Below are positions 1 to 64,000 of a stretch of 64,000 nt of DNA, in pieces. The position numbers were made by a program, and so were the translations under genes. This DNA is from a virus. Location: positions 96,001 through 160,000 of the IMG/VR virus record IMGVR_UViG_3300035670_010555; one strand, written 5' to 3'. The notes beneath the pieces were generated by a model. That model was not told the DNA's origin, ran no database searches, and saw nothing but the letters and a program-made list of their open reading frames with translations. Within the stretch, counting starts at the first letter, position 1; each line of letters opens with the position of its first letter.

Positions 1-4
1 AAAA

Positions 5-1771
5 ATGGAGGATATCCTCAAAAGGGAAACGATAAATGCCCTTGGGTGTTCTGTCGAACAAACATACAATGGTGTGAGCGCGGAAAGTTTATCGTTTCAA
101 CCATTACCTCTAAGACCTCAACAAGAAGGTATATACATACCTGTAAGTTCATTAGATTTTTTTTCGAATCTCAAACAATCTCCCGAAACTAATTTTGGTA
201 GAGTTTATTACGAGAAAGAAGAACCATCTGCAGATTCAACATTTCGTCCTTATGGTGGGCCGATACCATTTCCAATGAATCGGCAATTGTTTGGATTAAT
301 GACTTCTGACAACAAAGATAGGTCGTATAGTCAAATTAATGGTAAGAATTATTTAGGAAAATCAGGACAAAATCTATTCGACATACAATACACTCAAATG
401 AATAGTTTTGGTGTAACGGGGGATTACTATCGAGTTTTTTTAATTGACCGTGAGGATAATCAAGGAAACATTACAAACAACGTTGGAGAATTTATTTCTG
501 ATTATTATAGTACTATAAAAATAGTTGATTCTGTAGATATTGGCGCCCAAATTGTAAATTTAATTTCTGGTGCCATGAACATCGACGCACAAGTTGGGTT
601 TGGTGAATTAAACAATCAAAGTAGATTTAGTTTAATTGCTTCTAGAATCCTTGGATTATGTTTTGATGAAAGAAGAGAAATCGATGTCAGCGGTGTCTCT
701 AAAGTTGGTGAATTAGATGGTGTTGACGAATCTTTTTTCGAACTTAACGAGATTGATTTACGAAATATTGAAATTGAAATTTCGAATGTTCAAAATGGCA
801 TCATAGAATTTGAAGATTGTGATAATATTCAATTACCTGTTAATTCTGAAACATTAGTGTCACAATTAATTGAGTTCCGAAATAATTTAAGTGGAGAAAC
901 TGTTGAAGAACAAGCGGAAAATATTGGGGAAATTATCGATGCAATATCAGAGAATCCTGCATGGTCTTTAACCGCTCCTTCGAATTTGAACGTAAAACTT
1001 TCTATTGATAAAAGTGTAATTAAAAAAATACCATTGGCAGTTGCTGCGGCCGTATTGACACCAAAAAATCTATTACCACTTTATACTTTATTATCTATAG
1101 TTCAATCAGGATCAACATACACCTATAATCAGGCAGTAACTGAAATTAATGAGACCGGTGAATCGATTAATTCTCAAGGAAACGCTGGATCGAGTATTGG
1201 GTCACAAGGGAGTAATATTGTAACTAGTGGTGAAGACTTCTTAAAAAAATATAAAACGTTTGCAATTCAGGTTATTTCTCAAATTAATGCGGAGTTCCTT
1301 CAAGTTCTTTACGAAATATTAAAAAAAGATATTGTTAATTTAGTTTCTATTATAATTTCTGATGTTCAAAGATCGGCAATATTGAAACAATATGCAATAA
1401 TAATTAGATTAGCTCAAATTGCTTTGGTTGTGTCTCAATTAATAAACGATTATCGAAAATGTAAAAGTCTTTTAGATAACATCTTACTTTTACTAAATCT
1501 AATTGGTCAAACAGTTCCAATACAAATACCACTACCATTATTATCTTTGGCGGCATTATTACCAGGAACTTCACCTGAAAGAGCGTCAATTAATGTTATC
1601 GAAGGTCTACAAAAAGTAGGAATACCAACAGGAACTTTACCCGATGGTTCACCAAACTTAATGGCACTATATGATTTAATCAGTAAAAAAGGAAGTGATA
1701 AAGAAGAAGCGGAAAACGGAAAAATTTTAGTCGCAACCGCAACAGGCCCTGGATACGGAAAAAAATTATAA
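5..1771 (+). CDS. Hypothetical, probably virion/baseplate-associated protein (may extend 5' of the window)
   Basis: 588-aa ORF co-oriented with, and directly upstream of, the gp5-like gene; no motif recognised. Confidence 0.45.
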   Translation: MEDILKRETINALGCSVEQTYNGVSAESLSFQPLPLRPQQEGIYIPVSSLDFFSNLKQSPETNFGRVYYEKEEPSADSTFRPYGGPIPFPMNRQLFGLMTSDNKDRSYSQINGKNYLGKSGQNLFDIQYTQMNSFGVTGDYYRVFLIDREDNQGNITNNVGEFISDYYSTIKIVDSVDIGAQIVNLISGAMNIDAQVGFGELNNQSRFSLIASRILGLCFDERREIDVSGVSKVGELDGVDESFFELNEIDLRNIEIEISNVQNGIIEFEDCDNIQLPVNSETLVSQLIEFRNNLSGETVEEQAENIGEIIDAISENPAWSLTAPSNLNVKLSIDKSVIKKIPLAVAAAVLTPKNLLPLYTLLSIVQSGSTYTYNQAVTEINETGESINSQGNAGSSIGSQGSNIVTSGEDFLKKYKTFAIQVISQINAEFLQVLYEILKKDIVNLVSIIISDVQRSAILKQYAIIIRLAQIALVVSQLINDYRKCKSLLDNILLLLNLIGQTVPIQIPLPLLSLAALLPGTSPERASINVIEGLQKVGIPTGTLPDGSPNLMALYDLISKKGSDKEEAENGKILVATATGPGYGKKL

Positions 1772-1773
1772 CT

Positions 1774-1986
1774 ATGAAAGACGAAAAATTTAAGGAAATA
1801 TTAGATAGTCAATTATTACTCAAAGACTTACCAAATACAAAGTTGGTGGAATATATGGATTTATTATCATCGGATTTCGAATCAACAAAAGAATCTATAA
1901 TAAAAAGTACTTTATACTTAGATAAAGTTGAAGAATTATACGACAGAGTATTAAAGGTTTATCAAGAAAGAAATAATGGAAAATAA
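1774..1986 (+). CDS. Small hypothetical protein
   Basis: 70-aa ORF tightly packed between neighbours and overlapping the next start. Confidence 0.6.
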   Translation: MKDEKFKEILDSQLLLKDLPNTKLVEYMDLLSSDFESTKESIIKSTLYLDKVEELYDRVLKVYQERNNGK

Positions 1987-3511
1987 CTCAATATTTTTTC
2001 AGTGTAGGGTATTGAATACTGAAGACCCAATGATGTTGGGTAGAATCCGAGGTGTTAGACTTATCGACAATTATGACGATATCTTGAAAAGTATCAGTGA
2101 TCCTCCATGGAATGAGGAAAAAGATATATGGACATCAAGAGACCCATTTGTATTCAACGCGCTACTTCCCTATTTTGTATACTCTGTACCTAAAGTAGAC
2201 GAATTAGTACAGGTTATTTACGTAAACAAAGATTTCCAATATCAAAATCAGTACTACGTTCAGAATACCTTCTCGACCCCAACAGCAACATTCAAAGAAT
2301 TTTATTTTGGTGGAAATAAATTTACTGGCACGGGTATGCAAATCAAAAACCCAAAACCACTTAAAAATCAAGATGGTACTTTTACCGACCAATCTATACA
2401 TAAAGGAGTTTTTCCACAACCAGGGGATAATGCTCTCTTAGGTAGAGGAAGTGCGGATGTAATCATCAAACAAGATGAAGTTTTAATCAGAGCGGGTAAA
2501 TTCAAAGGGGAACAATTACAACCTAACGTAATACCTGTTGCAAACCAACAAAGAGGGTTTTTACAACTTTCTAAATTTCAAAGTACATTACAGAATTTAG
2601 AACCAAAAACGTATTTTGAATTACAAGAAAATGTTTTACTTACAAAATACTTAATCGAATGGACTTTAACCAACCCTGAAAATGCTCAAGATAGATTTAC
2701 AGGGGCGGTATATTTGTACCAACTAAAACCTGACGTTTCGATAAATTCCAAAAATATAACTGTTGATAGTGAAATTTCGGAAAACCTAAAAAAGTTAGTG
2801 GCAACCGAATCGTTTGTAATGTTGTCTAAAACACAAACTATTAAATTTATAAATGATTTTATAAATACATGTAATGAAACAAATGTGACTAAAAGTGGTA
2901 TTCAATTGTTTAGTGATAACAACGCTTCAAACAAATTTCCGATTTACTATCGGCCTAATTCATTAATGTATTCAAAATTAAATCCCTCCACTCCTTTGGG
3001 GTCATCGGCCACACCAATAGAAGTTAGTAACATCAGTGACATTTATAAGGGGATAAAATTAAATCCATCACTAAAAGGTGGATATGGATTAATTTATGCA
3101 AAAGGGAAGGTCGGAAATCCAAGAACACCAGTAAAAAAAGTAGTTAAACAACAAAAATACATCAATCAGGAATCTTCTTATGGGGCTTTAGGTAGTGATG
3201 TGCTATTTTTAGTTTCACACAATTCACAAGTACCTGGAAAAGGGAAAATCAATTTTGATGATACTTTATATGGGATTACTCCTGAGAAATTTGCTAATGA
3301 ATTTCTTCCAAAAACTTCAAGTATGGTTAGAGGTGAGGAACTTTTGGAATTGATTAACTTGATTGTAAAATTCTTGGTAACTCATACTCACGCATACCCA
3401 GGTCTACCACCAGTACCGGTAACTCAAGACGGTACAAACGTCCAATCTATCCTGACCGAACTCAATAATGCGGTTAACAAAATTCTAAGTAAAAATATTC
3501 GACTTAATTGA
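1976..3511 (+). CDS. Baseplate hub/spike protein, T4 gp5/VgrG-like
   Basis: N-terminal RVLNTEDPMMLGRIRG resembles the gp5 OB-fold motif; C-terminal THTH resembles the metal-binding spike-tip motif. Confidence 0.65.
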   Translation: MENNSIFFQCRVLNTEDPMMLGRIRGVRLIDNYDDILKSISDPPWNEEKDIWTSRDPFVFNALLPYFVYSVPKVDELVQVIYVNKDFQYQNQYYVQNTFSTPTATFKEFYFGGNKFTGTGMQIKNPKPLKNQDGTFTDQSIHKGVFPQPGDNALLGRGSADVIIKQDEVLIRAGKFKGEQLQPNVIPVANQQRGFLQLSKFQSTLQNLEPKTYFELQENVLLTKYLIEWTLTNPENAQDRFTGAVYLYQLKPDVSINSKNITVDSEISENLKKLVATESFVMLSKTQTIKFINDFINTCNETNVTKSGIQLFSDNNASNKFPIYYRPNSLMYSKLNPSTPLGSSATPIEVSNISDIYKGIKLNPSLKGGYGLIYAKGKVGNPRTPVKKVVKQQKYINQESSYGALGSDVLFLVSHNSQVPGKGKINFDDTLYGITPEKFANEFLPKTSSMVRGEELLELINLIVKFLVTHTHAYPGLPPVPVTQDGTNVQSILTELNNAVNKILSKNIRLN

Positions 3512-3532
3512 TATTTATAAGATAAAAGATAA

Positions 3533-5035
3533 ATGTCGATCTTAAGGTCTTATATAAATAAAAACAATACCATCATTTCAAACTCATATGTTAATACGGG
3601 AAGAAACCCTGTAATTGAGTTGAATTTTGGTGCTTCGGATTTAATTGTCCCAAACTTTGGTTTCACAAGATTTATCTTCGATTTAGATTTATCTTTATTA
3701 GAAGAAAACATAAGTTCAGGTGTCATATCTACAGGATGTACTTCCGCAATGACACACACTCTTAAAATGACTAACACATCTTCATTTGATAATGAATTAT
3801 TAAATTCATTTATGTCAAATGAAAGACGAAGAGCAACTTCATTTGACCTAATATTATGGAGAATTCCTAATTTTTCAGGAACCACAGGCGAACCTCAATA
3901 TTGGGATGAAGGCGTTGGTTATGACTACAATGACTTCAACATTGCACAAAATAGTGCAAATGGTGGAATTTCCCCTTTAACGTACGTTGACAGTCGAGCA
4001 TATTCCACACGACCATCTAACTGGTATCAGACGACAACTCTCTCTGGATGGTCTCAAAATGGTATCTACAACAATAAGAATGAGGGGTCTGTAAACTATT
4101 CAGGTTTGACCATCGTGGCAAGACAACATTTCGAACTCGGAAACGAGGATTTGAACATGGATATGACCGCTGAGATTAATGGTATATTGAATGGTTCTAT
4201 AACTGGTGTTACAGGTTGGGGTATTTCATATCTTCCTCAAATCGAAAATATCACAGGTCTTACGGAAAGTTACAGTGTAGCATTTTTCTCAAGACATACT
4301 CAAACCTTCTACCAACCTTATCTTTTAACAAATTACAATGATTTTGTAGAGGACGATAGAAATCTATTCCTCAAGAACCAAGAAAATAAGTTATTCTTGT
4401 ACGTTTATGAGAATGGAGACTTTGCAAATCTTGATTCTGGCCCATTCGTTAGAATCGAAGATAGAAATGGTACCGCAGTAACAGGTATGGGGGCATTAAC
4501 CACCTGTCTTAAAACTAAAGGGATATACGAAGTTACAGTACCTAATGGGTTTGCCAACTATCCAACACCATGTATTTTTTATGATGTATGGTCTGGTCTT
4601 ACAATTAACGGTCAATCCGTTCCAAATGTGACAAATCAATTCACATTACAACCATATACATCAGGTATTCAAATCGGGTCTGTTTCTAAAGACCCTGAAA
4701 TATACGGATTTGATTTCTATGGTATTCTACAAAATGAAAAAATTCTTAGTACAGATATTCGTAAAGTTGGTGTTACAATAAAGAAGGCCTACACAGGTCA
4801 ACAACTTCTATTAGACGTTTCAGGATTCTACAGAGTTTATGTAATGGAGGGAACCACAGAAGTCCAAGTACAAGATTGGACTCCGTTGAATCGTACTCCA
4901 AATGAATACTATTTCATATTTGATATGAGAGACAAGATACCGAATCAATATTTTGTTGATATTCAAGTGAATACTTCGGGAGAAAAAGATACTTATAAAA
5001 GACAATTAACATTTTCAATCGTAAATACAAAATGA
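3533..5035 (+). CDS. Putative virion structural protein (beta-rich)
   Basis: 500 aa, rich in Thr/Ser/Asn/Gly, in the structural cluster; preceded by the TATTTAT motif. Confidence 0.5.
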   Translation: MSILRSYINKNNTIISNSYVNTGRNPVIELNFGASDLIVPNFGFTRFIFDLDLSLLEENISSGVISTGCTSAMTHTLKMTNTSSFDNELLNSFMSNERRRATSFDLILWRIPNFSGTTGEPQYWDEGVGYDYNDFNIAQNSANGGISPLTYVDSRAYSTRPSNWYQTTTLSGWSQNGIYNNKNEGSVNYSGLTIVARQHFELGNEDLNMDMTAEINGILNGSITGVTGWGISYLPQIENITGLTESYSVAFFSRHTQTFYQPYLLTNYNDFVEDDRNLFLKNQENKLFLYVYENGDFANLDSGPFVRIEDRNGTAVTGMGALTTCLKTKGIYEVTVPNGFANYPTPCIFYDVWSGLTINGQSVPNVTNQFTLQPYTSGIQIGSVSKDPEIYGFDFYGILQNEKILSTDIRKVGVTIKKAYTGQQLLLDVSGFYRVYVMEGTTEVQVQDWTPLNRTPNEYYFIFDMRDKIPNQYFVDIQVNTSGEKDTYKRQLTFSIVNTK

Positions 5036-5502
5036 GTAAAGTAGTTAAGCTAACAGAAACCGATTTGACCCATTTGGTCAACAGAGTATTAAAAGAACAA
5101 GATGAAGAACAGGCAAATTACATGTTTTTTAGCAATTTGAAACAGATTGCTAGACAATGTAAAATGTTACTCGAAATGGACCCTGAAATGATTGACCAAA
5201 TTTTACTTGATGGTCATGATTGGGCTGATGACCACGTCACAGAAGCTAAAGTAAACATGGACCAAGTTTTTGATTTCATTATGAATGAAAAAAGAAAAAT
5301 GGATCAATACGTAGACTATGAAGAAATGAATGAGGGTAGAAAGAAAACAGGTACTAAACTTTGTGCGAGAGGTAAATCGGCAGCAAAGTCAAAATTTAAG
5401 GTCTATCCTTCAGCATATGCCAACGGTTACGCGGTTCAAGTGTGTAAAGGAAAAATGCCAGGTTTAGATGGGAAGAAACATTGCTCGGGGGCATATTGTT
5501 AA
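5032..5502 (+). CDS. Hypothetical protein with acidic N-half and basic Cys-containing C-domain
   Basis: N-terminal KLTETDL..VLKEQ helix; C-terminal KFKVYPSAYANGY domain of a type seen in large phages. Confidence 0.55.
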   Translation: MSKVVKLTETDLTHLVNRVLKEQDEEQANYMFFSNLKQIARQCKMLLEMDPEMIDQILLDGHDWADDHVTEAKVNMDQVFDFIMNEKRKMDQYVDYEEMNEGRKKTGTKLCARGKSAAKSKFKVYPSAYANGYAVQVCKGKMPGLDGKKHCSGAYC

Positions 5503-5510
5503 AAAATAAA

Positions 5511-5538
5511 TAGGGAATCTTAAGGTTCCCTTTTTTTT
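5511..5538 (+). terminator. Intrinsic terminator, likely bidirectional
   Basis: agggaatc/ggttccct hairpin followed by a T run and preceded by an A-rich tract. Confidence 0.65.
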
Positions 5539-5588
5539 ACTTAACAATTTTCATATCTTTGAATAGTTATTATATCTCACAAAAAGAC

Positions 5589-5984
5589 ATGAAAAGATTT
5601 TTCAGAAAATTATGGTTAAGATTTTTTATAAGAATGAATCGAACAATTCAACCGAAAGTCAATTTTGATGATAATGAGAAAACCGGATCATCAATTTGTC
5701 GAAAATTAATAAATCATGAGAATTCTAAATTTTTGATTGCACCTCTATCTCAAAAAAGATATATAAAGAATGAAACTTTAGAAATGTTTGTGATAATTCA
5801 AGAAGATAGAATAAACATCACCAATCACATTTACAATTATGATATTACAATTTCATTACAAATGGGAGAAAAACTTGGAAGGTTGTTCGATAATAAAGTG
5901 GAAGAGGCAAGAATGAAATTCGAAAAGGAAATACATAGCCAAGTACAACACTCACTGAAAAAAATCTTAGAAAAACTTATTTAA
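5589..5984 (+). CDS. Hypothetical protein
   Basis: ATG at 5589 preferred over the TTG at 5559, which lies inside a TATCTTTG promoter box (5554-5561). Confidence 0.55.
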   Translation: MKRFFRKLWLRFFIRMNRTIQPKVNFDDNEKTGSSICRKLINHENSKFLIAPLSQKRYIKNETLEMFVIIQEDRINITNHIYNYDITISLQMGEKLGRLFDNKVEEARMKFEKEIHSQVQHSLKKILEKLI

Positions 5985-6672
5985 TACTTTCTTTCAAAAT
6001 TTTAGTAATTAAATCCCTTAATGTTTCATTTTGGGATTTTTTTGGTTTATAACTTGTCATAGTTGGAGAATTTCCTGTACCTGCCTTTGGGTTCGCCTTT
6101 TCGGCTTTTCTTTTTTGTGAACATGCTGCTTTTTTCTGAGCATCTGTCATTTTGGAAGCAACACCCGCAGCTCTACATTTTGGATATCCTTTACTATCCG
6201 CTTCAGGTCTGCCACATGGAGGATGTCCTCCTCCTTCCTTTTTTCTACAAATGTTAACCCACGGACCTTTAGGTTGCTTGGACCCTTTTGGTTTTTTCTT
6301 TGTACCGAACCATACTGCTAAGTCTTCTTTTACCAACTTTTCTTTCAACGGTTCTCCACTCATAGTTGGATTTATTGCCGACCCATCCTCATCATTTTGA
6401 CCTTTATAAGTTTTTTTCTTTTGCATGTTAATTTTACTCATTAATTTGGTCCTTTTTTCAATTTTTTCCCTTTCTTCGGGTGATTCAGTAAAATCTCCAT
6501 CCGCCTCTTGATAGGCAAGTTGTGCATTAGTATATTTGTATACTGGATCTGTGAAAGGACCAACTTGGTTATCTTTCCAAATTTGTGGTCCGAGTACAAC
6601 TGGTCCTGAATAAGCACCGGTCAAACCTGCACCACTTACCTCTTTTATTATTTTTCTTATAATATCTTTCAC
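5977..6672 (-). CDS. Hypothetical basic Cys-containing protein
   Basis: W..I..K..GGHPPCGR...YPKC motif; IIRKIIKE and LITKILKE helices at both ends. Confidence 0.55.
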   Translation of the reverse strand: MKDIIRKIIKEVSGAGLTGAYSGPVVLGPQIWKDNQVGPFTDPVYKYTNAQLAYQEADGDFTESPEEREKIEKRTKLMSKINMQKKKTYKGQNDEDGSAINPTMSGEPLKEKLVKEDLAVWFGTKKKPKGSKQPKGPWVNICRKKEGGGHPPCGRPEADSKGYPKCRAAGVASKMTDAQKKAACSQKRKAEKANPKAGTGNSPTMTSYKPKKSQNETLRDLITKILKESIK

Positions 6673-6701
6673 ATTAATAAATATACAATTAACTCGAAAT
6701 T

Positions 6702-6926
6702 ATGGAACAAAAACAACCTTTGGGTCTACTATTTGGAAGTGTTGGGTACTACAGCCCTAACGATATAAACTCTATCTGCGACGACATGAATTTAGAACAA
6801 GCCTATTTCATGATTATCAAGGCATTAGAATATTCTCACAATTCTAGTTTGTTTACACTACAGGAGTCAGAAATAGTTTCTAAATCACTTCGAATAATGA
6901 ATATTCATTTTACTGAAGAAAAATAA
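6702..6926 (+). CDS. Small hypothetical protein
   Basis: 74-aa ORF translationally coupled to the next ORF. Confidence 0.55.
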   Translation: MEQKQPLGLLFGSVGYYSPNDINSICDDMNLEQAYFMIIKALEYSHNSSLFTLQESEIVSKSLRIMNIHFTEEK

Positions 6927-7447
6927 TGAAAAAAATAATTTTCATTTTGTTTTTATTTTTATTGACGGGTTTCAAAAACCCAAATAATAATGATGGACCC
7001 ATCATTATTCATTTCGAACAAATCCTGAATGAATATAGGATTTCAAATGGATTAAATCCGGTCAAAATTGACCCCTCCATGAAAGAATTTACTGATTTAC
7101 GCAGTAAAAATTTATTAACGTATTTTAGTCACAATGGTTTCACTGAAAACATACATTCGTATATTTCTGGTTTTACATATGGAGGGGAAAATATTGCGAA
7201 AATATTTATTCCAGAAAAAAATGATTCGAAAAATTGGTTCTCAAACATGAAAGAAATCCAAGAAATTTTTAACAAGATGTTCTCAGGGACCACAACAAAT
7301 TACGACATTGCAAAATATTGTTTTTTGGTGTGGAAACGTTCTGAATCACACAATGAACAACTTCTCGATGAAAAAGTAAAAAGATTTTACCTTTCTTATC
7401 AAAAAACTGAAAATCATTATTATTTCTGTTTTATTGCGTTGAACTAA
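6926..7447 (+). CDS. CAP/SCP-domain secreted protein
   Basis: Signal peptide; NEYR..NGL, GENIA and W..SESH..LL motifs of CAP domains. Confidence 0.7.
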   Translation: MKKIIFILFLFLLTGFKNPNNNDGPIIIHFEQILNEYRISNGLNPVKIDPSMKEFTDLRSKNLLTYFSHNGFTENIHSYISGFTYGGENIAKIFIPEKNDSKNWFSNMKEIQEIFNKMFSGTTTNYDIAKYCFLVWKRSESHNEQLLDEKVKRFYLSYQKTENHYYFCFIALN

Positions 7448-7452
7448 TATAG

Positions 7453-8664
7453 TTAATAAACTTTCTTTACCTCTTTTGCATACCATTCCATCGGGTAATT
7501 ACTCCACACTTCTTTTTGTTTTTCAATCGATGTATTTTGTATTTGTTCACCACTACTCTGTAGTTGTTCCAAATCAATCAAATTCCAATCTACATTTTCA
7601 GGTTTGTTTGCAATAAATTTCCAATCTTGGGGGAACCCTTTTTTGATATACCAATAAATAAATAACCATGCAGATTGAAATTCTTTGCTGTCACTTGCAA
7701 ATGGAATCTCGAGGGTATATGAGTCAGAAACATATGCTTTCCATTCACTCCATTTTGGATTTACCATTACACCATTTCGGAACTTCGCTACATAATTCAA
7801 AACTATTACGGGAACCTCTTGTCCACCATTAGGAATTATATTCATCGTAAAAGGTTGAAGATTTAATTTTTCTATAGGAGTTTGAACTTGAAAGTATCTA
7901 TTCATAGTTAATAATGCCCCAGGTAAAGACTCGGCTTCAGACTGACTCATCCCAAGGACAGCGGCTGGTGCATAACTATAGTTATAAAATAATGCCGCAT
8001 TATATTGAGATTTTGCCGAACCCTTTGTTCTCGCGGTTACTACTTTTGAAAACTCAGGGGTAAAAACAGTTTTTCTTTTTATAATGTTTTCTCCTGTCGC
8101 GTCTATTTCAATTTCAACAAACTGGTGTTTAGTATATTTTGGATCTTTGGCGAGTGCCGAAATTTGTGATGAAGTTAATCCTGGACTAGGGTTCCAAGGT
8201 GTGGTTGTGTCGATTTGTGGTTCGGTATCAACAAATTCTGGTATCGTAGTTATTATACCTTTCGAAATAAGACCATTCAACCAATTCGTCATAAAAGTTC
8301 GGATGGTTTCATACCTCATTTTACTCAAATCACCAGGATTTAATTTTTTCTTTGGTTCAACCTCTCTATTGTAATTTGGGACTTGTGACTCACTCGATTT
8401 CAGTTTGATAATAATTTTTTTATCATCATATTTTTTTAGAAATTCTTCGATTTCCGATAAATCGATGAGATTTGCAAGATTTACTGATGATGCACTGTGT
8501 AATCCAGATGGAAATTCTACTCTGTCCGTCAAACTTTTTGAACCTGTTTCAATCTCTCCAGTATTTTGTTCTGACATCAAGTAAAGATTCTTTGTTGCCG
8601 ATTCATGAAGAGATAAAATTCTATTTCTTTCGTCGTTTGATATTTCCCAAGTTTGCTTAATCAT
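7453..8664 (-). CDS. Hypothetical protein, possible OmpA-like central domain
   Basis: Start revised to ATG 8664 (MIKQTW), downstream of TATTTAT; ERNRILSLHE N-terminal motif; SSESQVPN segment. Confidence 0.5.
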   Translation of the reverse strand: MIKQTWEISNDERNRILSLHESATKNLYLMSEQNTGEIETGSKSLTDRVEFPSGLHSASSVNLANLIDLSEIEEFLKKYDDKKIIIKLKSSESQVPNYNREVEPKKKLNPGDLSKMRYETIRTFMTNWLNGLISKGIITTIPEFVDTEPQIDTTTPWNPSPGLTSSQISALAKDPKYTKHQFVEIEIDATGENIIKRKTVFTPEFSKVVTARTKGSAKSQYNAALFYNYSYAPAAVLGMSQSEAESLPGALLTMNRYFQVQTPIEKLNLQPFTMNIIPNGGQEVPVIVLNYVAKFRNGVMVNPKWSEWKAYVSDSYTLEIPFASDSKEFQSAWLFIYWYIKKGFPQDWKFIANKPENVDWNLIDLEQLQSSGEQIQNTSIEKQKEVWSNYPMEWYAKEVKKVY

Positions 8665-8743
8665 AGTACACAATTTATTATAAATATCCGGATAAAAAAA
8701 AAGGGACAATTTCTTGTCCCTTTTTACCATATCGAAATTTCGA

Positions 8744-10534
8744 TTATCTCAATTCTCTCAAGTCGAATGTTCTAACTCCATCAACTGTGATTCTACCGTA
8801 GAATCTGTTATTAACCATTTTCTTAGCGTATCTAGTCATGATACCTTTGATTGGTGTAAAGTTGAATGGATTGTACATTGTAGGAGTTAATTGTAGAGGT
8901 ACATACGGTGCGTAGATGTAACCAGTGTCCAATAGAGAAGTTCCTTTGTGCCCCATCAATACTTGGTTTGGTGGGAAGTAAGGGTCTCTATACACTTGAT
9001 AACGACCTGCTAATGTACCAACTCTTTCAATACCCATGTTGTACTGATCCTGCTCAGGAGCTGCGTTTGATACGTGGAAGTATTCCAAGTCATCAAAGAT
9101 AGCACTGATTTCAGAAGAAACAACGATCCAGTTAGCTCCACCTCTTAATGTAGATTTGTGGATTTGTGCTGAAATTTGGTTGATTGCTGTGATAAGAGTT
9201 TGGTTCCAGTCTTTCTGAGTATAAGGAACTGCGTTAGATCCTAATCTCTTCCATCCATTGTAATCCCATCTTAAGTTCCAAGCCGCTCCTTTTCTAAGGT
9301 CTCTCAAGATTTCTCTATCGATTTCAGCAGCAACTTGCTCAGACAACAATGCAGTTAATTCAGCTTCAGCGTCGATGTTGTGGAATGCCGCAACGTCCTG
9401 CGCCATTTCTGGAGACCACTGTGCTCTTAATTTTCTTTCAGTTACAGAAACTGTTACTGACATAAGGTCGAATGAAACTTCACCAATCTTATCTTCGAAT
9501 TCCAAGTTCTTATAGATTCTATAAGTTGCTGTGAATGCGTTGTCAGCCGCTGCACTAGATTCGAAAGTAGAACCTGTGTAACCATCTAATGAACCACCAC
9601 AAGTGATACATACTGGTACTTGAAGGTCAACTTCCAAATAGATTTTACCTTCAGCGTCACATAGGTTGTCATACTGACCACCATCTGTCTTACTGTTAGG
9701 GAATACCAACGTAGCGTTGTTGTTACCATACTGAACGATACCTTTACCATATCTCTGAGTTACAACTCTGAACAAGTAAGGGTTAGAAGTGTTTGCAGAA
9801 GTGTAAGCGTTTCCAGCAACACCATATACAGTCAAATCAGATAAGAATGCTTCATTATCCATTGGTTGACCATCAGGACCGATTAACTTACCTGCTCCAT
9901 CAGAAGCGAAACCTGACATAACTACCAATACTTTTCTGTAGTTATCCAAAGTGTAAGCTGAAGGTACCAAGTTGTCTGCTAACCATGCTACAGTTCCAAC
10001 TTCAGCGGTGATTGCTGAATATTGTCCTTTAGAATAGTCGAACAATCCAGGAGGATCCAAAGCTGGTTCGTTACCTTCATAGAATCTGTCGTAAAGATCC
10101 TTAGTATTATTGTAGTCATAACCACTGTTCGGAGTTTGACCAGCCGCAGCGTTTGGAGAACCATAAGGTGCGTAGTGCTCAGAAGTACCTGGTTGGTAAG
10201 ACTGAATGTTAGGTACGAAGTAGAACAATTTACCGATAGGTAAGTTCATAGCTTGTACTGAAACGATATCGTTTGCTAATAATTTAGAGAATACTCTTCT
10301 AACGATAGGGAAAACAACTGTTTCAAATGCACCTGTATCAGATGTAGATGATGCTTCGTTAATTAAGTGAGAAGCTTGGTTTTCATAAAGTTGAGCTACG
10401 TTTTCTCTCATGTGACCCTTAAGACCCTCAAGGAATCCTAATTTGTCCCATTTGTTGATTGTGTCTTCTTTGATAACTTTAAGGTGCTTAAGACCGATGT
10501 TACCTACAAGACCTGATTCTAATAATGCTCCCAT
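8744..10534 (-). CDS. gp23: Major capsid protein (T4 gp23-like)
   Basis: FPIVRRVF...DIVSVQAM, RKLRAQWSPEMAQD, AEIDREIL, YAPYVPL and MTRYA motifs; strongly biased codon usage. Confidence 0.95.
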   Translation of the reverse strand: MGALLESGLVGNIGLKHLKVIKEDTINKWDKLGFLEGLKGHMRENVAQLYENQASHLINEASSTSDTGAFETVVFPIVRRVFSKLLANDIVSVQAMNLPIGKLFYFVPNIQSYQPGTSEHYAPYGSPNAAAGQTPNSGYDYNNTKDLYDRFYEGNEPALDPPGLFDYSKGQYSAITAEVGTVAWLADNLVPSAYTLDNYRKVLVVMSGFASDGAGKLIGPDGQPMDNEAFLSDLTVYGVAGNAYTSANTSNPYLFRVVTQRYGKGIVQYGNNNATLVFPNSKTDGGQYDNLCDAEGKIYLEVDLQVPVCITCGGSLDGYTGSTFESSAAADNAFTATYRIYKNLEFEDKIGEVSFDLMSVTVSVTERKLRAQWSPEMAQDVAAFHNIDAEAELTALLSEQVAAEIDREILRDLRKGAAWNLRWDYNGWKRLGSNAVPYTQKDWNQTLITAINQISAQIHKSTLRGGANWIVVSSEISAIFDDLEYFHVSNAAPEQDQYNMGIERVGTLAGRYQVYRDPYFPPNQVLMGHKGTSLLDTGYIYAPYVPLQLTPTMYNPFNFTPIKGIMTRYAKKMVNNRFYGRITVDGVRTFDLRELR

Positions 10535-10574
10535 TTTTAGTATTTTGTTTTGTTTTGTTTATTTGTTTATTTAA

Positions 10575-12278
10575 TTACCCAATTTTACTCATCAAATCTT
10601 TCATTCTTAAGAACTGAGGATTCTCATAAGTTTTTGACTCAATTAGGGTAGTTGATGACCCAGTAGAAACACTCTTGTTTAATTTAGTTTCTACCGACTC
10701 ATTGATTGGTGTACTTTCAGTTTTAGACAATTCATCCTTAATTGACTTATAAAGGTTTTTAGATTCTTTCAAAGTATCTACATTATCGAATCTTCTAAGA
10801 ATGTTAATTTTTTCTTTTTTAGTAGTCGAATGTTCAGTGAATAATCTTGTAGCATATGCCAAGTTTGAATTGAAGATAGCAACTTCATTAAGTTTCTCTC
10901 TAAAAACATTTAACGCTTTTCTGTATTCTTCATTTTTCTCTCTCAACGTTGCAACTTCTGATTCTGCGGATTCAACTTTTACTCCGTTATTACCATAAAC
11001 ATAATTTCTGTTATTAGTAATACCTTTTCTAAGTCCTCTTCCTTCTTTTGAACCCATTCCATAAGTTCTAGCAGCTTCTTTTGTTTCTCTTTTTTCGAAA
11101 CCTGCGTCATCTCTACGAGCCTTAGTAGTTTTAAGATCTTTTGAAGCAATTTTACCATGCTTCATTGCCAATCTTTCATCCTCTTTGTCCTTGTATCCTT
11201 GACCTTCTTTTGTTTCTCTTTTTTCGAAACCTGCATCATCCCTACGAGCCTTAGTAGTTTTAAGATCCTTTGAAGCGATTTTACCATGCTTCATCGCTAA
11301 TCTTTCATCTTCTCTATCGTCGTATCCTTGACCTTCTTTTGTTTCTGCCTTAACAACTTTGGATTTTTGTTCCATATTTTCACCTTTCTTGTATTCGAAT
11401 TTCGGTTTACCAGTACCTACTGATTTTGGTCCTTCTTTCTTATTTTCATCGAATCCACCTTTAGCTTTATCTTTGTAAGTGAATTTAGGTCCAGACCCAA
11501 TTCCAACACCTTTAGGTTTTACTGTCGATTTTGACTCTCTAACAGCTCTTCTATGGTTGTAAGATTCGTCCAAATCTTCTTCTTCCATCATGTCGTCATC
11601 TTCTTCTTCCATCATGTCGTCATCTTCTTCTTCCATCATGTCTTCGTCTTCTTCCATCATCTCGTCATCTCCTTCGTACATTTCTTCTTCTTCGAATTCA
11701 ATTTCGTACATAACTTCTTCTTCTTGGTCCATGTCAAAATCTTCAACATCTCCGTCTTTTGAGAAAATAGCATTGATTACATCTTCTGTATCAACATCCA
11801 TTTCATCGATTTCATCTACATGCATAGTTTCATCTAATTCTTCCTCTTCCTCGGACTCACCAAGCTTAACTAAATATTCTGAGTCAGTGTCAGTATCGCT
11901 TAAGTGAATATCTTCACCGTCTTTTTTAACGATGATACCATCTTCTTCACCCATAGCCTTGAACACCTTAAGAATTTCTTCGTCTGAAGCGTCAGTCAAA
12001 TCTATTGGACTCTCTTCTGAATCCATATCCATGTCCATATCAAATTCCATGTCCATTTCCATATCATCATCATTATCAACAGGCATATCGGTATCGATAT
12101 CTGTATCTAATTCAATCTCATCTTCCATATCTTGCTCTGACAGAGATTCTTTTACTAATTGGTTGATTTCTTCCTTCATAGTTGAAGCAAGTATTCCTTT
12201 TGCATTCTGGGCGATTGCTTCTTCAACATTTCTCATTTGAATTAACGCCTCTTGTACTAAGTTTTTATTTTCTTGCAT
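10575..12278 (-). CDS. Prohead scaffold/core protein (T4 gp22-like position)
   Basis: Highly acidic coiled-coil protein directly upstream of the capsid gene; contains a 43-aa tandem duplication. Confidence 0.7.
   Translation of the reverse strand: MQENKNLVQEALIQMRNVEEAIAQNAKGILASTMKEEINQLVKESLSEQDMEDEIELDTDIDTDMPVDNDDDMEMDMEFDMDMDMDSEESPIDLTDASDEEILKVFKAMGEEDGIIVKKDGEDIHLSDTDTDSEYLVKLGESEEEEELDETMHVDEIDEMDVDTEDVINAIFSKDGDVEDFDMDQEEEVMYEIEFEEEEMYEGDDEMMEEDEDMMEEEDDDMMEEEDDDMMEEEDLDESYNHRRAVRESKSTVKPKGVGIGSGPKFTYKDKAKGGFDENKKEGPKSVGTGKPKFEYKKGENMEQKSKVVKAETKEGQGYDDREDERLAMKHGKIASKDLKTTKARRDDAGFEKRETKEGQGYKDKEDERLAMKHGKIASKDLKTTKARRDDAGFEKRETKEAARTYGMGSKEGRGLRKGITNNRNYVYGNNGVKVESAESEVATLREKNEEYRKALNVFREKLNEVAIFNSNLAYATRLFTEHSTTKKEKINILRRFDNVDTLKESKNLYKSIKDELSKTESTPINESVETKLNKSVSTGSSTTLIESKTYENPQFLRMKDLMSKIG
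11075..11345. repeat. In-frame 129-bp tandem duplication in the scaffold gene
   Basis: Two copies of ETKEGQGY..EDERLAMKHGKIASKDLKTTKARRDDAGFEKR. Confidence 0.9.
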
Positions 12279-12401
12279 AGAAAAAAATTGTTTAATTTAA
12301 CATATAAATAGTGCCAAAACTAAAAAAATTCATTTAACGATATCTCTAAAATAAAAAAAGTGGTCATTTGACCACTTCATTTGTTTCAGTTTGATTATTG
12401 A

Positions 12402-12611
12402 TTACTCAATTACTTCGTCGATTTTACTTTCAGATACTGCAGTGATTCTCCAATCATGAGTGAATCCTTCGTATTTTTTAGTCACTTTAGCTTCCACATC
12501 TGTGACAGAGTAACCTTTAACAAGTTTCTCTTCTCTAACTTTTTTAATCTTACCCGTGTTTTCATCAGGGAAATCATACTGAATTTTTGCTACAAAATAT
12601 TTTTCGTCCAT
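12402..12611 (-). CDS. DUF4494-like small protein
   Basis: F.AKI.Y...ENTGKIKKV.E..LV...S.T..EA pattern typical of this Bacteroidota family. Confidence 0.6.
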   Translation of the reverse strand: MDEKYFVAKIQYDFPDENTGKIKKVREEKLVKGYSVTDVEAKVTKKYEGFTHDWRITAVSESKIDEVIE

Positions 12612-12615
12612 AATT

Positions 12616-13332
12616 TTATTTTCCTAAAAAATCGTCTAATTTTCTCATTAAGTCAACTGACTTTCCAACGTAGTCGTTATTTTGTTTAGATTTTATTTCT
12701 TCCTCTAAATTTTCTTCATACTTACTTCTTTCGTCAGGGTTAGAAAATAAATAAGCTCCGGGTGTTGAAGGAGATGACACCAAATCAAAACATATTAATT
12801 CAAAATCATCTTGTACTTCATTTCTTTCCCCAACTTTTTTTAATGAACCAACTCCACGAGAAGAGATACCTAATGTTACTCCTTGTCTCATTAAGTTCGC
12901 CGCTTGGTCTCCTTTGGTTGAAACGATTCCTCTTTCGTGAAACCCTGGAGATGTCAATAATTTGAGTTTTCCCATTAGTATATTTTTATCCCACCATATG
13001 TCTGTGATGATGTGGGATACTCTATCTAAGTCTATTAACGATGACTCAGGGTGGTTTAATTCTGATGTGGATAACCCTTTAGAAATTGCTTGCTTATATC
13101 TTTCAGATTCCCTTTTCAAAATCCTTTCAGGATACGTTCTACCATTTCTATTTGGTGTGTCGTATTTTTGAAGAACCGCATAAAATTCAAATGGATTTCT
13201 ATAATCTAAATTGGCGGCTTCTTTCAGAACATCAATATTATGAGTGTCTTTGGGAGAAACCCAACCTGCATCCATTTCAATCAATATACCATGACCAAGC
13301 TCGCTCGCTTCTAAAATTCTTAAATTTTTCAT
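12616..13332 (-). CDS. gp21: Prohead core protease (T4 gp21-like)
   Basis: NRNGRTY, ELNHP, GISSRGVGS and FDLVSSPS motifs; located next to scaffold and capsid genes. Confidence 0.9.
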   Translation of the reverse strand: MKNLRILEASELGHGILIEMDAGWVSPKDTHNIDVLKEAANLDYRNPFEFYAVLQKYDTPNRNGRTYPERILKRESERYKQAISKGLSTSELNHPESSLIDLDRVSHIITDIWWDKNILMGKLKLLTSPGFHERGIVSTKGDQAANLMRQGVTLGISSRGVGSLKKVGERNEVQDDFELICFDLVSSPSTPGAYLFSNPDERSKYEENLEEEIKSKQNNDYVGKSVDLMRKLDDFLGK

Positions 13333-13377
13333 CTAATCTTTTAAGATAAATATACGGATTTGGATTGTTTGTTATTT

Positions 13378-13809
13378 TTAGTCTTTTTTAGAAATAGAAA
13401 AATCGAAGTATTTGTTTTGAATCACGTTATTTTTATAGATGGATTTTACTATAGTTTTTATGGATTCTTTGAGTTCATCACACTTGAAATCCATATCACG
13501 TTGAGTATATAGATTGATTTCTAAATTAAAAAATGACTTTTTACCTTTTGATATCCCACTTGTTCGAAGGTCCAAATCTACAATATTTTTTTCTTGGAAA
13601 ATTTTACAATCTATCGATTCATAAACGGAATTTTTTATTTCTCGTCCCAAACCTGATACAACTCGGTTCCAATTATTTAACTCTTCTTTTGGTGTAACCC
13701 ATGATTGAATGTTTATGTAAACTGATTTTAAGTTTTTAGAATCTACTGTCCCATACTGTGATTTTATGGGATTGAACAGGTTAAGTTTAACACTTTTTCC
13801 TTTTTTCAT
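13378..13809 (-). CDS. Hypothetical protein in the head module
   Basis: 143-aa ORF in the head gene cluster. Confidence 0.55.
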   Translation of the reverse strand: MKKGKSVKLNLFNPIKSQYGTVDSKNLKSVYINIQSWVTPKEELNNWNRVVSGLGREIKNSVYESIDCKIFQEKNIVDLDLRTSGISKGKKSFFNLEINLYTQRDMDFKCDELKESIKTIVKSIYKNNVIQNKYFDFSISKKD

Positions 13810-13902
13810 TAATAATGATATTATGTACGTTTATTAATGAAATTATATACATAATATGTATGATTGTCAAAATTTTTTTATATTTGTGGATATTTCTAAT
13901 AT

Positions 13903-14094
13903 ATGATAATAATAAAAATAAATCAGGGTAATCCCCTTGAGAAGGCACTCAAGACCCTAAAGTCAAAAGTAATTAAAACAAAACAAAATCAAATTTTATT
14001 TGATAGGAAACAATATACAAAAAAATCTGTACTTAGAAGAGCACAGATTTTGAAGGCAAAACATATTCAAAGTCTTAAAGACAAATCAAATTGA
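13903..14094 (+). CDS. rpsU: Ribosomal protein bS21
   Basis: 63-aa basic protein with I.I..G..LEKALK.LK.K...R..Y.KKS..RR pattern of bS21; opposite strand within the head module. Confidence 0.85.
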   Translation: MIIIKINQGNPLEKALKTLKSKVIKTKQNQILFDRKQYTKKSVLRRAQILKAKHIQSLKDKSN

Positions 14095-14784
14095 TTCTTC
14101 CAAATTTTTTAATTTCAAAAAGTTTAATTGGTCGAATTTTTCAGATTTAATTTTGTCAATCGTTTCTGAAATTTTTGTTTTCATATCCTGTGAGTCTTCA
14201 TTGTTTTGAAGATTAGTTAGTTTGGATATTGTACTTTCTCTTAATGTCTCAAATTTTGTCTCCAAAGTTTTGGTATCTTCAGAAACTATTTGGAAAAATT
14301 CTTTTTTAGAATTTTCATCCAAACCAAGAATATAGTTATTAATGGTTTGATTTGCGACCGCAACCATAGAACTAATTGGAATATTTATATTTTCCTTGAT
14401 TGATTCTTTTTTTGATGTAATAACCTTTAGAATATTTTTCTTCGCATTAACCCTTTCAAGTAAATCCACCCCTTGTGTGTAAACTAAAGTGTCAATATCG
14501 GAATAATTATTTTCAGTTTTTTCGGAAAGTGTGATTGGAAGTTTAATACTTGGTAAAACTTTGTTTAATAGACTAATCCCTTCTTCAATAAAATATTTTG
14601 CGTCCTGTTCACTTAACCCTTGTGGTGAACTCAGTTGATCATATATCGCGTATGCTTTAGACATAGCTTTATTACTCAAAACGTTGTGTTTGAATTCTCG
14701 CAAAGTCTTCTTGAATTCCATTTCATTTTTGTAGGATTCCAAGAGATTTTTTTCAATTAGGGATTTTACTGTTCCGAAGGTCAT
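14086..14784 (-). CDS. Hypothetical helical protein (head module)
   Basis: 232-aa ORF downstream of the portal gene. Confidence 0.55.
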   Translation of the reverse strand: MTFGTVKSLIEKNLLESYKNEMEFKKTLREFKHNVLSNKAMSKAYAIYDQLSSPQGLSEQDAKYFIEEGISLLNKVLPSIKLPITLSEKTENNYSDIDTLVYTQGVDLLERVNAKKNILKVITSKKESIKENINIPISSMVAVANQTINNYILGLDENSKKEFFQIVSEDTKTLETKFETLRESTISKLTNLQNNEDSQDMKTKISETIDKIKSEKFDQLNFLKLKNLEESI

Positions 14785-14805
14785 TGTGTCTTTTTCAAAT
14801 AAATA

Positions 14806-16656
14806 TTATGAATTTAATAACTTATCTAAGTGTTTTGAAATTTCTCCTAAAGAATCTTGTGCTTGTCCCAAATTTATTACCTGAGATCCTTCAATTAAAT
14901 TATTTTCCACTAATATGTTAAGGTCTTTTTTCTTTGATTCTGGTGTTACTTCAGTTGGTGGGGATTCTTCTGTTCCGCCTGCCGGTGGTAATTCTGGCTC
15001 TCCTCCAGGAATTTCTCCTCCACCACCGAATGATGGTGGTGGGCCCAATTCTTCTCCACCATCCGTAGTTGTCGCGGCTCCAGCCGTCGGAGTCGATCCT
15101 GTTTGACTACCATACAATTTGTCGATATTATCGAACAAACCTGTTTTGGTTATCACAGTTGGAGTTGCTTTAAGTTCTTCACCAACAGCTCTTTCAATTC
15201 TTTGTTGTTGTAAGTCTAAACGAACTTCGTCATCAGACCATCCAAATATGTGTTTCTTAGCCCATGTAGATGAGGTCGCCTGAATTCCATTTCCTGGATC
15301 TGAAACTAAATCTTTATACAATAATACTTTTTCTTTCCAAACGTCAATCTTTAACAAATCTGCTTGAGTTGATGGGTTTGTTAATCCGAGTGTAAAATTG
15401 GATAATTCATCTTCAAATCCTAATAAAAATAAATGTACGATAGCAATCTTATTCAGTTCCGCCAACATACTTTTTTGAATTCTATTTATTGTACGAGCAA
15501 ATCTAATATCTTGTAACGCCAAGTTTTTACCATCACCTACCACTTCTTCAAAACCCAAGAATGCCTTTGGTACTCGTAATGCAGTTAATAACTTTTTTTG
15601 AATATATTCAATATCGGCAATTTCAGACAAGTTAGTTGCTCCAGGTAGTGTGGTAATTGGATCTGGAGCTGCGGGGTCACGAACAGGAATAAAATAATCT
15701 TGGTCAACAGCCATTTGGTTGAATCTCATATCAACATTACCTGTCTTACTATCCACTACTTGTTCTCTTTTGAACTTGTTTGCAACTCGTTGTACATATG
15801 CTTCAACATCGTCATCATTCATGTTTCCAACAAACACTTTGAACATTCTTCTTTCGGGAGCTCTTGACGTACGGTAAATCAACATCGCATCTTCGGAAAG
15901 TAAAAGTTGTTTCCAAATACGTCTAGCTTTTTCCAACATAGATGTTCCGTATGGTAGTTTTCTGTCATCACCTAATAATCTGAAGTGAGCAATTTCCCAT
16001 GACTGAAATTCCATATTTTTATTCTTCCAAGTGAAGTGTAATGCTTTTCTGTCTTTATCAACTTCATTTTTAACATCAACAGATATTTTACCACTAGCAC
16101 CAACTTCATGTCGTTCAATTTCTATGGTCGGTAATTGTTGGCATCCAACAATTCCTTTCTCAGGGTCTAATTTAAGATACACAAAATTGTCACCATATTT
16201 ACAGGTGTTCCGTGTCCACATTGGAAGGTTGGTATTAACATCTAAAGCATTGTTGAACAAATCCGCTAATACCCCTTTTATTCTTTTTGATTCAGAATAA
16301 ATTTGTAGAATAAATCCATCTTCATTTGTTGTTGTGGATTCTTCGGCATAAATGTCTAACGCGGCTGAAATCTCAGGAGTATATTCCATCGACTCATAAT
16401 CGTATTGTGCGGACAACCTTGTTGGTTCATAGTAAATTGCCTGTGAATAAAGGTTGTTTTCTACCTTTGACCATTGATTGGTAAGGTAATATGTTTGTTG
16501 TGCTTGGAGTTTTTCTTTTTCGTATTCTTCTCTACTTTTGGTTCGCAGAAGTTCCTTTTTATCAAACTTGAATGTCGGATAGTCTTGATTGAGAAGTGAA
16601 TTAGGTCCAAATGTTTGTGACAATCGTTGCCAAACTGTCATATTTTGTTCTGCCAT
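14806..16656 (-). CDS. gp20: Portal protein (T4 gp20-like)
   Basis: EDAMLIYRTSRAPERR.F, DYFIPVR, ITTLPG and AL.VP motifs. Confidence 0.93.
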   Translation of the reverse strand: MAEQNMTVWQRLSQTFGPNSLLNQDYPTFKFDKKELLRTKSREEYEKEKLQAQQTYYLTNQWSKVENNLYSQAIYYEPTRLSAQYDYESMEYTPEISAALDIYAEESTTTNEDGFILQIYSESKRIKGVLADLFNNALDVNTNLPMWTRNTCKYGDNFVYLKLDPEKGIVGCQQLPTIEIERHEVGASGKISVDVKNEVDKDRKALHFTWKNKNMEFQSWEIAHFRLLGDDRKLPYGTSMLEKARRIWKQLLLSEDAMLIYRTSRAPERRMFKVFVGNMNDDDVEAYVQRVANKFKREQVVDSKTGNVDMRFNQMAVDQDYFIPVRDPAAPDPITTLPGATNLSEIADIEYIQKKLLTALRVPKAFLGFEEVVGDGKNLALQDIRFARTINRIQKSMLAELNKIAIVHLFLLGFEDELSNFTLGLTNPSTQADLLKIDVWKEKVLLYKDLVSDPGNGIQATSSTWAKKHIFGWSDDEVRLDLQQQRIERAVGEELKATPTVITKTGLFDNIDKLYGSQTGSTPTAGAATTTDGGEELGPPPSFGGGGEIPGGEPELPPAGGTEESPPTEVTPESKKKDLNILVENNLIEGSQVINLGQAQDSLGEISKHLDKLLNS

Positions 16657-16692
16657 ACGTAATTTTACTATTTACCCTGATAATATAAATAG

Positions 16693-18453
16693 TTATTTAG
16701 CACCAAATAACCAACCATATTTTTGATAATCCGCTTTGCTGGCCCCATTATTATTTAGGTTTGGGTCTCTGCCCATTTGAGGCACCATTGGATTAAAAAA
16801 TTCTGAAGTATTTTTATTCTCATTTACAACTGATGCCCATGAATTCAACATTGCCTTAGTATGGTTAACAACTTTTGTTAATGATTGAAATGATTTTTCC
16901 GCAATATAAATTGCCATTGATAATCCCATAATACAGTCATCATGTTGGCCCTTTTGGTGGTCTGGTCTTCCATTTATGTAGACGAAAGTATTCATCTCGT
17001 TATATGTTCTATGAGAATATATTTTGAATCCATGTCTAACACCTTCTTCAAATGCCGCAATAATCTGAACTCGTTTTGTATTAAAGTTAATTCCAGGAAT
17101 TTTGTCATTAATTTTCGGATCCCATTTCCACTTATTAGATGTATCAACCCCGTCAACATAAAGTCCCGCTTGGTATTGTAATTCTTGCATTTTTCTTGCA
17201 GTTGAAACTCCCATACCACCAGTGATATCAATTACACAAAATGCGTTATACATCGTTCCCCACTTGTAAGCAATTTCCGCCAACACATCGGGTGGAACCT
17301 TTCCAACATATTCTAAAACTTGTTCTCTTTCATCAAAATCTATAATTTGTATTGATGAAAAATCTTCAGAGTCCCCACGAGAAACGTCAACACCCATTAC
17401 ATACTTGTGACCATTTACAGGTTCCTTGAAAATCCATAAAGCATTCCCCATAAGTTTTGCTTGTGGGTCTCTTAATTGATTTTTTGCAATATTTTGCATT
17501 AATTCAGAATCGAATACGTTATCACCCGATCCTAAGAAATTACATTCCAATTCTTGAGCAACTTTACGTCTATCGTATTTAAGTTTTTTTACCATTCCCT
17601 CAAACCATGATGAACAAGGTTTGTAACCCTTTTCAATATAATCCGTGACTATACCGTGGTCTCTTTCGTAGGGGCTATCTGTGCTTAAATCAATAATTGT
17701 ATCTATTGGATAATCTTCTCTGTTAAGTAAGTAATGAACCAAATCATTTGTTTTAACCATATACAAATCTCTTGTATATCTCGGGTCTCTATACCAAAAC
17801 ATTTCAGAGATTTTGAAATCATTCATCCCTCTCAATGATTGGTCATAAATTTCATAATAGATCGGGTCATATCCATTTGGGGTTGAAACCACAATAACTT
17901 TACCTCCTGTAGAGAGGGAAGCCATACAAGCTGACCAAAAATCTCCGTCGGCCTCGATGAAGGCAGCTTCGTCAAAAATAAGAATGGTAGGGGTATATCC
18001 TCTCAAGGCATCTTTTGAGGTTGCAACAGATTTTACTTCACATCCGTTGTTGAGCTTGAAATGTCTTTGAGAATTTTTTTCAGCAGAGAATGCTATTCCG
18101 ACCCAAGCGGGCCATTGTTCAATAAACCCTCTAATCTTGTTTGCCATTTCAACAGAGGTATCCAACTTGTTGGCAATGATTAGAATTTTCTCAGGTTTTT
18201 CTTTTCTCGCAAAGGCTAATTTTTTTGAAGACCAAGCGGCGGTTACGGTTGATACACCTGCCTGTCGGTACTTAAGCGCAATATTTTCGTTGTATTTTTC
18301 GTAATCTTCAAGTAGAGAAACTTGGTCAGGAAAAAGTTCTAATGGGACATATTTTGATACCGTATTATCGTATGTCTGTAAATAAGTACGAAGTGCATAA
18401 GGGGTATTTCTCATGCACTTCGTATATTCTATTATTAATTGTTCTTTGTTCAC
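16693..18453 (-). CDS. gp17: Large terminase subunit (T4 gp17-like)
   Basis: KYRQAGVST Walker A, LIFDEAAF Walker B, STPNG motif; nuclease GVDVSRG...D and HDD motifs. Confidence 0.95.
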   Translation of the reverse strand: MNKEQLIIEYTKCMRNTPYALRTYLQTYDNTVSKYVPLELFPDQVSLLEDYEKYNENIALKYRQAGVSTVTAAWSSKKLAFARKEKPEKILIIANKLDTSVEMANKIRGFIEQWPAWVGIAFSAEKNSQRHFKLNNGCEVKSVATSKDALRGYTPTILIFDEAAFIEADGDFWSACMASLSTGGKVIVVSTPNGYDPIYYEIYDQSLRGMNDFKISEMFWYRDPRYTRDLYMVKTNDLVHYLLNREDYPIDTIIDLSTDSPYERDHGIVTDYIEKGYKPCSSWFEGMVKKLKYDRRKVAQELECNFLGSGDNVFDSELMQNIAKNQLRDPQAKLMGNALWIFKEPVNGHKYVMGVDVSRGDSEDFSSIQIIDFDEREQVLEYVGKVPPDVLAEIAYKWGTMYNAFCVIDITGGMGVSTARKMQELQYQAGLYVDGVDTSNKWKWDPKINDKIPGINFNTKRVQIIAAFEEGVRHGFKIYSHRTYNEMNTFVYINGRPDHQKGQHDDCIMGLSMAIYIAEKSFQSLTKVVNHTKAMLNSWASVVNENKNTSEFFNPMVPQMGRDPNLNNNGASKADYQKYGWLFGAK

Positions 18454-18474
18454 ACAGTTAAATCATATTCTGAT

Positions 18475-19752
18475 TTATGGTCTTGGAATTCCCAAATCTC
18501 TATAAAGTTGGTCATAATCATCATCGTCATCACCTTCAGAACCTTCTTCTCCTTTGAAATCATCATACTCACTCTTTGACTGTTGAGCTTGTTTCATGAT
18601 TTCTTTGAATTTTGCAGTTGCCTTTCTTACTTTCGATTCATCTTCCGAAATTGCATTACCAATGATATCTAAAAATTCTTTAGCTTCTGTCTTGTAAAGA
18701 ATTGAATAAAACCAAGGTACCAATCCTTTGTTTTCATCATCGAACATCTCGTCAGGTAACGCAAACCTTATTTTTTCTACAATTTCAGGCCCAATTCTAA
18801 GTTGCATCGGTTCGTTTGATAAAACGTCCGTCACACCTCTAACTTGTTGAGACATTTCAGGGTCTTCAGGTAATCCGTGTCTTGCGATAGATTCCTCTAA
18901 CCCTTTGATTATTTCGTGACACAAAATTGGGAATATTAAACCTTCCGCAACAATTTTTGTATCAGGTTCATCTTCACCTTCTCCACCCTCTTCTTCGTCT
19001 TCATCTTTATTTTCTAACTTAACTTTTCCAGCAACACCTCTACCTGTTTGAGACATCATTTCAATCATTTGTTCCATAGAAAAATACATGAAATCATTGA
19101 TTGACATAATTTTCAAATAAGCAGGGTATAATTGTGGGTCAATTTCATCCAACCTTTCTTTAATTTCAGGTTTTTGAAAAATATAATGTCCCTTTTTTGC
19201 CGCCCCTTGAACAAGAGCGTTAATCATGTTTCTTTTATGAATTTCCAATTCCATTACTTCTTCATCGGTCAAATCTTCAACATCAAACGATGGGATTTCA
19301 GGGGATTCTTCATCTTCCTTTTTCTTTGGTTTAGTAGCCTGCATTCTGAAATCCGAAATATTAATAGGTGATCTATTCAATAATGCCTCAATCGTAAACC
19401 AATCAGCAGGAACTTGTGTTTCTTCTAAACATGCGTCGATTGCGAGTTGTTCTAATTCTTCTCTATGCCGGCCTTCGATTCTTGTTATTCCTGGAACTAT
19501 ACTCATCATTTCTTGAAAAAGCATTCCTTGAACCTGTTGAGAACTAATATCTTGCACACCAGTCACTTGCTTCAACTTATCTGCAACTTTTCCGAATCTC
19601 GAACTTACCAATCTTTGAACATCCGCTGCCCCCTTTTTCATTGCAGGATTAGTTGCATACAAACTTTCAGGACTTCCCAATTTTCTTTCTAATCTTGGGT
19701 CCATTCTTTCGGGTCTATCCCCGTAATTTATTTGTTCTTTAATCTTCGCCAT
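18475..19752 (-). CDS. Hypothetical protein
   Basis: 425-aa acidic ORF upstream of the terminase; ILCHEIIKG segment. Confidence 0.6.
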   Translation of the reverse strand: MAKIKEQINYGDRPERMDPRLERKLGSPESLYATNPAMKKGAADVQRLVSSRFGKVADKLKQVTGVQDISSQQVQGMLFQEMMSIVPGITRIEGRHREELEQLAIDACLEETQVPADWFTIEALLNRSPINISDFRMQATKPKKKEDEESPEIPSFDVEDLTDEEVMELEIHKRNMINALVQGAAKKGHYIFQKPEIKERLDEIDPQLYPAYLKIMSINDFMYFSMEQMIEMMSQTGRGVAGKVKLENKDEDEEEGGEGEDEPDTKIVAEGLIFPILCHEIIKGLEESIARHGLPEDPEMSQQVRGVTDVLSNEPMQLRIGPEIVEKIRFALPDEMFDDENKGLVPWFYSILYKTEAKEFLDIIGNAISEDESKVRKATAKFKEIMKQAQQSKSEYDDFKGEEGSEGDDDDDYDQLYRDLGIPRP

Positions 19753-19753
19753 T

Positions 19754-20641
19754 TTATTTATTCAATAAATTTAAGATAACATCAATCACTTCTTGTTTTG
19801 CGTCTTCGGGAGAAATTCTTCCCGCTTTTGGGTCAATTTGTTCTCCCGGTCTTGGATTTTTTCCTGGATGTGCAGGTCTTGTCCGAGGTTTGGTATCAGG
19901 TTTAGTAATTGGTTTAGTCGGTGCAGTTGTTGGTTCTGCGGCTTTAGGGTCTATTTGTTCTCCTGGTCTTGGATTTTTTCCTGGATGTGCAGGTCTTGTC
20001 CGAGGTTTGGTATCTGGTTTAGTTGTAGGTTTTACAGGCGCCGTCAGAGGCGAATTTGCTTCTGAAAGATATTTCAATAAGTCACCTTTGGTAATTCTCG
20101 GAGGTAAGTTTCTTTCCACGATTTTTGTAATTTCTGATTCTATAAACAAAGATACAGGATTTTTTCCTTCTTCCAACTGTTTTTTTACAGATTTTACACA
20201 TCTTTCAAACTTTCTTGTTTTCTTCGGTCCAAGTTGTGCGTGGCAAATTGCCCAAGGATTTTTTTCTTGTTCCTCACTCATTCCCATCATTTTTCTATTA
20301 TCGTCCGAATCATCGTCCATTCCATCAGGAGCCATATCGTTTGCGTCGTGTGGAGCGTCTTGTCCTGTCAAACTTTGTAAAGCATCAGCCCCCAAAGCGT
20401 TTTTATCATCCACGTCATCAGTCTCGGTTTCTTTCATTTCACCGTCCTTTTCATAAACCTCAAAAGGTTTTTTCTGACTTTTTAGAGTATTGATAGTCCC
20501 CGCATCATCTTTAGACACCATTGTGACTTCATTAACAAGTTTGGAGTGTAAGATACTGATTTGAGATTCTGTTAGTTTACCAACAGTTTTCGCAGATAAT
20601 CCTTTTTCAATTAATTCGAGGGCTTTTTTATTAATTTTCAT
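19754..20641 (-). CDS. Hypothetical protein with Pro/Lys/Thr-rich 39-aa tandem repeat
   Basis: Two copies of PTT..KPDTKPRTRPAHPGKNPRPGEQIDPKA with 117-bp period; NPWAIC...CV motif. Confidence 0.6.
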   Translation of the reverse strand: MKINKKALELIEKGLSAKTVGKLTESQISILHSKLVNEVTMVSKDDAGTINTLKSQKKPFEVYEKDGEMKETETDDVDDKNALGADALQSLTGQDAPHDANDMAPDGMDDDSDDNRKMMGMSEEQEKNPWAICHAQLGPKKTRKFERCVKSVKKQLEEGKNPVSLFIESEITKIVERNLPPRITKGDLLKYLSEANSPLTAPVKPTTKPDTKPRTRPAHPGKNPRPGEQIDPKAAEPTTAPTKPITKPDTKPRTRPAHPGKNPRPGEQIDPKAGRISPEDAKQEVIDVILNLLNK

Positions 20642-21026
20642 AAACTACTTTTTTTTCGAATTCTAATATCAAATCTCTTTCGTAGAGTTTGTCTTTTATT
20701 TGTTGTTCGGTCATTCCAAATCTGAAAACCATTCTTTTATGATTTTCATGTTCTTCGATTTCCCAGGCTAATGCAACCACATCGTCGATTGCATCTTCCA
20801 TACAAAAAAAATCGGAGTTCTGAATCAATTCCAATTTTACATCAGTATTTCTCAGAACTCCTACCTTTTTAATATGATGTAATTCTGGAGGCCCAGGATA
20901 ACCATTAGATGGTCTACTTTCCCAAGAATCTCCCCAAACATCAAGACTATCAGAGAAAATGAATTCGTAAAGATTGTCTCCCTTATAATTGGGACCTAAA
21001 CCATTTACGTATATCAAATAACTCAT
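20631..21026 (-). CDS. Hypothetical protein
   Basis: 131-aa ORF overlapping both neighbours. Confidence 0.6.
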   Translation of the reverse strand: MSYLIYVNGLGPNYKGDNLYEFIFSDSLDVWGDSWESRPSNGYPGPPELHHIKKVGVLRNTDVKLELIQNSDFFCMEDAIDDVVALAWEIEEHENHKRMVFRFGMTEQQIKDKLYERDLILEFEKKVVYEN

Positions 21027-22228
21027 ACTAATAATCCTTCAGGTGATATTTTTACTTGTTTTCCTTTATTTTCAAATACTAAGTTTTTCTTATTTGTTAC
21101 TCCAACAATTTTTGCTGAAGAATTTTCTTCTAAGAATTTTTTAGCAGATAATTCTTGTTCAATAGTTTCACTTAATTTTACAACTTCTTTCATTTGTTTT
21201 CTAACTTCAGAAGTTGATGTACTTTTTTCCTTACTTTCAAGAATTTCTTTTTTCGTAATTTCAAAATATTTAGAAATTACTTTTTCAATTTTGGATTCTC
21301 CAAAAATACTATCGATGATGGCACCATTTCCATATCCGCCTTCTTCCATTTCATATCCCTCAACAGGAACGTCCATATCAGCTTGAATGTCTTCAACTTC
21401 ACTATCATCAGTCATATCTAATCCATCCATGTCATCACCACCCAAATCTTCAGATTCTTCATCAAATTTAGACAGTATATCTTCTCTATCCTCTTCAGAT
21501 AATGACTTAAGGTCTAATGAAGATAATACCATGTTAATAACATACTTTATATCCTCAGAAGTCATTGGTTCACGACTATCTAAAGTTCTAATTTTTTGAG
21601 TCAGTTTTCCAGTTAACTTTTGAATTGTTTTGAAAGATACCTGTTCTTCTTCTCCAGGAGTTTCAACATCCATAGATATGTCAGTATCGACTTCTCCTTC
21701 AGGACCCATGTCTTCCATACCCATATCGATATTCAACTCATCTTCTCCCGCTGGCATTTCATCACTTGGAGATGCTGGCAAAGATGGTGCAGGAACTGCT
21801 GGTGGTGTTGCAGGTACATCAGATGCTGGCATTGGTTCTGCTGCTGGTTTAGGAGTTTTTAACGTGAATCTTTTTTGTTCTCCGTATAAAGAAACTTCCT
21901 CTTCGTTTTCATTGATTCTGTTCAACTCTCCAGCGACTAAATTTAATCTTTTGAATGCCTGAGAATATGAAGAATAGTATTTTCTATTTTTCATTGGCTC
22001 AATATAATCAGTCTCAGATTCTGAAATGGTTTTCTTGATGATATAACCCTGTCTTTCTTTAACTATCTCATATTGGTTACCATCCGCTAAAGAAATAGAG
22101 TATTCACTTCTCGCGGTCTCATTAATATTAGATGGAATTACTTCGTTAAAACGAGCAATTTCCATAATTCTTTTTATTTTATCTTGTCCAGTTAATTTTT
22201 CACTGCCAAGTGGTTTCAAATCTCCCAT
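21023..22228 (-). CDS. Hypothetical acidic protein (possible internal head protein)
   Basis: 401 aa with KIKRIMEIA N-terminal helix and acidic/Pro linkers. Confidence 0.55.
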   Translation of the reverse strand: MGDLKPLGSEKLTGQDKIKRIMEIARFNEVIPSNINETARSEYSISLADGNQYEIVKERQGYIIKKTISESETDYIEPMKNRKYYSSYSQAFKRLNLVAGELNRINENEEEVSLYGEQKRFTLKTPKPAAEPMPASDVPATPPAVPAPSLPASPSDEMPAGEDELNIDMGMEDMGPEGEVDTDISMDVETPGEEEQVSFKTIQKLTGKLTQKIRTLDSREPMTSEDIKYVINMVLSSLDLKSLSEEDREDILSKFDEESEDLGGDDMDGLDMTDDSEVEDIQADMDVPVEGYEMEEGGYGNGAIIDSIFGESKIEKVISKYFEITKKEILESKEKSTSTSEVRKQMKEVVKLSETIEQELSAKKFLEENSSAKIVGVTNKKNLVFENKGKQVKISPEGLLV

Positions 22229-22257
22229 ATTACGATTTATTTATATTTTTTGTTTTT

Positions 22258-23505
22258 TTAATTATTTAATCCTTGAAATCCTCCTAAAGATATTGCATTT
22301 AATTGAACTATTGTTACATTCCCATTTTCATCTGTCATTTCTTGGTATGGAACAGTTGAACCAGCTGGAGCGGTTCCTCCACTAAATGACCCTAACATAT
22401 CAATAGTATATTGGTATTGTTGATTAACCTCAATAGTATAATCAGGTGTCACACTCGGAGTAGGTGTTGCGGTTGGAGTTGATGCCGGAGTCCCCGTTGG
22501 TGTCGGAGTTGACCCTGCAGTGCCTGTTGGTGATGCGGTAATACTCGGTGTTGGTGAATTAGTTGCAGTATTTGTTGGAGTTGACGTTTGAGTTGTAGTC
22601 ACACTTGGTGTTGGAGTGGTGGTTGAAGTTGTTGTATTAGTAGGTGTTTGAGTTTGTGTCGCAGTATTAGTAGGTGTTTGAGTTGTGGTTGGTGTTGGTG
22701 TTACTTCCGCAGTTCCTGTTTGAGTTGGTGTCGGTGTTTGTGTAGATGTTGTAGTCGGAGTTGGAGTATTAGAGGCGGTAGGCGTTGGAGTAATGTCTCC
22801 AAGACACTCAACACAAGTATTCCATGGTCCGTTGAAAATAGTAACAGTTGCTGCTAATGGAGTTTCAATTCCGTTAACAACAGTATAACATTGATGACTA
22901 CCATCCGGTAATGATAAGTCATATATTTTATCATTTATTAAACTACCTATAAACTTGGCATAAAACGCATCTCCTCCTGAACATGGTGTTATAATATAAT
23001 ATGTAAACGGTAGTGGAGATTTCGTTGGTGTAACCGTATTAGTCGGTGTAACTGTAGGTGTGGATGTGTTTGTTGCCGTTACAGTCGCAGTTGGGGTATT
23101 AGTTGCGGTATTCGTCGGAGTTGCAGTATTTGTTGGTGTCACAGTTGGAGTTGCGGTATTCGTTGCGGTTTGAGTATTTGTTGGTGTATGAGTATTAGTC
23201 GGAGTCGCGGTATTTGTTGGAGTTATAGTATTTGTTGGAGTTTGTGTTGGTGTTGCGGTATTAGATGCGGTAGGAGTTGGAGTAACATCTCCAAGACACT
23301 CAATACAATTATCCCATGGCCCATTAAATATTGTTGCAGTCGCGGCTAAAGGAGTGTCAAAACCAGGTCCAATAGAATAACATCCGTTAGAACCTCCTCC
23401 GATGATAAGGTCGTAGATTTTACCTACAATGAGATTTTCTTCCGACTTTATGTATAAAGTATTAGAAGAATTACAAGAAGACGCAATATAATAATTAAAA
23501 GCCAT
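22258..23505 (-). CDS. Thr/Pro-rich mucin-like protein with two homologous Cys-containing domains
   Basis: Duplicated YYI...C...KIYDL...CY....TPLAAT.TIFNGPW..C.ECLGD domain separated by (TPT/TNT)n linkers. Confidence 0.75.
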   Translation of the reverse strand: MAFNYYIASSCNSSNTLYIKSEENLIVGKIYDLIIGGGSNGCYSIGPGFDTPLAATATIFNGPWDNCIECLGDVTPTPTASNTATPTQTPTNTITPTNTATPTNTHTPTNTQTATNTATPTVTPTNTATPTNTATNTPTATVTATNTSTPTVTPTNTVTPTKSPLPFTYYIITPCSGGDAFYAKFIGSLINDKIYDLSLPDGSHQCYTVVNGIETPLAATVTIFNGPWNTCVECLGDITPTPTASNTPTPTTTSTQTPTPTQTGTAEVTPTPTTTQTPTNTATQTQTPTNTTTSTTTPTPSVTTTQTSTPTNTATNSPTPSITASPTGTAGSTPTPTGTPASTPTATPTPSVTPDYTIEVNQQYQYTIDMLGSFSGGTAPAGSTVPYQEMTDENGNVTIVQLNAISLGGFQGLNN

Positions 23506-23558
23506 TTAATTTTTTCTTTATAAATATATGGTTATTCACATTTATTAAGGTGTAAGTA

Positions 23559-24302
23559 TCAGTCTTCCAATTTTCTCTCAATAGAAAGTTCTTTATCGAG
23601 AGCTTTATTTGACATATCAAACAATCTTTCAATGTGACCTGATCTTCTTAAAAACTTAAAAACCAAGTTTTCATATGAAAGTTCACCCTCTTTTTCCAAC
23701 CCTGATTTTCTATAATTTTTCAATTTTTCTTTAATCGAATCTATCAACTTAATATCATCTTCCGAACTTTCAGATTCAATTACTTTATCAATTTTTTCAG
23801 TCCAATTTTTGATTTTCTTTTCCAAAACTGATTTATCAATTTCATTTTCTAACTGTTTAGGTTTTGTTACCCACTCATCATTCATCACTGAATAAACACC
23901 TGTTGCGAAATGTGGCTCTTCATTATCTTGTGCATATAATTCAACATCATATCCAAATATTTTAATGTCGTGTTTGTCGTTGAATACTTGTTTCTTTAGA
24001 TTATATAATTCTTTATACAATGTTGCTTCGTCTTCGAATTGTTGTAAATCTACTAAAATGTGCAAATCAAAATCAGAATATTCTGACCAATTAAAATTTG
24101 CCAACGAACCAGTCAAAACGATATCTTCAACAAAAACCTCTTCACCAAGATAATCGATGAATTTTTCAGCAATCTTCAATAAAGCGTTTTTCACCTTAGG
24201 AACCATTGTTGCTTTCTGTGGGTTCTCAGGATTCTCCCAAATTTTTGGATTGAGAGTTTCTTGTACTGAAAAACTATTAAGGATTTTTTGAAAATTATTC
24301 AT
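23559..24302 (-). CDS. Pol-beta-family nucleotidyltransferase
   Basis: LTGSLANFNW..SDFDLH signature (GS...DxD) plus a third acidic residue in DVELY. Confidence 0.75.
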   Translation of the reverse strand: MNNFQKILNSFSVQETLNPKIWENPENPQKATMVPKVKNALLKIAEKFIDYLGEEVFVEDIVLTGSLANFNWSEYSDFDLHILVDLQQFEDEATLYKELYNLKKQVFNDKHDIKIFGYDVELYAQDNEEPHFATGVYSVMNDEWVTKPKQLENEIDKSVLEKKIKNWTEKIDKVIESESSEDDIKLIDSIKEKLKNYRKSGLEKEGELSYENLVFKFLRRSGHIERLFDMSNKALDKELSIERKLED

Positions 24303-24313
24303 CTAGATAAATA

Positions 24314-24556
24314 CTATAATTTCTTATACTTGAATGTCTTTGATATGTCCGTAGTAAAAAATTTTCCTTGCGACTCCGACATTCTGAATTTTGTATACAC
24401 TTGGTGAGGGACATCATCATACTCATATTTGAACCCGTTATTAAATTCTACTACAAGTTTTTTCGTTTCCGTGTCGTATTCTGTTTTTTTAATGTTGGAA
24501 GATTTTATTTCATTAATAATCTTCGTCCCCTGAATCTCTTCTTTCAGTATTGCCAT
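24314..24556 (-). CDS. KTSC-domain protein
   Basis: SSNI....YD.....L.VEF.NG..YEY.DVP......F..SES.GKFF pattern. Confidence 0.85.
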   Translation of the reverse strand: MAILKEEIQGTKIINEIKSSNIKKTEYDTETKKLVVEFNNGFKYEYDDVPHQVYTKFRMSESQGKFFTTDISKTFKYKKL

Positions 24557-24845
24557 CTTTAAGTGGGGTTAATTCGTTTATTTTTAATAGTTGCGGCATA
24601 ATAAAATCCGCGATTTCGTCTCTAGTCGCATCAAAACCATAATTCTGAATAAATCTAACCACTTCGTTAAATTCATTATTAAACTTTTCTTGTAGACTCA
24701 TCATCTTAAAAGTGTATGTTGGGGGATTGTCTAGTTCTGATTCACTAAATCCCATCTCCTGTAAATGTTGTCTCAATCTTAAATAAATGTCCAAGAGATC
24801 TCTTAAATGAGAAGAATGAGTTAGATATTTTTCAAAAGGTTTCAT
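24513..24845 (-). CDS. Hypothetical protein
   Basis: Start revised to ATG 24845 (MKPFEK); the longer ORF runs through a terminator. Confidence 0.5.
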   Translation of the reverse strand: MKPFEKYLTHSSHLRDLLDIYLRLRQHLQEMGFSESELDNPPTYTFKMMSLQEKFNNEFNEVVRFIQNYGFDATRDEIADFIMPQLLKINELTPLKDGNTERRDSGDEDY

Positions 24846-24926
24846 AAATATAAATATTATAAAAATTTTTTGTATATAAAGTACCGCAAAAATAAAAAAC
24901 CCCCACATTTGTGTGAGGGTTTATGA

Positions 24927-25298
24927 TTACTTCAACTTCTTGAGTTGGTCTCGGATTTCAATCGATTTTTCAAAATTTTGTTCTTCGATTGATTTTTTAA
25001 GTTCCTCTTCAAGTTTGTCGATTTCCTTTTGGTTAGATTCCAATTTCTTGATTTGGTCTCTTAGTTCAACCGCCCTTTCAAAATCTTCATTTTCGATTGC
25101 AATTTCAAGTTGTTGTTTCAAATTTTTTGAAGTTGGGTTTGTTTTAGTGTTGTCGTAGTAATACGTAGTTATTTTCATTGTCCCATCTTCTGAAACTTTA
25201 GTTTGAGTTTTCCACTCACCGTTATTTGGGGTTAATTGTGTGAACATTTCATCGAATGCTCTAAAGATGTCATTATAAGATCTTCTGTTACCAAACAT
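24927..25298 (-). CDS. Twin UVR (UvrB/C coiled-coil) domain protein, candidate ClpC adaptor
   Basis: Two motifs, L..AIENEDFERAVELRDQI and L..SIEEQNFEKSIEIRDQL; divergent from clpC. Confidence 0.75.
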   Translation of the reverse strand: MFGNRRSYNDIFRAFDEMFTQLTPNNGEWKTQTKVSEDGTMKITTYYYDNTKTNPTSKNLKQQLEIAIENEDFERAVELRDQIKKLESNQKEIDKLEEELKKSIEEQNFEKSIEIRDQLKKLK

Positions 25299-25475
25299 AA
25301 TTTTAATTTTTTGTTTTAAGTTTATTTGTTATCTTTGTATTCAAGATTGGTGCCGACCATAATAATATGACAATCTGTCAGAAAAACAAAGTTTTTTTAC
25401 TTTTTTTATGACAACTTGTCTTTTTATTTGGAAAAGAATAAATTTTGATATTACTTTGTAAAAACTAAAAAACGT

Positions 25476-27488
25476 ATGAACGACTTAATGGACGACGAAG
25501 ACAAAATGATGAGTAAAAAACAGAAGTCAGGAGATACCTCGACACCTGTGCTAGACAATTTCAGTAGAGACTTGAATAAACTTGCAGAGGCGGGTAAATT
25601 GGACCCTGTCATCGGAAGAGACCGAGAGATTCTACGAATCGCTCAAATTCTTTCCCGAAGAAAGAAAAATAACCCAATTATTCTTGGTGAACCTGGTTGT
25701 GGTAAGACCGCAATCGTTGAAGGTTTGGCAATGAAAATTGTTAATGGTGATTGTCCTCGTAATCTCTTGGATAAGAGATTGGTTAACCTTGACCTAACTT
25801 CAGTTGTTGCCGGTACAAAGTATCGTGGACAATTTGAAGAAAGAATGAAGGTTATCATTGAAGAACTTCAAGCTAATCCTAACATCATCGTATTCATTGA
25901 TGAGATTCATACGTTGGTTGGTTCAGGTAATTCCTCAGGTTCGATGGATGGTTCCAACATTTTCAAACCAGCATTGGCACGTGGTGAACTACAAGTAATC
26001 GGTGCAACCACTTTGGATGAATTCAGAAAGAACATCGAAAAAGATGGGGCATTGGAACGTAGATTCCAAAAAGTCATTGTTGACCCATCTACAGTGACTG
26101 AGACAATCCAAATTTTGAAAAATGTTCGGGACAAATACGAAACATATCACAAAGTGACTTATTCCGATGAAGTCATTGAAACTTGTGTTAAGTTGGCGGA
26201 TAGATATATCACCGACCGTGAATTCCCTGACAAAGCATTCGACATCTTGGATGAAGTTGGAGCTAGAATGCAAACCGAACTTAAGGTTCCCGAAGCAATC
26301 GAAGAGTTGAAGCGTAAGGCTGCAGAGCTGAAACAACAGAAGTTGGATGTAGTTAAAAAACAGAATTACGAACAAGCGGCACAACTCAGAGACAAGGAAA
26401 AAAAGTTGTTGGACAAATTGGAACAAGAAAAACAAAAGTTCGAGGAACAAATGTCCAAAGACAAACAAAAGGTCGGAATGGATGATGTTTATGATGTTGT
26501 TTCAAACATGACTAAAATCCCTGTTAACAAAATGTCTACAGATGATACCAAAGCGTTGTTGAACTTAGATAAACACATTGTTGGAACTGTCATTGGTCAG
26601 GATGCTGCGGTCATCAAGGTTGCAAAATCTATCAAGAGAAACCGACTTGGTATCAAAGATCCAAATCGTCCGATTGGTTCATTCGTTTTCTTGGGTTCAA
26701 CTGGTGTTGGTAAAACTCACCTTGCAAAACAACTTGCAAAAGAAATGTTTGGAAGTGAGGACGCACTAATCCGTGTGGATATGTCTGAGTACCAAGAGAA
26801 ACACACCGTATCCAAATTAGTTGGAGCTCCTCCAGGCTATGTTGGATATGAAGAAGGTGGGTTGTTGACTGAGAAAGTTAAGAACAAACCTTACTCTGTT
26901 ATCTTGTTCGATGAGGTTGAGAAAGCTCACAAGGACGTATTCACGGTGTTACTACAAATCTTGGACGATGGTCACGTTACAGATAGTTTGGGTAGAAAGA
27001 TTAATTTCAAAAACACTTTGATTATCTTAACATCAAATCTTGGAGTTAAAAAACTACAGGACTTCGGGACTGGTATTGGATTCTCAAATAATACCTATAG
27101 TAACGAAGAAGCGAAGAAAGATATCTTGATGAAAGAAATGAAAAATTTCTTTTCTCCTGAGTTTATTAATCGTATCGATGACACCATCGTTTTCAATTCT
27201 CTATCTCAAGAGGATATCAAGAAAATCACTGACATCGAACTTAAGAAGTTGATGAATCGTCTTGACGAAATGAAGTATAAGATTACTTATGATGAATCAC
27301 TTTTGAATTACCTATCAAAAATCGGATATGATGAGGTATACGGTGCAAGACCACTCAAGAGAGCGATTCAGGATAAAGTTGAAGACTTATTATCTGAAGA
27401 AGTTCTGACCGACAAAATTATCGTAGGAAAAACCTACGTGATTAAAGTCGAAGATGAAGTAGTCAAAGTAGTCAAGAAAGGTCGGTAA
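25476..27488 (+). CDS. clpC: ClpC-type AAA+ unfoldase lacking the N-terminal Clp repeat domain
   Basis: Two Walker A motifs ([16 protein letters not shown]), UVR-type M-domain ([11 protein letters not shown]), IGF ClpP-docking loop and GARPLKR. Confidence 0.9.
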
Positions 27489-27530
27489 ATTAAAAAGGGG
27501 AGAAATCCCCTTTTTTTTATATTTATAATC

Positions 27531-28139
27531 ATGAGTAATTTCTCCCGACTGTTAGACAAATTCAAAAATTCATTTCCAGAAGATTTACAATCAAAAGTTG
27601 ATGTAATTGAAAATTACGTGGCAAACTACATCCAAGAAAATAACATCAATGTAAAATTTTTGAATTCTTGTAATGCGGGATTCAAAGGAGTTAGAACAAG
27701 AGACCAAATTATTATTTGTTCTCCTTTTGGTATGGAAACCATAGGGGATTTTTTATATACCATATTTCACGAAATTAGGCATGAACAGCAGATTAGAGAT
27801 TTGAAAATGTTAAATCCTTTAACGGATTTTGATTTAGAGGATTTCGAGGCTCTTTACGAACAATACTGGAATATGGAGTTGGATGCCGACAAATTCGCAA
27901 AAGAAATGGTGGCAAAACTGGTAATCAAATTGGGGATTCCAATCGACATTGCGAAAAAATTATTTTCGTTATCACTATACGTTCAGCAATATCCAACCAT
28001 GTCAAACATGGTTCGTGGAGGGATTCAACAAATTATTAACGACATTAAGAGAATAAAAAAATCGGGTGGAGAATATACTGACATTCAAGACCACCCGGTA
28101 GTACAAAGACACATAGATAAGTTAGAAGATTTTATTTAA
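27531..28139 (+). CDS. HExxH metalloprotease-like protein
   Basis: IFHEIRHEQQ followed by E.DA motif. Confidence 0.6.
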   Translation: MSNFSRLLDKFKNSFPEDLQSKVDVIENYVANYIQENNINVKFLNSCNAGFKGVRTRDQIIICSPFGMETIGDFLYTIFHEIRHEQQIRDLKMLNPLTDFDLEDFEALYEQYWNMELDADKFAKEMVAKLVIKLGIPIDIAKKLFSLSLYVQQYPTMSNMVRGGIQQIINDIKRIKKSGGEYTDIQDHPVVQRHIDKLEDFI

Positions 28140-28973
28140 TCAAAACGGATGAAACTGTCCTCTTGGTACTGACTTTTTGAAATGTAATTTATAACCCAAC
28201 TCTTCAATCATTTTTCTTCCCATTTCTATACCGTTGAATACGTCCTCGATGATTACATATTCTTCAGGACTATGATAATCATAATAACCAATAGAAAAAT
28301 TAATACAAGAAAAATCGAATTTACTTCTCAAAGCATAAACGTCAGTATATGGGTGAACCATATATCGCATTTGTTCGGTAATCATTCCTTCAGTCAAAAC
28401 TTTATCAATTTTTTCGAAGAACTCGGTACCTCTGTCGAATAACACTTGCCCAAAACATGTCTCAGTAATCATCCAATTTTCCGGAGCATCGAACTGAATA
28501 CCATATCCAACATTTTCAAAAAATTTGGAATCGGCCGCTTTTGAACCATGGCATCCAGTTTCTTCTGAAACAAAGAATGCTGCTTTAAGGTATGGTAATT
28601 CTTTTAGTAAAGTTAAACAAGCAAACACTCCACACTTATCGTCTCCTCCAATACCTGTCGGCATCTCGTTATCATTGAATGCCTTTAACGCTGGTTTCAA
28701 TTCCCCTTGAGCGTTTTTTAACATCATTTCTTTAACGTTGATTGTATCAATATGGTGAACTGTATCGGTATGCGATATTACACAAGGAAAATAAAAATCT
28801 TCGGGAAGTTCAGTTGTTTCTTTTTTGGTTGCGTAGATATTCATTTTGTCATCAACATAATGTTCTATATTGTTTTCGGTTAACCAATTAACCAAAAATT
28901 CAACCATACGATGTTCTTGGTAAGTTTTTGTGGGTACGCTCAAAACTTCTTTGAGTAACGTTATATCTTTCAT
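28140..28973 (-). CDS. M20/M28-clan zinc peptidase-like hydrolase
   Basis: SHTDTV, GGDDKCG, SEE.G and YH motifs. Confidence 0.75.
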   Translation of the reverse strand: MKDITLLKEVLSVPTKTYQEHRMVEFLVNWLTENNIEHYVDDKMNIYATKKETTELPEDFYFPCVISHTDTVHHIDTINVKEMMLKNAQGELKPALKAFNDNEMPTGIGGDDKCGVFACLTLLKELPYLKAAFFVSEETGCHGSKAADSKFFENVGYGIQFDAPENWMITETCFGQVLFDRGTEFFEKIDKVLTEGMITEQMRYMVHPYTDVYALRSKFDFSCINFSIGYYDYHSPEEYVIIEDVFNGIEMGRKMIEELGYKLHFKKSVPRGQFHPF

Positions 28974-28993
28974 TTTACAAAGATATAAATAAA

Positions 28994-30037
28994 TTAGATT
29001 TCATCCAAACTAAATAATGAAGGTTGGTATAATAAATTGTAAAAATTTTGTTCACTCATTAATATACTTTTTTGCTTCAATCCCTTTGATAATGTTACCA
29101 CCACTTTCATCTCAGGAAACTTAAATCCTTCAATTTTGAACCTTGTTTCTTTTTTGGGGTCTTTTGGTAAAAAGTAGTATTCTTCTTGTCTGAATTTTTT
29201 CAAAATTCTAGAAGTCATGTCAGTGAAATCTTTGAAGCTAACTCCTTCCTCTTCTCCATCTTCCTGAATCGTATCCAAAATTTCAGTAAAAATTGTGTTT
29301 GCGGTTCTATTGAAACTTGCAGAATCAAAATCATCAGGGTCTTGGTATGCATAATAATCTTCTTGCCAACCACCTGGTGCTTGCTTTCTACCAAAAATTC
29401 TTTCTAATAATTCTTTCGAAGAAATGTGAAGGTCACCCTCGTTAATATATAATGCTATCAAGTCCGCCACCGTAATTCTAAATCCATCTGTATAAGCGTC
29501 GATACCCAACTCATCGAAATACTCATCCATCTCTTTATTCATCGCGGTCGAAAGAGATCTTTGGAACGCGTGATTTTTTTCGTAGACATAATCTTCGATG
29601 ACATACTTTATTTTTTTTCCAAAATTATCCATCAATACTCGGGATAACTCTTTTCTGTATTCGTCATCTGAAAAGTCGACTTTCATGGGAAGTATTGCTC
29701 TAGAAATTTCAGATAATATTTGTTTATTTTCGTCATCTAAAGTATAGTAAAAACTATACCCTTCCATAAAATCTTCTGTGGAGGAATAATGGTCTATAAA
29801 TTCATAATCGTTATACGGGGAATTAATCACTTGATAAAACCAAACATCATCTTCCGATAATCCCAACGCCTCTAAAAATTCTTGTTGATTTTTGAACTCA
29901 ACACTTATAACACTTTGACCTGGCGTATTTCGGTCCTCTCTCATGTACGAGAATAAATCATCCGAAGATAATAATTCATCTTTAGTTATTTTTCTTTTAG
30001 CATAATTCCTTAATGATCTGAAAGTTTCGTAATTCAT
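28994..30037 (-). CDS. Hypothetical acidic protein
   Basis: Start revised to ATG 30037, just downstream of TATTTAT. Confidence 0.55.
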   Translation of the reverse strand: MNYETFRSLRNYAKRKITKDELLSSDDLFSYMREDRNTPGQSVISVEFKNQQEFLEALGLSEDDVWFYQVINSPYNDYEFIDHYSSTEDFMEGYSFYYTLDDENKQILSEISRAILPMKVDFSDDEYRKELSRVLMDNFGKKIKYVIEDYVYEKNHAFQRSLSTAMNKEMDEYFDELGIDAYTDGFRITVADLIALYINEGDLHISSKELLERIFGRKQAPGGWQEDYYAYQDPDDFDSASFNRTANTIFTEILDTIQEDGEEEGVSFKDFTDMTSRILKKFRQEEYYFLPKDPKKETRFKIEGFKFPEMKVVVTLSKGLKQKSILMSEQNFYNLLYQPSLFSLDEI

Positions 30038-30083
30038 ACTACAAATAAATATCAATTCTGTTGGATTTGGAAATATTTATACA

Positions 30084-30091
30084 TACATTTG
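30084..30091 (+). promoter_or_regulatory. Bacteroidota-type -7 promoter box (TAnnTTTG) for the tmRNA
   Basis: TACATTTG 10 nt before the tmRNA 5' end with TTG about 20 nt upstream. The same box occurs at 5554, 25330 and 47541 (+) and at 28978, 42890 and 46249 (-). Confidence 0.65.
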
Positions 30092-30100
30092 TAAAACAAT

Positions 30101-30514
30101 GGGGTAGACAGGTATCGATTGGCATTGTTGGGGATAAGTGGCACGTAGTCAGAATTCATCTATGACTTAAATCTATGGTGAAGAAAGTAAACGGCAATAC
30201 TCTTGCTAAGATGTCTGCTCTAGGTTTAACTAGAGAAGCGTCTGTTGTAACTGCTTAATTAGTTGATACAACGTCAGGTCGAATGGGCATATAACCTAGG
30301 AACAGAAGCCCTCTAAGGTGTGATACCACCCGAAGCGTATCGAAGGTCACGTTCAGAGGACTACCTTAGTATAAGTGAACTCGACACAGTTGTTGGTAAC
30401 GATGTCAAAATAGGAACCAAATATTTCGGAAGGTATAACAAACCTTGACCTAAACGTGTAGTCATTTATTGTCAAGGTGAGCAAGACCGGAGTTCGACTC
30501 TCCGCTACTCCACC
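30101..30514 (+). ncRNA. ssrA: tmRNA
   Basis: GGGGTAG/CTACTCC-A acceptor stem with G3.U70, T-arm CGGAG-TTCGACT-CTCCG, and internal tag frame 30193-30258 (GNTLAKMSALGLTREASVVTA*) after TAAAC. Confidence 0.9.
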
Positions 30515-30520
30515 TTCAAC

Positions 30521-30549
30521 AAAAAAGGGAGTCAATAACTCCCTTTTTT
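30521..30549 (+). terminator. Intrinsic terminator after the tmRNA
   Basis: aaaaaagggagt-caata-actccctttttt. Confidence 0.8.
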
Positions 30550-30757
30550 ATTTTCGAACTTGACAATTAACATAAACTTAATATTTTTAATTAAAATTTT
30601 TAATACTTATCAGTAACTTCATAATATTATGAAAAAAAATTATTATAACCTTACCACAAATAATTTTCCACAAGAAAAATAAGTTCCCGCGTATTGATTT
30701 ACTCGGGATTTTTTTTTATAAATAAACAATCAAATAAATAACAAAAAAACAAAAACA

Positions 30758-33700
30758 ATGAAAAAAAATCTATTACAAGGGGTTTTATCATTCTTGGTTT
30801 TACTGATGTCGTTTGGACTGACGTATTCTCAAGGGGTAACAACATCAAACATTTCAGGTAAAGTTGCAACCGATACGGGTGAGACATTACCAGGGGCGTT
30901 AGTACTAGCTACTCACACTCCATCGGGAACAAAATATTCTACAGTCACTAATAATGAAGGAAGATATTTAATTCCAAACACAAGGATTGGTGGTCCTTAC
31001 ACAATCACTGTATCATTCATAGGATATAGTACATCATCTACTGATGGAGTATTTTTATCTTTGGGTGTTACTTCAAATATCAATATCCAACTTAAGTCAG
31101 AAGATATTGGTATTGCGGAAGTACTTGTAATGGGAGATAAAAATCCAGTATTTAGCTCCGATAGAACTGGTGCGTCTTCTGCAATTACAAATCAAAACTT
31201 AACTAGATTACCAACCATTTCAAGAAGTATCAATGATTTTACAAGGTTATCACCACAAGCATCAGGTAACTCTTTTGCAGGACAGGATGGTAGATTGAAT
31301 AATATTACTGTTGATGGTTCTTATTTTAACAACTCATTCGGTTTGGGTTCAGGTTCTAATCCAGGTGGTAGAACAGGTGTATCTCCAATCTCTTTGGATG
31401 CTATTGACCAAATCTCAATTAACGTAGCACCTTATGATGTAAGACAAGGTAACTTCGTTGGTGCTGGTGTAAACACAGTAACTCGTTCGGGTACTAACGA
31501 ACTATCTGGTTCGGTTTATGGGTTTAGTAGAAACAACAATTTAGTTGGAACTGAAGCAGGTGAAAAGAAATTTAATCCTGGGCAATTTGATTACAAACAA
31601 TTCGGTTTCCGTTTAGGTGGACCAATCATTAAGGATAAATTATTCTTCTTTGGTTCATTTGAAGATGAAAAAACTACTCAACCAGGAACTACTTTTAGAG
31701 CAAACAAAGGTGGAGAACCTGCGTCTGGTAATGTTACAAGAGTATTGGCTTCTGATTTAGACCAATTGAGTTCATTCTTAAAAACCAAATATGGATATGA
31801 GACAGGACCTTATCAGGGATACGATAACACTACCGCAGCTACCAAGTTTTTGGGTAAGATTGACTGGAACATTAGTGATAAAAACAAATTTAGTTTAAGA
31901 TATACACATTTGGACTCTAATACCGATGTTCTTGCATCTGGTTCATCTTCATTAGGTTTTGGTGGAAGAAACTTTAACCTTAACGCACTTAACTTCCAAA
32001 ATTCAAATTACATTATCAACGAAAACATCCGTTCAATTGTAGGTGAATTGAATAGTAGATTATCCGATAAAGTTACAAACAACTTTATTATTGGATACAC
32101 TTATCAGGATGAGTCACGAGGTTCGAGAGGTGATTTCTTTCCGTTGGTGGATATTCTTAAAGATGGAGCAACTTACACCACTTTTGGTTTTGAGGCTTTC
32201 ACTCCAAGCAACGAATTGAGATACAAGACGTTCCAAATCCAAAACAACTTACAAATCTTTAGAGATAGAAGTACTTGGACATTTGGTGGTAGTTATGAAA
32301 AATATCAATCTGAAAACGTGTTCTTTCCAGGTTCCCAATCCGCTTATGTATTTAACTCTTTAGAAGATTTTTACGCATCTGCAGGTGGAAATGAGGATAT
32401 CACACTCCGAAGATTTCAGGTTAGATACAACAACATTCCTGGTCAAGAAAAACCAGTACAACCACTTTCAGTTGATTACTTTGGTTTGTATGGACAGAAT
32501 GAATTGAGAGTTAGTGATAACTTTACAACTACACTTGGATTGAGAGTTGATGTACCCATCTTTGGTGAGACTGGATTTAGAAATACCGAAGTTGAAGGTA
32601 TGAACTTTGTTGACGCAGATGGTAATACTACAAAGTATAGAACTGATAAACTACCTGATGCAAATCTATTGTGGTCTCCACGAGTTGGTTTTAACTATGA
32701 TGTAAAAGGTGATAAGACCCTTCAATTAAGAGGTGGTACCGGTATCTTTACTGGTAGACCTGCGTATGTATGGGTATCCAATCAAATCGGTAACAACGGT
32801 ATCCTAACTGGATTTGAGAGATTGGATAATACTAAATCAAGACCTTTTTCACCTGATCCAGAAACTTATAAACCACAAGATGTGACAGGTGCTCCGGCTA
32901 AAAACTATGAATTGGCGCTAAGTGATACAGATTTTAAGTTTCCACAAGTATGGAGAACGAACATCGCGGTTGATAAGAAACTACCTGGCGGAATTATCGG
33001 TACAGCTGAATTCATTTACTCAAAAGATGTAAATGGAGTATCTTACCACAACGCAAACCTTGCTCCATCTAACGGAGTATTTGCAGGACCAGACCAGAGA
33101 GTAAGATGGGTTGGTGGAAACACAGCAACAAGAATTAATGGTAAGATTGATAATGCTGTAACTTTGGGTAACCAAGCAATCGGTTCATCTTATGTAGCAT
33201 CCGTTTCTTTGGAAAAACCATTTACTAATGGATTGTACGCAAAAGCAGCATACTCTTATGGTATTACCGAAAACACAGTTGATGCAGGTTCAATCGCATT
33301 CGGTTCTTGGAATAACAGACCTCATAGTGGAAACCCGAATAATAATGAATTAGGATTATCCTCAAACTCAATGGGACATAGAGTATTTACTGCATTGAGT
33401 TACTCTAAAGATTTCTTCTCATTCGGTAATACATCCGTTGGTTTGTTTTGGGAAGGTAGAACTATCGGTAACTACTCTTATGTATATGGCGGTGACTTGA
33501 ATGGAGATGGTGGATTTTCTAATGATTTGATTTACATTCACAAAGATAAGAGTGAAATGAGATTTGTACCATTCACATCTTCAGGAAAATCATTCACTGC
33601 GGAAGAACAAGCATCCGCATGGGAAGCGTTTATCCTACAAGATAAATACCTAAGTGCAAATAGAGGTTCAGTAGCGGAAAGAGGAGCGGCATTCTTACCT

Positions 33701-34006
33701 ATGGTATTCCGTGCTGATTTCAACTTTACCCAACAACTATTCACCAACATCGGTGGTAAGAGAAATACCTTAGAGTTTAGAGCAGATGTTCTAAATGTTG
33801 GTAACCTATTGAATAGTGCATGGGGTGTTGGACAATTTGTAACATCTACTTCACCATTAGTTCCAGCAGGAACAACTTCAAGTGGTGAACCACAATTCAG
33901 ATTAAGAAATCTTGGTAATCAATTGATTACACAAACATTTCAACCAACCGTTGGTGTAGGAGATGTTTGGAGAGCTCAATTTGGATTGAGATATAGTTTT
34001 AATTAA
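30758..34006 (+). CDS. TonB-dependent outer-membrane receptor (Oar-like, N-terminal carboxypeptidase-regulatory-like domain)
   Basis: Signal peptide; ISGKV..DTGETLPGA.V; plug NNITVDG...ISLDAI; WSPRVGFNYD; C-terminal GLRYSFN barrel end. Confidence 0.9.
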   Translation: MKKNLLQGVLSFLVLLMSFGLTYSQGVTTSNISGKVATDTGETLPGALVLATHTPSGTKYSTVTNNEGRYLIPNTRIGGPYTITVSFIGYSTSSTDGVFLSLGVTSNINIQLKSEDIGIAEVLVMGDKNPVFSSDRTGASSAITNQNLTRLPTISRSINDFTRLSPQASGNSFAGQDGRLNNITVDGSYFNNSFGLGSGSNPGGRTGVSPISLDAIDQISINVAPYDVRQGNFVGAGVNTVTRSGTNELSGSVYGFSRNNNLVGTEAGEKKFNPGQFDYKQFGFRLGGPIIKDKLFFFGSFEDEKTTQPGTTFRANKGGEPASGNVTRVLASDLDQLSSFLKTKYGYETGPYQGYDNTTAATKFLGKIDWNISDKNKFSLRYTHLDSNTDVLASGSSSLGFGGRNFNLNALNFQNSNYIINENIRSIVGELNSRLSDKVTNNFIIGYTYQDESRGSRGDFFPLVDILKDGATYTTFGFEAFTPSNELRYKTFQIQNNLQIFRDRSTWTFGGSYEKYQSENVFFPGSQSAYVFNSLEDFYASAGGNEDITLRRFQVRYNNIPGQEKPVQPLSVDYFGLYGQNELRVSDNFTTTLGLRVDVPIFGETGFRNTEVEGMNFVDADGNTTKYRTDKLPDANLLWSPRVGFNYDVKGDKTLQLRGGTGIFTGRPAYVWVSNQIGNNGILTGFERLDNTKSRPFSPDPETYKPQDVTGAPAKNYELALSDTDFKFPQVWRTNIAVDKKLPGGIIGTAEFIYSKDVNGVSYHNANLAPSNGVFAGPDQRVRWVGGNTATRINGKIDNAVTLGNQAIGSSYVASVSLEKPFTNGLYAKAAYSYGITENTVDAGSIAFGSWNNRPHSGNPNNNELGLSSNSMGHRVFTALSYSKDFFSFGNTSVGLFWEGRTIGNYSYVYGGDLNGDGGFSNDLIYIHKDKSEMRFVPFTSSGKSFTAEEQASAWEAFILQDKYLSANRGSVAERGAAFLPMVFRADFNFTQQLFTNIGGKRNTLEFRADVLNVGNLLNSAWGVGQFVTSTSPLVPAGTTSSGEPQFRLRNLGNQLITQTFQPTVGVGDVWRAQFGLRYSFN

Positions 34007-34055
34007 AAATTAAAAATCCCTCGAATATTCGGGGGATTTTTTTTATATTTACAAA

Positions 34056-34403
34056 ATGGATATAACCAAAATACTACTAGCCACCCTCTTTATGATTTTA
34101 GGACAAATTGGGTCTTTTATGCAATTACAAGGGTCAATTAAATATGGTTGGTCGGAAAAATACCTTTGGTTACTTCTACTGTCAGGAATTCCAATCAGTT
34201 ATTTATATATAAAGTCTGTAAATCTTTACGTACAAGGTTTTGGTGGCCAGATCTGGCCAAGCAGATTGGTTGGGTTTGCATTAGGTGTTGTAATATTTAC
34301 AATATTGTCTTCAGTTCTTTTTCAAGAACACCTGAACCTCAAAACGGTCATAAGTTTAGTTCTTGCATTCACTATTGTTGGAATACAAATATTTTGGAAA
34401 TGA
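34056..34403 (+). CDS. Small 4-TM membrane protein (SMR/EamA-like)
   Basis: Four hydrophobic segments; F.E.L.LK pattern near the C-terminus. Confidence 0.55.
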   Translation: MDITKILLATLFMILGQIGSFMQLQGSIKYGWSEKYLWLLLLSGIPISYLYIKSVNLYVQGFGGQIWPSRLVGFALGVVIFTILSSVLFQEHLNLKTVISLVLAFTIVGIQIFWK

Positions 34404-35005
34404 AAGTAATATTCTTAGATAACGATGGAGTTATCTGTTTAAGTAGTAATTGGGGTTCCCGTCACAAAAAACAAAAAAAGTGGGGTGGAAGGAAACTATC
34501 CATGTCTATATCATCTATTCCTGTAGAATATCGTTTCGATAATTTTGACAAAAAGGCGGTAAAAGTTCTAAATCAAATATTAGAAACCACAGGTGCTGAA
34601 ATCGTGGTTAGTTCTGATTGGAGATTACATGCCACTTTGGAAGAATTGGGAGAATACTATACATCTCAAGGTGTCATCAAAAAACCAATCGGATTTACCG
34701 AAATATTTCACTACAAAAATTGGTTGGAAGAAGGTAGAATTCCTTCCGATTTTGATTGGAACAGAACTGACGGTCGAGAACAAGAAAGACACTTTGAGAT
34801 TAAAGATTGGTTGAAATCACATCCCGAAGTTACACATTGGGTAGCCGTTGATGACCTTCATATGGGCATTCATGTTACAAACAGCTCTTATGGTCCATTT
34901 GACAGAGATTGGGGGTTAGAACACTTCGTATGGACACCTAGAATGTGGGAGGGTATTAAACAAAGTGGAATTAAACAAAAAATAATAAAACATTTATTAT
35001 GCTAG
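34400..35005 (+). CDS. HAD-superfamily phosphatase (RNA-repair-associated HAD type)
   Basis: Start revised to ATG 34400; FLDNDGV, IVVSSDWR and WVAVDD motifs. Confidence 0.75.
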   Translation: MKVIFLDNDGVICLSSNWGSRHKKQKKWGGRKLSMSISSIPVEYRFDNFDKKAVKVLNQILETTGAEIVVSSDWRLHATLEELGEYYTSQGVIKKPIGFTEIFHYKNWLEEGRIPSDFDWNRTDGREQERHFEIKDWLKSHPEVTHWVAVDDLHMGIHVTNSSYGPFDRDWGLEHFVWTPRMWEGIKQSGIKQKIIKHLLC

Positions 35006-35193
35006 TTAACATTAAAAAAGTATTGGAAGAAAGAGGAGAAGTTGGAAAATTTGACGGAGTTGCTCCCGAAGGGTTTGTTTTAGTTCACGAGAAAGCATTA
35101 GAACAACTTAAAGATTTTGACACATGGAAAATGTGGAAACATAATCAAATCACCATAAAAAAATTGAATAAAACTAACTTTAATAATAGTTAA
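34999..35193 (+). CDS. Small hypothetical protein
   Basis: 64-aa ORF coupled to the upstream gene. Confidence 0.5.
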   Translation: MLVNIKKVLEERGEVGKFDGVAPEGFVLVHEKALEQLKDFDTWKMWKHNQITIKKLNKTNFNNS

Positions 35194-35199
35194 TAATAT

Positions 35200-35532
35200 A
35201 TGATAGATTTTATTAAAATTTCACCCAAAAGAGATATCTTAAAAACAATAAGTTATAGAATTGCAAGTAGTGTTATTGGTTTTTTTGTACTGTGGATCTT
35301 CTTCGGAATAATGGTGGGAGTCTCATTCAGTTTATTTGAGTTATTTTGTAAACCATTACTATACTATATTCACGAAAGAATGTGGTATAGATATATAAAG
35401 TTCGGTGTTACAAAAGTTGAAGATCCTATTAAACCTGATTTCCGTATTATGGATTCAATATCTACTGAGGTTGCGGAAAATGTAACAACTACAGGGCCAA
35501 AAAGATTAGTTTATACAAAGAAGACCGAATAG
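35200..35532 (+). CDS. DUF2061-like membrane protein
   Basis: KTISYRI...LYYIHERMW motif. Confidence 0.7.
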   Translation: MIDFIKISPKRDILKTISYRIASSVIGFFVLWIFFGIMVGVSFSLFELFCKPLLYYIHERMWYRYIKFGVTKVEDPIKPDFRIMDSISTEVAENVTTTGPKRLVYTKKTE

Positions 35533-35567
35533 CTCGGTCTTTTTTTTTGTCTTGATATTTATTAAGT

Positions 35568-36275
35568 ATGAGTATCGAAAAAAATATTTTTAGAATTTTA
35601 GAAGAGATTAAGAAATCGGAAGAACTTATATCAGAAGCCATCATTTTGAGTGAATCGAGCACCTTTTCACCACCCCTTAATAAACTTAAAGTGACCTCTG
35701 GTTTCGGCCCAAGATGGGGAAAACATCATGATGGAGTTGATTTAGCGGCAGTGGACGAACCAGTCAAATCTCTCGCAGATGGAGTTGTAGTTACAACTCA
35801 TCCCGATAAATATCCTTGTGGAGGAACCATTGTCATTCAACACTCAAATGGATATACCACAGGTTTTTGTCATATGCAAAAAATAAACGTACAAGTTGGA
35901 CAAAATGTAAAAAAGGGAGATATAATCGGAATCACTGGAGGTGGCAAAAATGATCCAGGTAAAGGTAGAAGTGATGGGAAACACTTACATTTGACTATAA
36001 GAAAAGACGGAAAACCTTTAGACCCTATGAAATTCATAGATAAAGAAGGTGTATTAGTTGGTACAGTACCTATATCACCAATATCTGGTACTGACGTATC
36101 AACTGATTCAACATCAAGTTCGGACAGTAAAGGTACCGCACCGGAATTTGGAATTGCTGACTTTGATTTCTTAACGGGAAATATTAAAGGGAATATTGCC
36201 GATTTTGATTTTATTAAAGGAATTAAAGAACGAAAAATTTCGGAAAATATAGAAAGAATAAAAAAAATGTTATAA
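35568..36275 (+). CDS. M23-family peptidoglycan peptidase
   Basis: SGFGPR..HDGVD...H...V..G..V.KG...HLH motifs. Confidence 0.88.
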   Translation: MSIEKNIFRILEEIKKSEELISEAIILSESSTFSPPLNKLKVTSGFGPRWGKHHDGVDLAAVDEPVKSLADGVVVTTHPDKYPCGGTIVIQHSNGYTTGFCHMQKINVQVGQNVKKGDIIGITGGGKNDPGKGRSDGKHLHLTIRKDGKPLDPMKFIDKEGVLVGTVPISPISGTDVSTDSTSSSDSKGTAPEFGIADFDFLTGNIKGNIADFDFIKGIKERKISENIERIKKML

Positions 36276-36320
36276 AAAAACCCACCTTATGGTGGGTTAT
36301 TTTTTTTGGTTAAGTTGAGA

Positions 36321-36527
36321 TTACTTTACTGCCTCACCTTGAGCGGCTTCAACTTCCACGCCTTCAGCTCCACCACCAACTTCAACTGCTACTGTGTCAG
36401 CAACAACTGCAGTTGAATCTACAACTACCTCTGTGGAATCAGCTGCAACAGTTTCAACTGCTTTACCTCCACAAGATGCAAGAATCATGGTAGAAAGGAT
36501 TGCGAATACTACTAAATTTTTTTTCAT
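36321..36527 (-). CDS. Small lipoprotein
   Basis: Signal peptide with LASC lipobox; acidic Val/Ala-rich tail. Confidence 0.7.
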   Translation of the reverse strand: MKKNLVVFAILSTMILASCGGKAVETVAADSTEVVVDSTAVVADTVAVEVGGGAEGVEVEAAQGEAVK

Positions 36528-36626
36528 TTTTTTGTGTTTTTTTGTTTTTTATTTAATTTACGAACTATAAATATACGAAAGTTTATTGAGTTGGTCAAAT
36601 TTTTTGTATTTTTCACAAAACTTTTT

Positions 36627-36965
36627 TTAAGATAAAATCTGTATAAAGTAATATGATAGCTTATATCCTGTGAAAGCCCCTAATGTAGATGGAATTGGAA
36701 ATACTATTAACTTACCCAAATCTGTAACATATTTAGGTCTGTTAACAATTTTACCCATAAAGAAATAATAAGTTAGATAACCTATTAAAACCGCCAAATC
36801 AGTTTTAGTTGCAATAAACACAATTAAAGTTGCAGCAATGAATCCAAAGATAAAATTATCTCGGACTCCTTCCCAAATCTCATAAGGGCTCGCGTCTTTA
36901 TATTCTTTTATAATCTTGTTGAATTTGGTTTTGTTACCAACCTTCCTTTTTATTTCAATTTCCAT
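36627..36965 (-). CDS. Hypothetical membrane protein
   Basis: Three hydrophobic segments; starts immediately after tRNA-Ile. Confidence 0.55.
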   Translation of the reverse strand: MEIEIKRKVGNKTKFNKIIKEYKDASPYEIWEGVRDNFIFGFIAATLIVFIATKTDLAVLIGYLTYYFFMGKIVNRPKYVTDLGKLIVFPIPSTLGAFTGYKLSYYFIQILS

Positions 36966-36966
36966 G

Positions 36967-37040
36967 TTGGGATAGGTGGACTCGAACCACCAACCTTTCG
37001 CGTATCAGACGAATGCTCTAACCAATTGAGCTATATCCCA
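36967..37040 (-). tRNA. tRNA-Ile(GAT)
   Basis: Cloverleaf; anticodon arm ttcgt-CTGATAC-gcgaa. Confidence 0.9.
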
Positions 37041-37056
37041 TTATTGTAAGTAAAAG

Positions 37057-37130
37057 AGCGGGTAGTGAGATTCGAACTCACAACTTCCGACTTGGAAGGA
37101 CGGCACTCTAGCCAATTGAGCTATACCCGC
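37057..37130 (-). tRNA. tRNA-Gly(TCC)
   Basis: Anticodon arm ccgtc-CTTCCAA-gtcgg; U73. Confidence 0.9.
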
Positions 37131-37139
37131 TTTTTTGTG

Positions 37140-37290
37140 CTGTAAGAGGTGGATTCGAACCACCACGAGGAGATTCAACAAATAACATATCGCCGGCCGG
37201 CTGGTGGTCTACCCCCTCATATTATTTGTCTATTTCTTAATCCCCACCCCCGAGACAGGAGGGCTTGTCTGCCAATTTCAACACCTTACA
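37140..37290 (-). ncRNA. tRNA-Asp(GTC)-like RNA with an extra arm of about 80 nt
   Basis: Acceptor TGTAAGG/TCTTACA-G, class-II-like D-arm, ccctc-CTGTCTC-ggggg, long paired extra arm and canonical T-arm. Confidence 0.7.
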
Positions 37291-37295
37291 AAATG

Positions 37296-37380
37296 CAGAG
37301 AGTATTGGATTCGAACCAATGCATCCCTTTCGAGATGACAGATTAGCAATCTGCTCCTTTAACCACTCAGGCAACTCTCT
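37296..37380 (-). tRNA. tRNA-Ser(GCT)
   Basis: gcaga-TTGCTAA-tctgt; long variable arm; G73. Confidence 0.9.
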
Positions 37381-37433
37381 ATTAATGTTCCAAAACTCAC
37401 TTTTTTTTAATGTTTTGGACCCTGAATAACTTG

Positions 37434-37504
37434 ATGTCTCATCAGGATTCGAACCTGAAATAACTGAACCAAAATCAGTTGTGTTACCGTTACACCATGA
37501 GACA
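37434..37504 (-). tRNA. tRNA-Gln(TTG)
   Basis: actga-TTTTGGT-tcagt; U1-A72. Confidence 0.9.
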
Positions 37505-37585
37505 GTTTAGACAGACCTTAGGAGACGTATTATTCTCTTCATTATCCTTGTACTTTAACACCGTGGGAAGCGTGTGTCTGTCTTG

Positions 37586-37667
37586 TGGGAACGATAGGAC
37601 TCGAACCTATGAACTCCGAAGAGAGGGGTTTTACAGACCCCGGCAATTGCCGCTATGCGACGTTCCC
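37586..37667 (-). tRNA. tRNA-Tyr(GTA)
   Basis: ggggt-CTGTAAA-acccc; variable arm. Confidence 0.9.
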
Positions 37668-37806
37668 AAAATAAGGAAAGGAGAAGATGGTTCCGTGGAC
37701 ATCTCCTTTTACGATTGGCATTACTACGATGATTCCAAACTCCAAATGTACCACCTCCATCATCAGGTTAACATACATTCCTTCCCCAATCAACCTTTAT
37801 AACTAG

Positions 37807-37877
37807 CACACCCACCAAGACTCGAACTTGGAACAACGGTTTTGGAGACCGGTATGATGCCATTTCACCATAGATGC
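37807..37877 (-). tRNA. tRNA-Trp(CCA)
   Basis: ccggt-CTCCAAA-accgt; acceptor stem has several G.U pairs. Confidence 0.8.
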
Positions 37878-38294
37878 TTACTTGTTCAACAACCAAGATG
37901 ACGATTGAATTTTATCTCCTAGTCCATCAATTAATTTAACCCCTAACCAATCACAAATCGGTGTCTCAGGGATGCTATTATTGTTTTGGTCTCCACCATT
38001 AGCGAATAGGAATTCGTCGTCCCTATCCCCCAAAGAATGAATCAATTCGATTGTCTTACACACAGTTCGATCTGTGTCAACTGAAAGAAATACTCTGTCA
38101 ACCATTTTCAGATTTTGGATGATTAACATTCTCTCATTCTCATCTTGGAATTCTTTACTACCCTTCAACTCCCTCTGTTTGTCATTGTTGACAATGACAT
38201 AGAGTTTGTCACCATGTTCTTTGGACTTATTGAAATATTCAATATGTCCCTTATGAACAGGATTAAAATATCCGCTTACAATTACAATTTTCAT
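37878..38294 (-). CDS. HxGH cytidylyl/adenylyltransferase-family protein
   Basis: SGYFNPVHKGH and ANGGD...SSS motifs. Confidence 0.8.
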   Translation of the reverse strand: MKIVIVSGYFNPVHKGHIEYFNKSKEHGDKLYVIVNNDKQRELKGSKEFQDENERMLIIQNLKMVDRVFLSVDTDRTVCKTIELIHSLGDRDDEFLFANGGDQNNNSIPETPICDWLGVKLIDGLGDKIQSSSWLLNK

Positions 38295-38479
38295 TTCGTT
38301 TCGTAGGTTAAAGTTTCTAATTCCAATTCACTTTCATAGAAATATGGACAAGCCCACCTAGGTTTATCACATTTAAGTTTTACCATCGATCCTCTGTAAA
38401 ATCCAACCGCTACGACTGTCGCCCATCCTGAACATCTTGTTTTAACTCTATCTCCAACTTTTAATTCACTAAATGTCAT
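38291..38479 (-). CDS. Small SH3-like hypothetical protein
   Basis: LKVGDRVK motif; coupled to neighbours. Confidence 0.5.
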   Translation of the reverse strand: MTFSELKVGDRVKTRCSGWATVVAVGFYRGSMVKLKCDKPRWACPYFYESELELETLTYETK

Positions 38480-38777
38480 CTTCTACGGTGTTTAATTCAA
38501 AGTTACTAAATTTTAGTCCCCACATCAAAGAAATCATAGACATTTCTCTTTCAGCCATTTTAGCATACAAACGAAGTTCTTTCATAAGGTATTTTTTACC
38601 CCACTTTTTCCATTCTTCGTTTTGTTCCATAGTCATAGTCCAATCAGTATACCAACTATCCTTACGGTCCTTGATATCGTCATAGGTCACAGGATGACCT
38701 GCAATTTCGAACATCTTGTTTATCATATCGATAACCATTTTTTGTTTTTTCTGTTCTTTAGATAATCTTGGTTTCAT
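38469..38777 (-). CDS. Hypothetical protein
   Basis: 102-aa Trp/Met-rich ORF within the tRNA operon. Confidence 0.55.
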   Translation of the reverse strand: MKPRLSKEQKKQKMVIDMINKMFEIAGHPVTYDDIKDRKDSWYTDWTMTMEQNEEWKKWGKKYLMKELRLYAKMAEREMSMISLMWGLKFSNFELNTVEDDI

Positions 38778-38802
38778 AATTTTCTTTGTTTATTGGTTGA
38801 TG

Positions 38803-38876
38803 AGGTCAGAATCGGATTCGAACCGATGGATACTTGTTTTGCAGACAAGCCCCTTAAGCCACTTGGGTATCTGACC
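38803..38876 (-). tRNA. tRNA-Cys(GCA)
   Basis: cttgt-CTGCAAA-acaag; U73. Confidence 0.9.
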
Positions 38877-38885
38877 ATTTATAAT

Positions 38886-38953
38886 GTGTCAGGACGGGTT
38901 TCTAACCCGCTCCTCAGTTAACTACTGTGTGCTGCCATTTACACCACCTGACT
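38886..38953 (-). ncRNA. Degenerate AGTCAGG-family tRNA-like element (E0)
   Basis: Same acceptor strands (AGTCAGG/CCTGAC) as E1-E8; altered T-loop (GGTTAGAAACC); short interior. Confidence 0.55.
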
Positions 38954-38957
38954 ATTG

Positions 38958-39029
38958 TGTGACCGAAGAGAATCGAACTCTTACCTGAAGTGCCACAAAC
39001 TTCCGCCCTCCCACTAGGCTACGGCCACC
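38958..39029 (-). tRNA. tRNA-His(GTG)
   Basis: gaagt-TTGTGGC-acttc; genomic G-1 present; position 73 reads A. Confidence 0.85.
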
Positions 39030-39099
39030 ATATAATAATTTAGATTTCTAAAACTCATCCTCGAAAGGGTAAAGAAACTCCATCTTATTTGTTTTTTGC

Positions 39100-39248
39100 G
39101 TAGTCAGGACAGGATTCGAACCTGTATTTGTGGAGCACCATCTCCAACGTCTGAATCGAACAGAACCAATCAATCCTCTACGGGTGGTACATCTGCAGCT
39201 GTACCACTTATTCAAGAACAGCGTCTAACCAATTCCGCCACCTGACTA
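39100..39248 (-). ncRNA. tRNA-Leu-like scaffold with unique insert (E1)
   Basis: AGTCAGG-TGGCGGAATTGGTTAGACGC ... ACAGGTTCGAATCCTGT-CCTGACT-A; the interior contains hairpins and a second T-arm-like ctgTTCGATTcag. Confidence 0.75.
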
Positions 39249-39254
39249 TCCTAA

Positions 39255-39461
39255 TTATTTACCTCCTCCGTCACCATCAAGATATATCAATCTTACTGTT
39301 TCACCACTACCTATATTATGAATAGTAAAGGTAGGATATGAACCGTCTTCATTTCTTTTGTTAATAGTGTCAGTTGGCCAAATTTCAAAACCATGTTCCC
39401 AACACAGATGGTCTAATTTATCAATAAACTCATCAGTTTCTTTACTTATTTCTTTTTCCAT
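39255..39461 (-). CDS. Small hypothetical protein (inside the direct-repeat-flanked cassette)
   Basis: 68-aa ORF with AATTAAAAGTT-ATG start context. Confidence 0.55.
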   Translation of the reverse strand: MEKEISKETDEFIDKLDHLCWEHGFEIWPTDTINKRNEDGSYPTFTIHNIGSGETVRLIYLDGDGGGK

Positions 39462-39470
39462 AACTTTTAA

Positions 39471-39572
39471 TTACAAAAGTCTATACCAAATCTTAATTGT
39501 CATATCTCTTTGAGGGGATGGTTTTAGTTTTGACCATCTGTCAATCCATTCTTTAATTTCTTCTTTACTCAT
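39471..39572 (-). CDS. 33-aa small protein (MSKEEIKEWIDRWSKLKPSPQRDMTIKIWYRLL)
   Basis: Read manually; same AATTAAAAGTT-ATG start context as its neighbour. Confidence 0.5.
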   Translation of the reverse strand: MSKEEIKEWIDRWSKLKPSPQRDMTIKIWYRLL

Positions 39573-39594
39573 AACTTTTAATTTTTTCACCTGA

Positions 39595-39732
39595 CTATCC
39601 TAATTTCCACCACCTACCACATTTTTGACATTCTTGTGGTCCATATGCTTTATGCATTTTATGTTTATCTAAAACAAAATCATGTACAAATAAACACCAT
39701 ACGTTTCCAAATTGTCTAATAATCCATTTCAT
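39595..39732 (-). CDS. 45-aa putative Zn-binding protein (C...H...CxxC)
   Basis: Read manually: MKWIIRQFGNVWCLFVHDF...ECQKCGRWWKLG*; its TAG stop overlaps a TAGTCAGG element end. Confidence 0.55.
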   Translation of the reverse strand: MKWIIRQFGNVWCLFVHDFVLDKHKMHKAYGPQECQKCGRWWKLG

Positions 39733-39743
39733 ATATTTTTTAA

Positions 39744-39908
39744 TTAAAATATAATACTTAATAAATGACCTATAAAAATACCTGTTGCTAAGGCTGATAA
39801 CGATAGACTTACAAGTGTTTTTTTAGATAAATCTTTAATAAATGATGGTAGTATCCAGCTTGATATTAATACTAACCATCCCACAATTACAGCAATTTCT
39901 ATTTCCAT
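39744..39908 (-). CDS. 54-aa two-TM membrane protein
   Basis: Read manually: MEIEIAVIVGWLVLISSWILP...LSALATGIFIGHLLSIIF*. Confidence 0.55.
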   Translation of the reverse strand: MEIEIAVIVGWLVLISSWILPSFIKDLSKKTLVSLSLSALATGIFIGHLLSIIF

Positions 39909-39925
39909 AACTTTTATTTTTAGTT

Positions 39926-40005
39926 GTAGTCAGGACAGGATTCGAACCTGTGATAGACGCTCCTTAGAGTCCGCTATCATGGCAACCAATTCCGCCACCT
40001 GACTA
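39926..40005 (-). ncRNA. tRNA-like scaffold (E2, shortest of E1-E8)
   Basis: Identical 26-nt T-arm/acceptor block; interior is a single tgatag...ctatca hairpin. Confidence 0.7.
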
Positions 40006-40108
40006 TGTTGAGAATGAGAAGTCCTCTGTGTTGTAGTGCACGATTATGTTTTCCATAATTCAAGTAATGTCACTCATCTTTATGTCTCCTTTCTCAAGGG
40101 TACAACAC
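40006..40108 (-). ncRNA. Pseudoknot-like repeat element B1
   Basis: Conserved ends shared with 40235-40316; GTGTTGT/ACAACAC and TGAGAA/TTCTCA crossing pairings. Confidence 0.55.
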
Positions 40109-40112
40109 ATTT

Positions 40113-40234
40113 GTAGTCAGGACAGGATTCGAACCTGTACGAAGAGTATGTGTGTCTCTTCTCCTATGGGTTTACCTCAAGGGTTTCCACCTGCCATCGC
40201 ACGTTGTAGCGTCTACCATTCCGCCACCTGACTA
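40113..40234 (-). ncRNA. tRNA-Leu-like scaffold with unique insert (E3)
   Basis: Conserved ends; unrelated interior. Confidence 0.75.
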
Positions 40235-40316
40235 TGTTGAGGATGAGAAGTCCTCTGTGTTGTAGAGTTTGTTTACTCTCTTATATGATAGCATTTCTTT
40301 CTCAAGGAAACAACAC
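40235..40316 (-). ncRNA. Pseudoknot-like repeat element B2
   Basis: Second copy of the B scaffold with a different interior. Confidence 0.55.
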
Positions 40317-40447
40317 GTTGTAATGGAGTGGGTCTATTCCCCACAGTCAACAGAACTTAAAACTTACCTACGAGAGAGAGGTATTCTGTATGATCGTTCC
40401 CATTGCCTAAACAGTGTCTAGTATGCCTTCGGTTGTCTCTCGTGTCA

Positions 40448-40588
40448 GTAGTCAGGACAGGATTCGAACCTGTATGCACTATTAAGGTAATGCTTTTGTA
40501 TGTTTTTCAGTGTCCACTACAAGTTTCCTTAATTTTGTAGTAACTACTTTCATCCTCACATAACGTCTACCATTCCGCCACCTGACTA
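40448..40588 (-). ncRNA. tRNA-Leu-like scaffold with unique insert (E4)
   Basis: Conserved ends; interior has an actacaa/ttgtagt stem. Confidence 0.75.
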
Positions 40589-40619
40589 AATTACTTGTTT
40601 TCGATTATCAAGTTGATAG

Positions 40620-40943
40620 TTACAATTCGTAACGAGCCAATGCTGCGTCTGTGATTTCCTTTGCTTTTTTACAAATCAACACATCTTCTGAATAAATATG
40701 ATAAATTGAATCAGCTCCCAATTCGCTGAGTAATTGTGTTAACGCAACTGCGTATAATTCAATATCGTCAGCCGTGTGAGACGAAGCAACTTCGCTTCTT
40801 GACATATTTCCGAAAACTTTAGAATGAGATCGTAAGTAATCGTGATGATATGTATATGGAACTCGGCTTTTGCTATGTGGCAATTTATCAATTACTTCTA
40901 GAAACCGTTGAGGCAATGTACTATCTTCTTCTTTTCTGAACAT
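40620..40943 (-). CDS. Hypothetical protein
   Basis: 107-aa ORF preceded by an isolated 5' half of the scaffold (40968-40984). Confidence 0.6.
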   Translation of the reverse strand: MFRKEEDSTLPQRFLEVIDKLPHSKSRVPYTYHHDYLRSHSKVFGNMSRSEVASSHTADDIELYAVALTQLLSELGADSIYHIYSEDVLICKKAKEITDAALARYEL

Positions 40944-40987
40944 ATTTTCCCCTATTTAGATATTACTATTTCACCACCTGACTATTT

Positions 40988-41197
40988 TTATTTTTCCAAA
41001 ACGTACTTCATCATCTCTTGCATCTTGATAATCAAAAGTTCCATTTCATCCTTATTAAGATACAACCTACCGTTTAATGTTTTATCATCCAACTCTTTGA
41101 CTTCAACGATGATACCACCGAAACACTCAGTTGGATAAATTTCAACATTCTGTTCTTCGGTCGCAATAACTGTTTTGTTCCAAACTTTGTTTTTCAT
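40988..41197 (-). CDS. Small hypothetical protein
   Basis: 69-aa ORF co-oriented with the RNA operon. Confidence 0.55.
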   Translation of the reverse strand: MKNKVWNKTVIATEEQNVEIYPTECFGGIIVEVKELDDKTLNGRLYLNKDEMELLIIKMQEMMKYVLEK

Positions 41198-41200
41198 AAC

Positions 41201-41470
41201 TTATTTATTTTTGAATTGTTCAAACCATTGTTCTAATGTTATCTTCTTTCCTGCTAACAAATCTTCTGTATGCTTATAAAGTATATTTAATACTTCTTCC
41301 TCGCTATACATTTTTTCTTGTTGTAATCTAGCAATGTGAATAAACATTGATTTTATCCAAGTTTTTTCGTGAGGCTGTATTGTTTTTGCTTCTAATAACT
41401 CTAAGCTATAATTTTCAGCTGCTTCCTCAAGCTTGAATGCTTGTTCGTAAGGAATAAATTCGGTTTTCAT
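41201..41470 (-). CDS. Small hypothetical protein
   Basis: LEEAAE...MYSEEEV...WFEQFK pattern, common in Bacteroidota phages. Confidence 0.55.
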   Translation of the reverse strand: MKTEFIPYEQAFKLEEAAENYSLELLEAKTIQPHEKTWIKSMFIHIARLQQEKMYSEEEVLNILYKHTEDLLAGKKITLEQWFEQFKNK

Positions 41471-41574
41471 TTCTCTTTACAGTTTAAGTTTCTCTCTTAT
41501 TACTCCACTAATGTCCGAAAAAGATTTTACATCCACAAGGGATTTGTAAAATATTTTATTTTTTTTTTTGGTAG

Positions 41575-41648
41575 TGACCCCGCCGAGATTCGAACTCGGG
41601 ACTCCTTCATTAAAAGTGAAGTGCTCTAGCCAACTGAGCTACGAAGTC
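41575..41648 (-). tRNA. tRNA-Lys(TTT)
   Basis: cttca-CTTTTAA-tgaag. Confidence 0.9.
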
Positions 41649-41652
41649 ATTT

Positions 41653-41802
41653 GTAGTCAGGACAGGATTCGAACCTGTATGTAGATTTTGTATGTACTTT
41701 TGGCTTTGAAATCATCTACTAATTTCTGTACCCTAGAATACATCGGCTGCACAGCACCATATACATACTCTCACAGCGTCTACCAATTTCGCCACCTGAC
41801 TA
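41653..41802 (-). ncRNA. tRNA-Leu-like scaffold with unique insert (E5)
   Basis: Conserved ends; unrelated interior. Confidence 0.75.
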
Positions 41803-41916
41803 TTTTTGAAAAGATATGTGGTGTCGCTCCACTGCCTCTACAACCTAAGAATTTCGCTCAGAATAATTCCGTACTAATTCAAATTGCTAACAACACTTTT
41901 TTGAGTGTATATCCTT

Positions 41917-42024
41917 GTAGTCAGGACAGGATTCGAACCTGTATTGATTTACTTATTGATTGGGTGTCAACTTAATGTCTTCCAATCAATCATCAATCTA
42001 CCATTAGCTTTCGCCACCTGACTA
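41917..42024 (-). ncRNA. tRNA-like scaffold with unique insert (E6)
   Basis: Conserved ends; interior long hairpin attgattgg/ccaatcaat. Confidence 0.7.
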
Positions 42025-42106
42025 TATTAGGTTAGAGGCTGTTAACCATAAGGTCGTACGAAACATCACTTGTACTTCGTGTCAGGGAATCTCCCATACC
42101 TCTAAA

Positions 42107-42223
42107 GTAGTCAGGACAGGATTCGAACCTGTAATATGAAGTTATTCCCGATTACCCTCGTTATTACCTTCATCCCTATTGAGTGGAGGGATTATATTTG
42201 ACACCAATTTCGCCAACTGACTA
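42107..42223 (-). ncRNA. tRNA-like scaffold with unique insert (E7)
   Basis: Identical 26-nt 3' block; one acceptor mismatch; two interior hairpins. Confidence 0.7.
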
Positions 42224-42340
42224 ATGTTTTTAGTTACTTTATCAACACTTCTCCAAGAACCACCTCGGCCAGTTTATATCAATTTCACTTAGGTTACGTC
42301 ATGATTCTGCTGGTTAAGCGTCCTCAATCTAAACCTGTTT

Positions 42341-42448
42341 GTAGCCAGGACAGGTACTGCCCCTGTTGCTTGGTCTTTTGTTCACAGAGTGTCACTTATG
42401 ATACTCTGTCAAACGTCACCCACGAGTTACTTTTACTCTACCTGACTA
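42341..42448 (-). ncRNA. Divergent tRNA-like scaffold (E8)
   Basis: AGTCAGG/CCTGGCT acceptor and T-stem ACAGG/CCTGT retained, with loop GGCAGTA; interior acagagt/actctgt hairpin. Confidence 0.6.
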
Positions 42449-42451
42449 TAC

Positions 42452-42634
42452 TGTAATACCGTTTCTCTGGTTTTTACTTATGGTTTGTTCCCCATAACCT
42501 GTTGACGTGCACATCAGAGCAAGGACCTGTACAGTGTCTATCGAGCCGTTCCTCACCTTCCAATTATGGTTGCGACCCATTCGGAAGTCGATAGTCCTTT
42601 CAGTGAAGCATTATCACCTTCTGTAGATATTACA
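42452..42634 (-). ncRNA. Unidentified multi-stem structured RNA (about 183 nt)
   Basis: Nested pairings tgtaata/tattaca, aaggac/gtcctt, ctatcga/tcgatag, cttcc/ggaag, ctctg/cagag and ttatgg/ccataa. Confidence 0.55.
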
Positions 42635-42711
42635 TGGTACTCCGTACGGGGCTCGAACCCGTAAGCTCTCCCGTGAAAGGGGAGTGTCCTAACCAATTAG
42701 ACGAACGGAGC
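42635..42711 (-). tRNA. tRNA-Glu(TTC)
   Basis: ctccc-CTTTCAC-gggag; encoded CCA. Confidence 0.92.
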
Positions 42712-42716
42712 ATGTG

Positions 42717-42788
42717 AGCAGGTATCCGGATTCGAACCGAAATCTCCGGTTTGGAAGACCAGATCACTAACCGTTGTGCTATACCTGC
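42717..42788 (-). tRNA. tRNA-Gly(TCC), second copy
   Basis: ctggt-CTTCCAA-accgg; U73. Confidence 0.88.
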
Positions 42789-42804
42789 GGTTTAATCAAC
42801 TATT

Positions 42805-42879
42805 TGGAGGGGAGGGAGAATTACGATATCTCGACCTATTCATTAACAGTGAATTGCTCTACCTCTGAGCTACCTCCCC
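42805..42879 (-). tRNA. tRNA-Asn(GTT) with atypical T-loop
   Basis: attca-CTGTTAA-tgaat; T-loop ATCGTAA; U73; encoded CCA. Confidence 0.75.
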
Positions 42880-42905
42880 TTCTGTCTTACAAAGATACTA
42901 CAATA

Positions 42906-42916
42906 TTTCAAAGAAC
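42906..42916 (-). promoter_or_regulatory. boxA-like antitermination element
   Basis: GTTCTTTGAAA directly after the attenuator terminator; identical copy at 43704-43714 after tRNA-Leu. Confidence 0.55.
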
Positions 42917-42929
42917 AAAAACATGTCAT

Positions 42930-42964
42930 AAAAAAACCCCAAACTTTTTTTAAGAGTTCGGGGT
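42930..42964 (-). terminator. Intrinsic terminator of the putative attenuator
   Basis: ACCCCGAACT/AGTTTGGGGT stem followed by a U tract. Confidence 0.8.
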
Positions 42965-43002
42965 CTAAAAATTTAATTTAACTTAAATTAAAAAATTACT
43001 TT

Positions 43003-43092
43003 CTATGACATCCGAACTACAGGGCAAATACCTTCATACCAACATTTCTCTTGTTGACTATTACTGTTAATATGTTGACCTGTAGTTCTCAT
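43003..43092 (-). CDS. Putative attenuator leader peptide MRTTGQHINSNSQQEKCWYEGICPVVRMS
   Basis: Read manually. It lies between a promoter-like TTTG-N19-TACATTAG and the terminator, and its 3' end (AGTTCGG) complements the terminator's 5' arm (CCGAACT). Confidence 0.7.
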   Translation of the reverse strand: MRTTGQHINSNSQQEKCWYEGICPVVRMS

Positions 43093-43109
43093 TGTATTAA
43101 TAATTACTT

Positions 43110-43140
43110 CTAATGTATGAAATATTTTTATTTTGTCAAA
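43110..43140 (-). promoter_or_regulatory. Bacteroidota-type promoter for the leader
   Basis: TTTG(ACA)-N19-TACATTAG, ending 17 nt before the leader ATG. Confidence 0.55.
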
Positions 43141-43150
43141 TGTTTTTTTG

Positions 43151-43224
43151 TATCCCCGACACGATTCGAACGTGTGACCCCAAACTTAGAAGGTTTGCGC
43201 TCTATCCAGCTGAGCTACGGAGAC
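43151..43224 (-). tRNA. tRNA-Arg(TCT)
   Basis: caaac-CTTCTAA-gtttg. Confidence 0.92.
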
Positions 43225-43232
43225 AAATTAAA

Positions 43233-43397
43233 TTACTTCAATAAATCAATCTTTTTAGCAACTTCTTCGGCTTCTGCCATAATCCTGTCTGCATCTGTTC
43301 TGCTGAAATGAGAAACTTTATATGCGTTCTCCATCAACGTCTTATAAGTTTCCTGTAGTTTTTCTTTTTCTGTTTTCTTCTTAAATAATCCGAACAT
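43233..43397 (-). CDS. Lacal_2735-family-like small protein
   Basis: Read manually: MFGLFKKKTEKEKLQETYKTLMENAYKVSHFSRTDADRIMAEAEEVAKKIDLLK, resembling this Flavobacteriia family. Confidence 0.65.
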   Translation of the reverse strand: MFGLFKKKTEKEKLQETYKTLMENAYKVSHFSRTDADRIMAEAEEVAKKIDLLK

Positions 43398-43435
43398 AAT
43401 ATGTGAATAACACTATCGTCTTTGAAAGTTTTTAT

Positions 43436-43687
43436 TTAATCTTTATGCCTTGCGGCGTTCAATCTACTTTCAAGTTTATCAAGTCGTGAATCAATTGTTC
43501 GATAAACATCATCAACAATTCTATCACGATCTCTCATTTGATTTTCAATTTCTCTTGCGAGAAACTGTTCTATTTGTTTAATTTCTTCCTTCTGTTTATT
43601 CACTCTAACAAAAGCAATAACCGCAACCACTGCCACAGCAATGACCACAACTATAGACATTCCTAAAATAAATGATACTAAATCCAT
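43436..43687 (-). CDS. Membrane-anchored coiled-coil protein
   Basis: N-terminal TM segment followed by IDSRLDKLE coiled coil. Confidence 0.6.
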   Translation of the reverse strand: MDLVSFILGMSIVVVIAVAVVAVIAFVRVNKQKEEIKQIEQFLAREIENQMRDRDRIVDDVYRTIDSRLDKLESRLNAARHKD

Positions 43688-43725
43688 ATAATCCTCTCCT
43701 TTATTTCAAAGAACGATAGTGTTTG

Positions 43726-43807
43726 TATCAGGAGAGGGAATCGAACCCTCACGGCCTAAGCCACAAGATTTTAAGTCTTGCGTGTCTACCTGTTTCACCA
43801 CCCCGAC
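43726..43807 (-). tRNA. tRNA-Leu(TAA)
   Basis: caaga-CTTAAAA-tcttg; variable arm; A73. Confidence 0.9.
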
Positions 43808-43833
43808 ATTGTTTAACAAATATAATAAAAGTT

Positions 43834-44484
43834 TTAGATAATTTGTACTCGATGATTCATTATTTCACAATATTTTTCATCGATTTCATAACTAATAGAA
43901 TTGAATCCCAACTCTTGAGCAACCTTACTTGTTGTTCCACTTCCACCGAACACATCAATAATTGTTTGATTTGGTTGTGCGGTTGTTAAAATAATTCTTC
44001 GAATTACTTCCTCAGGAATTTGACAAGGGTGTTCGGTTTTTTCCTTGCTAACATTTTTGACTTGGTTGATTTCCCACCAATCATAAAGTTTGGCGCCAGT
44101 CTTTCCTTCGGCAATTCTTTTTTGAATACGTTTGTCTTTGAGATTTTTATATTCCTGTCTGACTTTCCTGAAGTCAGGCTTACAACCCCACCATGATATC
44201 AATCGACTTTGTTTTCCTGTGTTGGAGTTATACACCCAACAAACAACCTGTTCACATTTGGCGTTGATTGCCTTTGGTAACAAGTTGATTGTTTCTTCGG
44301 GGTAATGAATAATGACACAAGGTGTTGGGATTTTGGATAATAATTCGATATAATCCTGTTCGCTTAGTTTGTCTTTATATTCGTTGTAAGAATATTCTTG
44401 ATTATAGGGTGGGTCGGTTATTGTTAATCCTGTTGGTATGTCGCAGTTTCTAAAATCTTCGTTGATAATTGTTGTTTCCACCAT
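43834..44484 (-). CDS. DNA N6-adenine/N4-cytosine methyltransferase (beta class)
   Basis: TDPPYN catalytic motif before HP and DVFGGSGTT SAM-binding motif. Confidence 0.88.
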   Translation of the reverse strand: MVETTIINEDFRNCDIPTGLTITDPPYNQEYSYNEYKDKLSEQDYIELLSKIPTPCVIIHYPEETINLLPKAINAKCEQVVCWVYNSNTGKQSRLISWWGCKPDFRKVRQEYKNLKDKRIQKRIAEGKTGAKLYDWWEINQVKNVSKEKTEHPCQIPEEVIRRIILTTAQPNQTIIDVFGGSGTTSKVAQELGFNSISYEIDEKYCEIMNHRVQII

Positions 44485-44501
44485 AAATTTAATAAATCAT
44501 T

Positions 44502-45200
44502 CTAAAATTCTTCTTCCCACAGTGTGTTGGATCTAGACTCTTCAATGTTGTATGCGTGTGATAATATAACATATTTTTTGTCAAAGTAAAATTGGAATTC
44601 TCCTTGAGATCCTTCATTTATTTCCCAACCTCCGAAGTTTTCTTCCAATTGTTGATAACACCATTCTTCTATTTCGGATGGTACAGGTTGACCACTCTCA
44701 AAATTCGATTCGATGTATCCACTATCTCCCCCTCCATTATACTTCAAGACCAAATAATCGTCTTCAGGAATTTCGGTCTCATCGAAAACTCCTTTTTCTT
44801 CCCACTCTTCAATCATATCATCGTATTCAACACCTTGTGAACCTCCCTCAGTTTGATAACTATACGTGTGAGTTAAAGAGATTTCTTTTTTAACACTATC
44901 AATCGTTATTTCGAATCCTTGATAATCGATGTAACCATCATTAGGTAACTCGCTATATAATTCATCATCATCAACATAACTGATAATTTTTTTCAATATT
45001 GGTACAAGGCCGTCTGGAATTTCTGCGGTATAATTATTCTCAAAATGAGTTGGAAAATAATTTTCCCTGTATGAAATTTCTTCGTCGTCCGGTTCCATTT
45101 CAAATTGAATGTCTCCGTATGTCATTCCCAATGAAGCAAGATATCTCGAAACTTTACCTAAATATTTTTTTTCTTCTGGTGTTAATATATTTTGTGCCAT
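44502..45200 (-). CDS. DUF6878-like acidic protein
   Basis: YNGGGDSG...GWEINEGSQG motif. Confidence 0.55.
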   Translation of the reverse strand: MAQNILTPEEKKYLGKVSRYLASLGMTYGDIQFEMEPDDEEISYRENYFPTHFENNYTAEIPDGLVPILKKIISYVDDDELYSELPNDGYIDYQGFEITIDSVKKEISLTHTYSYQTEGGSQGVEYDDMIEEWEEKGVFDETEIPEDDYLVLKYNGGGDSGYIESNFESGQPVPSEIEEWCYQQLEENFGGWEINEGSQGEFQFYFDKKYVILSHAYNIEESRSNTLWEEEF

Positions 45201-45211
45201 ACAAATAAATA

Positions 45212-45565
45212 TCAGTCTTCGAATTCTAATTTAATGGTCTTCAACATCCACTGAGGTCTTTGACTAGACGCAACATTATTAACCCATTCTTTAGCTGATG
45301 GAATGTAGTTATTACAATCTTCCTTGACATGTTGTTCACCGACATAACGGGTATAAACTGTTTTCCCATCTGAGTTTTTGAATTCGGTACCAAATCTTTT
45401 TTCCATTTCAAATATTCCCTCACTATGGTGTCTAAACATTCTATGTAAGGAATCACCAAACCATGACTTGGTTTCGTCTAACCATTCATGTAAATGAATG
45501 TAGTCCTCAGGTTTTCCACCAAACTTTTTGGCGGATGATTTTGCATGTAAGTTCGGATGTGCCAT
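45212..45565 (-). CDS. DUF6915-like His-rich protein
   Basis: HP..HA.SSAKKFGG..EDY..LH.W.D...HR..RHH...GEQHV.ED motif. Confidence 0.65.
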   Translation of the reverse strand: MAHPNLHAKSSAKKFGGKPEDYIHLHEWLDETKSWFGDSLHRMFRHHSEGIFEMEKRFGTEFKNSDGKTVYTRYVGEQHVKEDCNNYIPSAKEWVNNVASSQRPQWMLKTIKLEFED

Positions 45566-45776
45566 TATGATTTAATTTGTGAAAAAAGATTGTAACGTCT
45601 GTACGGTTTGTTTCCCATCTACTCCTTTATACGAGTTTCAAAGGTTACCATTTCATTCTTAGCGTCCGTTCCGTCATTCTTTCGAATCGTTACAATCTGT
45701 TTGTAAAAAAACACCCTATGTGTATAGTACCCTCACTTCCGGTTCCCAATCGAGTCCCTTCGTCATAGGGTGTTTG

Positions 45777-45861
45777 CAGAGGAGGAGGGATTCGAACCCC
45801 CGTTACCTTTCAGTAAAACGCTTTTCAAGAGCGCCGCGTTCAACCACTCTGCCACTCCTCT
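45777..45861 (-). tRNA. tRNA-Ser(TGA)
   Basis: gcgct-CTTGAAA-agcgt; variable arm; G73. Confidence 0.92.
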
Positions 45862-46037
45862 AATTAAACCTAACATAATCAAATCGTCATTTGAATAGAG
45901 GTTAGGGGTGTGATTTTAGCTTATGCCTTGGGCTATTCACTTATCACGATACGACCTCTGTGTTGTTCTTATGGTTAACATCGAGGTACAGACTTACCCT
46001 GGTACGCTGTTCTTATGGGTAGCGTGATAAGTACTGT

Positions 46038-46112
46038 TGGAGCTCCTATTCGGAATCGAACCAAATTATCATGATTACAAGTCATGCGCATCGCCAGCAA
46101 TGCTTTAGGAGC
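46038..46112 (-). tRNA. tRNA-Thr(TGT)
   Basis: catga-CTTGTAA-tcatg; encoded CCA. Confidence 0.88.
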
Positions 46113-46129
46113 TTATTATTAAATATCTG

Positions 46130-46203
46130 TGGGCCTGGTAGGAATCGAACCTACTACCTTCACATTATGAGTGTGCCGCTCTAACCGAGTGAGCTACAGG
46201 CCC
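46130..46203 (-). tRNA. tRNA with CAT anticodon (Ile2 more likely than elongator Met)
   Basis: gcaca-CTCATAA-tgtga; GGGCCTG acceptor; lacks initiator features. Confidence 0.8.
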
Positions 46204-46327
46204 GAAGTATCGTAAATATTAACTATGTTTTTCTTCAAATCAACATGACAAAGGTAATAAAATTTTTCATTCACAACAACTTTCGTTTCTAAAAAAAATA
46301 AATTACTTTTGTTGAAATATTTGATAA

Positions 46328-46813
46328 ATGAGTACGGTATTAGTTTTGAATTCTGATTACACTCCTCTGAACGTAACAAGTGTTCAGAGAGGATTTGTAT
46401 TGGTTACTAAAGGAAAGGCGGAAGTGTTAAGGTCGGATGAAAATCCGATTGTGACAGGTTACAAGACGTTTATACGACCCGTTATCATACGACTATTAAA
46501 ATATATTAGGCATAGAACAAGATTGAACAAACCCAACCGTAGTCGCATTTATAAAAGGGACGGATATGAGTGTGTTTATTGTGGGTCGAAAAAGAATCTA
46601 ACCTTAGACCACGTTATACCCAAATCAAGAGGAGGTTCGAATGAATGGACAAACTTGGTTACTTGTTGTTCAAAGTGTAATCGAGATAAGGACAACAAAA
46701 CTCCTGATGAAGCAAAGATGCCAATGAAGAAGCCGGCATACGAACCACCAATAATGTATGATGATGTGGCGTTATTAAATGTTTGGACAGATTTCCAAAA
46801 ATATTTTGTATAA
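46328..46813 (+). CDS. HNH endonuclease
   Basis: VLVLN.DY.PL; RDGYECVYCG; TLDHVIPKSRGG; NLVTCC..CN..K. Confidence 0.9.
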   Translation: MSTVLVLNSDYTPLNVTSVQRGFVLVTKGKAEVLRSDENPIVTGYKTFIRPVIIRLLKYIRHRTRLNKPNRSRIYKRDGYECVYCGSKKNLTLDHVIPKSRGGSNEWTNLVTCCSKCNRDKDNKTPDEAKMPMKKPAYEPPIMYDDVALLNVWTDFQKYFV

Positions 46814-46842
46814 AAAATGAAACTGATAGCCTTATTTTTCTT

Positions 46843-47457
46843 CTAAATTAAGTTTTTTCGTTCATTTGGAGTTGGTTCACATCCTATACTGTTGCCATTA
46901 TCATCTTTAAGGTGTCTTTCATAAATTGGAAATTCGAAACTATCATCCAAATTAAAAATTTCTTTTATTTTGGAAACTCCATTTTGGTGATAAAGTTTTT
47001 CATAAGATATTGAAGGTAAGTTCATACGTTTTATGAAATCTTGAAAATGTTTTTTTTTCGATTTGTACCCTCTATGGTAATTTTTATAAATTTCTTCATC
47101 GCTTATTGTATTATCTACATCCGTCTTCTTGTATTCCCATTGCCACTCGTTGAATAATCGATGATATAGAATCGATTTTATTTGAGCATACCAATTGTCT
47201 CTGTATATACATAAAACCTTGTCACTTCTATTAATTAAAGGTAAAAAATCGCTGTCAGGATTATAAATTTCCTTTATAATAATATTTTCATGATTATTAA
47301 TCCAATCAATACAAGTGACGTCTGTACTGTCAGTAAAATTATTAGGTGCGAGATTCCATGGTTCTGCCGCTAATTCGAAATAGGGTAGTTTTTTATTTAA
47401 TGCCTCAACTAAATGTGACCCTCCTGTTCTAGCTTCCGCAATTATTGTATATACCAT
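46843..47457 (-). CDS. Sulfotransferase-like (P-loop) protein
   Basis: N-terminal ARTGGSHL (PAPS-binding-like), YRDN and ISYE motifs. Confidence 0.55.
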   Translation of the reverse strand: MVYTIIAEARTGGSHLVEALNKKLPYFELAAEPWNLAPNNFTDSTDVTCIDWINNHENIIIKEIYNPDSDFLPLINRSDKVLCIYRDNWYAQIKSILYHRLFNEWQWEYKKTDVDNTISDEEIYKNYHRGYKSKKKHFQDFIKRMNLPSISYEKLYHQNGVSKIKEIFNLDDSFEFPIYERHLKDDNGNSIGCEPTPNERKNLI

Positions 47458-47565
47458 ATTTTATAATATATTAATTTTTTCAAAAAATAAAATTTTTTAG
47501 CGAAATTTCGGAAAACTTTTGGATGAACTGAAAAATATATTAACTTTGTAAAAAATTAAACATAT

Positions 47566-48246
47566 ATGAACATCGGACAAGAATTTCAAAACTATTACGT
47601 AAATCACTTGGGAAAGGGATCGTTGGATCTTCACAACTTCTCGAATCAAATTCAATCATCTATGACTCCATATATTTTAGAGGAAAGAGAAATGAGAGCA
47701 ACTCAGATTGATATTTTTTCGAGATTAATGAGAGACAGAATTATTTGGGTCGCAGGACCTGTAGATGATAGAATGTCAACTATCGTACAGGCACAATTAA
47801 TGTTTATGGATAATGTTGATAAAACTGACATCACAATGCATATTGACAGTCCAGGTGGAAGTGTAAAATCAGGACTTTCTATGGTTGATGTAATGAACTA
47901 CATTGCTTGTGATATTAGAACTGTGAACACAGGTATGGCAGCTTCTATGGGTTCTGTGTTGTTGGGAGCTGGAACTAAAGGGAAAAGAAGTTCTTTGAGA
48001 TTTTCGAGAACAATGTTACACCAATCTTCTGGTGGAGCTGTGGGTAACATTCAAGATGCGGAAATCACAATGAGAGAATGGGCAAAATTGAATGATATTC
48101 TATTTGGTCTTCTTGGTGAGTTCTGTAGTAAAGACCCTGAACAAGTTAAGTTGGATGCTAGTAGAGATTTGTGGTTGGATAGTGAACAAGCTCTTGAATA
48201 TGGTATTATTGACGAGATTGTTAAAACGAAAAAGAGGGGTAAATAA
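47566..48246 (+). CDS. clpP: ATP-dependent Clp protease proteolytic subunit
   Basis: DIFSRLMRDRII, IDSPGGSV, AASMGS (catalytic Ser), MLHQ, RD.W and EYGIID. Confidence 0.95.
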   Translation: MNIGQEFQNYYVNHLGKGSLDLHNFSNQIQSSMTPYILEEREMRATQIDIFSRLMRDRIIWVAGPVDDRMSTIVQAQLMFMDNVDKTDITMHIDSPGGSVKSGLSMVDVMNYIACDIRTVNTGMAASMGSVLLGAGTKGKRSSLRFSRTMLHQSSGGAVGNIQDAEITMREWAKLNDILFGLLGEFCSKDPEQVKLDASRDLWLDSEQALEYGIIDEIVKTKKRGK

Positions 48247-48325
48247 CCCCTCTTTTTTTAGACTTAGAACACCCCCTTTACTTTTTGCTCGTCAGTTTAT
48301 CACAAAATAATTTTACTTATTTTGG

Positions 48326-48994
48326 CTATTGTGTGAATAATCCTCCATCCACATCAGGTTTCAATTTGTCATAAACTTTCGAAGCCTTTTCACTCATTGT
48401 ATTAAATAAATCACATACTACATCTCTAATCTTTCTTTGTACATTTTCAGAGAAACTTTGGTCTTGTACTGCATCCGCTAAAGCACTATTCAAGAATTTG
48501 GATTCTATAGCTGCGGTACCACTTTGTTGAATAATTCTTTTGTGTATCACATCTGATAGGGCATCCGCAATCAACTTTGATAACTCATCACAACTTCTTA
48601 ATGATTGTGCGAGTTTTGTTGGGTCCGCAGATAAAATAGATTTTAATGAGTCCCTAAAATAATCTGTAAGTTGTAATGATTTCATTAGAGAATTAACTAT
48701 TGGGTCAATGATTGTTTGGAAAATACTTGTAAATCCATCTCCAAAAATTTTACCCAAAAAATCTTTTAATTGTTCATTCAATAAATTTGTTTCTTGTAAA
48801 TAATTTATTTCAGATACAAGTTTCAATGCGATTTTCTCTTGTTTCAATTTTGACAATGAACCAAAATTTTTAATATTTTCCTCAGATTCAAAAATCATAA
48901 GAATTCTATTTTTGACTATGGTTTGCTCAATCAAAAGTTTTTCTTTTCTTTCTTTTGTTTCTAAAATCGCTTTTTTTACTTTAATTTCTAACAT
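48326..48994 (-). CDS. Hypothetical helical protein
   Basis: 222-aa ORF with VKKAILE and LLNEQ motifs. Confidence 0.55.
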   Translation of the reverse strand: MLEIKVKKAILETKERKEKLLIEQTIVKNRILMIFESEENIKNFGSLSKLKQEKIALKLVSEINYLQETNLLNEQLKDFLGKIFGDGFTSIFQTIIDPIVNSLMKSLQLTDYFRDSLKSILSADPTKLAQSLRSCDELSKLIADALSDVIHKRIIQQSGTAAIESKFLNSALADAVQDQSFSENVQRKIRDVVCDLFNTMSEKASKVYDKLKPDVDGGLFTQ

Positions 48995-49002
48995 AAGTGT
49001 GA

Positions 49003-49866
49003 TTACTTAATTCTCCAAATTGAATCAGATCCTTGTGTTAATGGCCCACCCTCTTTACGGCCTGATAGAATATCTAACATATTATCAATTTTTTCGCCTC
49101 CCTTACCTAACACACCGAATTTTCCATAGTGTTGGTCTCTACAAGCCTGAACAATTCTCCTTGCTTTAGCAATTGTTGCAGGGTCAACAACGATACTATT
49201 TTTTTGCTTAAAAGATGTGTAAAAATCTTTAATGTTTTTTCTACAAACTGATTTATTAACCGACTGATTATCTAAAATGTCACTTAAAATACTATCTTGT
49301 CTTTTAAGTGTTGATTGTTGATTAGCGTCCGTATACCCTGCTGCAGGTCCTGTTTGAGTTGGTTGAGCGACGGGTTGAGTTTGAGTTGGTTGGGCAACCG
49401 GCTGAGCTTGTGTTGGTTGAGTACCAGATTGAATTTGTTTGAAGAATTCTTCTGCGTTTTTACTGTCAAAATTCAACTTACCTGAATTACTTTTCATAGT
49501 AAAGTTTGAATCACCGTTACAACTCCATGAACCTTCATCAGTTAAAGTTCCTTCCGAAAACTGTTTCCAAGTTCTGTTTTTTCCATTATTCGCGCTAAAA
49601 AATTTCCAAATTAGTTTCGAAGTTAATGTTACTTCCATCTCACTAATTCCTGTCACTGAATTTCTATTGAACTTGGCACCCTTGAAATAAAAATAAGTTT
49701 TTGTTTGAAAATAATTTTTAATACATGAAAGTGGGTCGGGTGAGCTAGATTGTGCTTGTTCCGATACAACCTTTTTATTTTCAACAGAAGTTTTTGACAA
49801 ATCATACTTCATCATCAACTTTACTCTCTCTAACGCTTCTTCGGGGCTATATTTTGGTTGAACCAT
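49003..49866 (-). CDS. Hypothetical protein with QPTQ repeats
   Basis: LERVKLMMKYD N-terminal motif; TQPVAQP repeats. Confidence 0.55.
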   Translation of the reverse strand: MVQPKYSPEEALERVKLMMKYDLSKTSVENKKVVSEQAQSSSPDPLSCIKNYFQTKTYFYFKGAKFNRNSVTGISEMEVTLTSKLIWKFFSANNGKNRTWKQFSEGTLTDEGSWSCNGDSNFTMKSNSGKLNFDSKNAEEFFKQIQSGTQPTQAQPVAQPTQTQPVAQPTQTGPAAGYTDANQQSTLKRQDSILSDILDNQSVNKSVCRKNIKDFYTSFKQKNSIVVDPATIAKARRIVQACRDQHYGKFGVLGKGGEKIDNMLDILSGRKEGGPLTQGSDSIWRIK

Positions 49867-49899
49867 AATTGACTAATTTATATTATAAATACACGTAAT

Positions 49900-50139
49900 T
49901 TACCAAATTTGATTGGCGGCTCCTCTCGTAAGACCTGTACTGTGTTTTTCACCTGCAAGACCTAACATATTTGCCTTACCTCTTGTAATTGTATATGTGT
50001 CAGACCATTTTGGAACTTTCCCTCCACCTCCTGATGCCGGAGCTGATCCAGCATCATCTTGTTCACCCATTTCATCTTTAGTTTCAATTTGAGAATACTT
50101 TGAAAAAAAATCTATAAGGAAGTCAACGTCTAATATCAT
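49900..50139 (-). CDS. Small protein with duplicated TRG(K/A)AN motif
   Basis: ITRGKAN...LTRGAAN. Confidence 0.5.
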   Translation of the reverse strand: MILDVDFLIDFFSKYSQIETKDEMGEQDDAGSAPASGGGGKVPKWSDTYTITRGKANMLGLAGEKHSTGLTRGAANQIW

Positions 50140-50187
50140 ACTAATAAATATTTGTTTAATTAGAAAATTTTTTCTTATCTTTAGAAG

Positions 50188-50715
50188 ATGAAAAAGATTA
50201 TACTGATAATTCTTTTATTTCTAACCTCTTGTCAATTCTACGTCACCGAAATTAAGGATGTCACGTTGAGTGGTAAGTACGTTGTTTCCAAATTGGAGAT
50301 TACTAGTGTTGACCAAAGCAACCCGAGAATTGAAAAATTCTTTATTAACCAAACATATGTTAATAATGCATTAGGTCACCCGTTTAACAAAATTCAAATA
50401 AATAATTTTTATATTCATTTCGACTATTCTACAATAAGAATGGGGGAAATTCAAGTTGAAGATGGTCGAGATATTTGGGAATATGGGATGTCACCAAAAG
50501 AAATTTTCTACAGAGTATTTGGTACAACACCTTTTCATTCAGGTTATCTTGAATTTGATTACTTATCAAAAGATGGTTCCCGTAGGTCAATGAAATTTAT
50601 TATCGAAGATGATGGATTGGAAACTCTCCAATTGAGGTCGACAGGAATTTGGCCAAACAATCAATTTGGAGAAAAACAAACAATGACTTTATTTTTGACC
50701 CGAGTTGGTCCTTAA
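50188..50715 (+). CDS. Putative lipoprotein (lipocalin-like)
   Basis: LTSC lipobox; LSGKY motif. Confidence 0.6.
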   Translation: MKKIILIILLFLTSCQFYVTEIKDVTLSGKYVVSKLEITSVDQSNPRIEKFFINQTYVNNALGHPFNKIQINNFYIHFDYSTIRMGEIQVEDGRDIWEYGMSPKEIFYRVFGTTPFHSGYLEFDYLSKDGSRRSMKFIIEDDGLETLQLRSTGIWPNNQFGEKQTMTLFLTRVGP

Positions 50716-51014
50716 TAAAATTCAGGTTGTGGGATTGAATCCGAATTGACAATATAATATTCATTCAAAAAAGACATCAACTCGTCTTCATCCAATTCAA
50801 CTTTTTCTTCGTCGTCATAAAAATCTTCCTCAAGGTCATCATCAAAAAAATCGAAAGATTCTGTTATCAAATCGAACCCATAACTTTCAACTACATCATA
50901 ATTGATAGTGTCGATTCTTACAACATCTTCTTCGTCCTCAATAGTTCTGAACGAAACTTCCAATAGGTTTTTCTCACTATTGAAATAGTAAGATACAATT
51001 TCCTTTATTTCCAT
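50712..51014 (-). CDS. Acidic hypothetical protein
   Basis: Likely start at MEIKEI. Confidence 0.55.
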   Translation of the reverse strand: MEIKEIVSYYFNSEKNLLEVSFRTIEDEEDVVRIDTINYDVVESYGFDLITESFDFFDDDLEEDFYDDEEKVELDEDELMSFLNEYYIVNSDSIPQPEFY

Positions 51015-51155
51015 ATGGCAACAATTTAATAACAAATATTAGAAAATATATGAAAAGTTATATTTTTGTCGGAATTAAATAAAAAAACCCCATATTACTA
51101 TGGGGTTGAAACTCGTTTGAGTCGGTCCTACGATTCTATCCTTAGGAGGGGTAAT

Positions 51156-52634
51156 TTATTTAATAATCTTCATTCTACTCATCATTTCATTAATTTTGGT
51201 TTTCTGATTGTGGAAAGATTCTTGTAAATCTTCATCTATGTCAAATTCTTCCTCATCTTCAACTTCCATCTCATCGATTTCTTCTTCGTAATAACTCGAT
51301 CTTTGATATGGTCCTGCCTTACCTGGCCCTTCAGAGTCAAAATCATATGGGGGGTCCATTTCACCATAAATTCCTTGGGAGCCTGATACATCGACTTCGT
51401 CTATTTCATCCGCAAATGCCGACTCCATGAACATAAAGTCCTCTTCTTCTTCCTCTTCTTGTCCTCCACATTCTTCCATATACTCTATGATTAAATCTTC
51501 ACCGAACCAATCCTTACACAAATCATGAACTTCATAGTAGAAATCAGAATGTAATTCTTGTTCAGTTTCAACAAAAAAAGTATCTAATGCATTAGAAATA
51601 ACATTATCTGCATATTCAAATTCATCACCGAAGTCTTTGCAAGCATCGAATTGGTCTTTTTCATATTCAATAAAAGTTAACAAATTCGGATAAGTAATTC
51701 CTCTTCTTTTATATCTCATCATATCATCAGGAGACATTTCTTGTTCTTCCATTTCTCCTTCAGTTGGATAAACATCTCCACCAGCCATTGGTCCATCAGA
51801 AACAAAATCGTAAGCAGGTTTAATATTACTTAAGTCCATATCAGGAGCATTTCCACCTCCTGTATAACCTTGTTCGTCGATAGTTTCTTTACCTTGTAAT
51901 AAGTCTTTATCGATAAGACCTACTCTAATTAAACGATTCAATAATGTTTTTCTTGGTAATTTTCTTAAGTATCTGATTACAATTGGAGGAATATCGTCAC
52001 CATATTGTCCAAACAAGTTATTTAGAATCTCATTTTCTTGAGGAGTTGGGATAAATGAAGCTCTTGCTCGGGACGCTTTCATACCTCTTTTTCCCATCTC
52101 ATAAGGTTTTCCGTCTGTAATATCTTCATCCATTTCTTCACCTGCTTGAATATCTTCAAACCCGTCGTCTTCATTGTCAGGGTCTTCGTATTCACCTTCC
52201 GATTTTATTTTTTTCATGTGATGCATTTTTTCAAATGTGCCATAATCATTACCACCACCTTCAACATAGTCAAAGTCATTATCTCCTAAATCCTTAACGT
52301 TATAGATGTCGTCTAATTTACCAACACCTTCTTCCATTTCTCCTCCACCACATTGCTCACAAATACCTTCGGTCATTCGACCTCCACATTGCTCACACAT
52401 TTCTTTGGATTCAACTTGTTCGTTAATTCCCATATTTGTATATTTCTTAACTTCACCTTTGTTGTTTACAACCATTCCGTCTTTATCACCAGCAAAATCG
52501 TAAGTGTATAAAGGTTGGGTGTTAGACACCTGTGGTTGCATGGTTTGGTATCCATTGTACAAACTTTTGTGTTGGTCCAAAATATTTTGTTTTTCAGTTG
52601 CGGACAATTGCCCTAATCCAAAGTATCCTCTCAT
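51156..52634 (-). CDS. Very acidic protein with CEQCG zinc-knuckle pair
   Basis: EKQNILDQH N-terminal motif; CEQCGG x2; repeated YDF.SDGP segments. Confidence 0.6.
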   Translation of the reverse strand: MRGYFGLGQLSATEKQNILDQHKSLYNGYQTMQPQVSNTQPLYTYDFAGDKDGMVVNNKGEVKKYTNMGINEQVESKEMCEQCGGRMTEGICEQCGGGEMEEGVGKLDDIYNVKDLGDNDFDYVEGGGNDYGTFEKMHHMKKIKSEGEYEDPDNEDDGFEDIQAGEEMDEDITDGKPYEMGKRGMKASRARASFIPTPQENEILNNLFGQYGDDIPPIVIRYLRKLPRKTLLNRLIRVGLIDKDLLQGKETIDEQGYTGGGNAPDMDLSNIKPAYDFVSDGPMAGGDVYPTEGEMEEQEMSPDDMMRYKRRGITYPNLLTFIEYEKDQFDACKDFGDEFEYADNVISNALDTFFVETEQELHSDFYYEVHDLCKDWFGEDLIIEYMEECGGQEEEEEEDFMFMESAFADEIDEVDVSGSQGIYGEMDPPYDFDSEGPGKAGPYQRSSYYEEEIDEMEVEDEEEFDIDEDLQESFHNQKTKINEMMSRMKIIK

Positions 52635-52806
52635 AAGAATCTATTTTTAATATAAATACTTTTAATTTTTTATTTTTTCCATTTGACATTCTGAAACTTA
52701 AAATCTATTATTTTATTACACAAGTGAGACCTGTATTTTCATCCGATAGTATCTTGGTAATTTATTTATCGCCTCAATTTACGGGCTCACTTGTTACTTA
52801 ACTACT

Positions 52807-53061
52807 ATGACAATCAACGACTACGACATCCACGAATACGCTGAAGGTGCCATCATTCTCGATGGACTTGATGAAGCAATTATCGGAATCGTTGAGGAGT
52901 TCGGCAACGGTCCTCGAATCCTTTATTCAAAAAACAAAATCCTTAACATTTTATGTGAAAGAGATTTAATGACACATTCTGAGGCAGAAGAATTTTACGA
53001 TTACAATATCATCGGTCTTTACGCTGGAGAACAAAATCCAGTATTCTTGGTCTCCGAGTAA
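52807..53061 (+). CDS. Conserved phage hypothetical protein
   Basis: DGLDEAIIG...EAEEFYDYNI.G.Y.GE..P.F motif. Confidence 0.65.
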   Translation: MTINDYDIHEYAEGAIILDGLDEAIIGIVEEFGNGPRILYSKNKILNILCERDLMTHSEAEEFYDYNIIGLYAGEQNPVFLVSE

Positions 53062-53282
53062 TTTTTTCTTATTATTGTAAAAAACAAAAAAATGGATTGG
53101 AAAGTAAATTACAGTAACCTTAGAAAGGTCCCAGGAAAATATTGGATAATTCCATGTATATCTATTTGGTATGATCAATATTACTTCTTGGAATTAGGAG
53201 TAAACACTCCAGCCTTTGGTCTTAATGTTTCTTTTTTTAATTTTGCTTACGGAATAGTCATACAAAAACAATAAAATAATAT

Positions 53283-53521
53283 ATGAAAATTTTTTGTAAA
53301 TTAGGATTTCATCGATGGAAAACCACAAAGGAAAAACACTCTGTCATCAACCATCCACACAATCGAGAATTTATTCGAATTATTGTTAGAGAATGTCAAT
53401 TTTGTGGAGAAAGACAACGTTGGATTGTGTCGACTGATTCACATACAAAAGGTCGTTGGGAATCTTTCCCATTTCAAATTGGAGATTTAATAAACTATGA
53501 AAATATAATTACAGATGCAAA
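53283..53521 (+). CDS. Small Zn-binding protein region (C.LG.H.W...CxxC); the ORF continues to 53603
   Basis: IFCKLGFHRW...RECQFCG motif. Confidence 0.45.
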
Positions 53522-53733
53522 CACTACTATTCAACACAAAAACAAAACACGTGACCTTATACGAAGAAACACCGGGGTCAAAAATACTATATACGTTTCG
53601 TGATGTACCGACAGTAAAAGTTATGGAAACTTACTACGAAGTGATAAGTAAGCAAACAATTGATGGTTCAGAAACTCGAGTACCTGTCGCCAGATTTCCA
53701 ATCTCAAGTACTAACATGATAATTGATAATTAA
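53515..53733 (+). CDS. Small hypothetical protein
   Basis: 72-aa ORF in a co-oriented cluster. Confidence 0.5.
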   Translation: MQTLLFNTKTKHVTLYEETPGSKILYTFRDVPTVKVMETYYEVISKQTIDGSETRVPVARFPISSTNMIIDN

Positions 53734-53736
53734 ATT

Positions 53737-53940
53737 ATGACGAAAAAAATTGTAAGTTTAATCAAAAGATTTTTACCACCCATTTTGTTGGGGATTTTCT
53801 TGGTTTTTTCTATCATACCATTGACAGAATCTACAAATTTTTTTATTTCAACAATCTCAACAATTTTGGGAGGAATTTTAATTTCACTTGTGGTTTATCT
53901 TCTTTTTTTTCGTATCTTTAGGGGTACTGAAAAAAAATGA
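53737..53940 (+). CDS. Two-TM membrane protein
   Basis: Two hydrophobic segments. Confidence 0.5.
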   Translation: MTKKIVSLIKRFLPPILLGIFLVFSIIPLTESTNFFISTISTILGGILISLVVYLLFFRIFRGTEKK

Positions 53941-54992
53941 ACTTCGACTTAAACATATTGAACGATTACATAGAAAAGGGTTTGGTGGTCAAAAATGACC
54001 ATCCAACCCTTTCTTTGTCTATTTACAACTACACCAGAAAAACCCAATACGAAAAATTGTGGGATAATATCACCAAAAGTTGTAGGGGATTGATTTTAGA
54101 TAATCAAGGGAATGTAATCGCTAAGTCATTCGACAAATTTTTCAATTTAGAGGAGCATACCCCTACCGAAATACCTAACGAAGATTTTGAAGTTTATGAA
54201 AAACTTGATGGGTCTTTGGGGATTTTGTTTTGGTATCAAGGGAAATGGATTATTGCAAGTAAGGGGTCATTTACTTCAGACCAATCAATTAAAGCAAAAC
54301 AAATATTGGATTCGAAGTATAATGTGGAACCTATCCCAAAAGGGTATACTACTTTAGTCGAAATAATTTACCCTCATAATAGAATCGTATGTGATTACGG
54401 TGATGATGAATCTTTGGTTGTTTTGGCAATGATAAGTAATGCCAACGGTAAAGAACTTGAACATGATTCGTTATTGTTGATAAACAAAGAAACAGGATTA
54501 CCTGTAGTCAAAAAATACGATGGGATTCAAGATTACAAGAGTCTTAAATCCACTATCTCCAAAGAAAGGGAGGGTTATGTTATCAAATTCAGAAGTGGTC
54601 TTAGAATGAAGATAAAGGGTGAAGATTACGTTTGTCTTCACAGAATATTAACCAATTTTTCAAATGTAGACATTTGGGAATATTTGAAAGATAATAAAGA
54701 CTTGAATGTATTATTGGATAGAGTCCCTGATGAATTTGATTCTTGGGTTAAATCCACCGTTAGAGATTTAGTTTTCAAATATGAAAATATTCTCAAAGAA
54801 TATACTGAGATATTCAATGAACTGAAATTAAAAAATTTGGGACAAAAAGATTTTGCTGAGAATGCGAAAGGATATGACCATCCATCAATATTATTCAGTA
54901 TGTTGAATGGAAAAGATGTGTCTCCATTTATTTGGAAATTAATTAGACCTGAGTATAGTAAACCATTTTGGCAAAAAGAAATAGAATCATGA
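53937..54992 (+). CDS. RNA ligase (T4 Rnl1-like)
   Basis: CRGLI...KFFN, YEKLDGSL (adenylated Lys), EII, EGYV and KIK motifs. Confidence 0.88.
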   Translation: MNFDLNILNDYIEKGLVVKNDHPTLSLSIYNYTRKTQYEKLWDNITKSCRGLILDNQGNVIAKSFDKFFNLEEHTPTEIPNEDFEVYEKLDGSLGILFWYQGKWIIASKGSFTSDQSIKAKQILDSKYNVEPIPKGYTTLVEIIYPHNRIVCDYGDDESLVVLAMISNANGKELEHDSLLLINKETGLPVVKKYDGIQDYKSLKSTISKEREGYVIKFRSGLRMKIKGEDYVCLHRILTNFSNVDIWEYLKDNKDLNVLLDRVPDEFDSWVKSTVRDLVFKYENILKEYTEIFNELKLKNLGQKDFAENAKGYDHPSILFSMLNGKDVSPFIWKLIRPEYSKPFWQKEIES

Positions 54993-55185
54993 AACCGAGT
55001 TTAGAAAAAATATTGGATAATCACATTGTACACACTGGATTTTTTGATAGAAATTCGGTTGAAAAATGTATGGAACAATCTTATGATTTGGGTACTAAAG
55101 AATTCATTGAATGGTTATCAAAACAAGACTATCTTTCCGACAACATAAACTACATCATCGAAGAATGGGAGAACCAAAATAAATT

Positions 55186-55518
55186 ATGAAATATTATCTT
55201 TTGGTTTTGGCGTTTCAAATTATGTTCAATATCTTTAAGGTGTTGGAGATAAAATACACGTACGAGAACAAGTTGAGTTTATTGTTGTACAATTCTATTT
55301 ACATTAACTTAGTCTCCTTAGCATCAGTGTATTGGTCATTGGATCTTTTGTTCGAAGGTGATTGGTGGGTAATTCCATTTTATGTTGGTGGAAGTGTTGT
55401 CGGAAAGTGGATTGCGATGAGACATGTCGAAAACATTAGATATAAAATATTCAAACTCTTTGGAAAAAAAATAAGTAAATTACAAAATAAACTACCTATC
55501 CAAAATGAAGACAACTAG
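55186..55518 (+). CDS. Membrane protein
   Basis: Three hydrophobic segments. Confidence 0.55.
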   Translation: MKYYLLVLAFQIMFNIFKVLEIKYTYENKLSLLLYNSIYINLVSLASVYWSLDLLFEGDWWVIPFYVGGSVVGKWIAMRHVENIRYKIFKLFGKKISKLQNKLPIQNEDN

Positions 55519-56128
55519 TAAATTCGGTCCATTTAAGGACAACAGACCTTTTGATGAGAAAGCTTTGGATTTTATACAAAGTCTTCTATTTTGGAGAGGT
55601 AGGAAGAAAGGAGTGATTTTTACTCGAAATATTTCTTTGGACGAAATCCGAGCAGTTTTTTTTCCAAAAAATTTTTACGAAAAATATCATTATTTAGGAC
55701 AAGTTCCTTACCGACAAGATGGAAAATTGTTCAAAGCATTGTACCCTTTAGTACTTGCTATGGATTATGAAGCAAAACCAAAATGGTGCCCAAGATGGGT
55801 TCTTCGTTTCCTACACTTGTTCGGTTCTGATAACTCCATTGTAAGAGTTCGTAATTTCACTTTACATAACTGGGAGAAAAAACTCACAAAAGGAATAATG
55901 ATGTGGGATTACAAAACCAAGTGGACTGAGTATGATTTGAGGATTTCAATTAATGCTCCAAAACATCTTCAGGATTTAGCGGATTACATCGAAACGGGAT
56001 ATTATTCAAAAGGGAGACAAGAAGAATTAGTGGGGCAAATAAAGGCTATCGATCCAAATGCAAAAATAGTTTGGGGTAGTGTAGATAGATTAGTTGACCA
56101 ATTAAATAGATTAAGAGATAGTAAATAA
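55505..56128 (+). CDS. Hypothetical protein
   Basis: 207-aa ORF in a co-oriented cluster. Confidence 0.55.
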   Translation: MKTTSKFGPFKDNRPFDEKALDFIQSLLFWRGRKKGVIFTRNISLDEIRAVFFPKNFYEKYHYLGQVPYRQDGKLFKALYPLVLAMDYEAKPKWCPRWVLRFLHLFGSDNSIVRVRNFTLHNWEKKLTKGIMMWDYKTKWTEYDLRISINAPKHLQDLADYIETGYYSKGRQEELVGQIKAIDPNAKIVWGSVDRLVDQLNRLRDSK

Positions 56129-56376
56129 TTACTAACATGATAGGAACAATAATATTTGCAATTATTTGTATAGTTTTATTACCTGTGGCGTGGCTATGGG
56201 TTACAAGAATTGATTACATGCATAAAAATCATCCTGACTATAAAGGGGAAGATTTATTTGATGAAGATGAAAAAGATGATATCAAAAATTAAGTTAATTC
56301 TGAAAGATATTTGGTTGGGGTTCTCCCTTTCCAATGAGTTCAGAAACAACCACCAACAATGGCCTAAAATATAGTT

Positions 56377-56751
56377 ATGATTTACAGAACAAGAAAAATT
56401 GTAAAGTACGAAGATTTGAACCCAAGAGGAACACTCTTTGGAGGGCAATTGTTGAAGTGGATTGATGAAGAAGCGTCTGTTTACGCCATTTGTCAAATTG
56501 GTGATCGAATGGTTGTCACCAAAGCCATGTCCAAAATCGATTTCAGGACATCTCCGAAATTAGGTGATATTGTCGAGATCGGTATGGATTTAGTAAGATT
56601 AGGTAATACCTCAATCACCTTCAAATGTAATGTAAGAAACAAATACACAAAAGAGGATGTAATCACTATTGATGAAATTGTATTCGTTAGAGTAGATGAA
56701 ACCGGAAAACCAACCTCCATCGATAAAGAAAAAATACATCAAAATGAATAA
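56377..56751 (+). CDS. Hotdog-fold acyl-CoA thioesterase
   Basis: DLN..GTLFGGQLLKWIDE and G.TS motifs. Confidence 0.85.
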   Translation: MIYRTRKIVKYEDLNPRGTLFGGQLLKWIDEEASVYAICQIGDRMVVTKAMSKIDFRTSPKLGDIVEIGMDLVRLGNTSITFKCNVRNKYTKEDVITIDEIVFVRVDETGKPTSIDKEKIHQNE

Positions 56752-57856
56752 TATAGACAAATCATACCAACAACTTTTACAAGATATCCTTGATAATGGT
56801 ATTCAAAAAAAGGATAGAACTGGAACTGGAACCATTTCTGTATTCGGAAGACAAATTCGTCATAAAATGTCAGAGGGGTTTCCTCTTCTTACGACTAAGA
56901 AGATGGCGTGGAAAACTATGGTGACAGAACTTCTATGGTTTTTGAGAGGGGATACCAACATCAAATTCTTATTGGATTATAATTGTCACATTTGGGATGG
57001 AGATGCCTTCAAAAACTTTATGAATAATATCGAAGGCAATCCAGATTTAATTTGGAATCAAGAACAATTCATTAAGAAAATAAAAACCGACGAAGAGTTT
57101 GCACATAAGTGGGGTGATTTAGGCCCTATCTATGGGGCTCAATGGAGAAGTTGGGAAACAAGAAAAGTGGTTAATGATTCCAAATTATTACCTGAATATT
57201 TTGACGATACTGAACTAATAGACCAAATCAAAAACCTAGTCAATGAACTTAAGTCAAATCCTGATAGTAGAAGATTGATGGTATCTGCTTGGAATGTGGG
57301 TGAATTAGACCAAATGGTTTTACCACCTTGTCATTATGGATTTCAAGTTTATACAAGAGAGTTAAGTATTGGAGAAAGATTGGATTTGGCATCCAAAATA
57401 TATTATGTTGGTTTTGAACCATCTGACTTTGTTAAGGTTACACATCAAGAAATTGATAAGTTATATCCCGTTCCTAAACGAGCAATCTCTCTAATGTGGA
57501 ATCAAAGAAGTGTAGATACATTTTTAGGATTGCCATTCAACATTGCTTCTTATGGTTTGTTATTGGAGATTATTGCAAAGGAAGTTAATATGATACCTGA
57601 TGAATTGATTGGTAACTTGGGTGATGTGCATTTATACTCAAACCACATTGAACAGGCAAAAGAACAAATCCGTAGAGATCCATTTGAATTACCATCAGTA
57701 ACGATAACTGAAAGAGAATGGTATCTACATGAATTGGTTAAATCAAAATCGGAAGAAAGAAATTTTGAACGAAAAATTAGGAGTTACAGACCTGATTGTT
57801 TTGAATTGGTGGGTTATCAGTCACATGATAAAATTAAAGCTCCTTTGTCGAATTGA
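56744..57856 (+). CDS. thyA: Thymidylate synthase
   Basis: DRTGTGT, ELLWFL.G, GPIYG.QWR, LPPCH, QRS.D..LG.PFN and H.Y.NH; start revised to ATG 56744. Confidence 0.95.
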   Translation: MNNIDKSYQQLLQDILDNGIQKKDRTGTGTISVFGRQIRHKMSEGFPLLTTKKMAWKTMVTELLWFLRGDTNIKFLLDYNCHIWDGDAFKNFMNNIEGNPDLIWNQEQFIKKIKTDEEFAHKWGDLGPIYGAQWRSWETRKVVNDSKLLPEYFDDTELIDQIKNLVNELKSNPDSRRLMVSAWNVGELDQMVLPPCHYGFQVYTRELSIGERLDLASKIYYVGFEPSDFVKVTHQEIDKLYPVPKRAISLMWNQRSVDTFLGLPFNIASYGLLLEIIAKEVNMIPDELIGNLGDVHLYSNHIEQAKEQIRRDPFELPSVTITEREWYLHELVKSKSEERNFERKIRSYRPDCFELVGYQSHDKIKAPLSN

Positions 57857-57859
57857 GTC

Positions 57860-58096
57860 ATGCAAATTGTTATTCTACTCAGTAAAGATGTTCCTCGAGA
57901 AATTGCAGAGTTAATCTTGGGACACAAGTTGGAGGGTGGCTACTCGATAGATTATGCATTAAATTCTTTGGTTTCCTATTATAATGGTAAAGAAATTATT
58001 ATATTTGATTTTACGAAATATCTAAGATTGGACAACCGATTTAGTGGATATGAAATAGACGATTACGGAACAAAAATAGTTATAAATTTCAAATAA
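57860..58096 (+). CDS. Small hypothetical protein
   Basis: 78-aa ORF following thyA. Confidence 0.5.
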   Translation: MQIVILLSKDVPREIAELILGHKLEGGYSIDYALNSLVSYYNGKEIIIFDFTKYLRLDNRFSGYEIDDYGTKIVINFK

Positions 58097-58333
58097 ATGT
58101 TAAAGTTAACGGAAACACAAAAAAAACAAACTTATGAAATAAGTTTGGAGTCGAATGGTATTGTTGTCGGGTCATTTGTAAAAATTGATGGGTTCTTCTA
58201 TTATTACCCACCAAAAGATAGATTTTGGGGGTGTTACTCAGAAGAATTTCTTAAGAGTTTATCGAATGAGATAGAAAAATTAAATTATCCAATTAATAAG
58301 AATATTGACGAATACTTCGAATTACAAACGTAG
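58097..58333 (+). CDS. Small hypothetical protein
   Basis: 78-aa ORF abutting the upstream gene. Confidence 0.5.
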   Translation: MLKLTETQKKQTYEISLESNGIVVGSFVKIDGFFYYYPPKDRFWGCYSEEFLKSLSNEIEKLNYPINKNIDEYFELQT

Positions 58334-58605
58334 AATTATATTATGGAAGATTCGAAAGCTCGTTGTAAATGTGGTTGGCCGTGGATATTCCACTATAATT
58401 CAAAAGGAAAAATGAATGCAATATTCAAAGCCAAACTCCCACAAAAAACTATTGAAGATTATATTAAAGGAGATTATTGGTTAAAAAATGAAAAAAGTTG
58501 AAGAAGTATTTGTAATTTCCAATCCTTATAAGGATTGAATCATTTAACACTTTTTCGTTAAATCGAGGATAATTACGGGAGAGATAATTAATCTCTCTCA
58601 CATTA

Positions 58606-58836
58606 TTATTCAGACATAAGTTTTTTCCACGAATCAGTAGAACTAATTAGAGCTAGATTAACCCCATTTTCCCATTTAACACTAATTATCTTTTCCTCTC
58701 CACCAGGTTCAAAGGGGTCAGTGGTTACGTCGGTAACTTTACCAATCGTTCCAGGAGGCACACCAATTTCTCCATCCATGTGATAACACATGACTTTATC
58801 TCCAACTTTTAATTCCGCATTTAATGATCCTTTCAT
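58606..58836 (-). CDS. DUF4314-like small protein
   Basis: GD.V....M.....VPPGT.G.V......I.VKWENG..L.L....D pattern; start revised to 58836. Confidence 0.6.
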   Translation of the reverse strand: MKGSLNAELKVGDKVMCYHMDGEIGVPPGTIGKVTDVTTDPFEPGGEEKIISVKWENGVNLALISSTDSWKKLMSE

Positions 58837-58869
58837 AACAATAAATATATACAATATATTTATATTCAT

Positions 58870-59490
58870 ATGGAATTTTTAATTACAGAATCTCAACTAA
58901 GAGTTCTTCTTCAAGAAGAAGAAAAATCCCAACTTGGTTTATACGTGAAAAACATGTATGCCTTTACAAAACAAATGTTAAATAAAGTTTTCAAATCTTA
59001 TGGTATAAATCTAAGAATGTTGTTGACTTGGGGTACATCAGTTGGAGGTTTGGTTCTTCCTCTTGACCAATATTTGAGAACTCAGCATTTAGGTTTGGAT
59101 GAAGACCAAAGAATGTTGGTATTAGTGGGAATTATTTTTGCGTTATTTTTCGAGACCAAAAGACCATTCATGAAAATTATGTCCTTGATTAAGGAAAATG
59201 GTTTGGAAAATATTTTTCAAGATGGACTTCGAAAAGGAACACAATTAAGAGATGCGTTTACAAACTTTTTATCGTCGACAAACACAGGAGTTGGGACATT
59301 TTTGGAGGCTATCGCCTACAGTTTCCTAATTCCTATTATTACAGATTTTCAATCCGTATTAGGCCAAACGGAAGACATTGAAACCGCAGCAATATTAATT
59401 GCTGAAAGATTGTTGGCCGCAGGAGTTATCTTAGTCGGAAGGCAAGCCTTAATTGATGTAGTAAAAAATATTTTGAAAAGATTAGGATAA
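58870..59490 (+). CDS. Hypothetical membrane-associated protein
   Basis: LITESQL N-terminal motif; hydrophobic segments. Confidence 0.55.
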   Translation: MEFLITESQLRVLLQEEEKSQLGLYVKNMYAFTKQMLNKVFKSYGINLRMLLTWGTSVGGLVLPLDQYLRTQHLGLDEDQRMLVLVGIIFALFFETKRPFMKIMSLIKENGLENIFQDGLRKGTQLRDAFTNFLSSTNTGVGTFLEAIAYSFLIPIITDFQSVLGQTEDIETAAILIAERLLAAGVILVGRQALIDVVKNILKRLG

Positions 59491-59497
59491 CAATAAT

Positions 59498-59890
59498 TTA
59501 GTCTACAAGATTAACAACTTCGGTACAAACTAATGGATTTTCTATTCCGAAGTAAATTAAAACATCCGATAATAAATCATTGGTTTTACGAACTACCATA
59601 TAATAAGACCCACTTTCGGCGGTTAAAGTTCTCTGTCCCGCTAAATCTTTAATTGCTGAAAAATATATATCTGACCCACCTCCTGATGGTAGAATATAAA
59701 GCGTGTATTCAATATATTCTTTGTCAATGACTTGTCTATAAATTTTTGTCCCTGATAATTCCATCTTGAATTTTGTCTGAAATTTGAAAATGGGAGATTC
59801 ATCGGCACCAGGAGGAGCCCATTCCAAATCGAATGTATGTGTTTCTAAAAATCTATTGATTTTGTTCCATAACGGACTTGATGGTTCCAT
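59498..59890 (-). CDS. Hypothetical protein
   Basis: 130-aa ORF. Confidence 0.5.
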   Translation of the reverse strand: MEPSSPLWNKINRFLETHTFDLEWAPPGADESPIFKFQTKFKMELSGTKIYRQVIDKEYIEYTLYILPSGGGSDIYFSAIKDLAGQRTLTAESGSYYMVVRKTNDLLSDVLIYFGIENPLVCTEVVNLVD

Positions 59891-59893
59891 ATC

Positions 59894-60166
59894 CTATAAT
59901 TCTTCTATTTCGACAACCAATTGGTCCGGTCCTTTTATGACTCTGTGCCAAACAAATTTGGGAATGTGAATATGACTGGCCCGAGACAATTTGACTGGCA
60001 ATTCATTTTCCATTTGAAATGACCATCCACCATCTTCGATAATGGTTACATTTCGGTCATTAAAGTCTTGGTGCCACTTTAATTCTTCTTCCTCCACATC
60101 AGGACTAAACGTCCTGATTTTTTTATTATCAACTTCTATTTGTTCAAAAGGAAAATCCATTACCAA
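59894..60166 (-). CDS. Cupin-like small protein
   Basis: WHQD...IP...WHRV motif. Confidence 0.6.
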   Translation of the reverse strand: MVMDFPFEQIEVDNKKIRTFSPDVEEEELKWHQDFNDRNVTIIEDGGWSFQMENELPVKLSRASHIHIPKFVWHRVIKGPDQLVVEIEEL

Positions 60167-60783
60167 GAATTTGAAGATGATAATCCGAGTTGTTTTGCGT
60201 AACGACCTACATTACAGCTCCAGTATCCTGCAGTGGTTCTGTCTTTCTTTTGGTCACATTTATGTCGTGCTCTAAATGATTTCGCAGCTCCCTTATTTTT
60301 ATTTCTAACTCTTAAGTTAGGGTCGCCAAAAGAAACTTTTTTAATACCACCACTTTTAGATTTCACATAAACCGCAAATTTCTTTGGCCCTCCGGAAGTT
60401 CTAAATGGTTTATTCAACTTAACATTTTTACCTCTATGTTTCGCTTCTTCCAAAACGTCTTCCTCATCTTCATCTTCATTCACAAATGGGGCATCAAGAT
60501 AAATTAATTGACCTTTAATCATTACTTTTTTACCTAAGTCTGATTCAACCATCAAAGTATCCTCTTCATTCAGTTCGATTTTACCTGCTTCCCACAATCT
60601 TCTTACTTCATTTACCAAATCGAAATAACTTTCAGAATAAGCTCTGAAAATGTTATTTGTCAAAGTTAATTCATTATCAACATGGTATTTTAATGCCTCA
60701 GAAAGTTCAACAGATTCTTTAATAATTAAAGATTTGTTCAAATGGTCTTCTAATGTTTCTTTGATAAGTTCCCTTAAATCCAT
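60160..60783 (-). CDS. Hypothetical protein with basic C-terminal domain
   Basis: KKFAVYV...KKVSFGD...SFRARHKC...AGYWSC motif, seen in large viruses. Confidence 0.6.
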   Translation of the reverse strand: MDLRELIKETLEDHLNKSLIIKESVELSEALKYHVDNELTLTNNIFRAYSESYFDLVNEVRRLWEAGKIELNEEDTLMVESDLGKKVMIKGQLIYLDAPFVNEDEDEEDVLEEAKHRGKNVKLNKPFRTSGGPKKFAVYVKSKSGGIKKVSFGDPNLRVRNKNKGAAKSFRARHKCDQKKDRTTAGYWSCNVGRYAKQLGLSSSNSW

Positions 60784-60809
60784 TGGTATGCTATTTCTTA
60801 TAAATACTC

Positions 60810-61427
60810 TTATTCCTTATTAAATTTAATCTTCCAATATACCCCTCCCATTATGTATGGAGTGAAACTACCTGTTACCCCATCAAAAGTTCTATTTGCA
60901 ACACCTCCACCAATTTGAAATATTTTATCGTCTTTGGTTTTCAATAATACACTTGTACCTAGTGAATTAACCCAATCTTGGTGACTTAAAGCCCCATTCA
61001 ATCCAATATAAACTTGGTTCCTAACTTTCGGTGGTTCAGGTACAGGTTCCCTAACTATCTTGGGTTTGACATTTGCGGTAAACTTTCTTGAAACAACATT
61101 ATTTTGTGAAATGGTGTCAAATAAATATATAAACCCCTGATTATTATTCAACGTTATTGTATCCTGTACGAAATTTTTCAAGTAAAAATTTTTGAGAATG
61201 AATGCGGTGTCAACTATTGGAGTCGGTGCGGGTACTTCAACAATTTTCTCCACTTCAACCTCGTATGGTACTTCGACCTCCACTTCATAAATAACTTCTT
61301 GAGGTATTGTATCATAAATTAATTTTTCTTCTATTTCAATTTGTGGAGGGACGAAAAATTGTAAGAATATTATTATGCCCACCATTATGAGTATTATTAT
61401 GTGTCTAATATCAAATATCTTTTTCAT
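60810..61427 (-). CDS. Membrane-anchored protein with beta-rich C-terminus
   Basis: N-terminal TM segment, EVEVP repeats and C-terminal GVYWKI. Confidence 0.55.
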   Translation of the reverse strand: MKKIFDIRHIIILIMVGIIIFLQFFVPPQIEIEEKLIYDTIPQEVIYEVEVEVPYEVEVEKIVEVPAPTPIVDTAFILKNFYLKNFVQDTITLNNNQGFIYLFDTISQNNVVSRKFTANVKPKIVREPVPEPPKVRNQVYIGLNGALSHQDWVNSLGTSVLLKTKDDKIFQIGGGVANRTFDGVTGSFTPYIMGGVYWKIKFNKE

Positions 61428-61431
61428 ATCG

Positions 61432-62751
61432 TTATAGGATTAATCTTGATCCAATCAAGAAGTTACTTAAGATTGGGGAACCTGATGCTCCCAATGCTCT
61501 GTAGTTTAGGCTCAGACCGAATCTTTTACTAATTCGGTAATCAAATGAGGAACCAACCAAAAATGAAAATTGTCTATTAACCGTCGTTTCTCTTATTTTG
61601 GGGTTATATGATATTGGTGAATTCATAAGAAAAACCTGTGGTGACAATGTAATTTTTGAATTTACGGTATATGGTTTTGTCCAAAACACAACTGCGGAAG
61701 TTGAGAGAGATAAGTTAAATACCGATTTCTTTTCAGAATCTTTTAACAATAAAGTAATTACACCAACGTTATATCCATAGGTACCGTATTTTTCACTTGG
61801 TTTAATATTCGTATATCCAACTAACCCCATATAATTTCCTTCCAAGTAGGCGCCTGTAACTGAATACGAATGAATCCGATTCAACTTACCATCTTGAAAG
61901 TCCATCTTGGTATATCCTCCACCTACTGCAAATTGATTTAATGTACTCCAAATCATTGCATTTGCACTCCAAGATTCGTTTCCTGCCAACGATGATTGGC
62001 TCACTCCGAATGATGCGATTACACTATATTTCAAATCAGGTCCTTGTGCGGTTGTCAAATCAGACGCAACCAACATTGGATTTACGGGGGCTGCTTTCTT
62101 TTTTTCACCTTTACCTTTTTCATCTGAACTTTCATCCCCACTTTCACTTGAATCTCCTCCTTCGGATCCACCTTCTTCTGAACTACCTTCACTGGAATTC
62201 GATTCACTTGAACTTGATTCACTTGAACTTGATTCTCCCGTACTATTTCCCGAACTTGTTTCACTCGATGAGGACTGTGATGATGAACTCGAACTTGTTG
62301 AGGAAGAAGAGGATGATGTTGTGGAAGAAGCTGCAGAGGACGCAGAAGAAGAAGCCGCTGATGATGCTGAAGATGATGCCGCTGAGGAAGCTGCTGATGA
62401 CGCAGCGGAGGATGCTGCTGAAGAGGCGGCGGCTGATGCGGCATTTGCTGCGGCTTGTGATACTGCTTGTGTGACAGTTTGGGTTACTACCTCATTTGCC
62501 GGACATGGAGTGGAAAAAATTCCATTAACCCACATTGTGACTTCTCCTGAAATAAATTGTTGGTATGTAAATGTTTTGGATTTGTTTCTGACGATGACTA
62601 ATATACCACTGTTTGATTGTATCGGTATAGAAACAACATATGTTTTTGAATCACAGGGGTCAATGTAAGTTTGAGTTACTACTTGCCCCTGTGATTCGTG
62701 GTAAAATAATACCACAAAAAATAACATTAAAAATATTTTTAGACTTTTCAA
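61432..62751 (-). CDS. Secreted protein with Ser/Ala-rich linker and probable outer-membrane beta-barrel
   Basis: Signal peptide, (SAAS)n/poly-Ser linker and alternating beta-strand C-domain. Confidence 0.6.
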   Translation of the reverse strand: MKSLKIFLMLFFVVLFYHESQGQVVTQTYIDPCDSKTYVVSIPIQSNSGILVIVRNKSKTFTYQQFISGEVTMWVNGIFSTPCPANEVVTQTVTQAVSQAAANAASAAASSAASSAASSAASSAASSSASSAASSSASSAASSTTSSSSSSTSSSSSSQSSSSETSSGNSTGESSSSESSSSESNSSEGSSEEGGSEGGDSSESGDESSDEKGKGEKKKAAPVNPMLVASDLTTAQGPDLKYSVIASFGVSQSSLAGNESWSANAMIWSTLNQFAVGGGYTKMDFQDGKLNRIHSYSVTGAYLEGNYMGLVGYTNIKPSEKYGTYGYNVGVITLLLKDSEKKSVFNLSLSTSAVVFWTKPYTVNSKITLSPQVFLMNSPISYNPKIRETTVNRQFSFLVGSSFDYRISKRFGLSLNYRALGASGSPILSNFLIGSRLIL

Positions 62752-62773
62752 TTATCATCGGTTTCAAAATATT

Positions 62774-63493
62774 TTATTCTGTGAATATTCCTTTTTTAAT
62801 CATTCTATCCAAAATTCTGGCACAAGCAATGTCGAGCGCTTTTTTGGTCGCAATAGATATTGTAGATTGATTGAATTTGACTGGGTCAACTGTAGCATCT
62901 GATAAAAGTGTTAGTTCTCTTGTCGTTACTGCTTCACCCAAACCTGATGCTCCAAAAACAACACCTGTTTCCGCATTTGTGAATCTAACTTGAAGGCCAA
63001 TACGTGTCACCATCATATTTTTAACTCCGTCTTTTAGATTCACAGTTTCGTCCTCAGATACAGAATAATCATAACATTCTATTGTTACAAAATATTCCGC
63101 CAAGTTAATTTTACCAAAGCCATCTAATTGATTTTCAGAAATACCCGCTTGTGATGCTTGGAATTGTTTGACCATTCGGTTTTTGATTTCTGTCTTGTCT
63201 TCAGTGAATTTGAATCTGTTAAGATTCTCAAGATATTCCATCGAGATGTTTGCAACCCCCAAACCAACTCTTTTTTCTTTTAACTCAGGATACATCTCAT
63301 ACATTTCATCAGATATACCAGCCTTTAATATTTGAATTGGTATTTGTTTTCCTTCATAATCCATAAATTGACTAATATCAATTGCAGTTTCGAATGATGC
63401 CTTGTATTGTTCTGTTTTTGTGGAACCAACTGTTTGAGCAAACAAACCGTTACTCATAATCAATGCCGATGATAATATCAATAAATTTTTCAT
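62774..63493 (-). CDS. CsgG/FlgO-like periplasmic protein
   Basis: Signal peptide; L...NRF......R and VRF..AETG.V....G motifs of CsgG-like folds. Confidence 0.55.
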   Translation of the reverse strand: MKNLLILSSALIMSNGLFAQTVGSTKTEQYKASFETAIDISQFMDYEGKQIPIQILKAGISDEMYEMYPELKEKRVGLGVANISMEYLENLNRFKFTEDKTEIKNRMVKQFQASQAGISENQLDGFGKINLAEYFVTIECYDYSVSEDETVNLKDGVKNMMVTRIGLQVRFTNAETGVVFGASGLGEAVTTRELTLLSDATVDPVKFNQSTISIATKKALDIACARILDRMIKKGIFTE

Positions 63494-63560
63494 ATTTACC
63501 ATTGTTTTATTGTTTCAAAAAACGTACTCATTATTTTGTTCCAAATCTTTTTCCACTTCA

Positions 63561-63899
63561 TTATTCTTCTATTGATTCACTGTTAGACCCCAAAGTGTTG
63601 CTCAAAGATACACCATCCTCTTCATCCATTTTTTGAACCAACATTTTATCTTTATCAGTATCAGAGAACCAATAATCAATAATTTTACCATAAGAACCAA
63701 TAAAGGCTCCCAACATAAGAAGTAGTAATTCTTTCCATTCTTGTCCTACCGTAGTATTCATATGTATCGATATTACAATACCCACCGTAAGTAATAAGAA
63801 TGTTAATAACACAATTGCAGTTATTAACCATCTTCGTTTCATCATAGAATTCAGTAGTTCCCTGAATCCCGTGTTCATTGATTGATTAATTTGTGACAT
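63561..63899 (-). CDS. Two-TM membrane protein (holin-like)
   Basis: Two TM segments followed by IIDYWF and an acidic tail. Confidence 0.5.
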   Translation of the reverse strand: MSQINQSMNTGFRELLNSMMKRRWLITAIVLLTFLLLTVGIVISIHMNTTVGQEWKELLLLMLGAFIGSYGKIIDYWFSDTDKDKMLVQKMDEEDGVSLSNTLGSNSESIEE

Positions 63900-64000
63900 A
63901 CTTTTTATTTTAATACGTGTCTTTTATGGTCTATGTGGCCAAGCCCATCCTTTATTCTTACCTCTTAAAAGTAGATAAGTCGCTCCTCCGAAGAATATTG

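What the first reader, a model, noticed from the sequence alone, without database searches (positions are those of the whole stretch)
38886..42448. Array of anticodon-less tRNA-Leu-like scaffolds carrying unrelated cargo RNAs
SEEN: seven perfect copies of the 26-mer GTAGTCAGGACAGGATTCGAACCTGT (39100, 39926, 40113, 40448, 41653, 41917, 42107) plus two divergent copies (38886, 42341). Each is matched to a conserved other end. On the minus strand they read AGTCAGG-TGGCG(G/A)AAT(T)GG(TAGACGC)-[variable]-ACAGGTTCGAATCCTGT-CCTGACT-A, giving acceptor stem, D-arm and T-arm. The anticodon and variable arms are replaced by unrelated, often hairpin-rich interiors; elements are 80-150 nt long. A73 and A14/A15 are kept, and six of the seven have U just before the T-stem (A15:U48). 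KNOWN: bacterial LeuRS relies on A73 and D/T-loop architecture including A15:U48 rather than the anticodon; RNase P and 3' nucleases recognise the acceptor-T domain; engineered tRNA scaffolds stabilise RNAs inserted at this same position. INFERENCE: this may be a natural tRNA-scaffold expression array for diversified small RNAs (antisense or guide RNAs, aptamers), or decoys for tRNA-targeting defence nucleases and EF-Tu/synthetase sensors. Constant frame with hypervariable content suggests diversifying selection.
Basis: partly seen in the sequence, partly recalled or inferred. Interest (0 to 1): 0.92.

Follow-up and report, generated by a model that had tools for sequence, protein, structure and literature searches.

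The report
Phage tRNA-Leu-framed RNAs with swappable inserts
A large lake phage carries, inside its tRNA gene cluster, nine genes for RNAs that keep the outer frame of a leucine tRNA but hold unrelated folded inserts where the anticodon should be; they belong to a big family, not found in the databases and papers searched, in which uncultured phages swap these inserts at the constant tRNA ends, and whose job is unknown.

Summary
Seven exact copies of the 26-mer (0 expected by chance) pair with a conserved 5' end to give seven canonical elements (78-148 nt, minus strand). Two further copies are divergent.

Each element has a 7-bp acceptor stem, a leucine-type D arm and a T arm, but no usable anticodon arm. 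ARAGORN calls none of them.

The flanks carry the same marks as the real tRNA genes of these phages: U-1, A-2, and C74 without an encoded CCA. This points to tRNA-type processing.

The same frame occurs in more than 120 IMG/VR contigs, with more than 100 unrelated inserts. It is absent from 50,697 GenBank phage records and from host genomes.

Inserts are exchanged as units:
- At one syntenic site in 80 closely related phages, 50 are empty and 30 hold 12 different inserts.
- Identical inserts sit in unrelated phages, and identity starts at base 1 and ends at base 73/74.

Insert helices show compensatory changes. No antisense target was found, and expression could not be tested.

The closest known relatives are the T5 RNA1/RNA2 and T4 rnaC/rnaD "tRNA-like stable RNAs" of unknown function. 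They are analogues, not members of this family.

This scan has already met the family in at least six other genomes. I class it as a new variant of a known kind, mechanism unresolved.

The parts
38886..38954 (-). E1, divergent tRNA-like element (67 nt from base 1 to base 73), between tRNA-His and tRNA-Cys
   Evidence: Has the 5' TAGTCAGGTGGTG; T loop TTAGAAA; A1/A72 mismatch. Scores 32.8 bits with the family model R1, which is inside the range of real tRNAs. Its insert is 100% conserved in relatives L223-L228.
39100..39248 (-). E2, canonical element (147 nt)
   Evidence: Exact 26-mer. R1 40.8 bits. The 3' part of the insert is 96% identical to L082, in an otherwise unrelated 289-kb phage contig.
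39926..40005 (-). E3, canonical element (78 nt) with a sealed hairpin in place of the anticodon arm
   Evidence: R1 67 bits. Rfam tRNA 31.9 bits. Insert is 100% identical in L062.
40113..40234 (-). E4, canonical element (120 nt)
   Evidence: R1 63 bits. Rfam tRNA 37.1 bits. Insert is 100% identical in relatives L227 and L228.
40448..40588 (-). E5, canonical element (139 nt)
   Evidence: R1 61.5 bits. Insert MFE z = -2.5. An 85%-identical, 5'-truncated copy in L225 carries an A-U to G-C compensatory change in the last hairpin.
41653..41802 (-). E6, canonical element (148 nt); its 3' end lies 4 nt upstream of tRNA-Lys
   Evidence: R1 44.4 bits. Spacing read from the sequence.
41917..42024 (-). 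E7, canonical element (106 nt)
   Evidence: R1 57.1 bits. The same insert occurs in L044 and L089, with two compensatory pairs in its closing helix. L044 shows no other similarity to the window and L089 shares none within 600 nt of the element. Insert MFE z = -3.0.
42107..42223 (-). E8, canonical element (115 nt); 5' acceptor strand is AGTCAGT
   Evidence: R1 55.1 bits. Insert is 100% identical in relative L224.
42341..42448 (-). E9, divergent element (106 nt) with a non-tRNA T loop
   Evidence: R1 23.8 bits, below most real tRNAs. Acceptor pairs through a G-U (CCTGGCT). Insert MFE z = -2.7.
40959..40984 (-). Orphan 5' half (acceptor strand plus D-arm remnant), right after ORF 40988-41197 and in front of ORF 40620-40943
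   Evidence: Sequence. Homologues of the 69-aa ORF (68-78% identical) lie near elements in L029 (directly before a complete one), L118 and L043.
39588..39603 (-). Orphan 5' fragment: a 16-nt direct repeat of the 5' end of E2. The two copies bracket a two-ORF cassette (39255-39590).
   Evidence: TTAGGATAGTCAGGTG occurs exactly twice, at 39239-39254 and 39588-39603, with 0 expected.
39255..41470 (-). Seven small ORFs (39-107 aa) interleaved with the elements: 39255-39461, 39471-39590, 39595-39732, 39744-39908, 40620-40943, 40988-41197, 41201-41470
   Evidence: ORF list. No Pfam hit for any of the seven; no PHROG hit for the four tested, 39255-39461, 40620-40943, 40988-41197 and 41201-41470. Some recur next to elements in other phages.
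38802..42711 (-). The hypervariable block of the tRNA operon, bounded by tRNA-Glu (42635-42711) and tRNA-Cys (38802-38876); it also contains tRNA-Lys and tRNA-His
   Evidence: ARAGORN. Relatives keep the tRNA order but hold only 0-3 elements in this block.

Best explanation
These are genes for non-decoding small RNAs built on a leucine-tRNA frame.

Inferred mechanism:
1. They are transcribed as part of the phage tRNA operon.
2. They are cut out like tRNAs: RNase P acts at the 5' end, tRNA 3'-end enzymes act next to base 73/C74, and the CCA-adding enzyme completes the end.
3. They then persist as L-shaped RNAs.

The constant frame (acceptor stem, Leu-type D arm, T arm, A15:U48 pair) would supply processing, stability and possibly leucylation. 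The folded insert that replaces the anticodon and variable arms is the copy-specific part. It is most likely a protein-binding or RNA-binding module used in the phage-host conflict.

Shown: the same constant ends are the points at which whole inserts are exchanged between unrelated lake phages. The block between tRNA-Glu and tRNA-Cys is therefore a fast-turnover cassette array.
For: - Frame: exact repeats far beyond chance. A family covariance model scores the seven canonical copies at 41-67 bits, against at most 37.9 for the 17 real tRNAs in the window.
- Leucine type: the D-arm pattern matches 13 of 24 phage tRNA-Leu, 1 of 17 tRNA-Ser and none of about 200 other tRNAs. Family-wide: U8 in 142 of 144, GG in the D-loop region in 134 of 144, A15:U48 in 107 of 121, and G15 goes with C48 in 3 of 4. 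These are the E. coli leucine identity elements. The anticodon and variable arms are dispensable for charging (PMC9976931).
- Not decoders: ARAGORN of 9 here. It of 139 family-wide, with scattered and odd anticodons.
- tRNA-like processing signals: elements have U-1 in 84%, A-2 in 71% and C74 in 97%. The 221 real tRNAs in the same loci have 70%, 62% and 96%, and only 7% encode CCA. E1 and E6 abut real tRNAs with 2-9-nt spacers.
- Inserts under RNA-level constraint: compensatory pairs occur in several insert families. The eight inserts tested (E2-E9) all fold better than shuffles, z from -0.15 to -3.0.
- Exchange: 152 elements fall into 129 insert clusters. Of 29 element pairs whose two flanks are both homologous, 22 carry unrelated inserts, and 18 pairs share an insert with unrelated flanks. 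In an unbiased syntenic sample of 80 loci, 50 are empty and 30 are filled with 12 different inserts behind one shared leader. Identity begins at base 1 and ends at base 73/74.
- Known precedent: T5 RNA1/RNA2 and T4 rnaC/rnaD are annotated as stable RNAs in phage tRNA clusters. T4 RNAC has been confirmed by Northern blot (PMC9697503).
Against:
- No target or ligand is known for any insert. There is no antisense match above shuffles and no Rfam family.
- The elements are dispensable: 50 of 80 syntenic sites are empty, and relatives carry 0-3 copies against 9 here.
- The acceptor-stem sequence is nearly invariant even in members not found through it, 46 of 55. Processing alone does not explain this.
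- A 55-nt member has almost no insert (L039), so the frame may act by itself.
- Some copies look decayed or truncated: E1, E9, L223 and L225.
Confidence: 0.5

Rival explanations
1. Frame-centred decoy or sponge. The constant tRNA-Leu-like body is itself the active part. It would soak up a host factor that recognises tRNA bodies, such as a tRNA-targeting defence nuclease or toxin, LeuRS, EF-Tu or RNase P. The insert would only need to be a stable rod that differs between copies.
For: - The acceptor stem and T arm are conserved at sequence level far beyond what folding needs.
- Multi-copy arrays give dosage.
- A member with almost no insert exists (L039).
- The phage carries a T4 Rnl1-like RNA ligase. 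From my own knowledge, this is the enzyme type that repairs tRNA cut by anticodon nucleases.
- All leucine identity elements are kept.
Against: - Inserts are conserved between unrelated phages and keep their helices through compensatory changes. That is more constraint than a spacer needs.
- Anticodon nucleases recognise the anticodon loop, which is missing here.
- No defence system aimed at tRNA-Leu bodies is known to me.
Confidence: 0.2
2. Mainly a DNA-level module. The constant ends act as portable homology, or as a recombination site, that shuffles small cassettes (inserts and neighbouring micro-ORFs) between co-infecting phages, as PeSL motifs do in T4-type phages. The elements could also be selfish, and the RNA would be a by-product.
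For: - Presence/absence and 12 alleles at a single site.
- Identity of shared inserts stops exactly at the element ends.
- Orphan 5' halves and a 16-nt direct repeat bracket ORF cassettes in this window.
- The 69-aa ORF travels with elements.
- No common neighbouring protein was found.
- PeSL precedent: PMC2839356, PMC4122927.
Against: - A recombination handle has no need for a Leu-type D arm, G18G19, a covarying 15:48 pair, U-1/C74 flanks, compensatory changes in the acceptor (L223/L224), the T stem or the insert helices.
- The 5' identity shared between different alleles is only about 10 nt, which is short for homologous exchange.
Confidence: 0.15
3. RNA punctuation. The elements serve mainly as RNase P and 3'-end cleavage sites that separate or destabilise neighbouring mRNAs. 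The excised RNA would have no role of its own.
For: - About half of the family's copies lie between co-oriented ORFs with no tRNA nearby.
- No promoter-like conservation is seen upstream.
- In the syntenic locus the element sits in a 31-nt intergenic gap.
Against: - Any tRNA-like fold would do for this job, so the fixed sequence and the conserved, covarying inserts are left unexplained.
- Nine tandem copies inside a tRNA operon add no further punctuation.
Confidence: 0.1
4. Decaying pseudo-tRNAs, or tRNA genes interrupted by introns that are spliced out to give normal tRNAs.
For: - E1, E9 and some copies in relatives are degraded or truncated.
- Six family members keep a Leu anticodon call (UAA, CAA or AAG); the one drawn out (L100) has a Leu-like loop CUUAAGU. 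This suggests descent from a real tRNA-Leu.
- 'Enigmatic' tRNA introns have been reported in Lak phages (PMC6784885).
Against: - Removing the insert leaves only acceptor, D and T arms, with no anticodon arm, so splicing cannot yield a tRNA.
- The frames are perfectly conserved while the inserts differ, which is the opposite of decay.
- Compensatory changes occur.
- More than 100 distinct inserts are known.
Confidence: 0.05

Closest known systems
Phage T5 RNA1 and RNA2 (AY543070, annotated 'tRNA-like stable RNA with unknown functions')
   Same: They lie in a phage tRNA cluster, interleaved with small ORFs. RNA1 has an acceptor-like stem, a Leu-type D arm (CCGGAATTGGTAGACGG), a T arm and an interior of about 75 nt with no anticodon. 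The RNA2 T arm is nearly identical to the one here.
   Different: They are not sequence members. The family model gives 12.7 and 24.5 bits, against at least 40.8 for canonical copies. T5 has single copies with no sign of a shared frame carrying many inserts. Their function is also unknown.
Phage T4 species 1 and 2 RNAs (rnaC, rnaD)
   Same: They are small stable RNAs at the end of the T4 tRNA cluster. rnaC has a tRNA-type T arm and paired ends. They are expressed and confirmed by Northern blot, with function still unknown (PMC9697503).
   Different: rnaC scores 22 bits with the family model. It has no Leu-type D arm, is not part of an array and shows no insert exchange.
Engineered tRNA scaffolds for recombinant RNA (Ponchon and Dardel approach; PMC3401473 and PMC3753655, seen only as search hits; the design itself from my own knowledge)
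   Same: The geometry is the same: the cargo replaces the anticodon arm, while the acceptor, D and T arms give tRNA-type processing and stability.
   Different: Those are man-made. Here the arrangement is natural, leucine-type, multi-copy and exchanged between phages. The similarity is in how it would work, not in ancestry.
PeSL promoter-terminator cassettes of T4-type phages (PMC2839356, PMC4122927)
   Same: Both are short conserved motifs, repeated in hyperplastic regions, at which small modules are swapped between related phages.
   Different: PeSLs are promoter plus terminator stem-loops. These elements have no conserved promoter and a full tRNA-like architecture with RNA-level covariation.
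tmRNA and bacterial Y RNA (YrlA) tRNA-like domains
   Same: Both are tRNA-like bodies joined to a non-tRNA module in place of the anticodon arm.
   Different: - ARAGORN, run with its tmRNA search, lists no tmRNA.
- Pair 3:70 is U:A, not the G:U of alanine identity.
- Rfam YrlA matches are sub-threshold and centred on real tRNA genes, one clipping the 3' end of E6 (22-26 bits against a cut-off of 69).
- No Ro/TROVE gene is present in the record.

Membership tests
Canonical decoding tRNA (Rfam RF00005 / ARAGORN) | 7-bp acceptor stem with discriminator, D arm with G18G19, and T arm with a TTCRANY-type loop | tested here: met
   Met in E2-E8. E1 and E9 have altered T loops. Rfam tRNA passes its gathering score only for E3, E4 and E5, at 32-37 bits against a cut-off of 29.
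Canonical decoding tRNA (Rfam RF00005 / ARAGORN) | 5-bp anticodon stem with a 7-nt loop, U33 and a sensible anticodon | tested here: not met
   ARAGORN calls none of the nine. Family-wide it of 139, with scattered anticodons, several starting with A or having 2 or 4 bases.
Bacterial tRNA-Leu identity set (E. coli rules, PMC9976931) | A73; A15:U48 pair; G18G19; U8:A14. The anticodon and long variable arm are not required. | tested here: met
   In the window, A73 is present in 8 of 9 and U48 in 6 of 7 canonical copies. Family-wide: A15:U48 in 107 of 121, U8 in 142 of 144, GG in the D-loop region in 134 of 144. The D-arm pattern is specific to tRNA-Leu (13 of 24, against 1 of about 215 others). 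The rules are quoted.
Bacterial tRNA-Leu identity set (E. coli rules, PMC9976931) | Actual charging with leucine by the host LeuRS | not testable with these tools
   This needs in vitro aminoacylation or acid-gel Northern blots. The host is unknown.
Lake-phage tRNA-Leu-frame RNA family (model R1, built here) | Constant frame AGTCAGG-UG-Leu D arm ... ACAGGTTCGAATCCTGT-CCTGACT-A, scoring above real tRNAs | tested here: met
   E2-E8 score 40.8-67 bits, and real tRNAs at most 37.9. For E1 (32.8) and E9 (23.8) the result is inconclusive.
T5 RNA1/RNA2 and T4 rnaC/rnaD 'tRNA-like stable RNAs' | Located in a phage tRNA cluster, with tRNA-like ends and a non-tRNA interior | tested here: met
T5 RNA1/RNA2 and T4 rnaC/rnaD 'tRNA-like stable RNAs' | Detectable sequence or profile homology | tested here: not met
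   R1 gives 12.7, 24.5 and 22.3 bits, which is within or below the real-tRNA range. The exact frame has no blastn match in GenBank phages.
T5 RNA1/RNA2 and T4 rnaC/rnaD 'tRNA-like stable RNAs' | Accumulates as a discrete stable RNA during infection | not testable with these tools
Intron-containing tRNA (for example the Lak phage 'enigmatic introns', PMC6784885) | Removing the insert restores a complete cloverleaf with an anticodon | tested here: not met
   The frame without the insert is 53 nt: acceptor, D and T arms only. A natural 55-nt member, L039, shows this state.
PeSL-type shuffling cassettes | Modules exchanged at a repeated conserved motif | tested here: met
PeSL-type shuffling cassettes | The motif is a sigma-70 promoter plus a terminator stem-loop | tested here: not met
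   There is no conserved -35/-10 signal in the 60 nt upstream of 141 elements, and the architecture is tRNA-like.
tmRNA / Y RNA (YrlA) | G3:U70 and a tag ORF (tmRNA); a Ro-binding stem and a linked Ro gene (YrlA) | tested here: not met
   ARAGORN, run with its tmRNA search, lists none. Pair 3:70 is U:A. YrlA hits are sub-threshold. No TROVE domain is present in the 170-kb record.

The most novel reading that the evidence does not exclude
Lake phages run a natural cassette system for non-coding RNAs. A leucine-tRNA chassis would be made, trimmed and perhaps charged by host enzymes. Its invariant acceptor and T-arm sequence would be recognised by a dedicated, still unknown factor. The chassis would display one of hundreds of exchangeable RNA modules, each tuned against a different host or rival-phage target. 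In effect this would be an integron-like pool of small RNA effectors shared across unrelated phages.
Probability: 0.2. Interest if true: 0.92.

Novelty: new variant of a known kind. Interest (0 to 1): 0.74.

Why it matters
Phage tRNA clusters have been known for some 50 years (from my own knowledge) to hold 'tRNA-like stable RNAs' of unknown function, in T4 and T5.

This window shows that in uncultured lake phages such RNAs form a very large modular family. One exact leucine-tRNA frame carries more than 100 unrelated structured inserts, and the inserts are exchanged between unrelated phages.

If the frame does direct processing and stability, it is nature's version of the tRNA scaffold used in biotechnology. 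The inserts would then be a ready-made library of small structured RNAs, probably aimed at host or rival-phage factors.

The family also offers a tractable system for two questions:
- What do non-decoding tRNA mimics do?
- How are very short RNA genes moved between viral genomes?

Tried and rejected
- Antisense targets: the longest words shared between each insert and the rest of the 170-kb phage record are no longer than in shuffles. In 2.4 Mb of lake-phage loci, inserts match only other framed inserts in the same sense. A search of GenBank phages with the whole array listed only matches to the embedded tRNA-Lys gene.
- Known RNA families in the inserts: Rfam at E <= 1 over the array, and at gathering score over 20 multi-element loci, gave only tRNA hits.
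- Host tRNA origin: the exact 25-mer occurs in only 14 of 185,579 species genomes. All 14 are MAG contigs of mixed taxonomy, probably phage DNA.
- Shared motif in inserts: k-mer enrichment found nothing dominant.
- Conserved partner protein: the most frequent neighbouring ORF family is present in 16 of 134 loci. Six small ORFs in or beside the array have no Pfam hit and four have no PHROG hit.
- Phage-encoded CCA-adding enzyme, RtcB and Ro: no match, but the record is only 56% complete.
- MITE-like transposon with a TA target duplication: considered and rejected. The U-1/A73 symmetry is also seen at real tRNA genes, and all 12 alleles at the syntenic site share one leader.
- A first, slow antisense script timed out and was rewritten.

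Full report
**Observation**

On the minus strand each copy is matched upstream by TAGTCAGGTGGYG, which occurs nine times against 0.05 expected.

Reading the minus strand gives nine elements, listed here as 5' end to 3' end:
- E1 38954-38886
- E2 39248-39100
- E3 40005-39926
- E4 40234-40113
- E5 40588-40448
- E6 41802-41653
- E7 42024-41917
- E8 42223-42107
- E9 42448-42341

E2-E8 are canonical. E1 and E9 share the 5' end but have altered T loops, and E1 has an A1/A72 mismatch.

Free folding recovers the acceptor stem in all nine and the T arm in most; it re-pairs the T arm in E3 and E6. Folding with the frame helices imposed works for E2-E9.

Two orphan 5' halves lie at 40984 and 39597. The second is part of a 16-nt exact direct repeat of the 5' end of E2, and the two copies bracket a two-ORF cassette.

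**Setting**

The window is part of a 169.9-kb IMG/VR phage record, estimated to be 56% complete. It has a portal, major head protein and large terminase. The terminase is distantly T4-like; its best cultured match is a Flavobacterium phage at 25% identity. Relatives reach 316-334 kb.

The elements lie on the same strand as 17 tRNA genes, in the block between tRNA-Glu and tRNA-Cys. They are interleaved with tRNA-Lys, tRNA-His and seven small ORFs that have no family assignment. E1 starts 2 nt after C74 of tRNA-His and ends 9 nt before tRNA-Cys. E6 ends 4 nt before tRNA-Lys.

**What the frame is**

- ARAGORN calls none of the nine. The Rfam tRNA model passes its threshold only for E3-E5, by treating the interior as an insertion.
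- The D arm is of the leucine type. A pattern taken from it matches 13 of 24 ARAGORN-called tRNA-Leu in the phage loci I collected, 1 of 17 tRNA-Ser, and none of about 200 other tRNAs.
- The frame keeps U8, A14, G18G19, A73 and U before the T stem. Across the family the 15:48 pair is A:U in 107 of 121, and G15 goes with C48 in 3 of 4.
- These are the elements that specify leucine identity in E. coli. There, the anticodon arm and variable arm are dispensable for charging (PMC9976931).
- Whether these RNAs are actually charged cannot be tested here.

**Flanks**

Elements have U at -1 in 84%, A at -2 in 71% and C at 74 in 97%, followed by A-rich sequence. There is no conserved promoter upstream.

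The 221 real tRNA genes in the same loci show the same signature: U-1 in 70%, A-2 in 62%, C74 in 96%, and CCA encoded in only 7%.

The elements therefore carry the flank marks of the phages' own tRNA genes. This is the main, and indirect, argument that they are matured like tRNAs.

**The family**

- It occurs in only 14 of 185,579 species genomes, all of them MAG contigs of mixed taxonomy.
- The two queries that contain the frame, E3 and the whole array, found no copy of it among 50,697 GenBank phage records.
- Almost every copy has the same 5' half and a different interior of 20-150 nt. In total, 152 elements give 129 interior clusters, 111 of them singletons.
- ARAGORN of 139, with scattered and often impossible anticodons. 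Six carry a Leu anticodon call; the one drawn out has the loop CUUAAGU. This suggests descent from a phage tRNA-Leu(UAA).
- A covariance model of the frame (R1) separates the seven canonical copies (40.8-67 bits) from the real tRNAs (at most 37.9). E1 (32.8) and E9 (23.8) are left in the tRNA range.
- Members found with R1 that do not carry the exact 25-mer still keep the acceptor AGTCAGG/CCTGACT in 46 of 55 cases. They vary in the T loop, in pair 49:65 and in the D arm.
- A few T-stem variants are compensatory: GTAGG/CCTAC and ACAAG/CTTGT.

**The inserts are constrained RNAs**

- Where the same insert occurs in several phages, its helices are kept through double changes:
  - GTTGAA/TTCAAC against GAGCAA/TTGCTC in L017/L042.
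  - Two compensatory pairs each in the L058/L079/L125 alignment (one in the insert helix, one in the D stem) and in the E7/L044/L089 alignment (both in the insert closing helix).
  - GGAG/CTCC against GGAA/TTCC in E2/L082.
  - A-U to G-C in E5/L225.
- The eight window inserts tested (E2-E9) all fold better than shuffles, with z from -0.15 to -3.0.
- The numbers per family are small, so this is support rather than proof.

**The inserts are exchanged**

- Of 29 element pairs in which both 600-nt flanks are homologous, 22 carry unrelated inserts. Eighteen pairs share an insert but neither flank.
- As a sample not chosen by the frame, I fetched 80 loci through a neighbouring gene (89-100% amino-acid identity). 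Fifty have an empty intergenic site. Thirty are filled and carry 12 different inserts, all behind the same 12-nt leader and in front of the same trailer.
- When one insert occurs in unrelated phages, the identity starts at base 1 and ends at base 73/74.
- Six of the window's inserts recur elsewhere inside the same frame, besides E1, whose short insert was found only in close relatives: E2 in L082, E3 in L062, E4 in L227/L228, E5 in L225, E7 in L044 and L089, E8 in L224.

**Turnover in relatives**

Phages whose cytidylyltransferase gene is 82-97% identical keep the tRNA order Met-Thr-Ser-Leu-Arg-Glu ... His/Cys-Trp. In the Glu-Cys block they hold only 0-3 elements, against nine here.

Some copies in relatives are degraded or 5'-truncated. 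In one of them, an acceptor change G69 to A69 (L223) is compensated by C4 to U4 (L224).

Small ORFs travel with the elements. The 69-aa ORF at 40988-41197 is 68-78% identical to ORFs next to elements in three unrelated contigs.

**What I could not find**

- There is no antisense target in the phage record or in 2.4 Mb of lake-phage DNA.
- No known RNA family was found in any insert, and no shared insert motif.
- No constant neighbouring protein was found.

**Interpretation**

Shown:
- a tRNA-Leu-type, non-decoding frame;
- tRNA-gene-like flanks;
- structured, conserved inserts;
- exchange of whole elements or inserts at the constant ends;
- fast turnover.

Inferred:
- excision by RNase P and 3'-end enzymes, and CCA completion;
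- stability as L-shaped RNAs;
- the insert as the specific effector.

The near-invariance of the acceptor sequence, and the existence of a nearly insert-less member (L039), keep two other readings alive: a frame-centred decoy, and a DNA-level shuffling role like that of PeSLs (PMC2839356, PMC4122927).

Simple pseudo-tRNA decay and intron splicing are effectively excluded, because no anticodon arm would remain after removal of the insert.

**Comparison with known systems**

T5 annotates RNA1 and RNA2 as 'tRNA-like stable RNA with unknown functions'. RNA1 has a Leu-type D arm, a T arm and an anticodon-less interior.

T4 rnaC and rnaD lie at the end of its tRNA cluster. They are expressed RNAs of unknown function (PMC9697503).

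These are the same kind of object, but they are not members of this family by profile score.

The large, constant-frame, exchangeable-insert family is not in Rfam 15, and I did not find it in the papers I searched. Notes from earlier windows of this scan describe the same family in at least six other genomes. My tests here agree with them.

Noticed in passing
window 42472-42533 (-): Match to the Rfam freshwater-1 RNA (RF02979): 70 bits against a gathering score of 72, E = 6.7e-15. It lies between tRNA-Glu and E9, so a known orphan lake-metagenome motif sits in the same operon.
   Followed up: no
window 37140-37290 (-): A 151-nt tRNA-shaped RNA with a different acceptor (TGTAAGG/TCTTACA) and G73. 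It has a stem-loop with the loop CTGTCTC (GUC anticodon) and an extra arm of about 80 nt. ARAGORN does not call it, and R1 gives 13.6 bits. Similar G73 'second chassis' elements occur in L018, L047 and L080.
   Followed up: partly
window 40006-40112 and 40235-40330 (-): The spacers directly upstream of E3 and E4 are a second repeated module. They share GTGTTGT..CCTTGAGAAAG and end in CTACAACACAGAGGACTTCTCAT(T/C)CTCAACA. There is no Rfam hit.
   Followed up: partly
window 53937-54992 (+): A T4 Rnl1-type RNA ligase (PF09511, 67 bits), about 11 kb from the array. From my own knowledge, this enzyme type repairs tRNA cut by anticodon nucleases, which hints that the host attacks tRNAs.
   Followed up: partly
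all tRNA genes of the window and of loci L008-L141: Phage tRNA genes almost always encode C74 (96%) but rarely the full CCA (7%). This is a uniform 3' design that I cannot explain.
   Followed up: partly
loci L143-L222 (about 110 nt upstream of the matched gene): An abundant lake-phage lineage (175 contigs) is polymorphic at one intergenic site: 50 loci are empty and 30 are filled, with 12 inserts and sometimes 2-3 tandem elements. It would make a good natural experiment for studying exchange.
   Followed up: yes
window 25476-27488 (+) and 47566-48246 (+): The phage encodes a Lon-like ATP-dependent protease (phrog_4871) and a ClpP protease (PF00574).
   Followed up: no
window 40988-41197 (-); L029, L118, L043: A 69-aa ORF of unknown function recurs, at 68-78% identity, near tRNA-framed elements in unrelated contigs (directly before one in L029). 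In this window it is followed by an orphan 5' half.
   Followed up: partly

What the first reader, a model, noticed from the sequence alone, without database searches (positions are those of the whole stretch)
40006..40316. Second constant-end/variable-middle RNA with double-pseudoknot potential alternates with the scaffolds
SEEN: two copies (40006-40108 and 40235-40316), each directly 5' of a scaffold on the minus strand: GTGTTGT(A/T)(C/T)CCTTGAGAAAG-[variable]-CTACAACACAGAGGACTTCTCAT(T/C)CTCAACA. The pairings GTGTTGT/ACAACAC, TGAGAA/TTCTCA and CCT/AGG cross each other. The 12-mer CCTCTGTGTTGT recurs near 45955. KNOWN: HDV-like theta ribozymes sit next to phage tRNAs and process their ends, but the strand order here does not match the HDV fold as I read it. 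INFERENCE: possibly a new self-cleaving or nuclease-resistant module that processes or protects the array.
Basis: partly seen in the sequence, partly recalled or inferred. Interest (0 to 1): 0.75.

Follow-up and report, generated by a model that had tools for sequence, protein, structure and literature searches.

The report
Kissing-loop RNA family in phage tRNA arrays
The two repeats are real genes of a widespread, uncatalogued family of small folded phage RNAs, held together by one loop-to-loop pseudoknot and usually lying just before tRNA-like genes; a relative is abundantly transcribed in a cultured phage, but the function is unknown.

Summary
Observation confirmed. Two copies (40108-40008 and 40316-40237, minus strand) share constant ends and differ in the middle. 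They are not a local duplication.

The fold is a 7-bp closing stem P1, a 5' hairpin Pa, a variable arm Pc stacked on P1, and a 3' hairpin Pb. Loop UGAGAA (Pa) pairs with loop UUCUCA (Pb). The only three Pa-loop variants found at the two G positions tested in IMG/VR all carry the compensating change.

The element has no Rfam match and does not have the HDV/theta topology. A longer form, class B, lies upstream of phage tmRNAs. In Cellulophaga phage phi14:2 it falls in an intergenic region published as a very abundant, stable non-coding transcript.

Best reading: a stable RNA excised by tRNA-processing enzymes. Its invariant core probably binds a host factor. Function is untested.

T4 RNA D may be a distant relative (weak evidence). 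Unfollowed first-reader notes from this scan on other genomes had flagged the same pairings upstream of tmRNAs.

The parts
40008..40108 (-). Copy 1 of the kissing-loop RNA (class A, 101 nt, 'type-1' middle)
   Evidence: Covariance model R1 scores it 69.1 bits, E about 1e-11. The sequence is shown. Near-identical middles occur in other contigs (L122, L127, L129, L133, L138, L153).
40237..40316 (-). Copy 2 of the kissing-loop RNA (class A, 80 nt)
   Evidence: R1 scores it 82.6 bits, E about 2e-14.
40102..40108 (-). Copy 1, P1 5' strand GUGUUGU
   Evidence: Pairs with 40028-40034 (ACAACAC). The MFE fold recovers the helix. Covariation in relatives is counted.
40028..40034 (-). Copy 1, P1 3' strand ACAACAC, followed by a single A
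   Evidence: The nucleotide after P1 is A in 88 of 99 class A members.
40086..40101 (-). Copy 1, hairpin Pa (ACC / GGAG stem, 9-nt loop CUUGAGAAA)
   Evidence: The family consensus is UUCC[CUUGAGAAA]GGAA. Copy 2 has UUUC/GAAA and phage phi14:2 has UCAC/GUGG, both compensatory.
40091..40096 (-). Copy 1, pseudoknot 5' strand UGAGAA (in the Pa loop)
   Evidence: Pairs with 40015-40020. The variants UGAUAA/UUAUCA (L014, L407) and UUAGAA/UUCUAG (L408) are compensated.
40035..40074 (-). Copy 1, variable arm Pc. AGUG/CACU closes it and abuts P1; the distal stem is AUUAUG/CAUAAU.
   Evidence: The MFE fold recovers it. The distal stem changes to AUUACA/UGUAAU in L125 and L142, while the 11-nt internal loop stays fixed.
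40010..40026 (-). Copy 1, hairpin Pb (GAGGA [CUUCUCA] UUCUC, one G-U pair)
   Evidence: Searches show Pb covariation: GC to AU at pair 1 in 14 sequences. Variant stems AAGGG/CCCUU, GAUG/CAUC, GAAG/CUUC and AAUG/CAUU are listed.
40015..40020 (-). Copy 1, pseudoknot 3' strand UUCUCA (in the Pb loop)
40310..40316 (-). Copy 2, P1 5' strand
   Evidence: Pairs with 40257-40263.
40294..40309 (-). Copy 2, hairpin Pa (UUUC / GAAA stem, loop CUUGAGAAA; pseudoknot strand at 40299-40304)
   Evidence: The C-to-U change is matched by a G-to-A change relative to the consensus UUCC/GGAA.
40264..40279 (-). Copy 2, arm Pc (AGAGU [AAACAA] ACUCU)
   Evidence: MFE and centroid folds. Parsed.
40257..40263 (-). Copy 2, P1 3' strand
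40239..40255 (-). Copy 2, hairpin Pb (GAGGA [CUUCUCA] UCCUC; pseudoknot strand at 40244-40249)
39927..40005 (-). tRNA-Leu-like scaffold starting 3-5 nt after copy 1 (the downstream neighbour, not part of the element)
   Evidence: Rfam tRNA model, 31.9 bits. Not called by ARAGORN.
40114..40234 (-). tRNA-Leu-like scaffold between copy 2 and copy 1
   Evidence: Rfam tRNA model, 37.1 bits.

Best explanation
The two repeats are paralogous genes of an undescribed family of small structured phage RNAs.

Fold:
- A 6-7 bp closing stem P1 (GUGUUGU/ACAACAC).
- A short 5' hairpin Pa with a 9-nt loop.
- A purine-rich linker.
- A variable arm Pc whose 3' strand runs straight into P1.
- One A after P1, then a 3' hairpin Pb.
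- Loop UGAGAA (Pa) pairs with loop UUCUCA (Pb). This ties the 3' tail back onto the three-way junction.

Biogenesis (inferred): the RNA is made as part of the long untranslated tRNA / tRNA-like transcript. Host tRNA-processing enzymes probably cut it out. RNase P would cut at the +1 of the next tRNA(-like) gene, 2-6 nt downstream. RNase P, or an endonuclease acting on the AU-rich linker, would cut just before G1. P1 plus Pc looks like an acceptor/T-stem minihelix, with U at -1, G at +1 and A after the stem. The product would be a stable RNA of about 75-130 nt.

Function (inferred, least certain): the near-invariant core is a recognition surface for a conserved host component, and the RNA acts in trans as a decoy, sponge or modulator. 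The arm Pc tolerates or carries subtype-specific sequence.

My odds:
- Real conserved pseudoknotted RNA family: about 0.95.
- Excised as a discrete RNA: about 0.6.
- Trans-acting binder of a host factor: about 0.35.
For: Family size and strand:
- A 16-mer and a 17-mer scan of IMG/VR, followed by covariance model R1, gave 179 matches, 148 of them distinct, in the 286 fetched loci.
- tRNAs in those loci lie on the element's strand 687 times and on the other strand 27 times.

Structure:
- On two alignments, 94.8% and 96.9% of cells form standard pairs. 12 and 8 pairs show changes on both sides. 0 of 500 shuffles reach the observed values. Slid controls pair only 36-60%.
- The pseudoknot was tested directly. 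Scanning all of IMG/VR for Pa-loop variants at the two G positions found only three, and each carries the compensating change in the partner strand.
- Pa in phage phi14:2 is UCAC/GUGG, a double compensation.
- The Pc distal stem switches between AUUAUG/CAUAAU and AUUACA/UGUAAU.
- MFE folds of both window copies recover P1, Pc and Pb.

Not a local duplication: the two copies have different middles, and copy 1's middle recurs with different neighbours in other contigs.

Context:
- At least 53 of 99 class A members lie within 15-22 nt upstream of a tRNA or tRNA-like 5' end.
- 8 of the 23 ARAGORN-called downstream neighbours are tRNA-Leu, against 65 of 577 in the background.
- Position -1 is U in 64 of 99, and the nucleotide after P1 is A in 88 of 99.

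Expression of a relative: phi14:2 carries a class B member (46.5 bits). It lies between g004 and g006. In that phage the g004-g005 and g005-g006 intergenic regions are reported as rightward transcripts more abundant than most mRNAs and stable through infection (bioRxiv 10.1101/2020.03.07.982082).

Host factor: the core is shared by a T4-like phage (the window: Gp23, Gp20) and a crAss-like phage. The two phi14:2 neighbour proteins I tested (g004 and g007) have no match in the window's phage record. No match was found in 151 sampled genomes of the Bacteroidota phylum.
Against: - There are no expression or end-mapping data for class A or for this phage.
- P1, Pa and the pseudoknot are almost invariant in sequence, so each rests on few independent compensatory events. 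The searches that collected relatives were anchored on exact words from these very regions.
- Such invariance could also reflect recent horizontal spread of a module.
- MFE z-scores of the two copies are weak (-1.4 and -2.1).
- RNase P cleavage at G1 is inferred only from shape and flanking bases. Pb occupies the place of a free 3' end.
- No partner protein or target was identified.
- Hosts of most contigs are unknown, so the shared-host-factor argument is soft.
- About 40% of class A members are not next to a recognisable tRNA.
Confidence: 0.5

Rival explanations
1. It is a cis-acting leader or punctuation module. The compact fold has no trans function. It insulates neighbouring near-identical tRNA-like units from mispairing. 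It presents the following tRNA(-like) 5' end to RNase P, or it blocks exonucleases from chewing into neighbours.
For: - Tight, fairly constant spacing of 2-6 nt to the next tRNA(-like) gene in at least 53 of 99 class A members.
- Enrichment before tRNA-Leu and tRNA-Leu-like scaffolds.
- Up to 4 copies within one array (L262).
- AU-rich single-stranded linkers on both sides.
- The three-way junction with a hairpin loop paired to the 3' tail has the same gross topology as exonuclease-resistant RNAs (own knowledge of flavivirus xrRNA).
Against: - Class B members keep the same core but are not adjacent to any tRNA (0 of 44 within 15 nt).
- About 40% of class A members lack an adjacent tRNA.
- Simple insulation would not need about 45 near-invariant nucleotides.
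- Other spacers in the same array do the same job with unrelated sequences.
- No Rfam xrRNA family matched, even at E up to 10.
Confidence: 0.22
2. It is a new class of self-cleaving ribozyme that cuts at its own 5' or 3' border. This would free neighbouring tRNAs without host nucleases, as theta ribozymes are proposed to do.
For: - Compact pseudoknotted fold with about ten conserved positions that are unpaired in my model: C11, U12, A19, U24, the AAG/AG junction, and the A residues flanking P1.
- P1 starts with G1, like HDV-type ribozymes.
- There is a precedent for ribozymes next to phage tRNAs (PMC10879173).
Against: - The HDV/theta strand order is not met.
- The C before UUCUCA is not conserved. 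It is lost in the 25 class A members whose tail is 2 nt shorter, and in class B.
- Distances to the tRNA ends vary by several nucleotides.
- Only about 19 of 99 have a tRNA 3' end within 15-40 nt upstream.
- No ribozyme family matched at E up to 10.
- The prior that an orphan structured RNA is self-cleaving is low.
Confidence: 0.1
3. It is mainly a DNA-level feature: a short mobile or recombinogenic cassette with 7-bp inverted ends that has recently spread among phage tRNA regions. The RNA fold would be incidental.
For: - Near-identical ends (exact 16- and 17-mers) in well over 100 otherwise diverse contigs.
- Modules are shuffled between relatives. L133 joins the upstream neighbour of copy 2 to a copy-1-type element and a different scaffold.
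- Homing endonucleases are common in phage tRNA regions (T4 segB).
Against: - The strand is fixed relative to the tRNAs (687 versus 27).
- Compensatory changes occur in four helices, including a loop-loop pairing that has no meaning in duplex DNA.
- G-U pairs are tolerated on the transcribed strand only.
- No target-site duplication was seen.
- A relative is abundantly transcribed.
Confidence: 0.06
4. The copies encode small peptides. In-frame ATG codons give M...YNTEDFS(F/S)ST*, with the stop codon overlapping the start of the scaffold.
For: Both window copies have an ATG in frame with the conserved 3' end, and copy 1 has an AAGGAG upstream of another short frame.
Against: - Only 24 of 99 class A members have an in-frame ATG without an intervening stop.
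- The stop position is not conserved.
- 25 members have a tail 2 nt shorter than the other 67, which breaks the frame.
- The ATG of copy 1 sits in a stem that covaries to ACA in relatives.
Confidence: 0.01

Closest known systems
T4 'species 2' and 'species 1' stable RNAs (RNA D and RNA C) of the T4 tRNA gene cluster
   Same: - Stable small RNAs of unknown function, co-transcribed with the tRNAs of a T4-type phage (PMC3014915, PMC9697503).
- T4 has the order tRNA, RNA D, RNA C (which ends in a tRNA-like T arm). The window has element, then tRNA-like scaffold.
- The RNA D family also has constant ends and a variable middle.
- RNA D is the best R1 hit in 10 kb of T4. It shares CUGAUG-UUCCCUG...CAUCAC-AG in the same register as GUGUUG-UUCCCUUG...CAACAC-AG.
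   Different: - The score is only 15.1 bits (E about 0.06, with rough calibration).
- In the RNA D family the Pa 3' strand is not conserved and there is no UUCUCA partner, so the defining pseudoknot is missing.
- RNA D has an extra 5' hairpin and an outer stem ending in CCA.
- Homology is possible but not shown.
Theta ribozymes (minimal HDV-like ribozymes next to phage tRNAs; PMC10879173)
   Same: Small pseudoknotted RNA beside phage tRNA genes, with a 7-bp first helix beginning with G.
   Different: - The strand order differs. There is no P2 strand between P1 and a 3-bp P3.
- There is no P4 and no conserved catalytic C.
- The element is tied more to the tRNA downstream than to a tRNA 3' end.
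- Its habitat is freshwater and marine rather than gut.
- No Rfam HDV-type model matched.
The abundant early non-coding transcripts of Cellulophaga phage phi14:2 (g004-g005 and g005-g006 intergenic regions; bioRxiv 10.1101/2020.03.07.982082)
   Same: The g004-g006 interval holds a class B member of this family (46.5 bits, with a compensated Pa stem) and the phage tmRNA. The published transcripts run in the same direction.
   Different: - The paper describes only transcript abundance, with no fold or family.
- The phi14:2 RNA is the long class B form, with about 150-250 extra nucleotides.
- My assignment of the intergenic names rests on the record's gene names.
Large orphan phage and bacterial RNAs found beside tRNAs (GOLLD, ROOL; PMC12286853) and bacterial Y RNAs (YrlA, RF02553)
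   Same: Structured non-coding RNAs of unknown or RNP function. They are often phage-borne, lie next to tRNAs, and use loop-loop contacts or tRNA-like modules.
   Different: - No Rfam match to any of them on the element.
- Much smaller than GOLLD or ROOL.
- No Ro60 (TROVE) gene in the phage record.
- A different fold.

Membership tests
HDV-like / theta ribozymes | Nested double pseudoknot in the order P1(5')-P2(5')-P3 hairpin-P1(3')-P1.1-P4 hairpin-J4/2-P2(3') | tested here: not met
   The order here is P1(5')-Pa hairpin-linker-Pc hairpin-P1(3')-A-Pb hairpin. The only crossing helix joins the Pa loop to the Pb loop. There is no hairpin between P1(3') and the crossing strand in class B.
HDV-like / theta ribozymes | Invariant catalytic cytosine at the first position of J4/2 (PMC10879173) | tested here: not met
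   The C before UUCUCA is missing in the 25 class A members whose tail is 2 nt shorter, for example GAGG-UUCUCA-ACCUC. It is also missing in class B, which has AAAUGAG-UUCUCA.
HDV-like / theta ribozymes | Cleavage site (G1) within about 5 nt of a tRNA 3' end | tested here: not met
   Only 19 of 99 class A members, and 0 of 44 class B members, have a tRNA or T-arm/acceptor end within 15-40 nt upstream. Where one is present the gap is 3-9 nt.
HDV-like / theta ribozymes | Self-scission in vitro | not testable with these tools
   Needs a transcription and Mg2+ cleavage assay.
Any Rfam 15 family | Covariance-model match | tested here: not met
   No match overlaps 40006-40316 even at E up to 10. There is also none on class B members.
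T4 RNA D (species 2 RNA) family | Sequence and structure similarity to T4 rnaD | tested here: inconclusive
   R1 against T4 positions 66000-76000: the best hit is rnaD itself at 15.1 bits, E about 0.06. P1 and the UUCCCU motif share the same register. Pa and the pseudoknot are not conserved in six rnaD homologues.
T4 RNA D (species 2 RNA) family | Position directly after a tRNA and before a tRNA-like stable RNA in a T4-type tRNA cluster | tested here: met
   T4 has tRNA-Arg, rnaD, rnaC. The window has scaffold, element, scaffold in a phage with Gp23, Gp20 and T4-type terminase.
tRNA (RF00005) | Cloverleaf detectable by the tRNA model or ARAGORN | tested here: not met
   The element has no tRNA hit; only its neighbours do.
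Bacterial Y RNA (YrlA) | Rfam RF02553 match and a Ro60 (TROVE) partner gene | tested here: not met
   The sub-threshold YrlA hits in the array lie elsewhere. No TROVE match in the phage record, which is 56% complete.
Exonuclease-resistant RNA (flavivirus-type xrRNA) | Three-way junction with a loop-to-3'-tail pseudoknot, plus the 5' end threaded through the ring, and resistance to a 5'-3' exonuclease | not testable with these tools
   The first feature is present as topology. Threading and resistance need a structure or an enzyme assay. No Rfam xrRNA family matched.

The most novel reading that the evidence does not exclude
The invariant core (P1, Pa and the pseudoknot) is the catalytic or inhibitory heart of a new phage RNA class acting on the tRNA-processing machinery. 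It could be a new self-cleaving ribozyme that punctuates untranslated RNA operons. Or it could be an RNase P substrate mimic that retunes host RNase P. In either case T4 RNA D would be a degenerate relative, which would finally give the 50-year-old orphan T4 RNAs a function.
Probability: 0.12. Interest if true: 0.88.

Novelty: new variant of a known kind. Interest (0 to 1): 0.66.

Why it matters
Stable RNAs of unknown function have been known in phage tRNA clusters since T4 species 1 and 2, but they have stayed orphans.

This work defines a widespread, uncatalogued family of at least 148 distinct sequences. It has a clear architecture and a directly supported pseudoknot. The family is shared by T4-like and crAss-like phages. 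It has two forms, one before tRNA(-like) genes and one before tmRNAs.

A member sits in a cultured, transcriptome-profiled model phage, phi14:2, inside a region already reported as one of its most abundant transcripts. That makes the function experimentally approachable through deletion, pull-down and processing assays. It also gives a possible handle on T4 RNA D.

The work also supplies a seed alignment and model for annotation, so that such stretches stop being called hypothetical ORFs. Several such ORF calls in this stretch of the phi14:2 record have since been withdrawn.

Tried and rejected
- HDV/theta fold: I mapped every helix onto the HDV scheme. The strand order, P4 and the catalytic C do not fit.
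- A GNRA-capped alternative for Pa (CCUU-GAGA-AAGG, chosen by the MFE fold for copy 1): disfavoured. The loop variants GAUA and UAGA keep the long-range pairing rather than the tetraloop.
- An alternative partner for the Pa loop (UUGAG with the conserved CUCAA after Pb): not supported. L407 changes the loop and the UUCUCA strand together but leaves CUCAA unchanged.
- Small-peptide reading: rejected.
- Third copy at 45955: rejected.
- Blastn of the whole 721-nt stretch against cultured phages found nothing. Class A queries gave only chance-level hits. The 20-mer in Pseudoalteromonas phage HM1 lacks P1 and has no tRNA context, so I treat it as chance.
- The genome-contig scan was mostly chance 17-mers. 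8 of 120 hits were real, all on MAG contigs. One (L300) has the same sample number and length as an IMG/VR viral contig.
- No match in 151 sampled Bacteroidota genomes.
- My simple longest-stem statistic for Pc barely exceeded shuffles (4.9 versus 4.4 bp). The support for Pc therefore rests on its position next to P1 and on compensatory changes within subfamilies.
- Searches for a shared neighbouring protein (phi14:2 g004 and g007), for Ro60 and for a CCA-adding enzyme in the phage record were negative.
- The sigma-70 promoter and terminator scan of the array found fewer promoter-like sites than in shuffles (7 against 12.6 expected) and no excess of terminator-like sites.
- Literature searches found no description of this family.
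Full report
**What is in the window.** The minus strand from about 36.9 to 46.2 kb is an RNA-gene region of an uncultured T4-type phage. The phage encodes major capsid Gp23, portal Gp20 and a T4-type terminase. The window is part of a 170-kb IMG/VR record. The region holds 17 tRNAs and about nine tRNA-Leu-like 'scaffolds' with aberrant middles. It also holds a near-threshold freshwater-1 RNA. A tmRNA lies on the other strand.

The finding covers two elements, at 40108-40008 (101 nt) and 40316-40237 (80 nt). They share a 5' end, GUGUUGU(A/U)(C/U)CCUUGAGAAAG, and a 3' end, CUACAACACAGAGGACUUCUCAU(U/C)CUCAA. Their middles are unrelated. The shared 20-mer and 23-mer are never seen in shuffles. Each element ends 3-5 nt before a scaffold.

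**It is a large family, not a local duplication.**
- An exact 16-mer from the 3' end and an exact 17-mer from the 5' end each pulled many IMG/VR contigs.
- The matches carry the rest of the element, with highly diverse middles.
- Covariance model R1, built from 44 sequences, finds 179 matches, 148 of them distinct, in the 286 fetched loci. It finds exactly two in the phage's own 170-kb record.
- Copy 1's middle recurs almost unchanged in at least eight other contigs, next to different neighbours. L133 joins the upstream neighbour of copy 2 to a copy-1-type element and a different scaffold. The two copies are therefore old paralogous subtypes, and the modules are reshuffled among phages.

**The fold.** The consensus is:

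GUGUUGU-UCC[CUUGAGAAA]GGA-A-U-(linker ending AAG/GAG)-AGnnn...nnnCU-ACAACAC-A-GAGGA[CUUCUCA]UCCUC-AA

- P1 (GUGUUGU/ACAACAC) closes the molecule.
- Pa is a 3-4 bp hairpin with a 9-nt loop.
- Pc is a hairpin of variable length whose 3' strand abuts P1.
- Pb is a 5-bp hairpin with a 7-nt loop.
- UGAGAA in the Pa loop pairs with UUCUCA in the Pb loop.

Pair counts on two model-aligned sets give 94.8% and 96.9% standard pairs. They show 12 and 8 pairs with changes on both sides. No shuffle out of 500 reaches the observed values, and slid controls pair only 36-60%.

Specific compensations:
- P1: GCGUUG/CAACGC and GUGUUC/GAACAC, with U-G intermediates.
- Pa: UUUC/GAAA in window copy 2, and UCAC/GUGG in phage phi14:2.
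- Pb: GAGGA/UCCUC, AAGGG/CCCUU, GAUG/CAUC, GAAG/CUUC and AAUG/CAUU.
- Pc: AGUG/CACU, AGAGU/ACUCU, AGGAU/AUCCU, UAGGG/CCCUA and GCAACUA/UAGUUGC versus GUAACUA/UAGUUAC. Within the type-1 subfamily, AUUAUG/CAUAAU changes to AUUACA/UGUAAU.

My collection was anchored on exact words that include the loops, so I tested the pseudoknot separately. I scanned all of IMG/VR for elements whose Pa loop differs at either G. Only three exist. All three carry the compensating change in the partner strand:
- UGAUAA with UUAUCA, twice, in different elements.
- UUAGAA with UUCUAG.

Thermodynamic folding of the two window copies recovers P1, Pc and Pb, although the z-scores are modest.

Two of the three pairings are real, and they do cross. 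The third, CCT/AGG, is not a pairing. Those bases belong to Pa and Pb. AGG is AUG in 37 of 98 relatives with CCU unchanged. The element therefore has one pseudoknot, a loop-loop kiss. The 12-mer at 45955-45966 is real, but that stretch is not a family member (7.4 bits).

**Two forms.**
- Class A (99 distinct sequences, including both window copies) ends in hairpin Pb.
- Class B (44 distinct) keeps P1, Pa, Pc and the UUCUCA strand.
- Class B adds an upstream hairpin capped by a GUAA loop.
- It also has a single-stranded AAAUGAG linker in place of Pb.
- It ends in a further 100-250 nt domain...GACCCUACUCUUAU...AAGAGGGUGCUAA.
- Class B often lies upstream of a phage tmRNA.
- Neither form matches any Rfam family, even at E up to 10.

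**Context.**
- tRNAs in the loci are on the element's strand 687 times against 27.
- At least 53 of 99 class A members sit immediately upstream of a tRNA or tRNA-like 5' end. The gap after Pb is typically AA plus 0-4 nt.
- Only 19 of 99 follow a tRNA(-like) 3' end closely.
- The downstream neighbour is enriched for tRNA-Leu: 8 of 23 ARAGORN calls against 65 of 577 in the background. In addition there are about 37 tRNA-Leu-like scaffolds.
- The base before G1 is U in 64 of 99 class A and 39 of 44 class B members. The base after P1 is A in 88 of 99 and 38 of 44.
- With P1 (7 bp) stacked on Pc (usually 4-5 bp), this resembles an acceptor/T-stem minihelix with U(-1), G(+1) and a purine 'discriminator'. 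That is why I infer RNase P may define the 5' end as well as the 3' end.
- No sigma-70-type promoter or terminator stands out inside the array.

**Coding and DNA-level rivals.**
- The small in-frame ORFs of the window copies are not conserved. Only 24 of 99 have an ATG, the stops are scattered, and a 2-nt length difference in the tail splits the family 25 to 67.
- A purely DNA-level repeat is hard to square with the strand bias, the G-U tolerance and a compensated loop-loop pairing.

**Hosts and distribution.**
- Only 8 of 120 hits of the 17-mer in prokaryote genome contigs are true elements. All are on MAG contigs. One (L300) has the same sample number and length as an IMG/VR viral contig.
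- Model R1 found nothing in 151 sampled Bacteroidota genomes.
- Among cultured phages, the crAss-like Cellulophaga phage phi14:2 has a class B member. It lies about 670 nt upstream of that phage's tmRNA.
- I found no class A member in the cultured-phage collection.

**Experimental anchor.** In phi14:2 the element lies between genes g004 and g006 of the record. Drobysheva et al. report on two long intergenic regions, the g004-g005 and g005-g006 junctions:
- They are transcribed rightward.
- Their level is above that of most protein genes.
- Their function is undetermined (bioRxiv 10.1101/2020.03.07.982082).

The interval contains two structured RNAs that I can see: the class B RNA and the tmRNA. 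This is indirect but real evidence that the family is expressed as abundant, stable RNA.

**Comparison with known systems.**
- Theta / HDV-like ribozymes (PMC10879173) are the obvious precedent for small pseudoknotted RNAs next to phage tRNAs. Their defining strand order, P4 and catalytic C are absent here.
- The nearest thing by context is the pair of orphan stable RNAs in the T4 tRNA cluster. Their roles remain unknown (PMC3014915, PMC9697503).
- T4 RNA D is the best R1 hit in 10 kb of T4 (15.1 bits, E about 0.06). It shares CUGAUG-UUCCCUG...CAUCAC-AG in the same register as the family's GUGUUG-UUCCCUUG...CAACAC-AG.
- RNA D homologues also show constant ends around a variable middle.
- They do not conserve the Pa 3' strand or any UUCUCA partner. 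I therefore rate this as a possible distant relationship only.

**How it most likely works.**
- Shown: a conserved, compact, pseudoknotted three-way-junction RNA, transcribed in the sense of the tRNA array.
- Inferred: excision by tRNA-processing enzymes into a stable RNA of about 75-130 nt.
- More weakly inferred: a trans-acting role through a conserved host factor. The roughly 45 near-invariant nucleotides are shared by unrelated phage lineages. The two phi14:2 neighbour proteins tested have no match in the window's phage. No copy was found in the bacterial genomes sampled.
- Still open: a cis-acting leader, insulator or nuclease-block role, and a new self-cleaving ribozyme. I rank both lower for the reasons given under the rivals.

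**Earlier notes of this scan.** First-reader notes on other genomes had already flagged TGTGTTG/CAACACA helices and ttgagaa/ttctcaa crossings in ORF-free stretches upstream of tmRNAs, without follow-up. These fit class B. Another follow-up on a different genome named T4 species 1 and 2 as the closest known for a different tRNA-leader pseudoknot.

Noticed in passing
window 42472-42533 (-): Match to Rfam freshwater-1 RNA (RF02979) at 70 bits, just under the gathering score of 72 (E 2e-15 in the local search). It lies inside the roughly 180-nt structured stretch after tRNA-Glu. It places a known orphan lake-metagenome motif in a phage tRNA array.
   Followed up: no
window 38890-42448 (-): About nine tRNA-Leu-like 'scaffolds' (AGUCAGGUGGCGGAA...variable...ACAGGUUCGAAUCCUGUCCUGACUAC).
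   Followed up: partly
loci L184-L284 (for example L251:965-1175, L235:520-710); NC_021806 about 3115-3365: Class B: a 200-350 nt RNA with the same core. It adds a GUAA-capped upstream hairpin and a conserved 3' domain (GACCCUACUCUUAU...AAGAGGGUGCUAA). It is often upstream of phage tmRNAs and matches no Rfam family.
   Followed up: partly
NC_000866 71053-71171 (T4 rnaD); locus L409:5054-5172 (-): T4 species 2 RNA shares the P1 / UUCCCU / CACAG register with the family (15 bits). Its own homologues have constant ends and a variable middle.
   Followed up: partly
class B loci, for example L235, L204, L247, L216: A conserved hairpin, AUAAGUGYCCUCACAUGAGGR, lies a few nucleotides upstream of tmRNA or tRNA-like genes. 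It may be another leader module.
   Followed up: no
window 40317-40451 (-): A 135-nt spacer RNA between a scaffold and copy 2 is conserved in L133. It contains TTGACT followed, 17-19 nt later, by a TATTAT-like hexamer in L133. It may be a promoter or another structured RNA.
   Followed up: no
window 45862-46037 (-): The spacer between tRNA-Thr and tRNA-Ser has a 10-bp long-range pair (ACUUAUCACG/CGUGAUAAGU). This pair encloses the ACAACACAGAGG 12-mer and an ACCUC/GAGGU stem. It is a different structured RNA.
   Followed up: no
window 39588-39597 and 40975-40984 (-): Orphan copies of the scaffold 5' end, TAGTCAGGTG, sit just upstream of small ORFs. They look like traces of cassette insertion or recombination at scaffold ends.
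   Followed up: no
window 30758-34006 (+) and 25476-27488 (+): The phage encodes a 1082-aa TonB-dependent-receptor-like outer-membrane barrel with a CarboxypepD_reg domain, and a ClpB-like double AAA+ ATPase. Both are unusual cargo. The first hints at a Bacteroidota-type host.
   Followed up: no
upstream of several class A members (L021, L142, L125, L211, L261, L262): A recurrent upstream hairpin ends in ...CACUAUCAACAAUAUU and begins with GUGUUGAU-like sequence. This is a P1-like inverted repeat around a plain hairpin. It may be a degenerate or minimal relative of the element.
   Followed up: no

Follow-up and report, generated by a model that had tools for sequence, protein, structure and literature searches.

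A probable ribosome-mediated transcription attenuator upstream of a tRNA gene block in a phage of a Bacteroidota-type host

We analyzed a 64,000-nt stretch of DNA from an uncultured giant phage (positions 96,001–160,000 of IMG/VR record IMGVR_UViG_3300035670_010555; hereafter, the window), which belongs to a 170-kb record with an estimated completeness of ~56%. The 17 tRNA genes of the record, confirmed by ARAGORN and Rfam, form a single array on the minus strand (46203–36966), the strand on which all features described below are located. Twelve of the 17 lie downstream of a single cassette in the middle of the array, which occupies the gap between the end of tRNA-Arg (43150) and the start of tRNA-Asn (42879). 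Read 5′ to 3′ from position 43140 to 42890, the cassette contains a promoter (P1), a 29-codon ORF, a putative four-segment attenuator that includes an intrinsic terminator, and a boxA-like element that shares nucleotides with a second promoter consensus (P2), after which the 12 tRNA genes follow. A first-pass annotation, made from the letters of the window, had listed the promoter, the ORF, the terminator, the boxA-like sequence, and the tRNA array in this order, and all of them are present. The first gene after the putative attenuator encodes tRNA-Asn and is followed by 11 further tRNA genes, with no gene for a biosynthetic enzyme or a synthetase as a target. The presumptive controlled unit (36966–42879) thus comprises the tRNAs for Asn, Gly, Glu, Lys, His, Cys, Trp, Tyr, Gln, Ser(gct), Gly, and Ile, interspersed with tRNA-like scaffolds and small ORFs, and its end is likely the next strong intrinsic terminator, a bidirectional hairpin at 36279–36298. 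No second attenuator was found in the window; 5′ of the tRNA-Met gene, there was only a TAnnTTTG promoter. The structured RNAs near the cassette were the tRNA-like scaffolds and a freshwater-1 motif. A blastn search of 1.1 kb around the site against the GenBank phage collection returned generic tRNA matches and no close relative.

In the promoter P1 (43110–43140), 19 nt separate a −33 TTTG (43140–43137) from a −7 box (43117–43110) that fits TAnnTTTG at seven of eight positions, TTAG replacing TTTG in the subclade of the window; in most relatives of the cassette, the −7 box is a perfect TAnnTTTG. P2 (42890–42919) reads TTTG-N18-TATCTTTG, an exact match to TTTG-N18-TAnnTTTG, a pattern that occurs 13 times in the window against 3.8 expected. 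By sequence, both are predicted promoters of the Bacteroidota sigma-A pattern (TTTG ... TAnnTTTG, with a spacer of ~19 nt). As P1 is imperfect in the window, the upstream tRNA unit may be the main source of the leader RNA.

The ORF between P1 and the terminator (43003–43092; 29 codons and a TAG stop) has an unusual composition. Within codons 5–23 (43024–43080), all 19 residues belong to the set of amino acids carried by the 12 downstream tRNAs, and all 11 amino acids of that set are represented, as the first-pass annotation had claimed. Under a null model based on the composition of the phage's own proteome, the probability that all 19 residues fall in the set is 5e−6, and with full coverage of the set it is 3.5e−8. 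None of 48,083 windows of 19 residues taken from long ORFs had this property, and among 18,341 such windows from small ORFs, the leader alone had it, so that it is unique among approximately 66,000 ORF windows of the genome. The codons also match the anticodons of the downstream tRNAs, again as previously noted, with one exception: GGT (Gly) against TCC, which is neither a Watson–Crick nor a standard wobble match. The AGA and ACA codons near the start of the ORF, which the first-pass annotation had related to the upstream Arg and Thr tRNAs, fall together with ACT within an RNA segment with a pairing role of its own (segment 1, below). The entropies at the three codon positions of the ORF (0.49, 0.62, and 0.65) give no clear coding signature. 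The peptide has a conserved core that includes two Cys residues, and its most conserved part, codons 13–20, ends 14 nt 5′ of segment 2, which is the spacing that leaves this segment free under a stalled ribosome.

The RNA of the cassette can be divided into four segments. The intrinsic terminator (42930–42965) consists of segment 3 (42964–42955), a loop (42954–42946), segment 4 (42945–42936), and a T7 tract (42936–42930); in other words, it has a 10-bp stem with one G·U pair and a 9-nt loop. It was absent from the output of a consensus terminator scan because its 9-nt loop exceeds the limit of 8 set for that scan. Segment 2 (43012–43023) overlaps the last codons of the leader, and its 3′ part (43018–43012) is a perfect 7-nt complement of 42961–42955 in the 5′ arm of the terminator, in agreement with the complementarity originally pointed out. 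Furthermore, segment 1 (43079–43088; codons 2–5), which the first-pass annotation had missed, pairs perfectly over 10 bp with 43023–43014, and thereby with the 5′ part of segment 2. With this pairing, which would make segment 1 an anti-antiterminator, the element has the classical 1:2 / 2:3 / 3:4 layout of a four-segment attenuator. Codons 5–23 are precisely the interval between segments 1 and 2; this 19-codon stretch, which the first-pass annotation had chosen after inspection, is therefore not arbitrary. An additional outer helix (42923–43011), in which 43011–43004 (over the stop codon) pairs with 42930–42923, encloses the terminator and can form on read-through RNA only.

The minimum free energy fold of the full leader (−53 kcal/mol, z −6.4) contains the 1:2 hairpin and the terminator. 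The nascent RNA, cut 5′ of the 3′ arm of the terminator, folds with the 2:3 helix, and this helix is complete once a footprint masks segment 1. However, when a 30-nt footprint was placed at codons 14 or 19 of the window's leader, segment 1 was free behind the ribosome, and in the predicted fold it still paired with segment 2. To keep the two segments apart, either steric exclusion or a queue of ribosomes would therefore be required. The 2:3 helix, of 7 bp plus 3, is thermodynamically far weaker than the terminator because it is short and spans a 45-nt AT-rich loop, and it must therefore win kinetically.

We collected relatives from 80 related viral loci via the neighboring methyltransferase gene and by pattern scans of viral and metagenome collections. 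This yielded 63 distinct cassettes from viral and metagenome contigs, of which 54 were aligned (alignment A1). Matches to a pattern anchored on P2 were set aside when they proved to be promoters without a cassette (L236), ordinary genes, or a CRISPR-like array with the pattern in its 47-nt repeat (L258, L261, and L334). Some ORFs from a generic scan (e.g., L204:787 and L356:7403) were likewise rejected as plain gene ends before tRNAs, with an arm complementarity of only 3–5 nt and an unmatched composition. Every cassette was located within a tRNA array, and all but one of the terminator-bearing cassettes had a short ORF that starts with ATG and ends 25–54 nt 5′ of the terminator.

In the alignment, the ATG was conserved, and the reading frame was open into or past segment 2 in all 54 ORFs. 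Between the peptide core and segment 2, indels of −2, +1, and +3 place segment 2 in three different reading frames, and its nucleotides are nevertheless conserved. The constraint on segment 2 thus operates at the level of RNA, and the reading frame has to remain open. The 2:3 helix was paired in 95.5% of cells, compared with 10–55% when the partner was slid along the sequence, and four of its seven pairs showed double-sided changes; one pair was GC in 34 sequences, AU in 13, and GU in 7, and unpaired in none. The co-variation score of this helix was reached by 0 of 500 shuffles. For the terminator stem, 96.3% of cells were paired, with double changes in four pairs, and for the 1:2 helix, 79% were paired over the 54 sequences, its 7-bp core being nearly invariant. 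The outer helix, present in one subclade, was paired in 89% of the cells there and showed a single compensatory change. Furthermore, the terminator stems of the leader types E, F, G, and H are unrelated, and in each type the end of the ORF is complementary to its own stem; these are independent instances of the same wiring. These results support the core of the attenuator originally proposed: the frame stays open, the 2:3 pairs co-vary, terminators and segments 2 match in independent pairs, and, as described next, the composition of the leader tracks the tRNAs.

In the 27 complete arrays, the amino acid of a downstream tRNA was present in the leader in 214 cells and absent in 10. When leaders were permuted among the arrays of six clades, the true assignment was the best of 720 permutations, both by z-score and by the Jaccard index. 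In the clade of the window, for example, Asn and Gly occur in the leader and their tRNAs lie downstream, and Val, Phe, Met, and CGT-Arg are absent from both; the clade of L245 and L356 has the reverse pattern, with the Asn and Gly tRNAs 5′ of the cassette. Comparisons within one genome provide the strongest evidence. The phage L356 has three cassettes: a leader rich in Asn, Thr, Pro, Gly, and Asp precedes the tRNAs for Pro, Asn, Asp, Gly, and Thr; a leader rich in Leu and Arg (TTA ×5, CTN ×3, AGA ×4) precedes Leu(taa), Arg(tct), and Leu(tag); and the third, homologous to the leader of the window, precedes Glu, Val, Phe, Lys, Cys, Trp, Tyr, Met, Gln, Arg(acg), His, and Ser. The two cassettes of L228 show the same partition of amino acids by tRNA segment. 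The coverage of its own segment by each leader was 5/5, 2/2, 12/12, 7/7, 13/13, 7/7, 10/10, 5/5, 8/8, and 9/9, and the binomial tests of own versus other segments combine to ~1e−19, although the phages are related, so that statistics computed per sequence overstate their independence. The correspondence extends to codons: among the Leu, Arg, and Ser codons of the leaders, 116 of 134 lie in the codon box of a downstream anticodon, and 40 of 43 Ser codons match, while AGY makes up only 24% of the Ser codons genome-wide. A few single mismatches occur (e.g., in L007 and L012). The exceptions include L005/L014, in which a leader near-identical to that of the window precedes an array without Asn, Gly, Lys, and His tRNAs, and L007, in which a Trp tRNA follows a leader without Trp; they would fit a loss of tRNA genes faster than the adaptation of the leader, which we assume here.

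An attenuator of this kind might instead sense amino acid starvation or the general translation capacity, with the match to the tRNAs reflecting shared codon preferences only. Leader attenuators cannot distinguish a low abundance of a tRNA from its low charging; the leaders are usually supersets of the tRNA set, with 104 leader amino acid cells lacking a downstream tRNA; and an AT-rich codon bias is expected in phage tRNAs and phage ORFs alike. However, the division of the amino acids among the leaders of one genome coincides exactly with that among its tRNA segments, Asn and Gly occur in the leader only when their tRNAs are downstream rather than upstream, and the rare residues Cys, Trp, and His are always sampled. 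We therefore regard general starvation sensing as improbable, although it retains more weight than the alternatives that follow.

The region between the terminator and the first tRNA gene bears on a different possibility. P2 overlaps the boxA-like element, lies 10 nt 5′ of tRNA-Asn, and is kept in all homologues of the window's cassette. As a perfect consensus between the terminator and the first tRNA, it makes a bypass of the switch possible: P2 could supply unregulated basal tRNA transcription in the window, and part, perhaps most, of the tRNA transcription may avoid the terminator by this route. The first-pass annotation had voiced the same reservation, which is weakened by promoterless cassettes and by the rrn-type character of the boxA-like element, but keeps some force. 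In several other cassettes, the terminator is separated from the first tRNA by 11–19 nt without a promoter, and there, read-through is therefore the sole route.

The boxA-like element (42901–42916) is identical or near-identical to a Bacteroidota rrn motif. The conserved spacer of P2 corresponds to a 17-mer present in at least 120 genome stretches, mostly of Bacteroidota, and in the rrn contigs L369, L372, and L412, it is located between the spacer tRNA-Ala and the 23S rRNA. Contigs of Pedobacter, Flavihumibacter, and Deminuibacter show this placement; the copy in the window differs from the scanned 17-mer in the last base alone. The same motif follows the attenuator without a −7 box in L228 (second cassette), L300, L201, and L013. 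A literature search for the sequence returned primer matches only. The boxA-like sequence of the first-pass annotation is thus the host-type rrn spacer motif, whose place in rrn operons is the classical boxA position. Together with the promoters, it points to a Bacteroidota host.

An ordinary insulated micro-gene also has to be weighed, in which P1 drives a small functional peptide, the terminator ends this unit, and P2 drives the tRNAs, with no regulation at all. Such an arrangement would explain the perfect P2 3′ of the terminator and the conserved peptide core with its two Cys residues; a promoter after a terminator is a common layout, and some tRNA blocks of relatives do follow plain gene ends without attenuator features (e.g., the ORF before Leu-Arg-Leu in L204/L225, with a segment-2 complementarity of only 3). 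However, it leaves unexplained why segment 2 is conserved as nucleotides over three reading frames and why it co-varies with the 5′ arm of the terminator, including in wholly different pairs, and it accounts neither for the tracking of the downstream tRNA set by leader composition within and between phages nor for the cassettes that lack a promoter after the terminator. We consider it quite unlikely, more so than starvation sensing.

Still less credit can be given to a non-coding structured RNA, either a small RNA or a processing element, that has a promoter and a terminator to itself and in which the ORF is incidental. The strong fold, the neighboring tRNA-like scaffolds and freshwater-1 motif, and the outer helix, which suggests processing, would be compatible with such an RNA. 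Nevertheless, Rfam gave no match at E ≤ 1 over 42880–43150, including no His_leader, Thr_leader, Leu or Phe leader, Trp_leader, or T-box; the ATG and the open frame persist in all 54 homologues despite frame-shifting indels; and a match between codon boxes and downstream anticodons would be meaningless for an RNA that is not translated. Finally, chance is hardly a credible explanation for the composition of the leader, even though the 19-codon stretch was picked after looking, GGT does not match TCC, and the L005/L014 leader stands before a smaller tRNA set, given that the bounds of the stretch are RNA segments defined independently of composition, that the property has a probability of ~4e−8 and is unique in the genome, and that it recurs in non-homologous leaders.

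The sequence elements, their conservation, the co-variation of their pairings, and the correspondence between leaders and tRNA sets are direct observations. We propose, with a probability of roughly 0.75, that the cassette acts as a ribosome-mediated (leader-peptide) transcription attenuator controlling transcription into the distal block of phage tRNA genes; from these observations we infer translation of the leader, ribosome stalling, regulated read-through, a function for boxA, and a physiological trigger. Transcripts bearing the leader would start at P1 or extend from the upstream tRNA genes. If the leader were not translated, segments 1 and 2 would pair, and the 3:4 terminator would form; a ribosome that proceeds smoothly to the stop codon would cover segment 2, again with termination as the outcome. 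A stall within codons 5 to ~21, where a cognate charged tRNA is scarce, would keep segment 1 from segment 2, and the free segment 2 would then pair with segment 3, block the terminator, and allow RNA polymerase to read on. The read-through RNA would carry the host-type boxA-like element, which by analogy with rrn operons would make the polymerase processive and probably termination-resistant over the 6.6-kb, largely untranslated array to 36298–36279; transcripts from P2 would be without boxA. Since the leader consists of exactly the amino acids, and mostly of the codons, that the downstream tRNAs decode, the switch would form a feedback loop in which a shortage of any sampled tRNA leads to more synthesis and sufficiency to shut-off.

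This wiring resembles known leader attenuators and extends them in several respects. The enterobacterial attenuators include multivalent leaders, such as that of ilvGMEDA, which responds to Ile, Leu, and Val, and the thr leader, which responds to Thr and Ile, in addition to trpL, hisL, leuL, and pheL. The phage cassette shares with the ilvGMEDA and thr type the short leader ORF, the mutually exclusive 1:2 / 2:3 / 3:4 pairings, the intrinsic terminator, regulatory codons ~12–17 nt 5′ of segment 2, and several amino acids per leader. Unlike these, it would control tRNA genes rather than biosynthetic enzymes; most of the 11 amino acids in its leader occur once or twice, whereas the known leaders have runs of one to three amino acids; and it belongs to a phage of a Bacteroidota-type host, has a boxA-like element 3′ of the terminator, and matches no leader in Rfam. 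In the pheST attenuator and the T-box riboswitches, tRNA charging controls aminoacyl-tRNA synthetase genes, and the phage cassette would likewise use the state of cognate tRNAs as input and part of the translation apparatus as output. However, the pheST attenuator responds to a single amino acid and acts on a synthetase gene, whereas the output of the phage cassette would be the tRNA itself, and T-boxes bind uncharged tRNA directly and do not need an ORF, whereas the Rfam search found no specifier or T-box motif in the cassette. Antitermination at boxA in rrn operons depends on NusB/NusE. The phage 17-mer is the motif found between the spacer tRNA-Ala and the 23S rRNA in Bacteroidota, but the phage copy lies directly after a putatively regulated terminator and, in the window, overlaps a promoter consensus. 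Taken together, the sequence comparisons support a multivalent attenuation in the style of the trp operon, extended to tRNA genes as its target.

tRNA genes are generally thought to be controlled at their promoters, through growth rate and the stringent response, and not by attenuation. In the literature searched, no attenuation or leader-peptide control of tRNA genes, those of phages included, was found. Three papers (PMC10264068, PMC11555353, and PMC12409363) on phage tRNAs as a counter-defense against tRNA-cleaving immunity deal with the choice of tRNAs in phages and the ways in which these evade cleavage, and a phage-borne set as large as the present one could similarly replace depleted host tRNAs. 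The data fit feedback on the tRNA supply whatever causes the shortage; cleavage by an anticodon nuclease, as suggested by the first-pass annotation, would be a conjectural trigger against a plausible background.

If the proposed attenuator is real, it would represent the first direct feedback from decoding speed to tRNA synthesis, and a textbook mechanism would reach a new class of targets, phages, and Bacteroidota-type hosts. From the sequence alone, one could then predict the tRNAs that are treated as limiting by a phage, the cassette could be used in synthetic biology as a compact sensor with multiple inputs, and a testable link would be established between phage tRNA arrays and host immunity directed at tRNAs. 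We lean slightly toward a broader view, in which the tRNA arrays of the giant phages of Bacteroidota would consist of self-tuning modules: transcription of a block, protected by boxA, would be high only as long as the codons of that block are decoded slowly, one mini-ORF per block would balance a dozen tRNA species, and the automatic rearming of translation after cleavage of any sampled tRNA by host defenses would be a by-product.

An 8-bp helix encloses the terminator on the minus strand, formed by pairing of window positions 43004–43011 with 42923–42930, and thereby links the region of the leader stop codon to the sequence just 3′ of the T tract. This outer helix is possible only on read-through RNA, and within the subclade of the related locus L009 it carries one compensatory change. 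The helix may serve in RNA processing or add another regulatory level to the switch.

In the alignment of homologous cassettes (A1, columns 1–60), a 9-nt deletion eliminates the −7 box of promoter P1 in one subclade (L252, L307, L308, L321, L350, and L360), and the cassettes of these six loci directly abut the 3′ end of the upstream tRNA. Their leader is probably transcribed from the upstream tRNA unit only. Separately, pattern matches in three metagenome contigs (L258, L261, and L334) were set aside as unrelated to the attenuator. These contigs contain arrays of up to 27 copies with a period of 75–76 nt, in which a repeat of approximately 47 nt includes the promoter/boxA-like pattern and the spacers between copies vary; the arrays have a CRISPR-like appearance, and every repeat includes a sequence resembling a promoter.

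The tRNA array also contains approximately nine tRNA-like units (window 39100–42460, minus strand), all of which share an acceptor stem, a D-arm, and a T-arm, with the anticodon and variable region replaced by 60–250 nt of unrelated sequence. Rfam gave weak tRNA calls for three of them (39927–40004, 40114–40233, and 40449–40587), and the 26-mer T-arm/acceptor end common to all the units was present in at least 120 viral contigs. One unit lies directly 3′ of an Rfam match to the freshwater-1 RNA motif (RF02979; 42472–42533, minus strand), which reached 70 bits (gathering threshold, 72; E-value 8e−15) and falls within the block putatively controlled by the attenuator. The same putative block includes, among the tRNA genes, a minus-strand ORF of 138 amino acids (37878–38294) with a nucleotidyltransferase-type HxGH motif near its N-terminus.

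The boxA-like 17-mer located 3′ of the terminator (42901–42916) is a conserved motif of Bacteroidota rrn operons, in which it is placed between the spacer tRNA-Ala and the 23S rRNA gene, including those of Pedobacter, Mucilaginibacter, Chitinophaga, and others (loci L366–L445). In one Algoriphagus contig (L375), the 17-mer occurs between two tRNA genes. The presence of this motif suggests that the host belongs to the Bacteroidota and that the phage has captured rrn-type antitermination.
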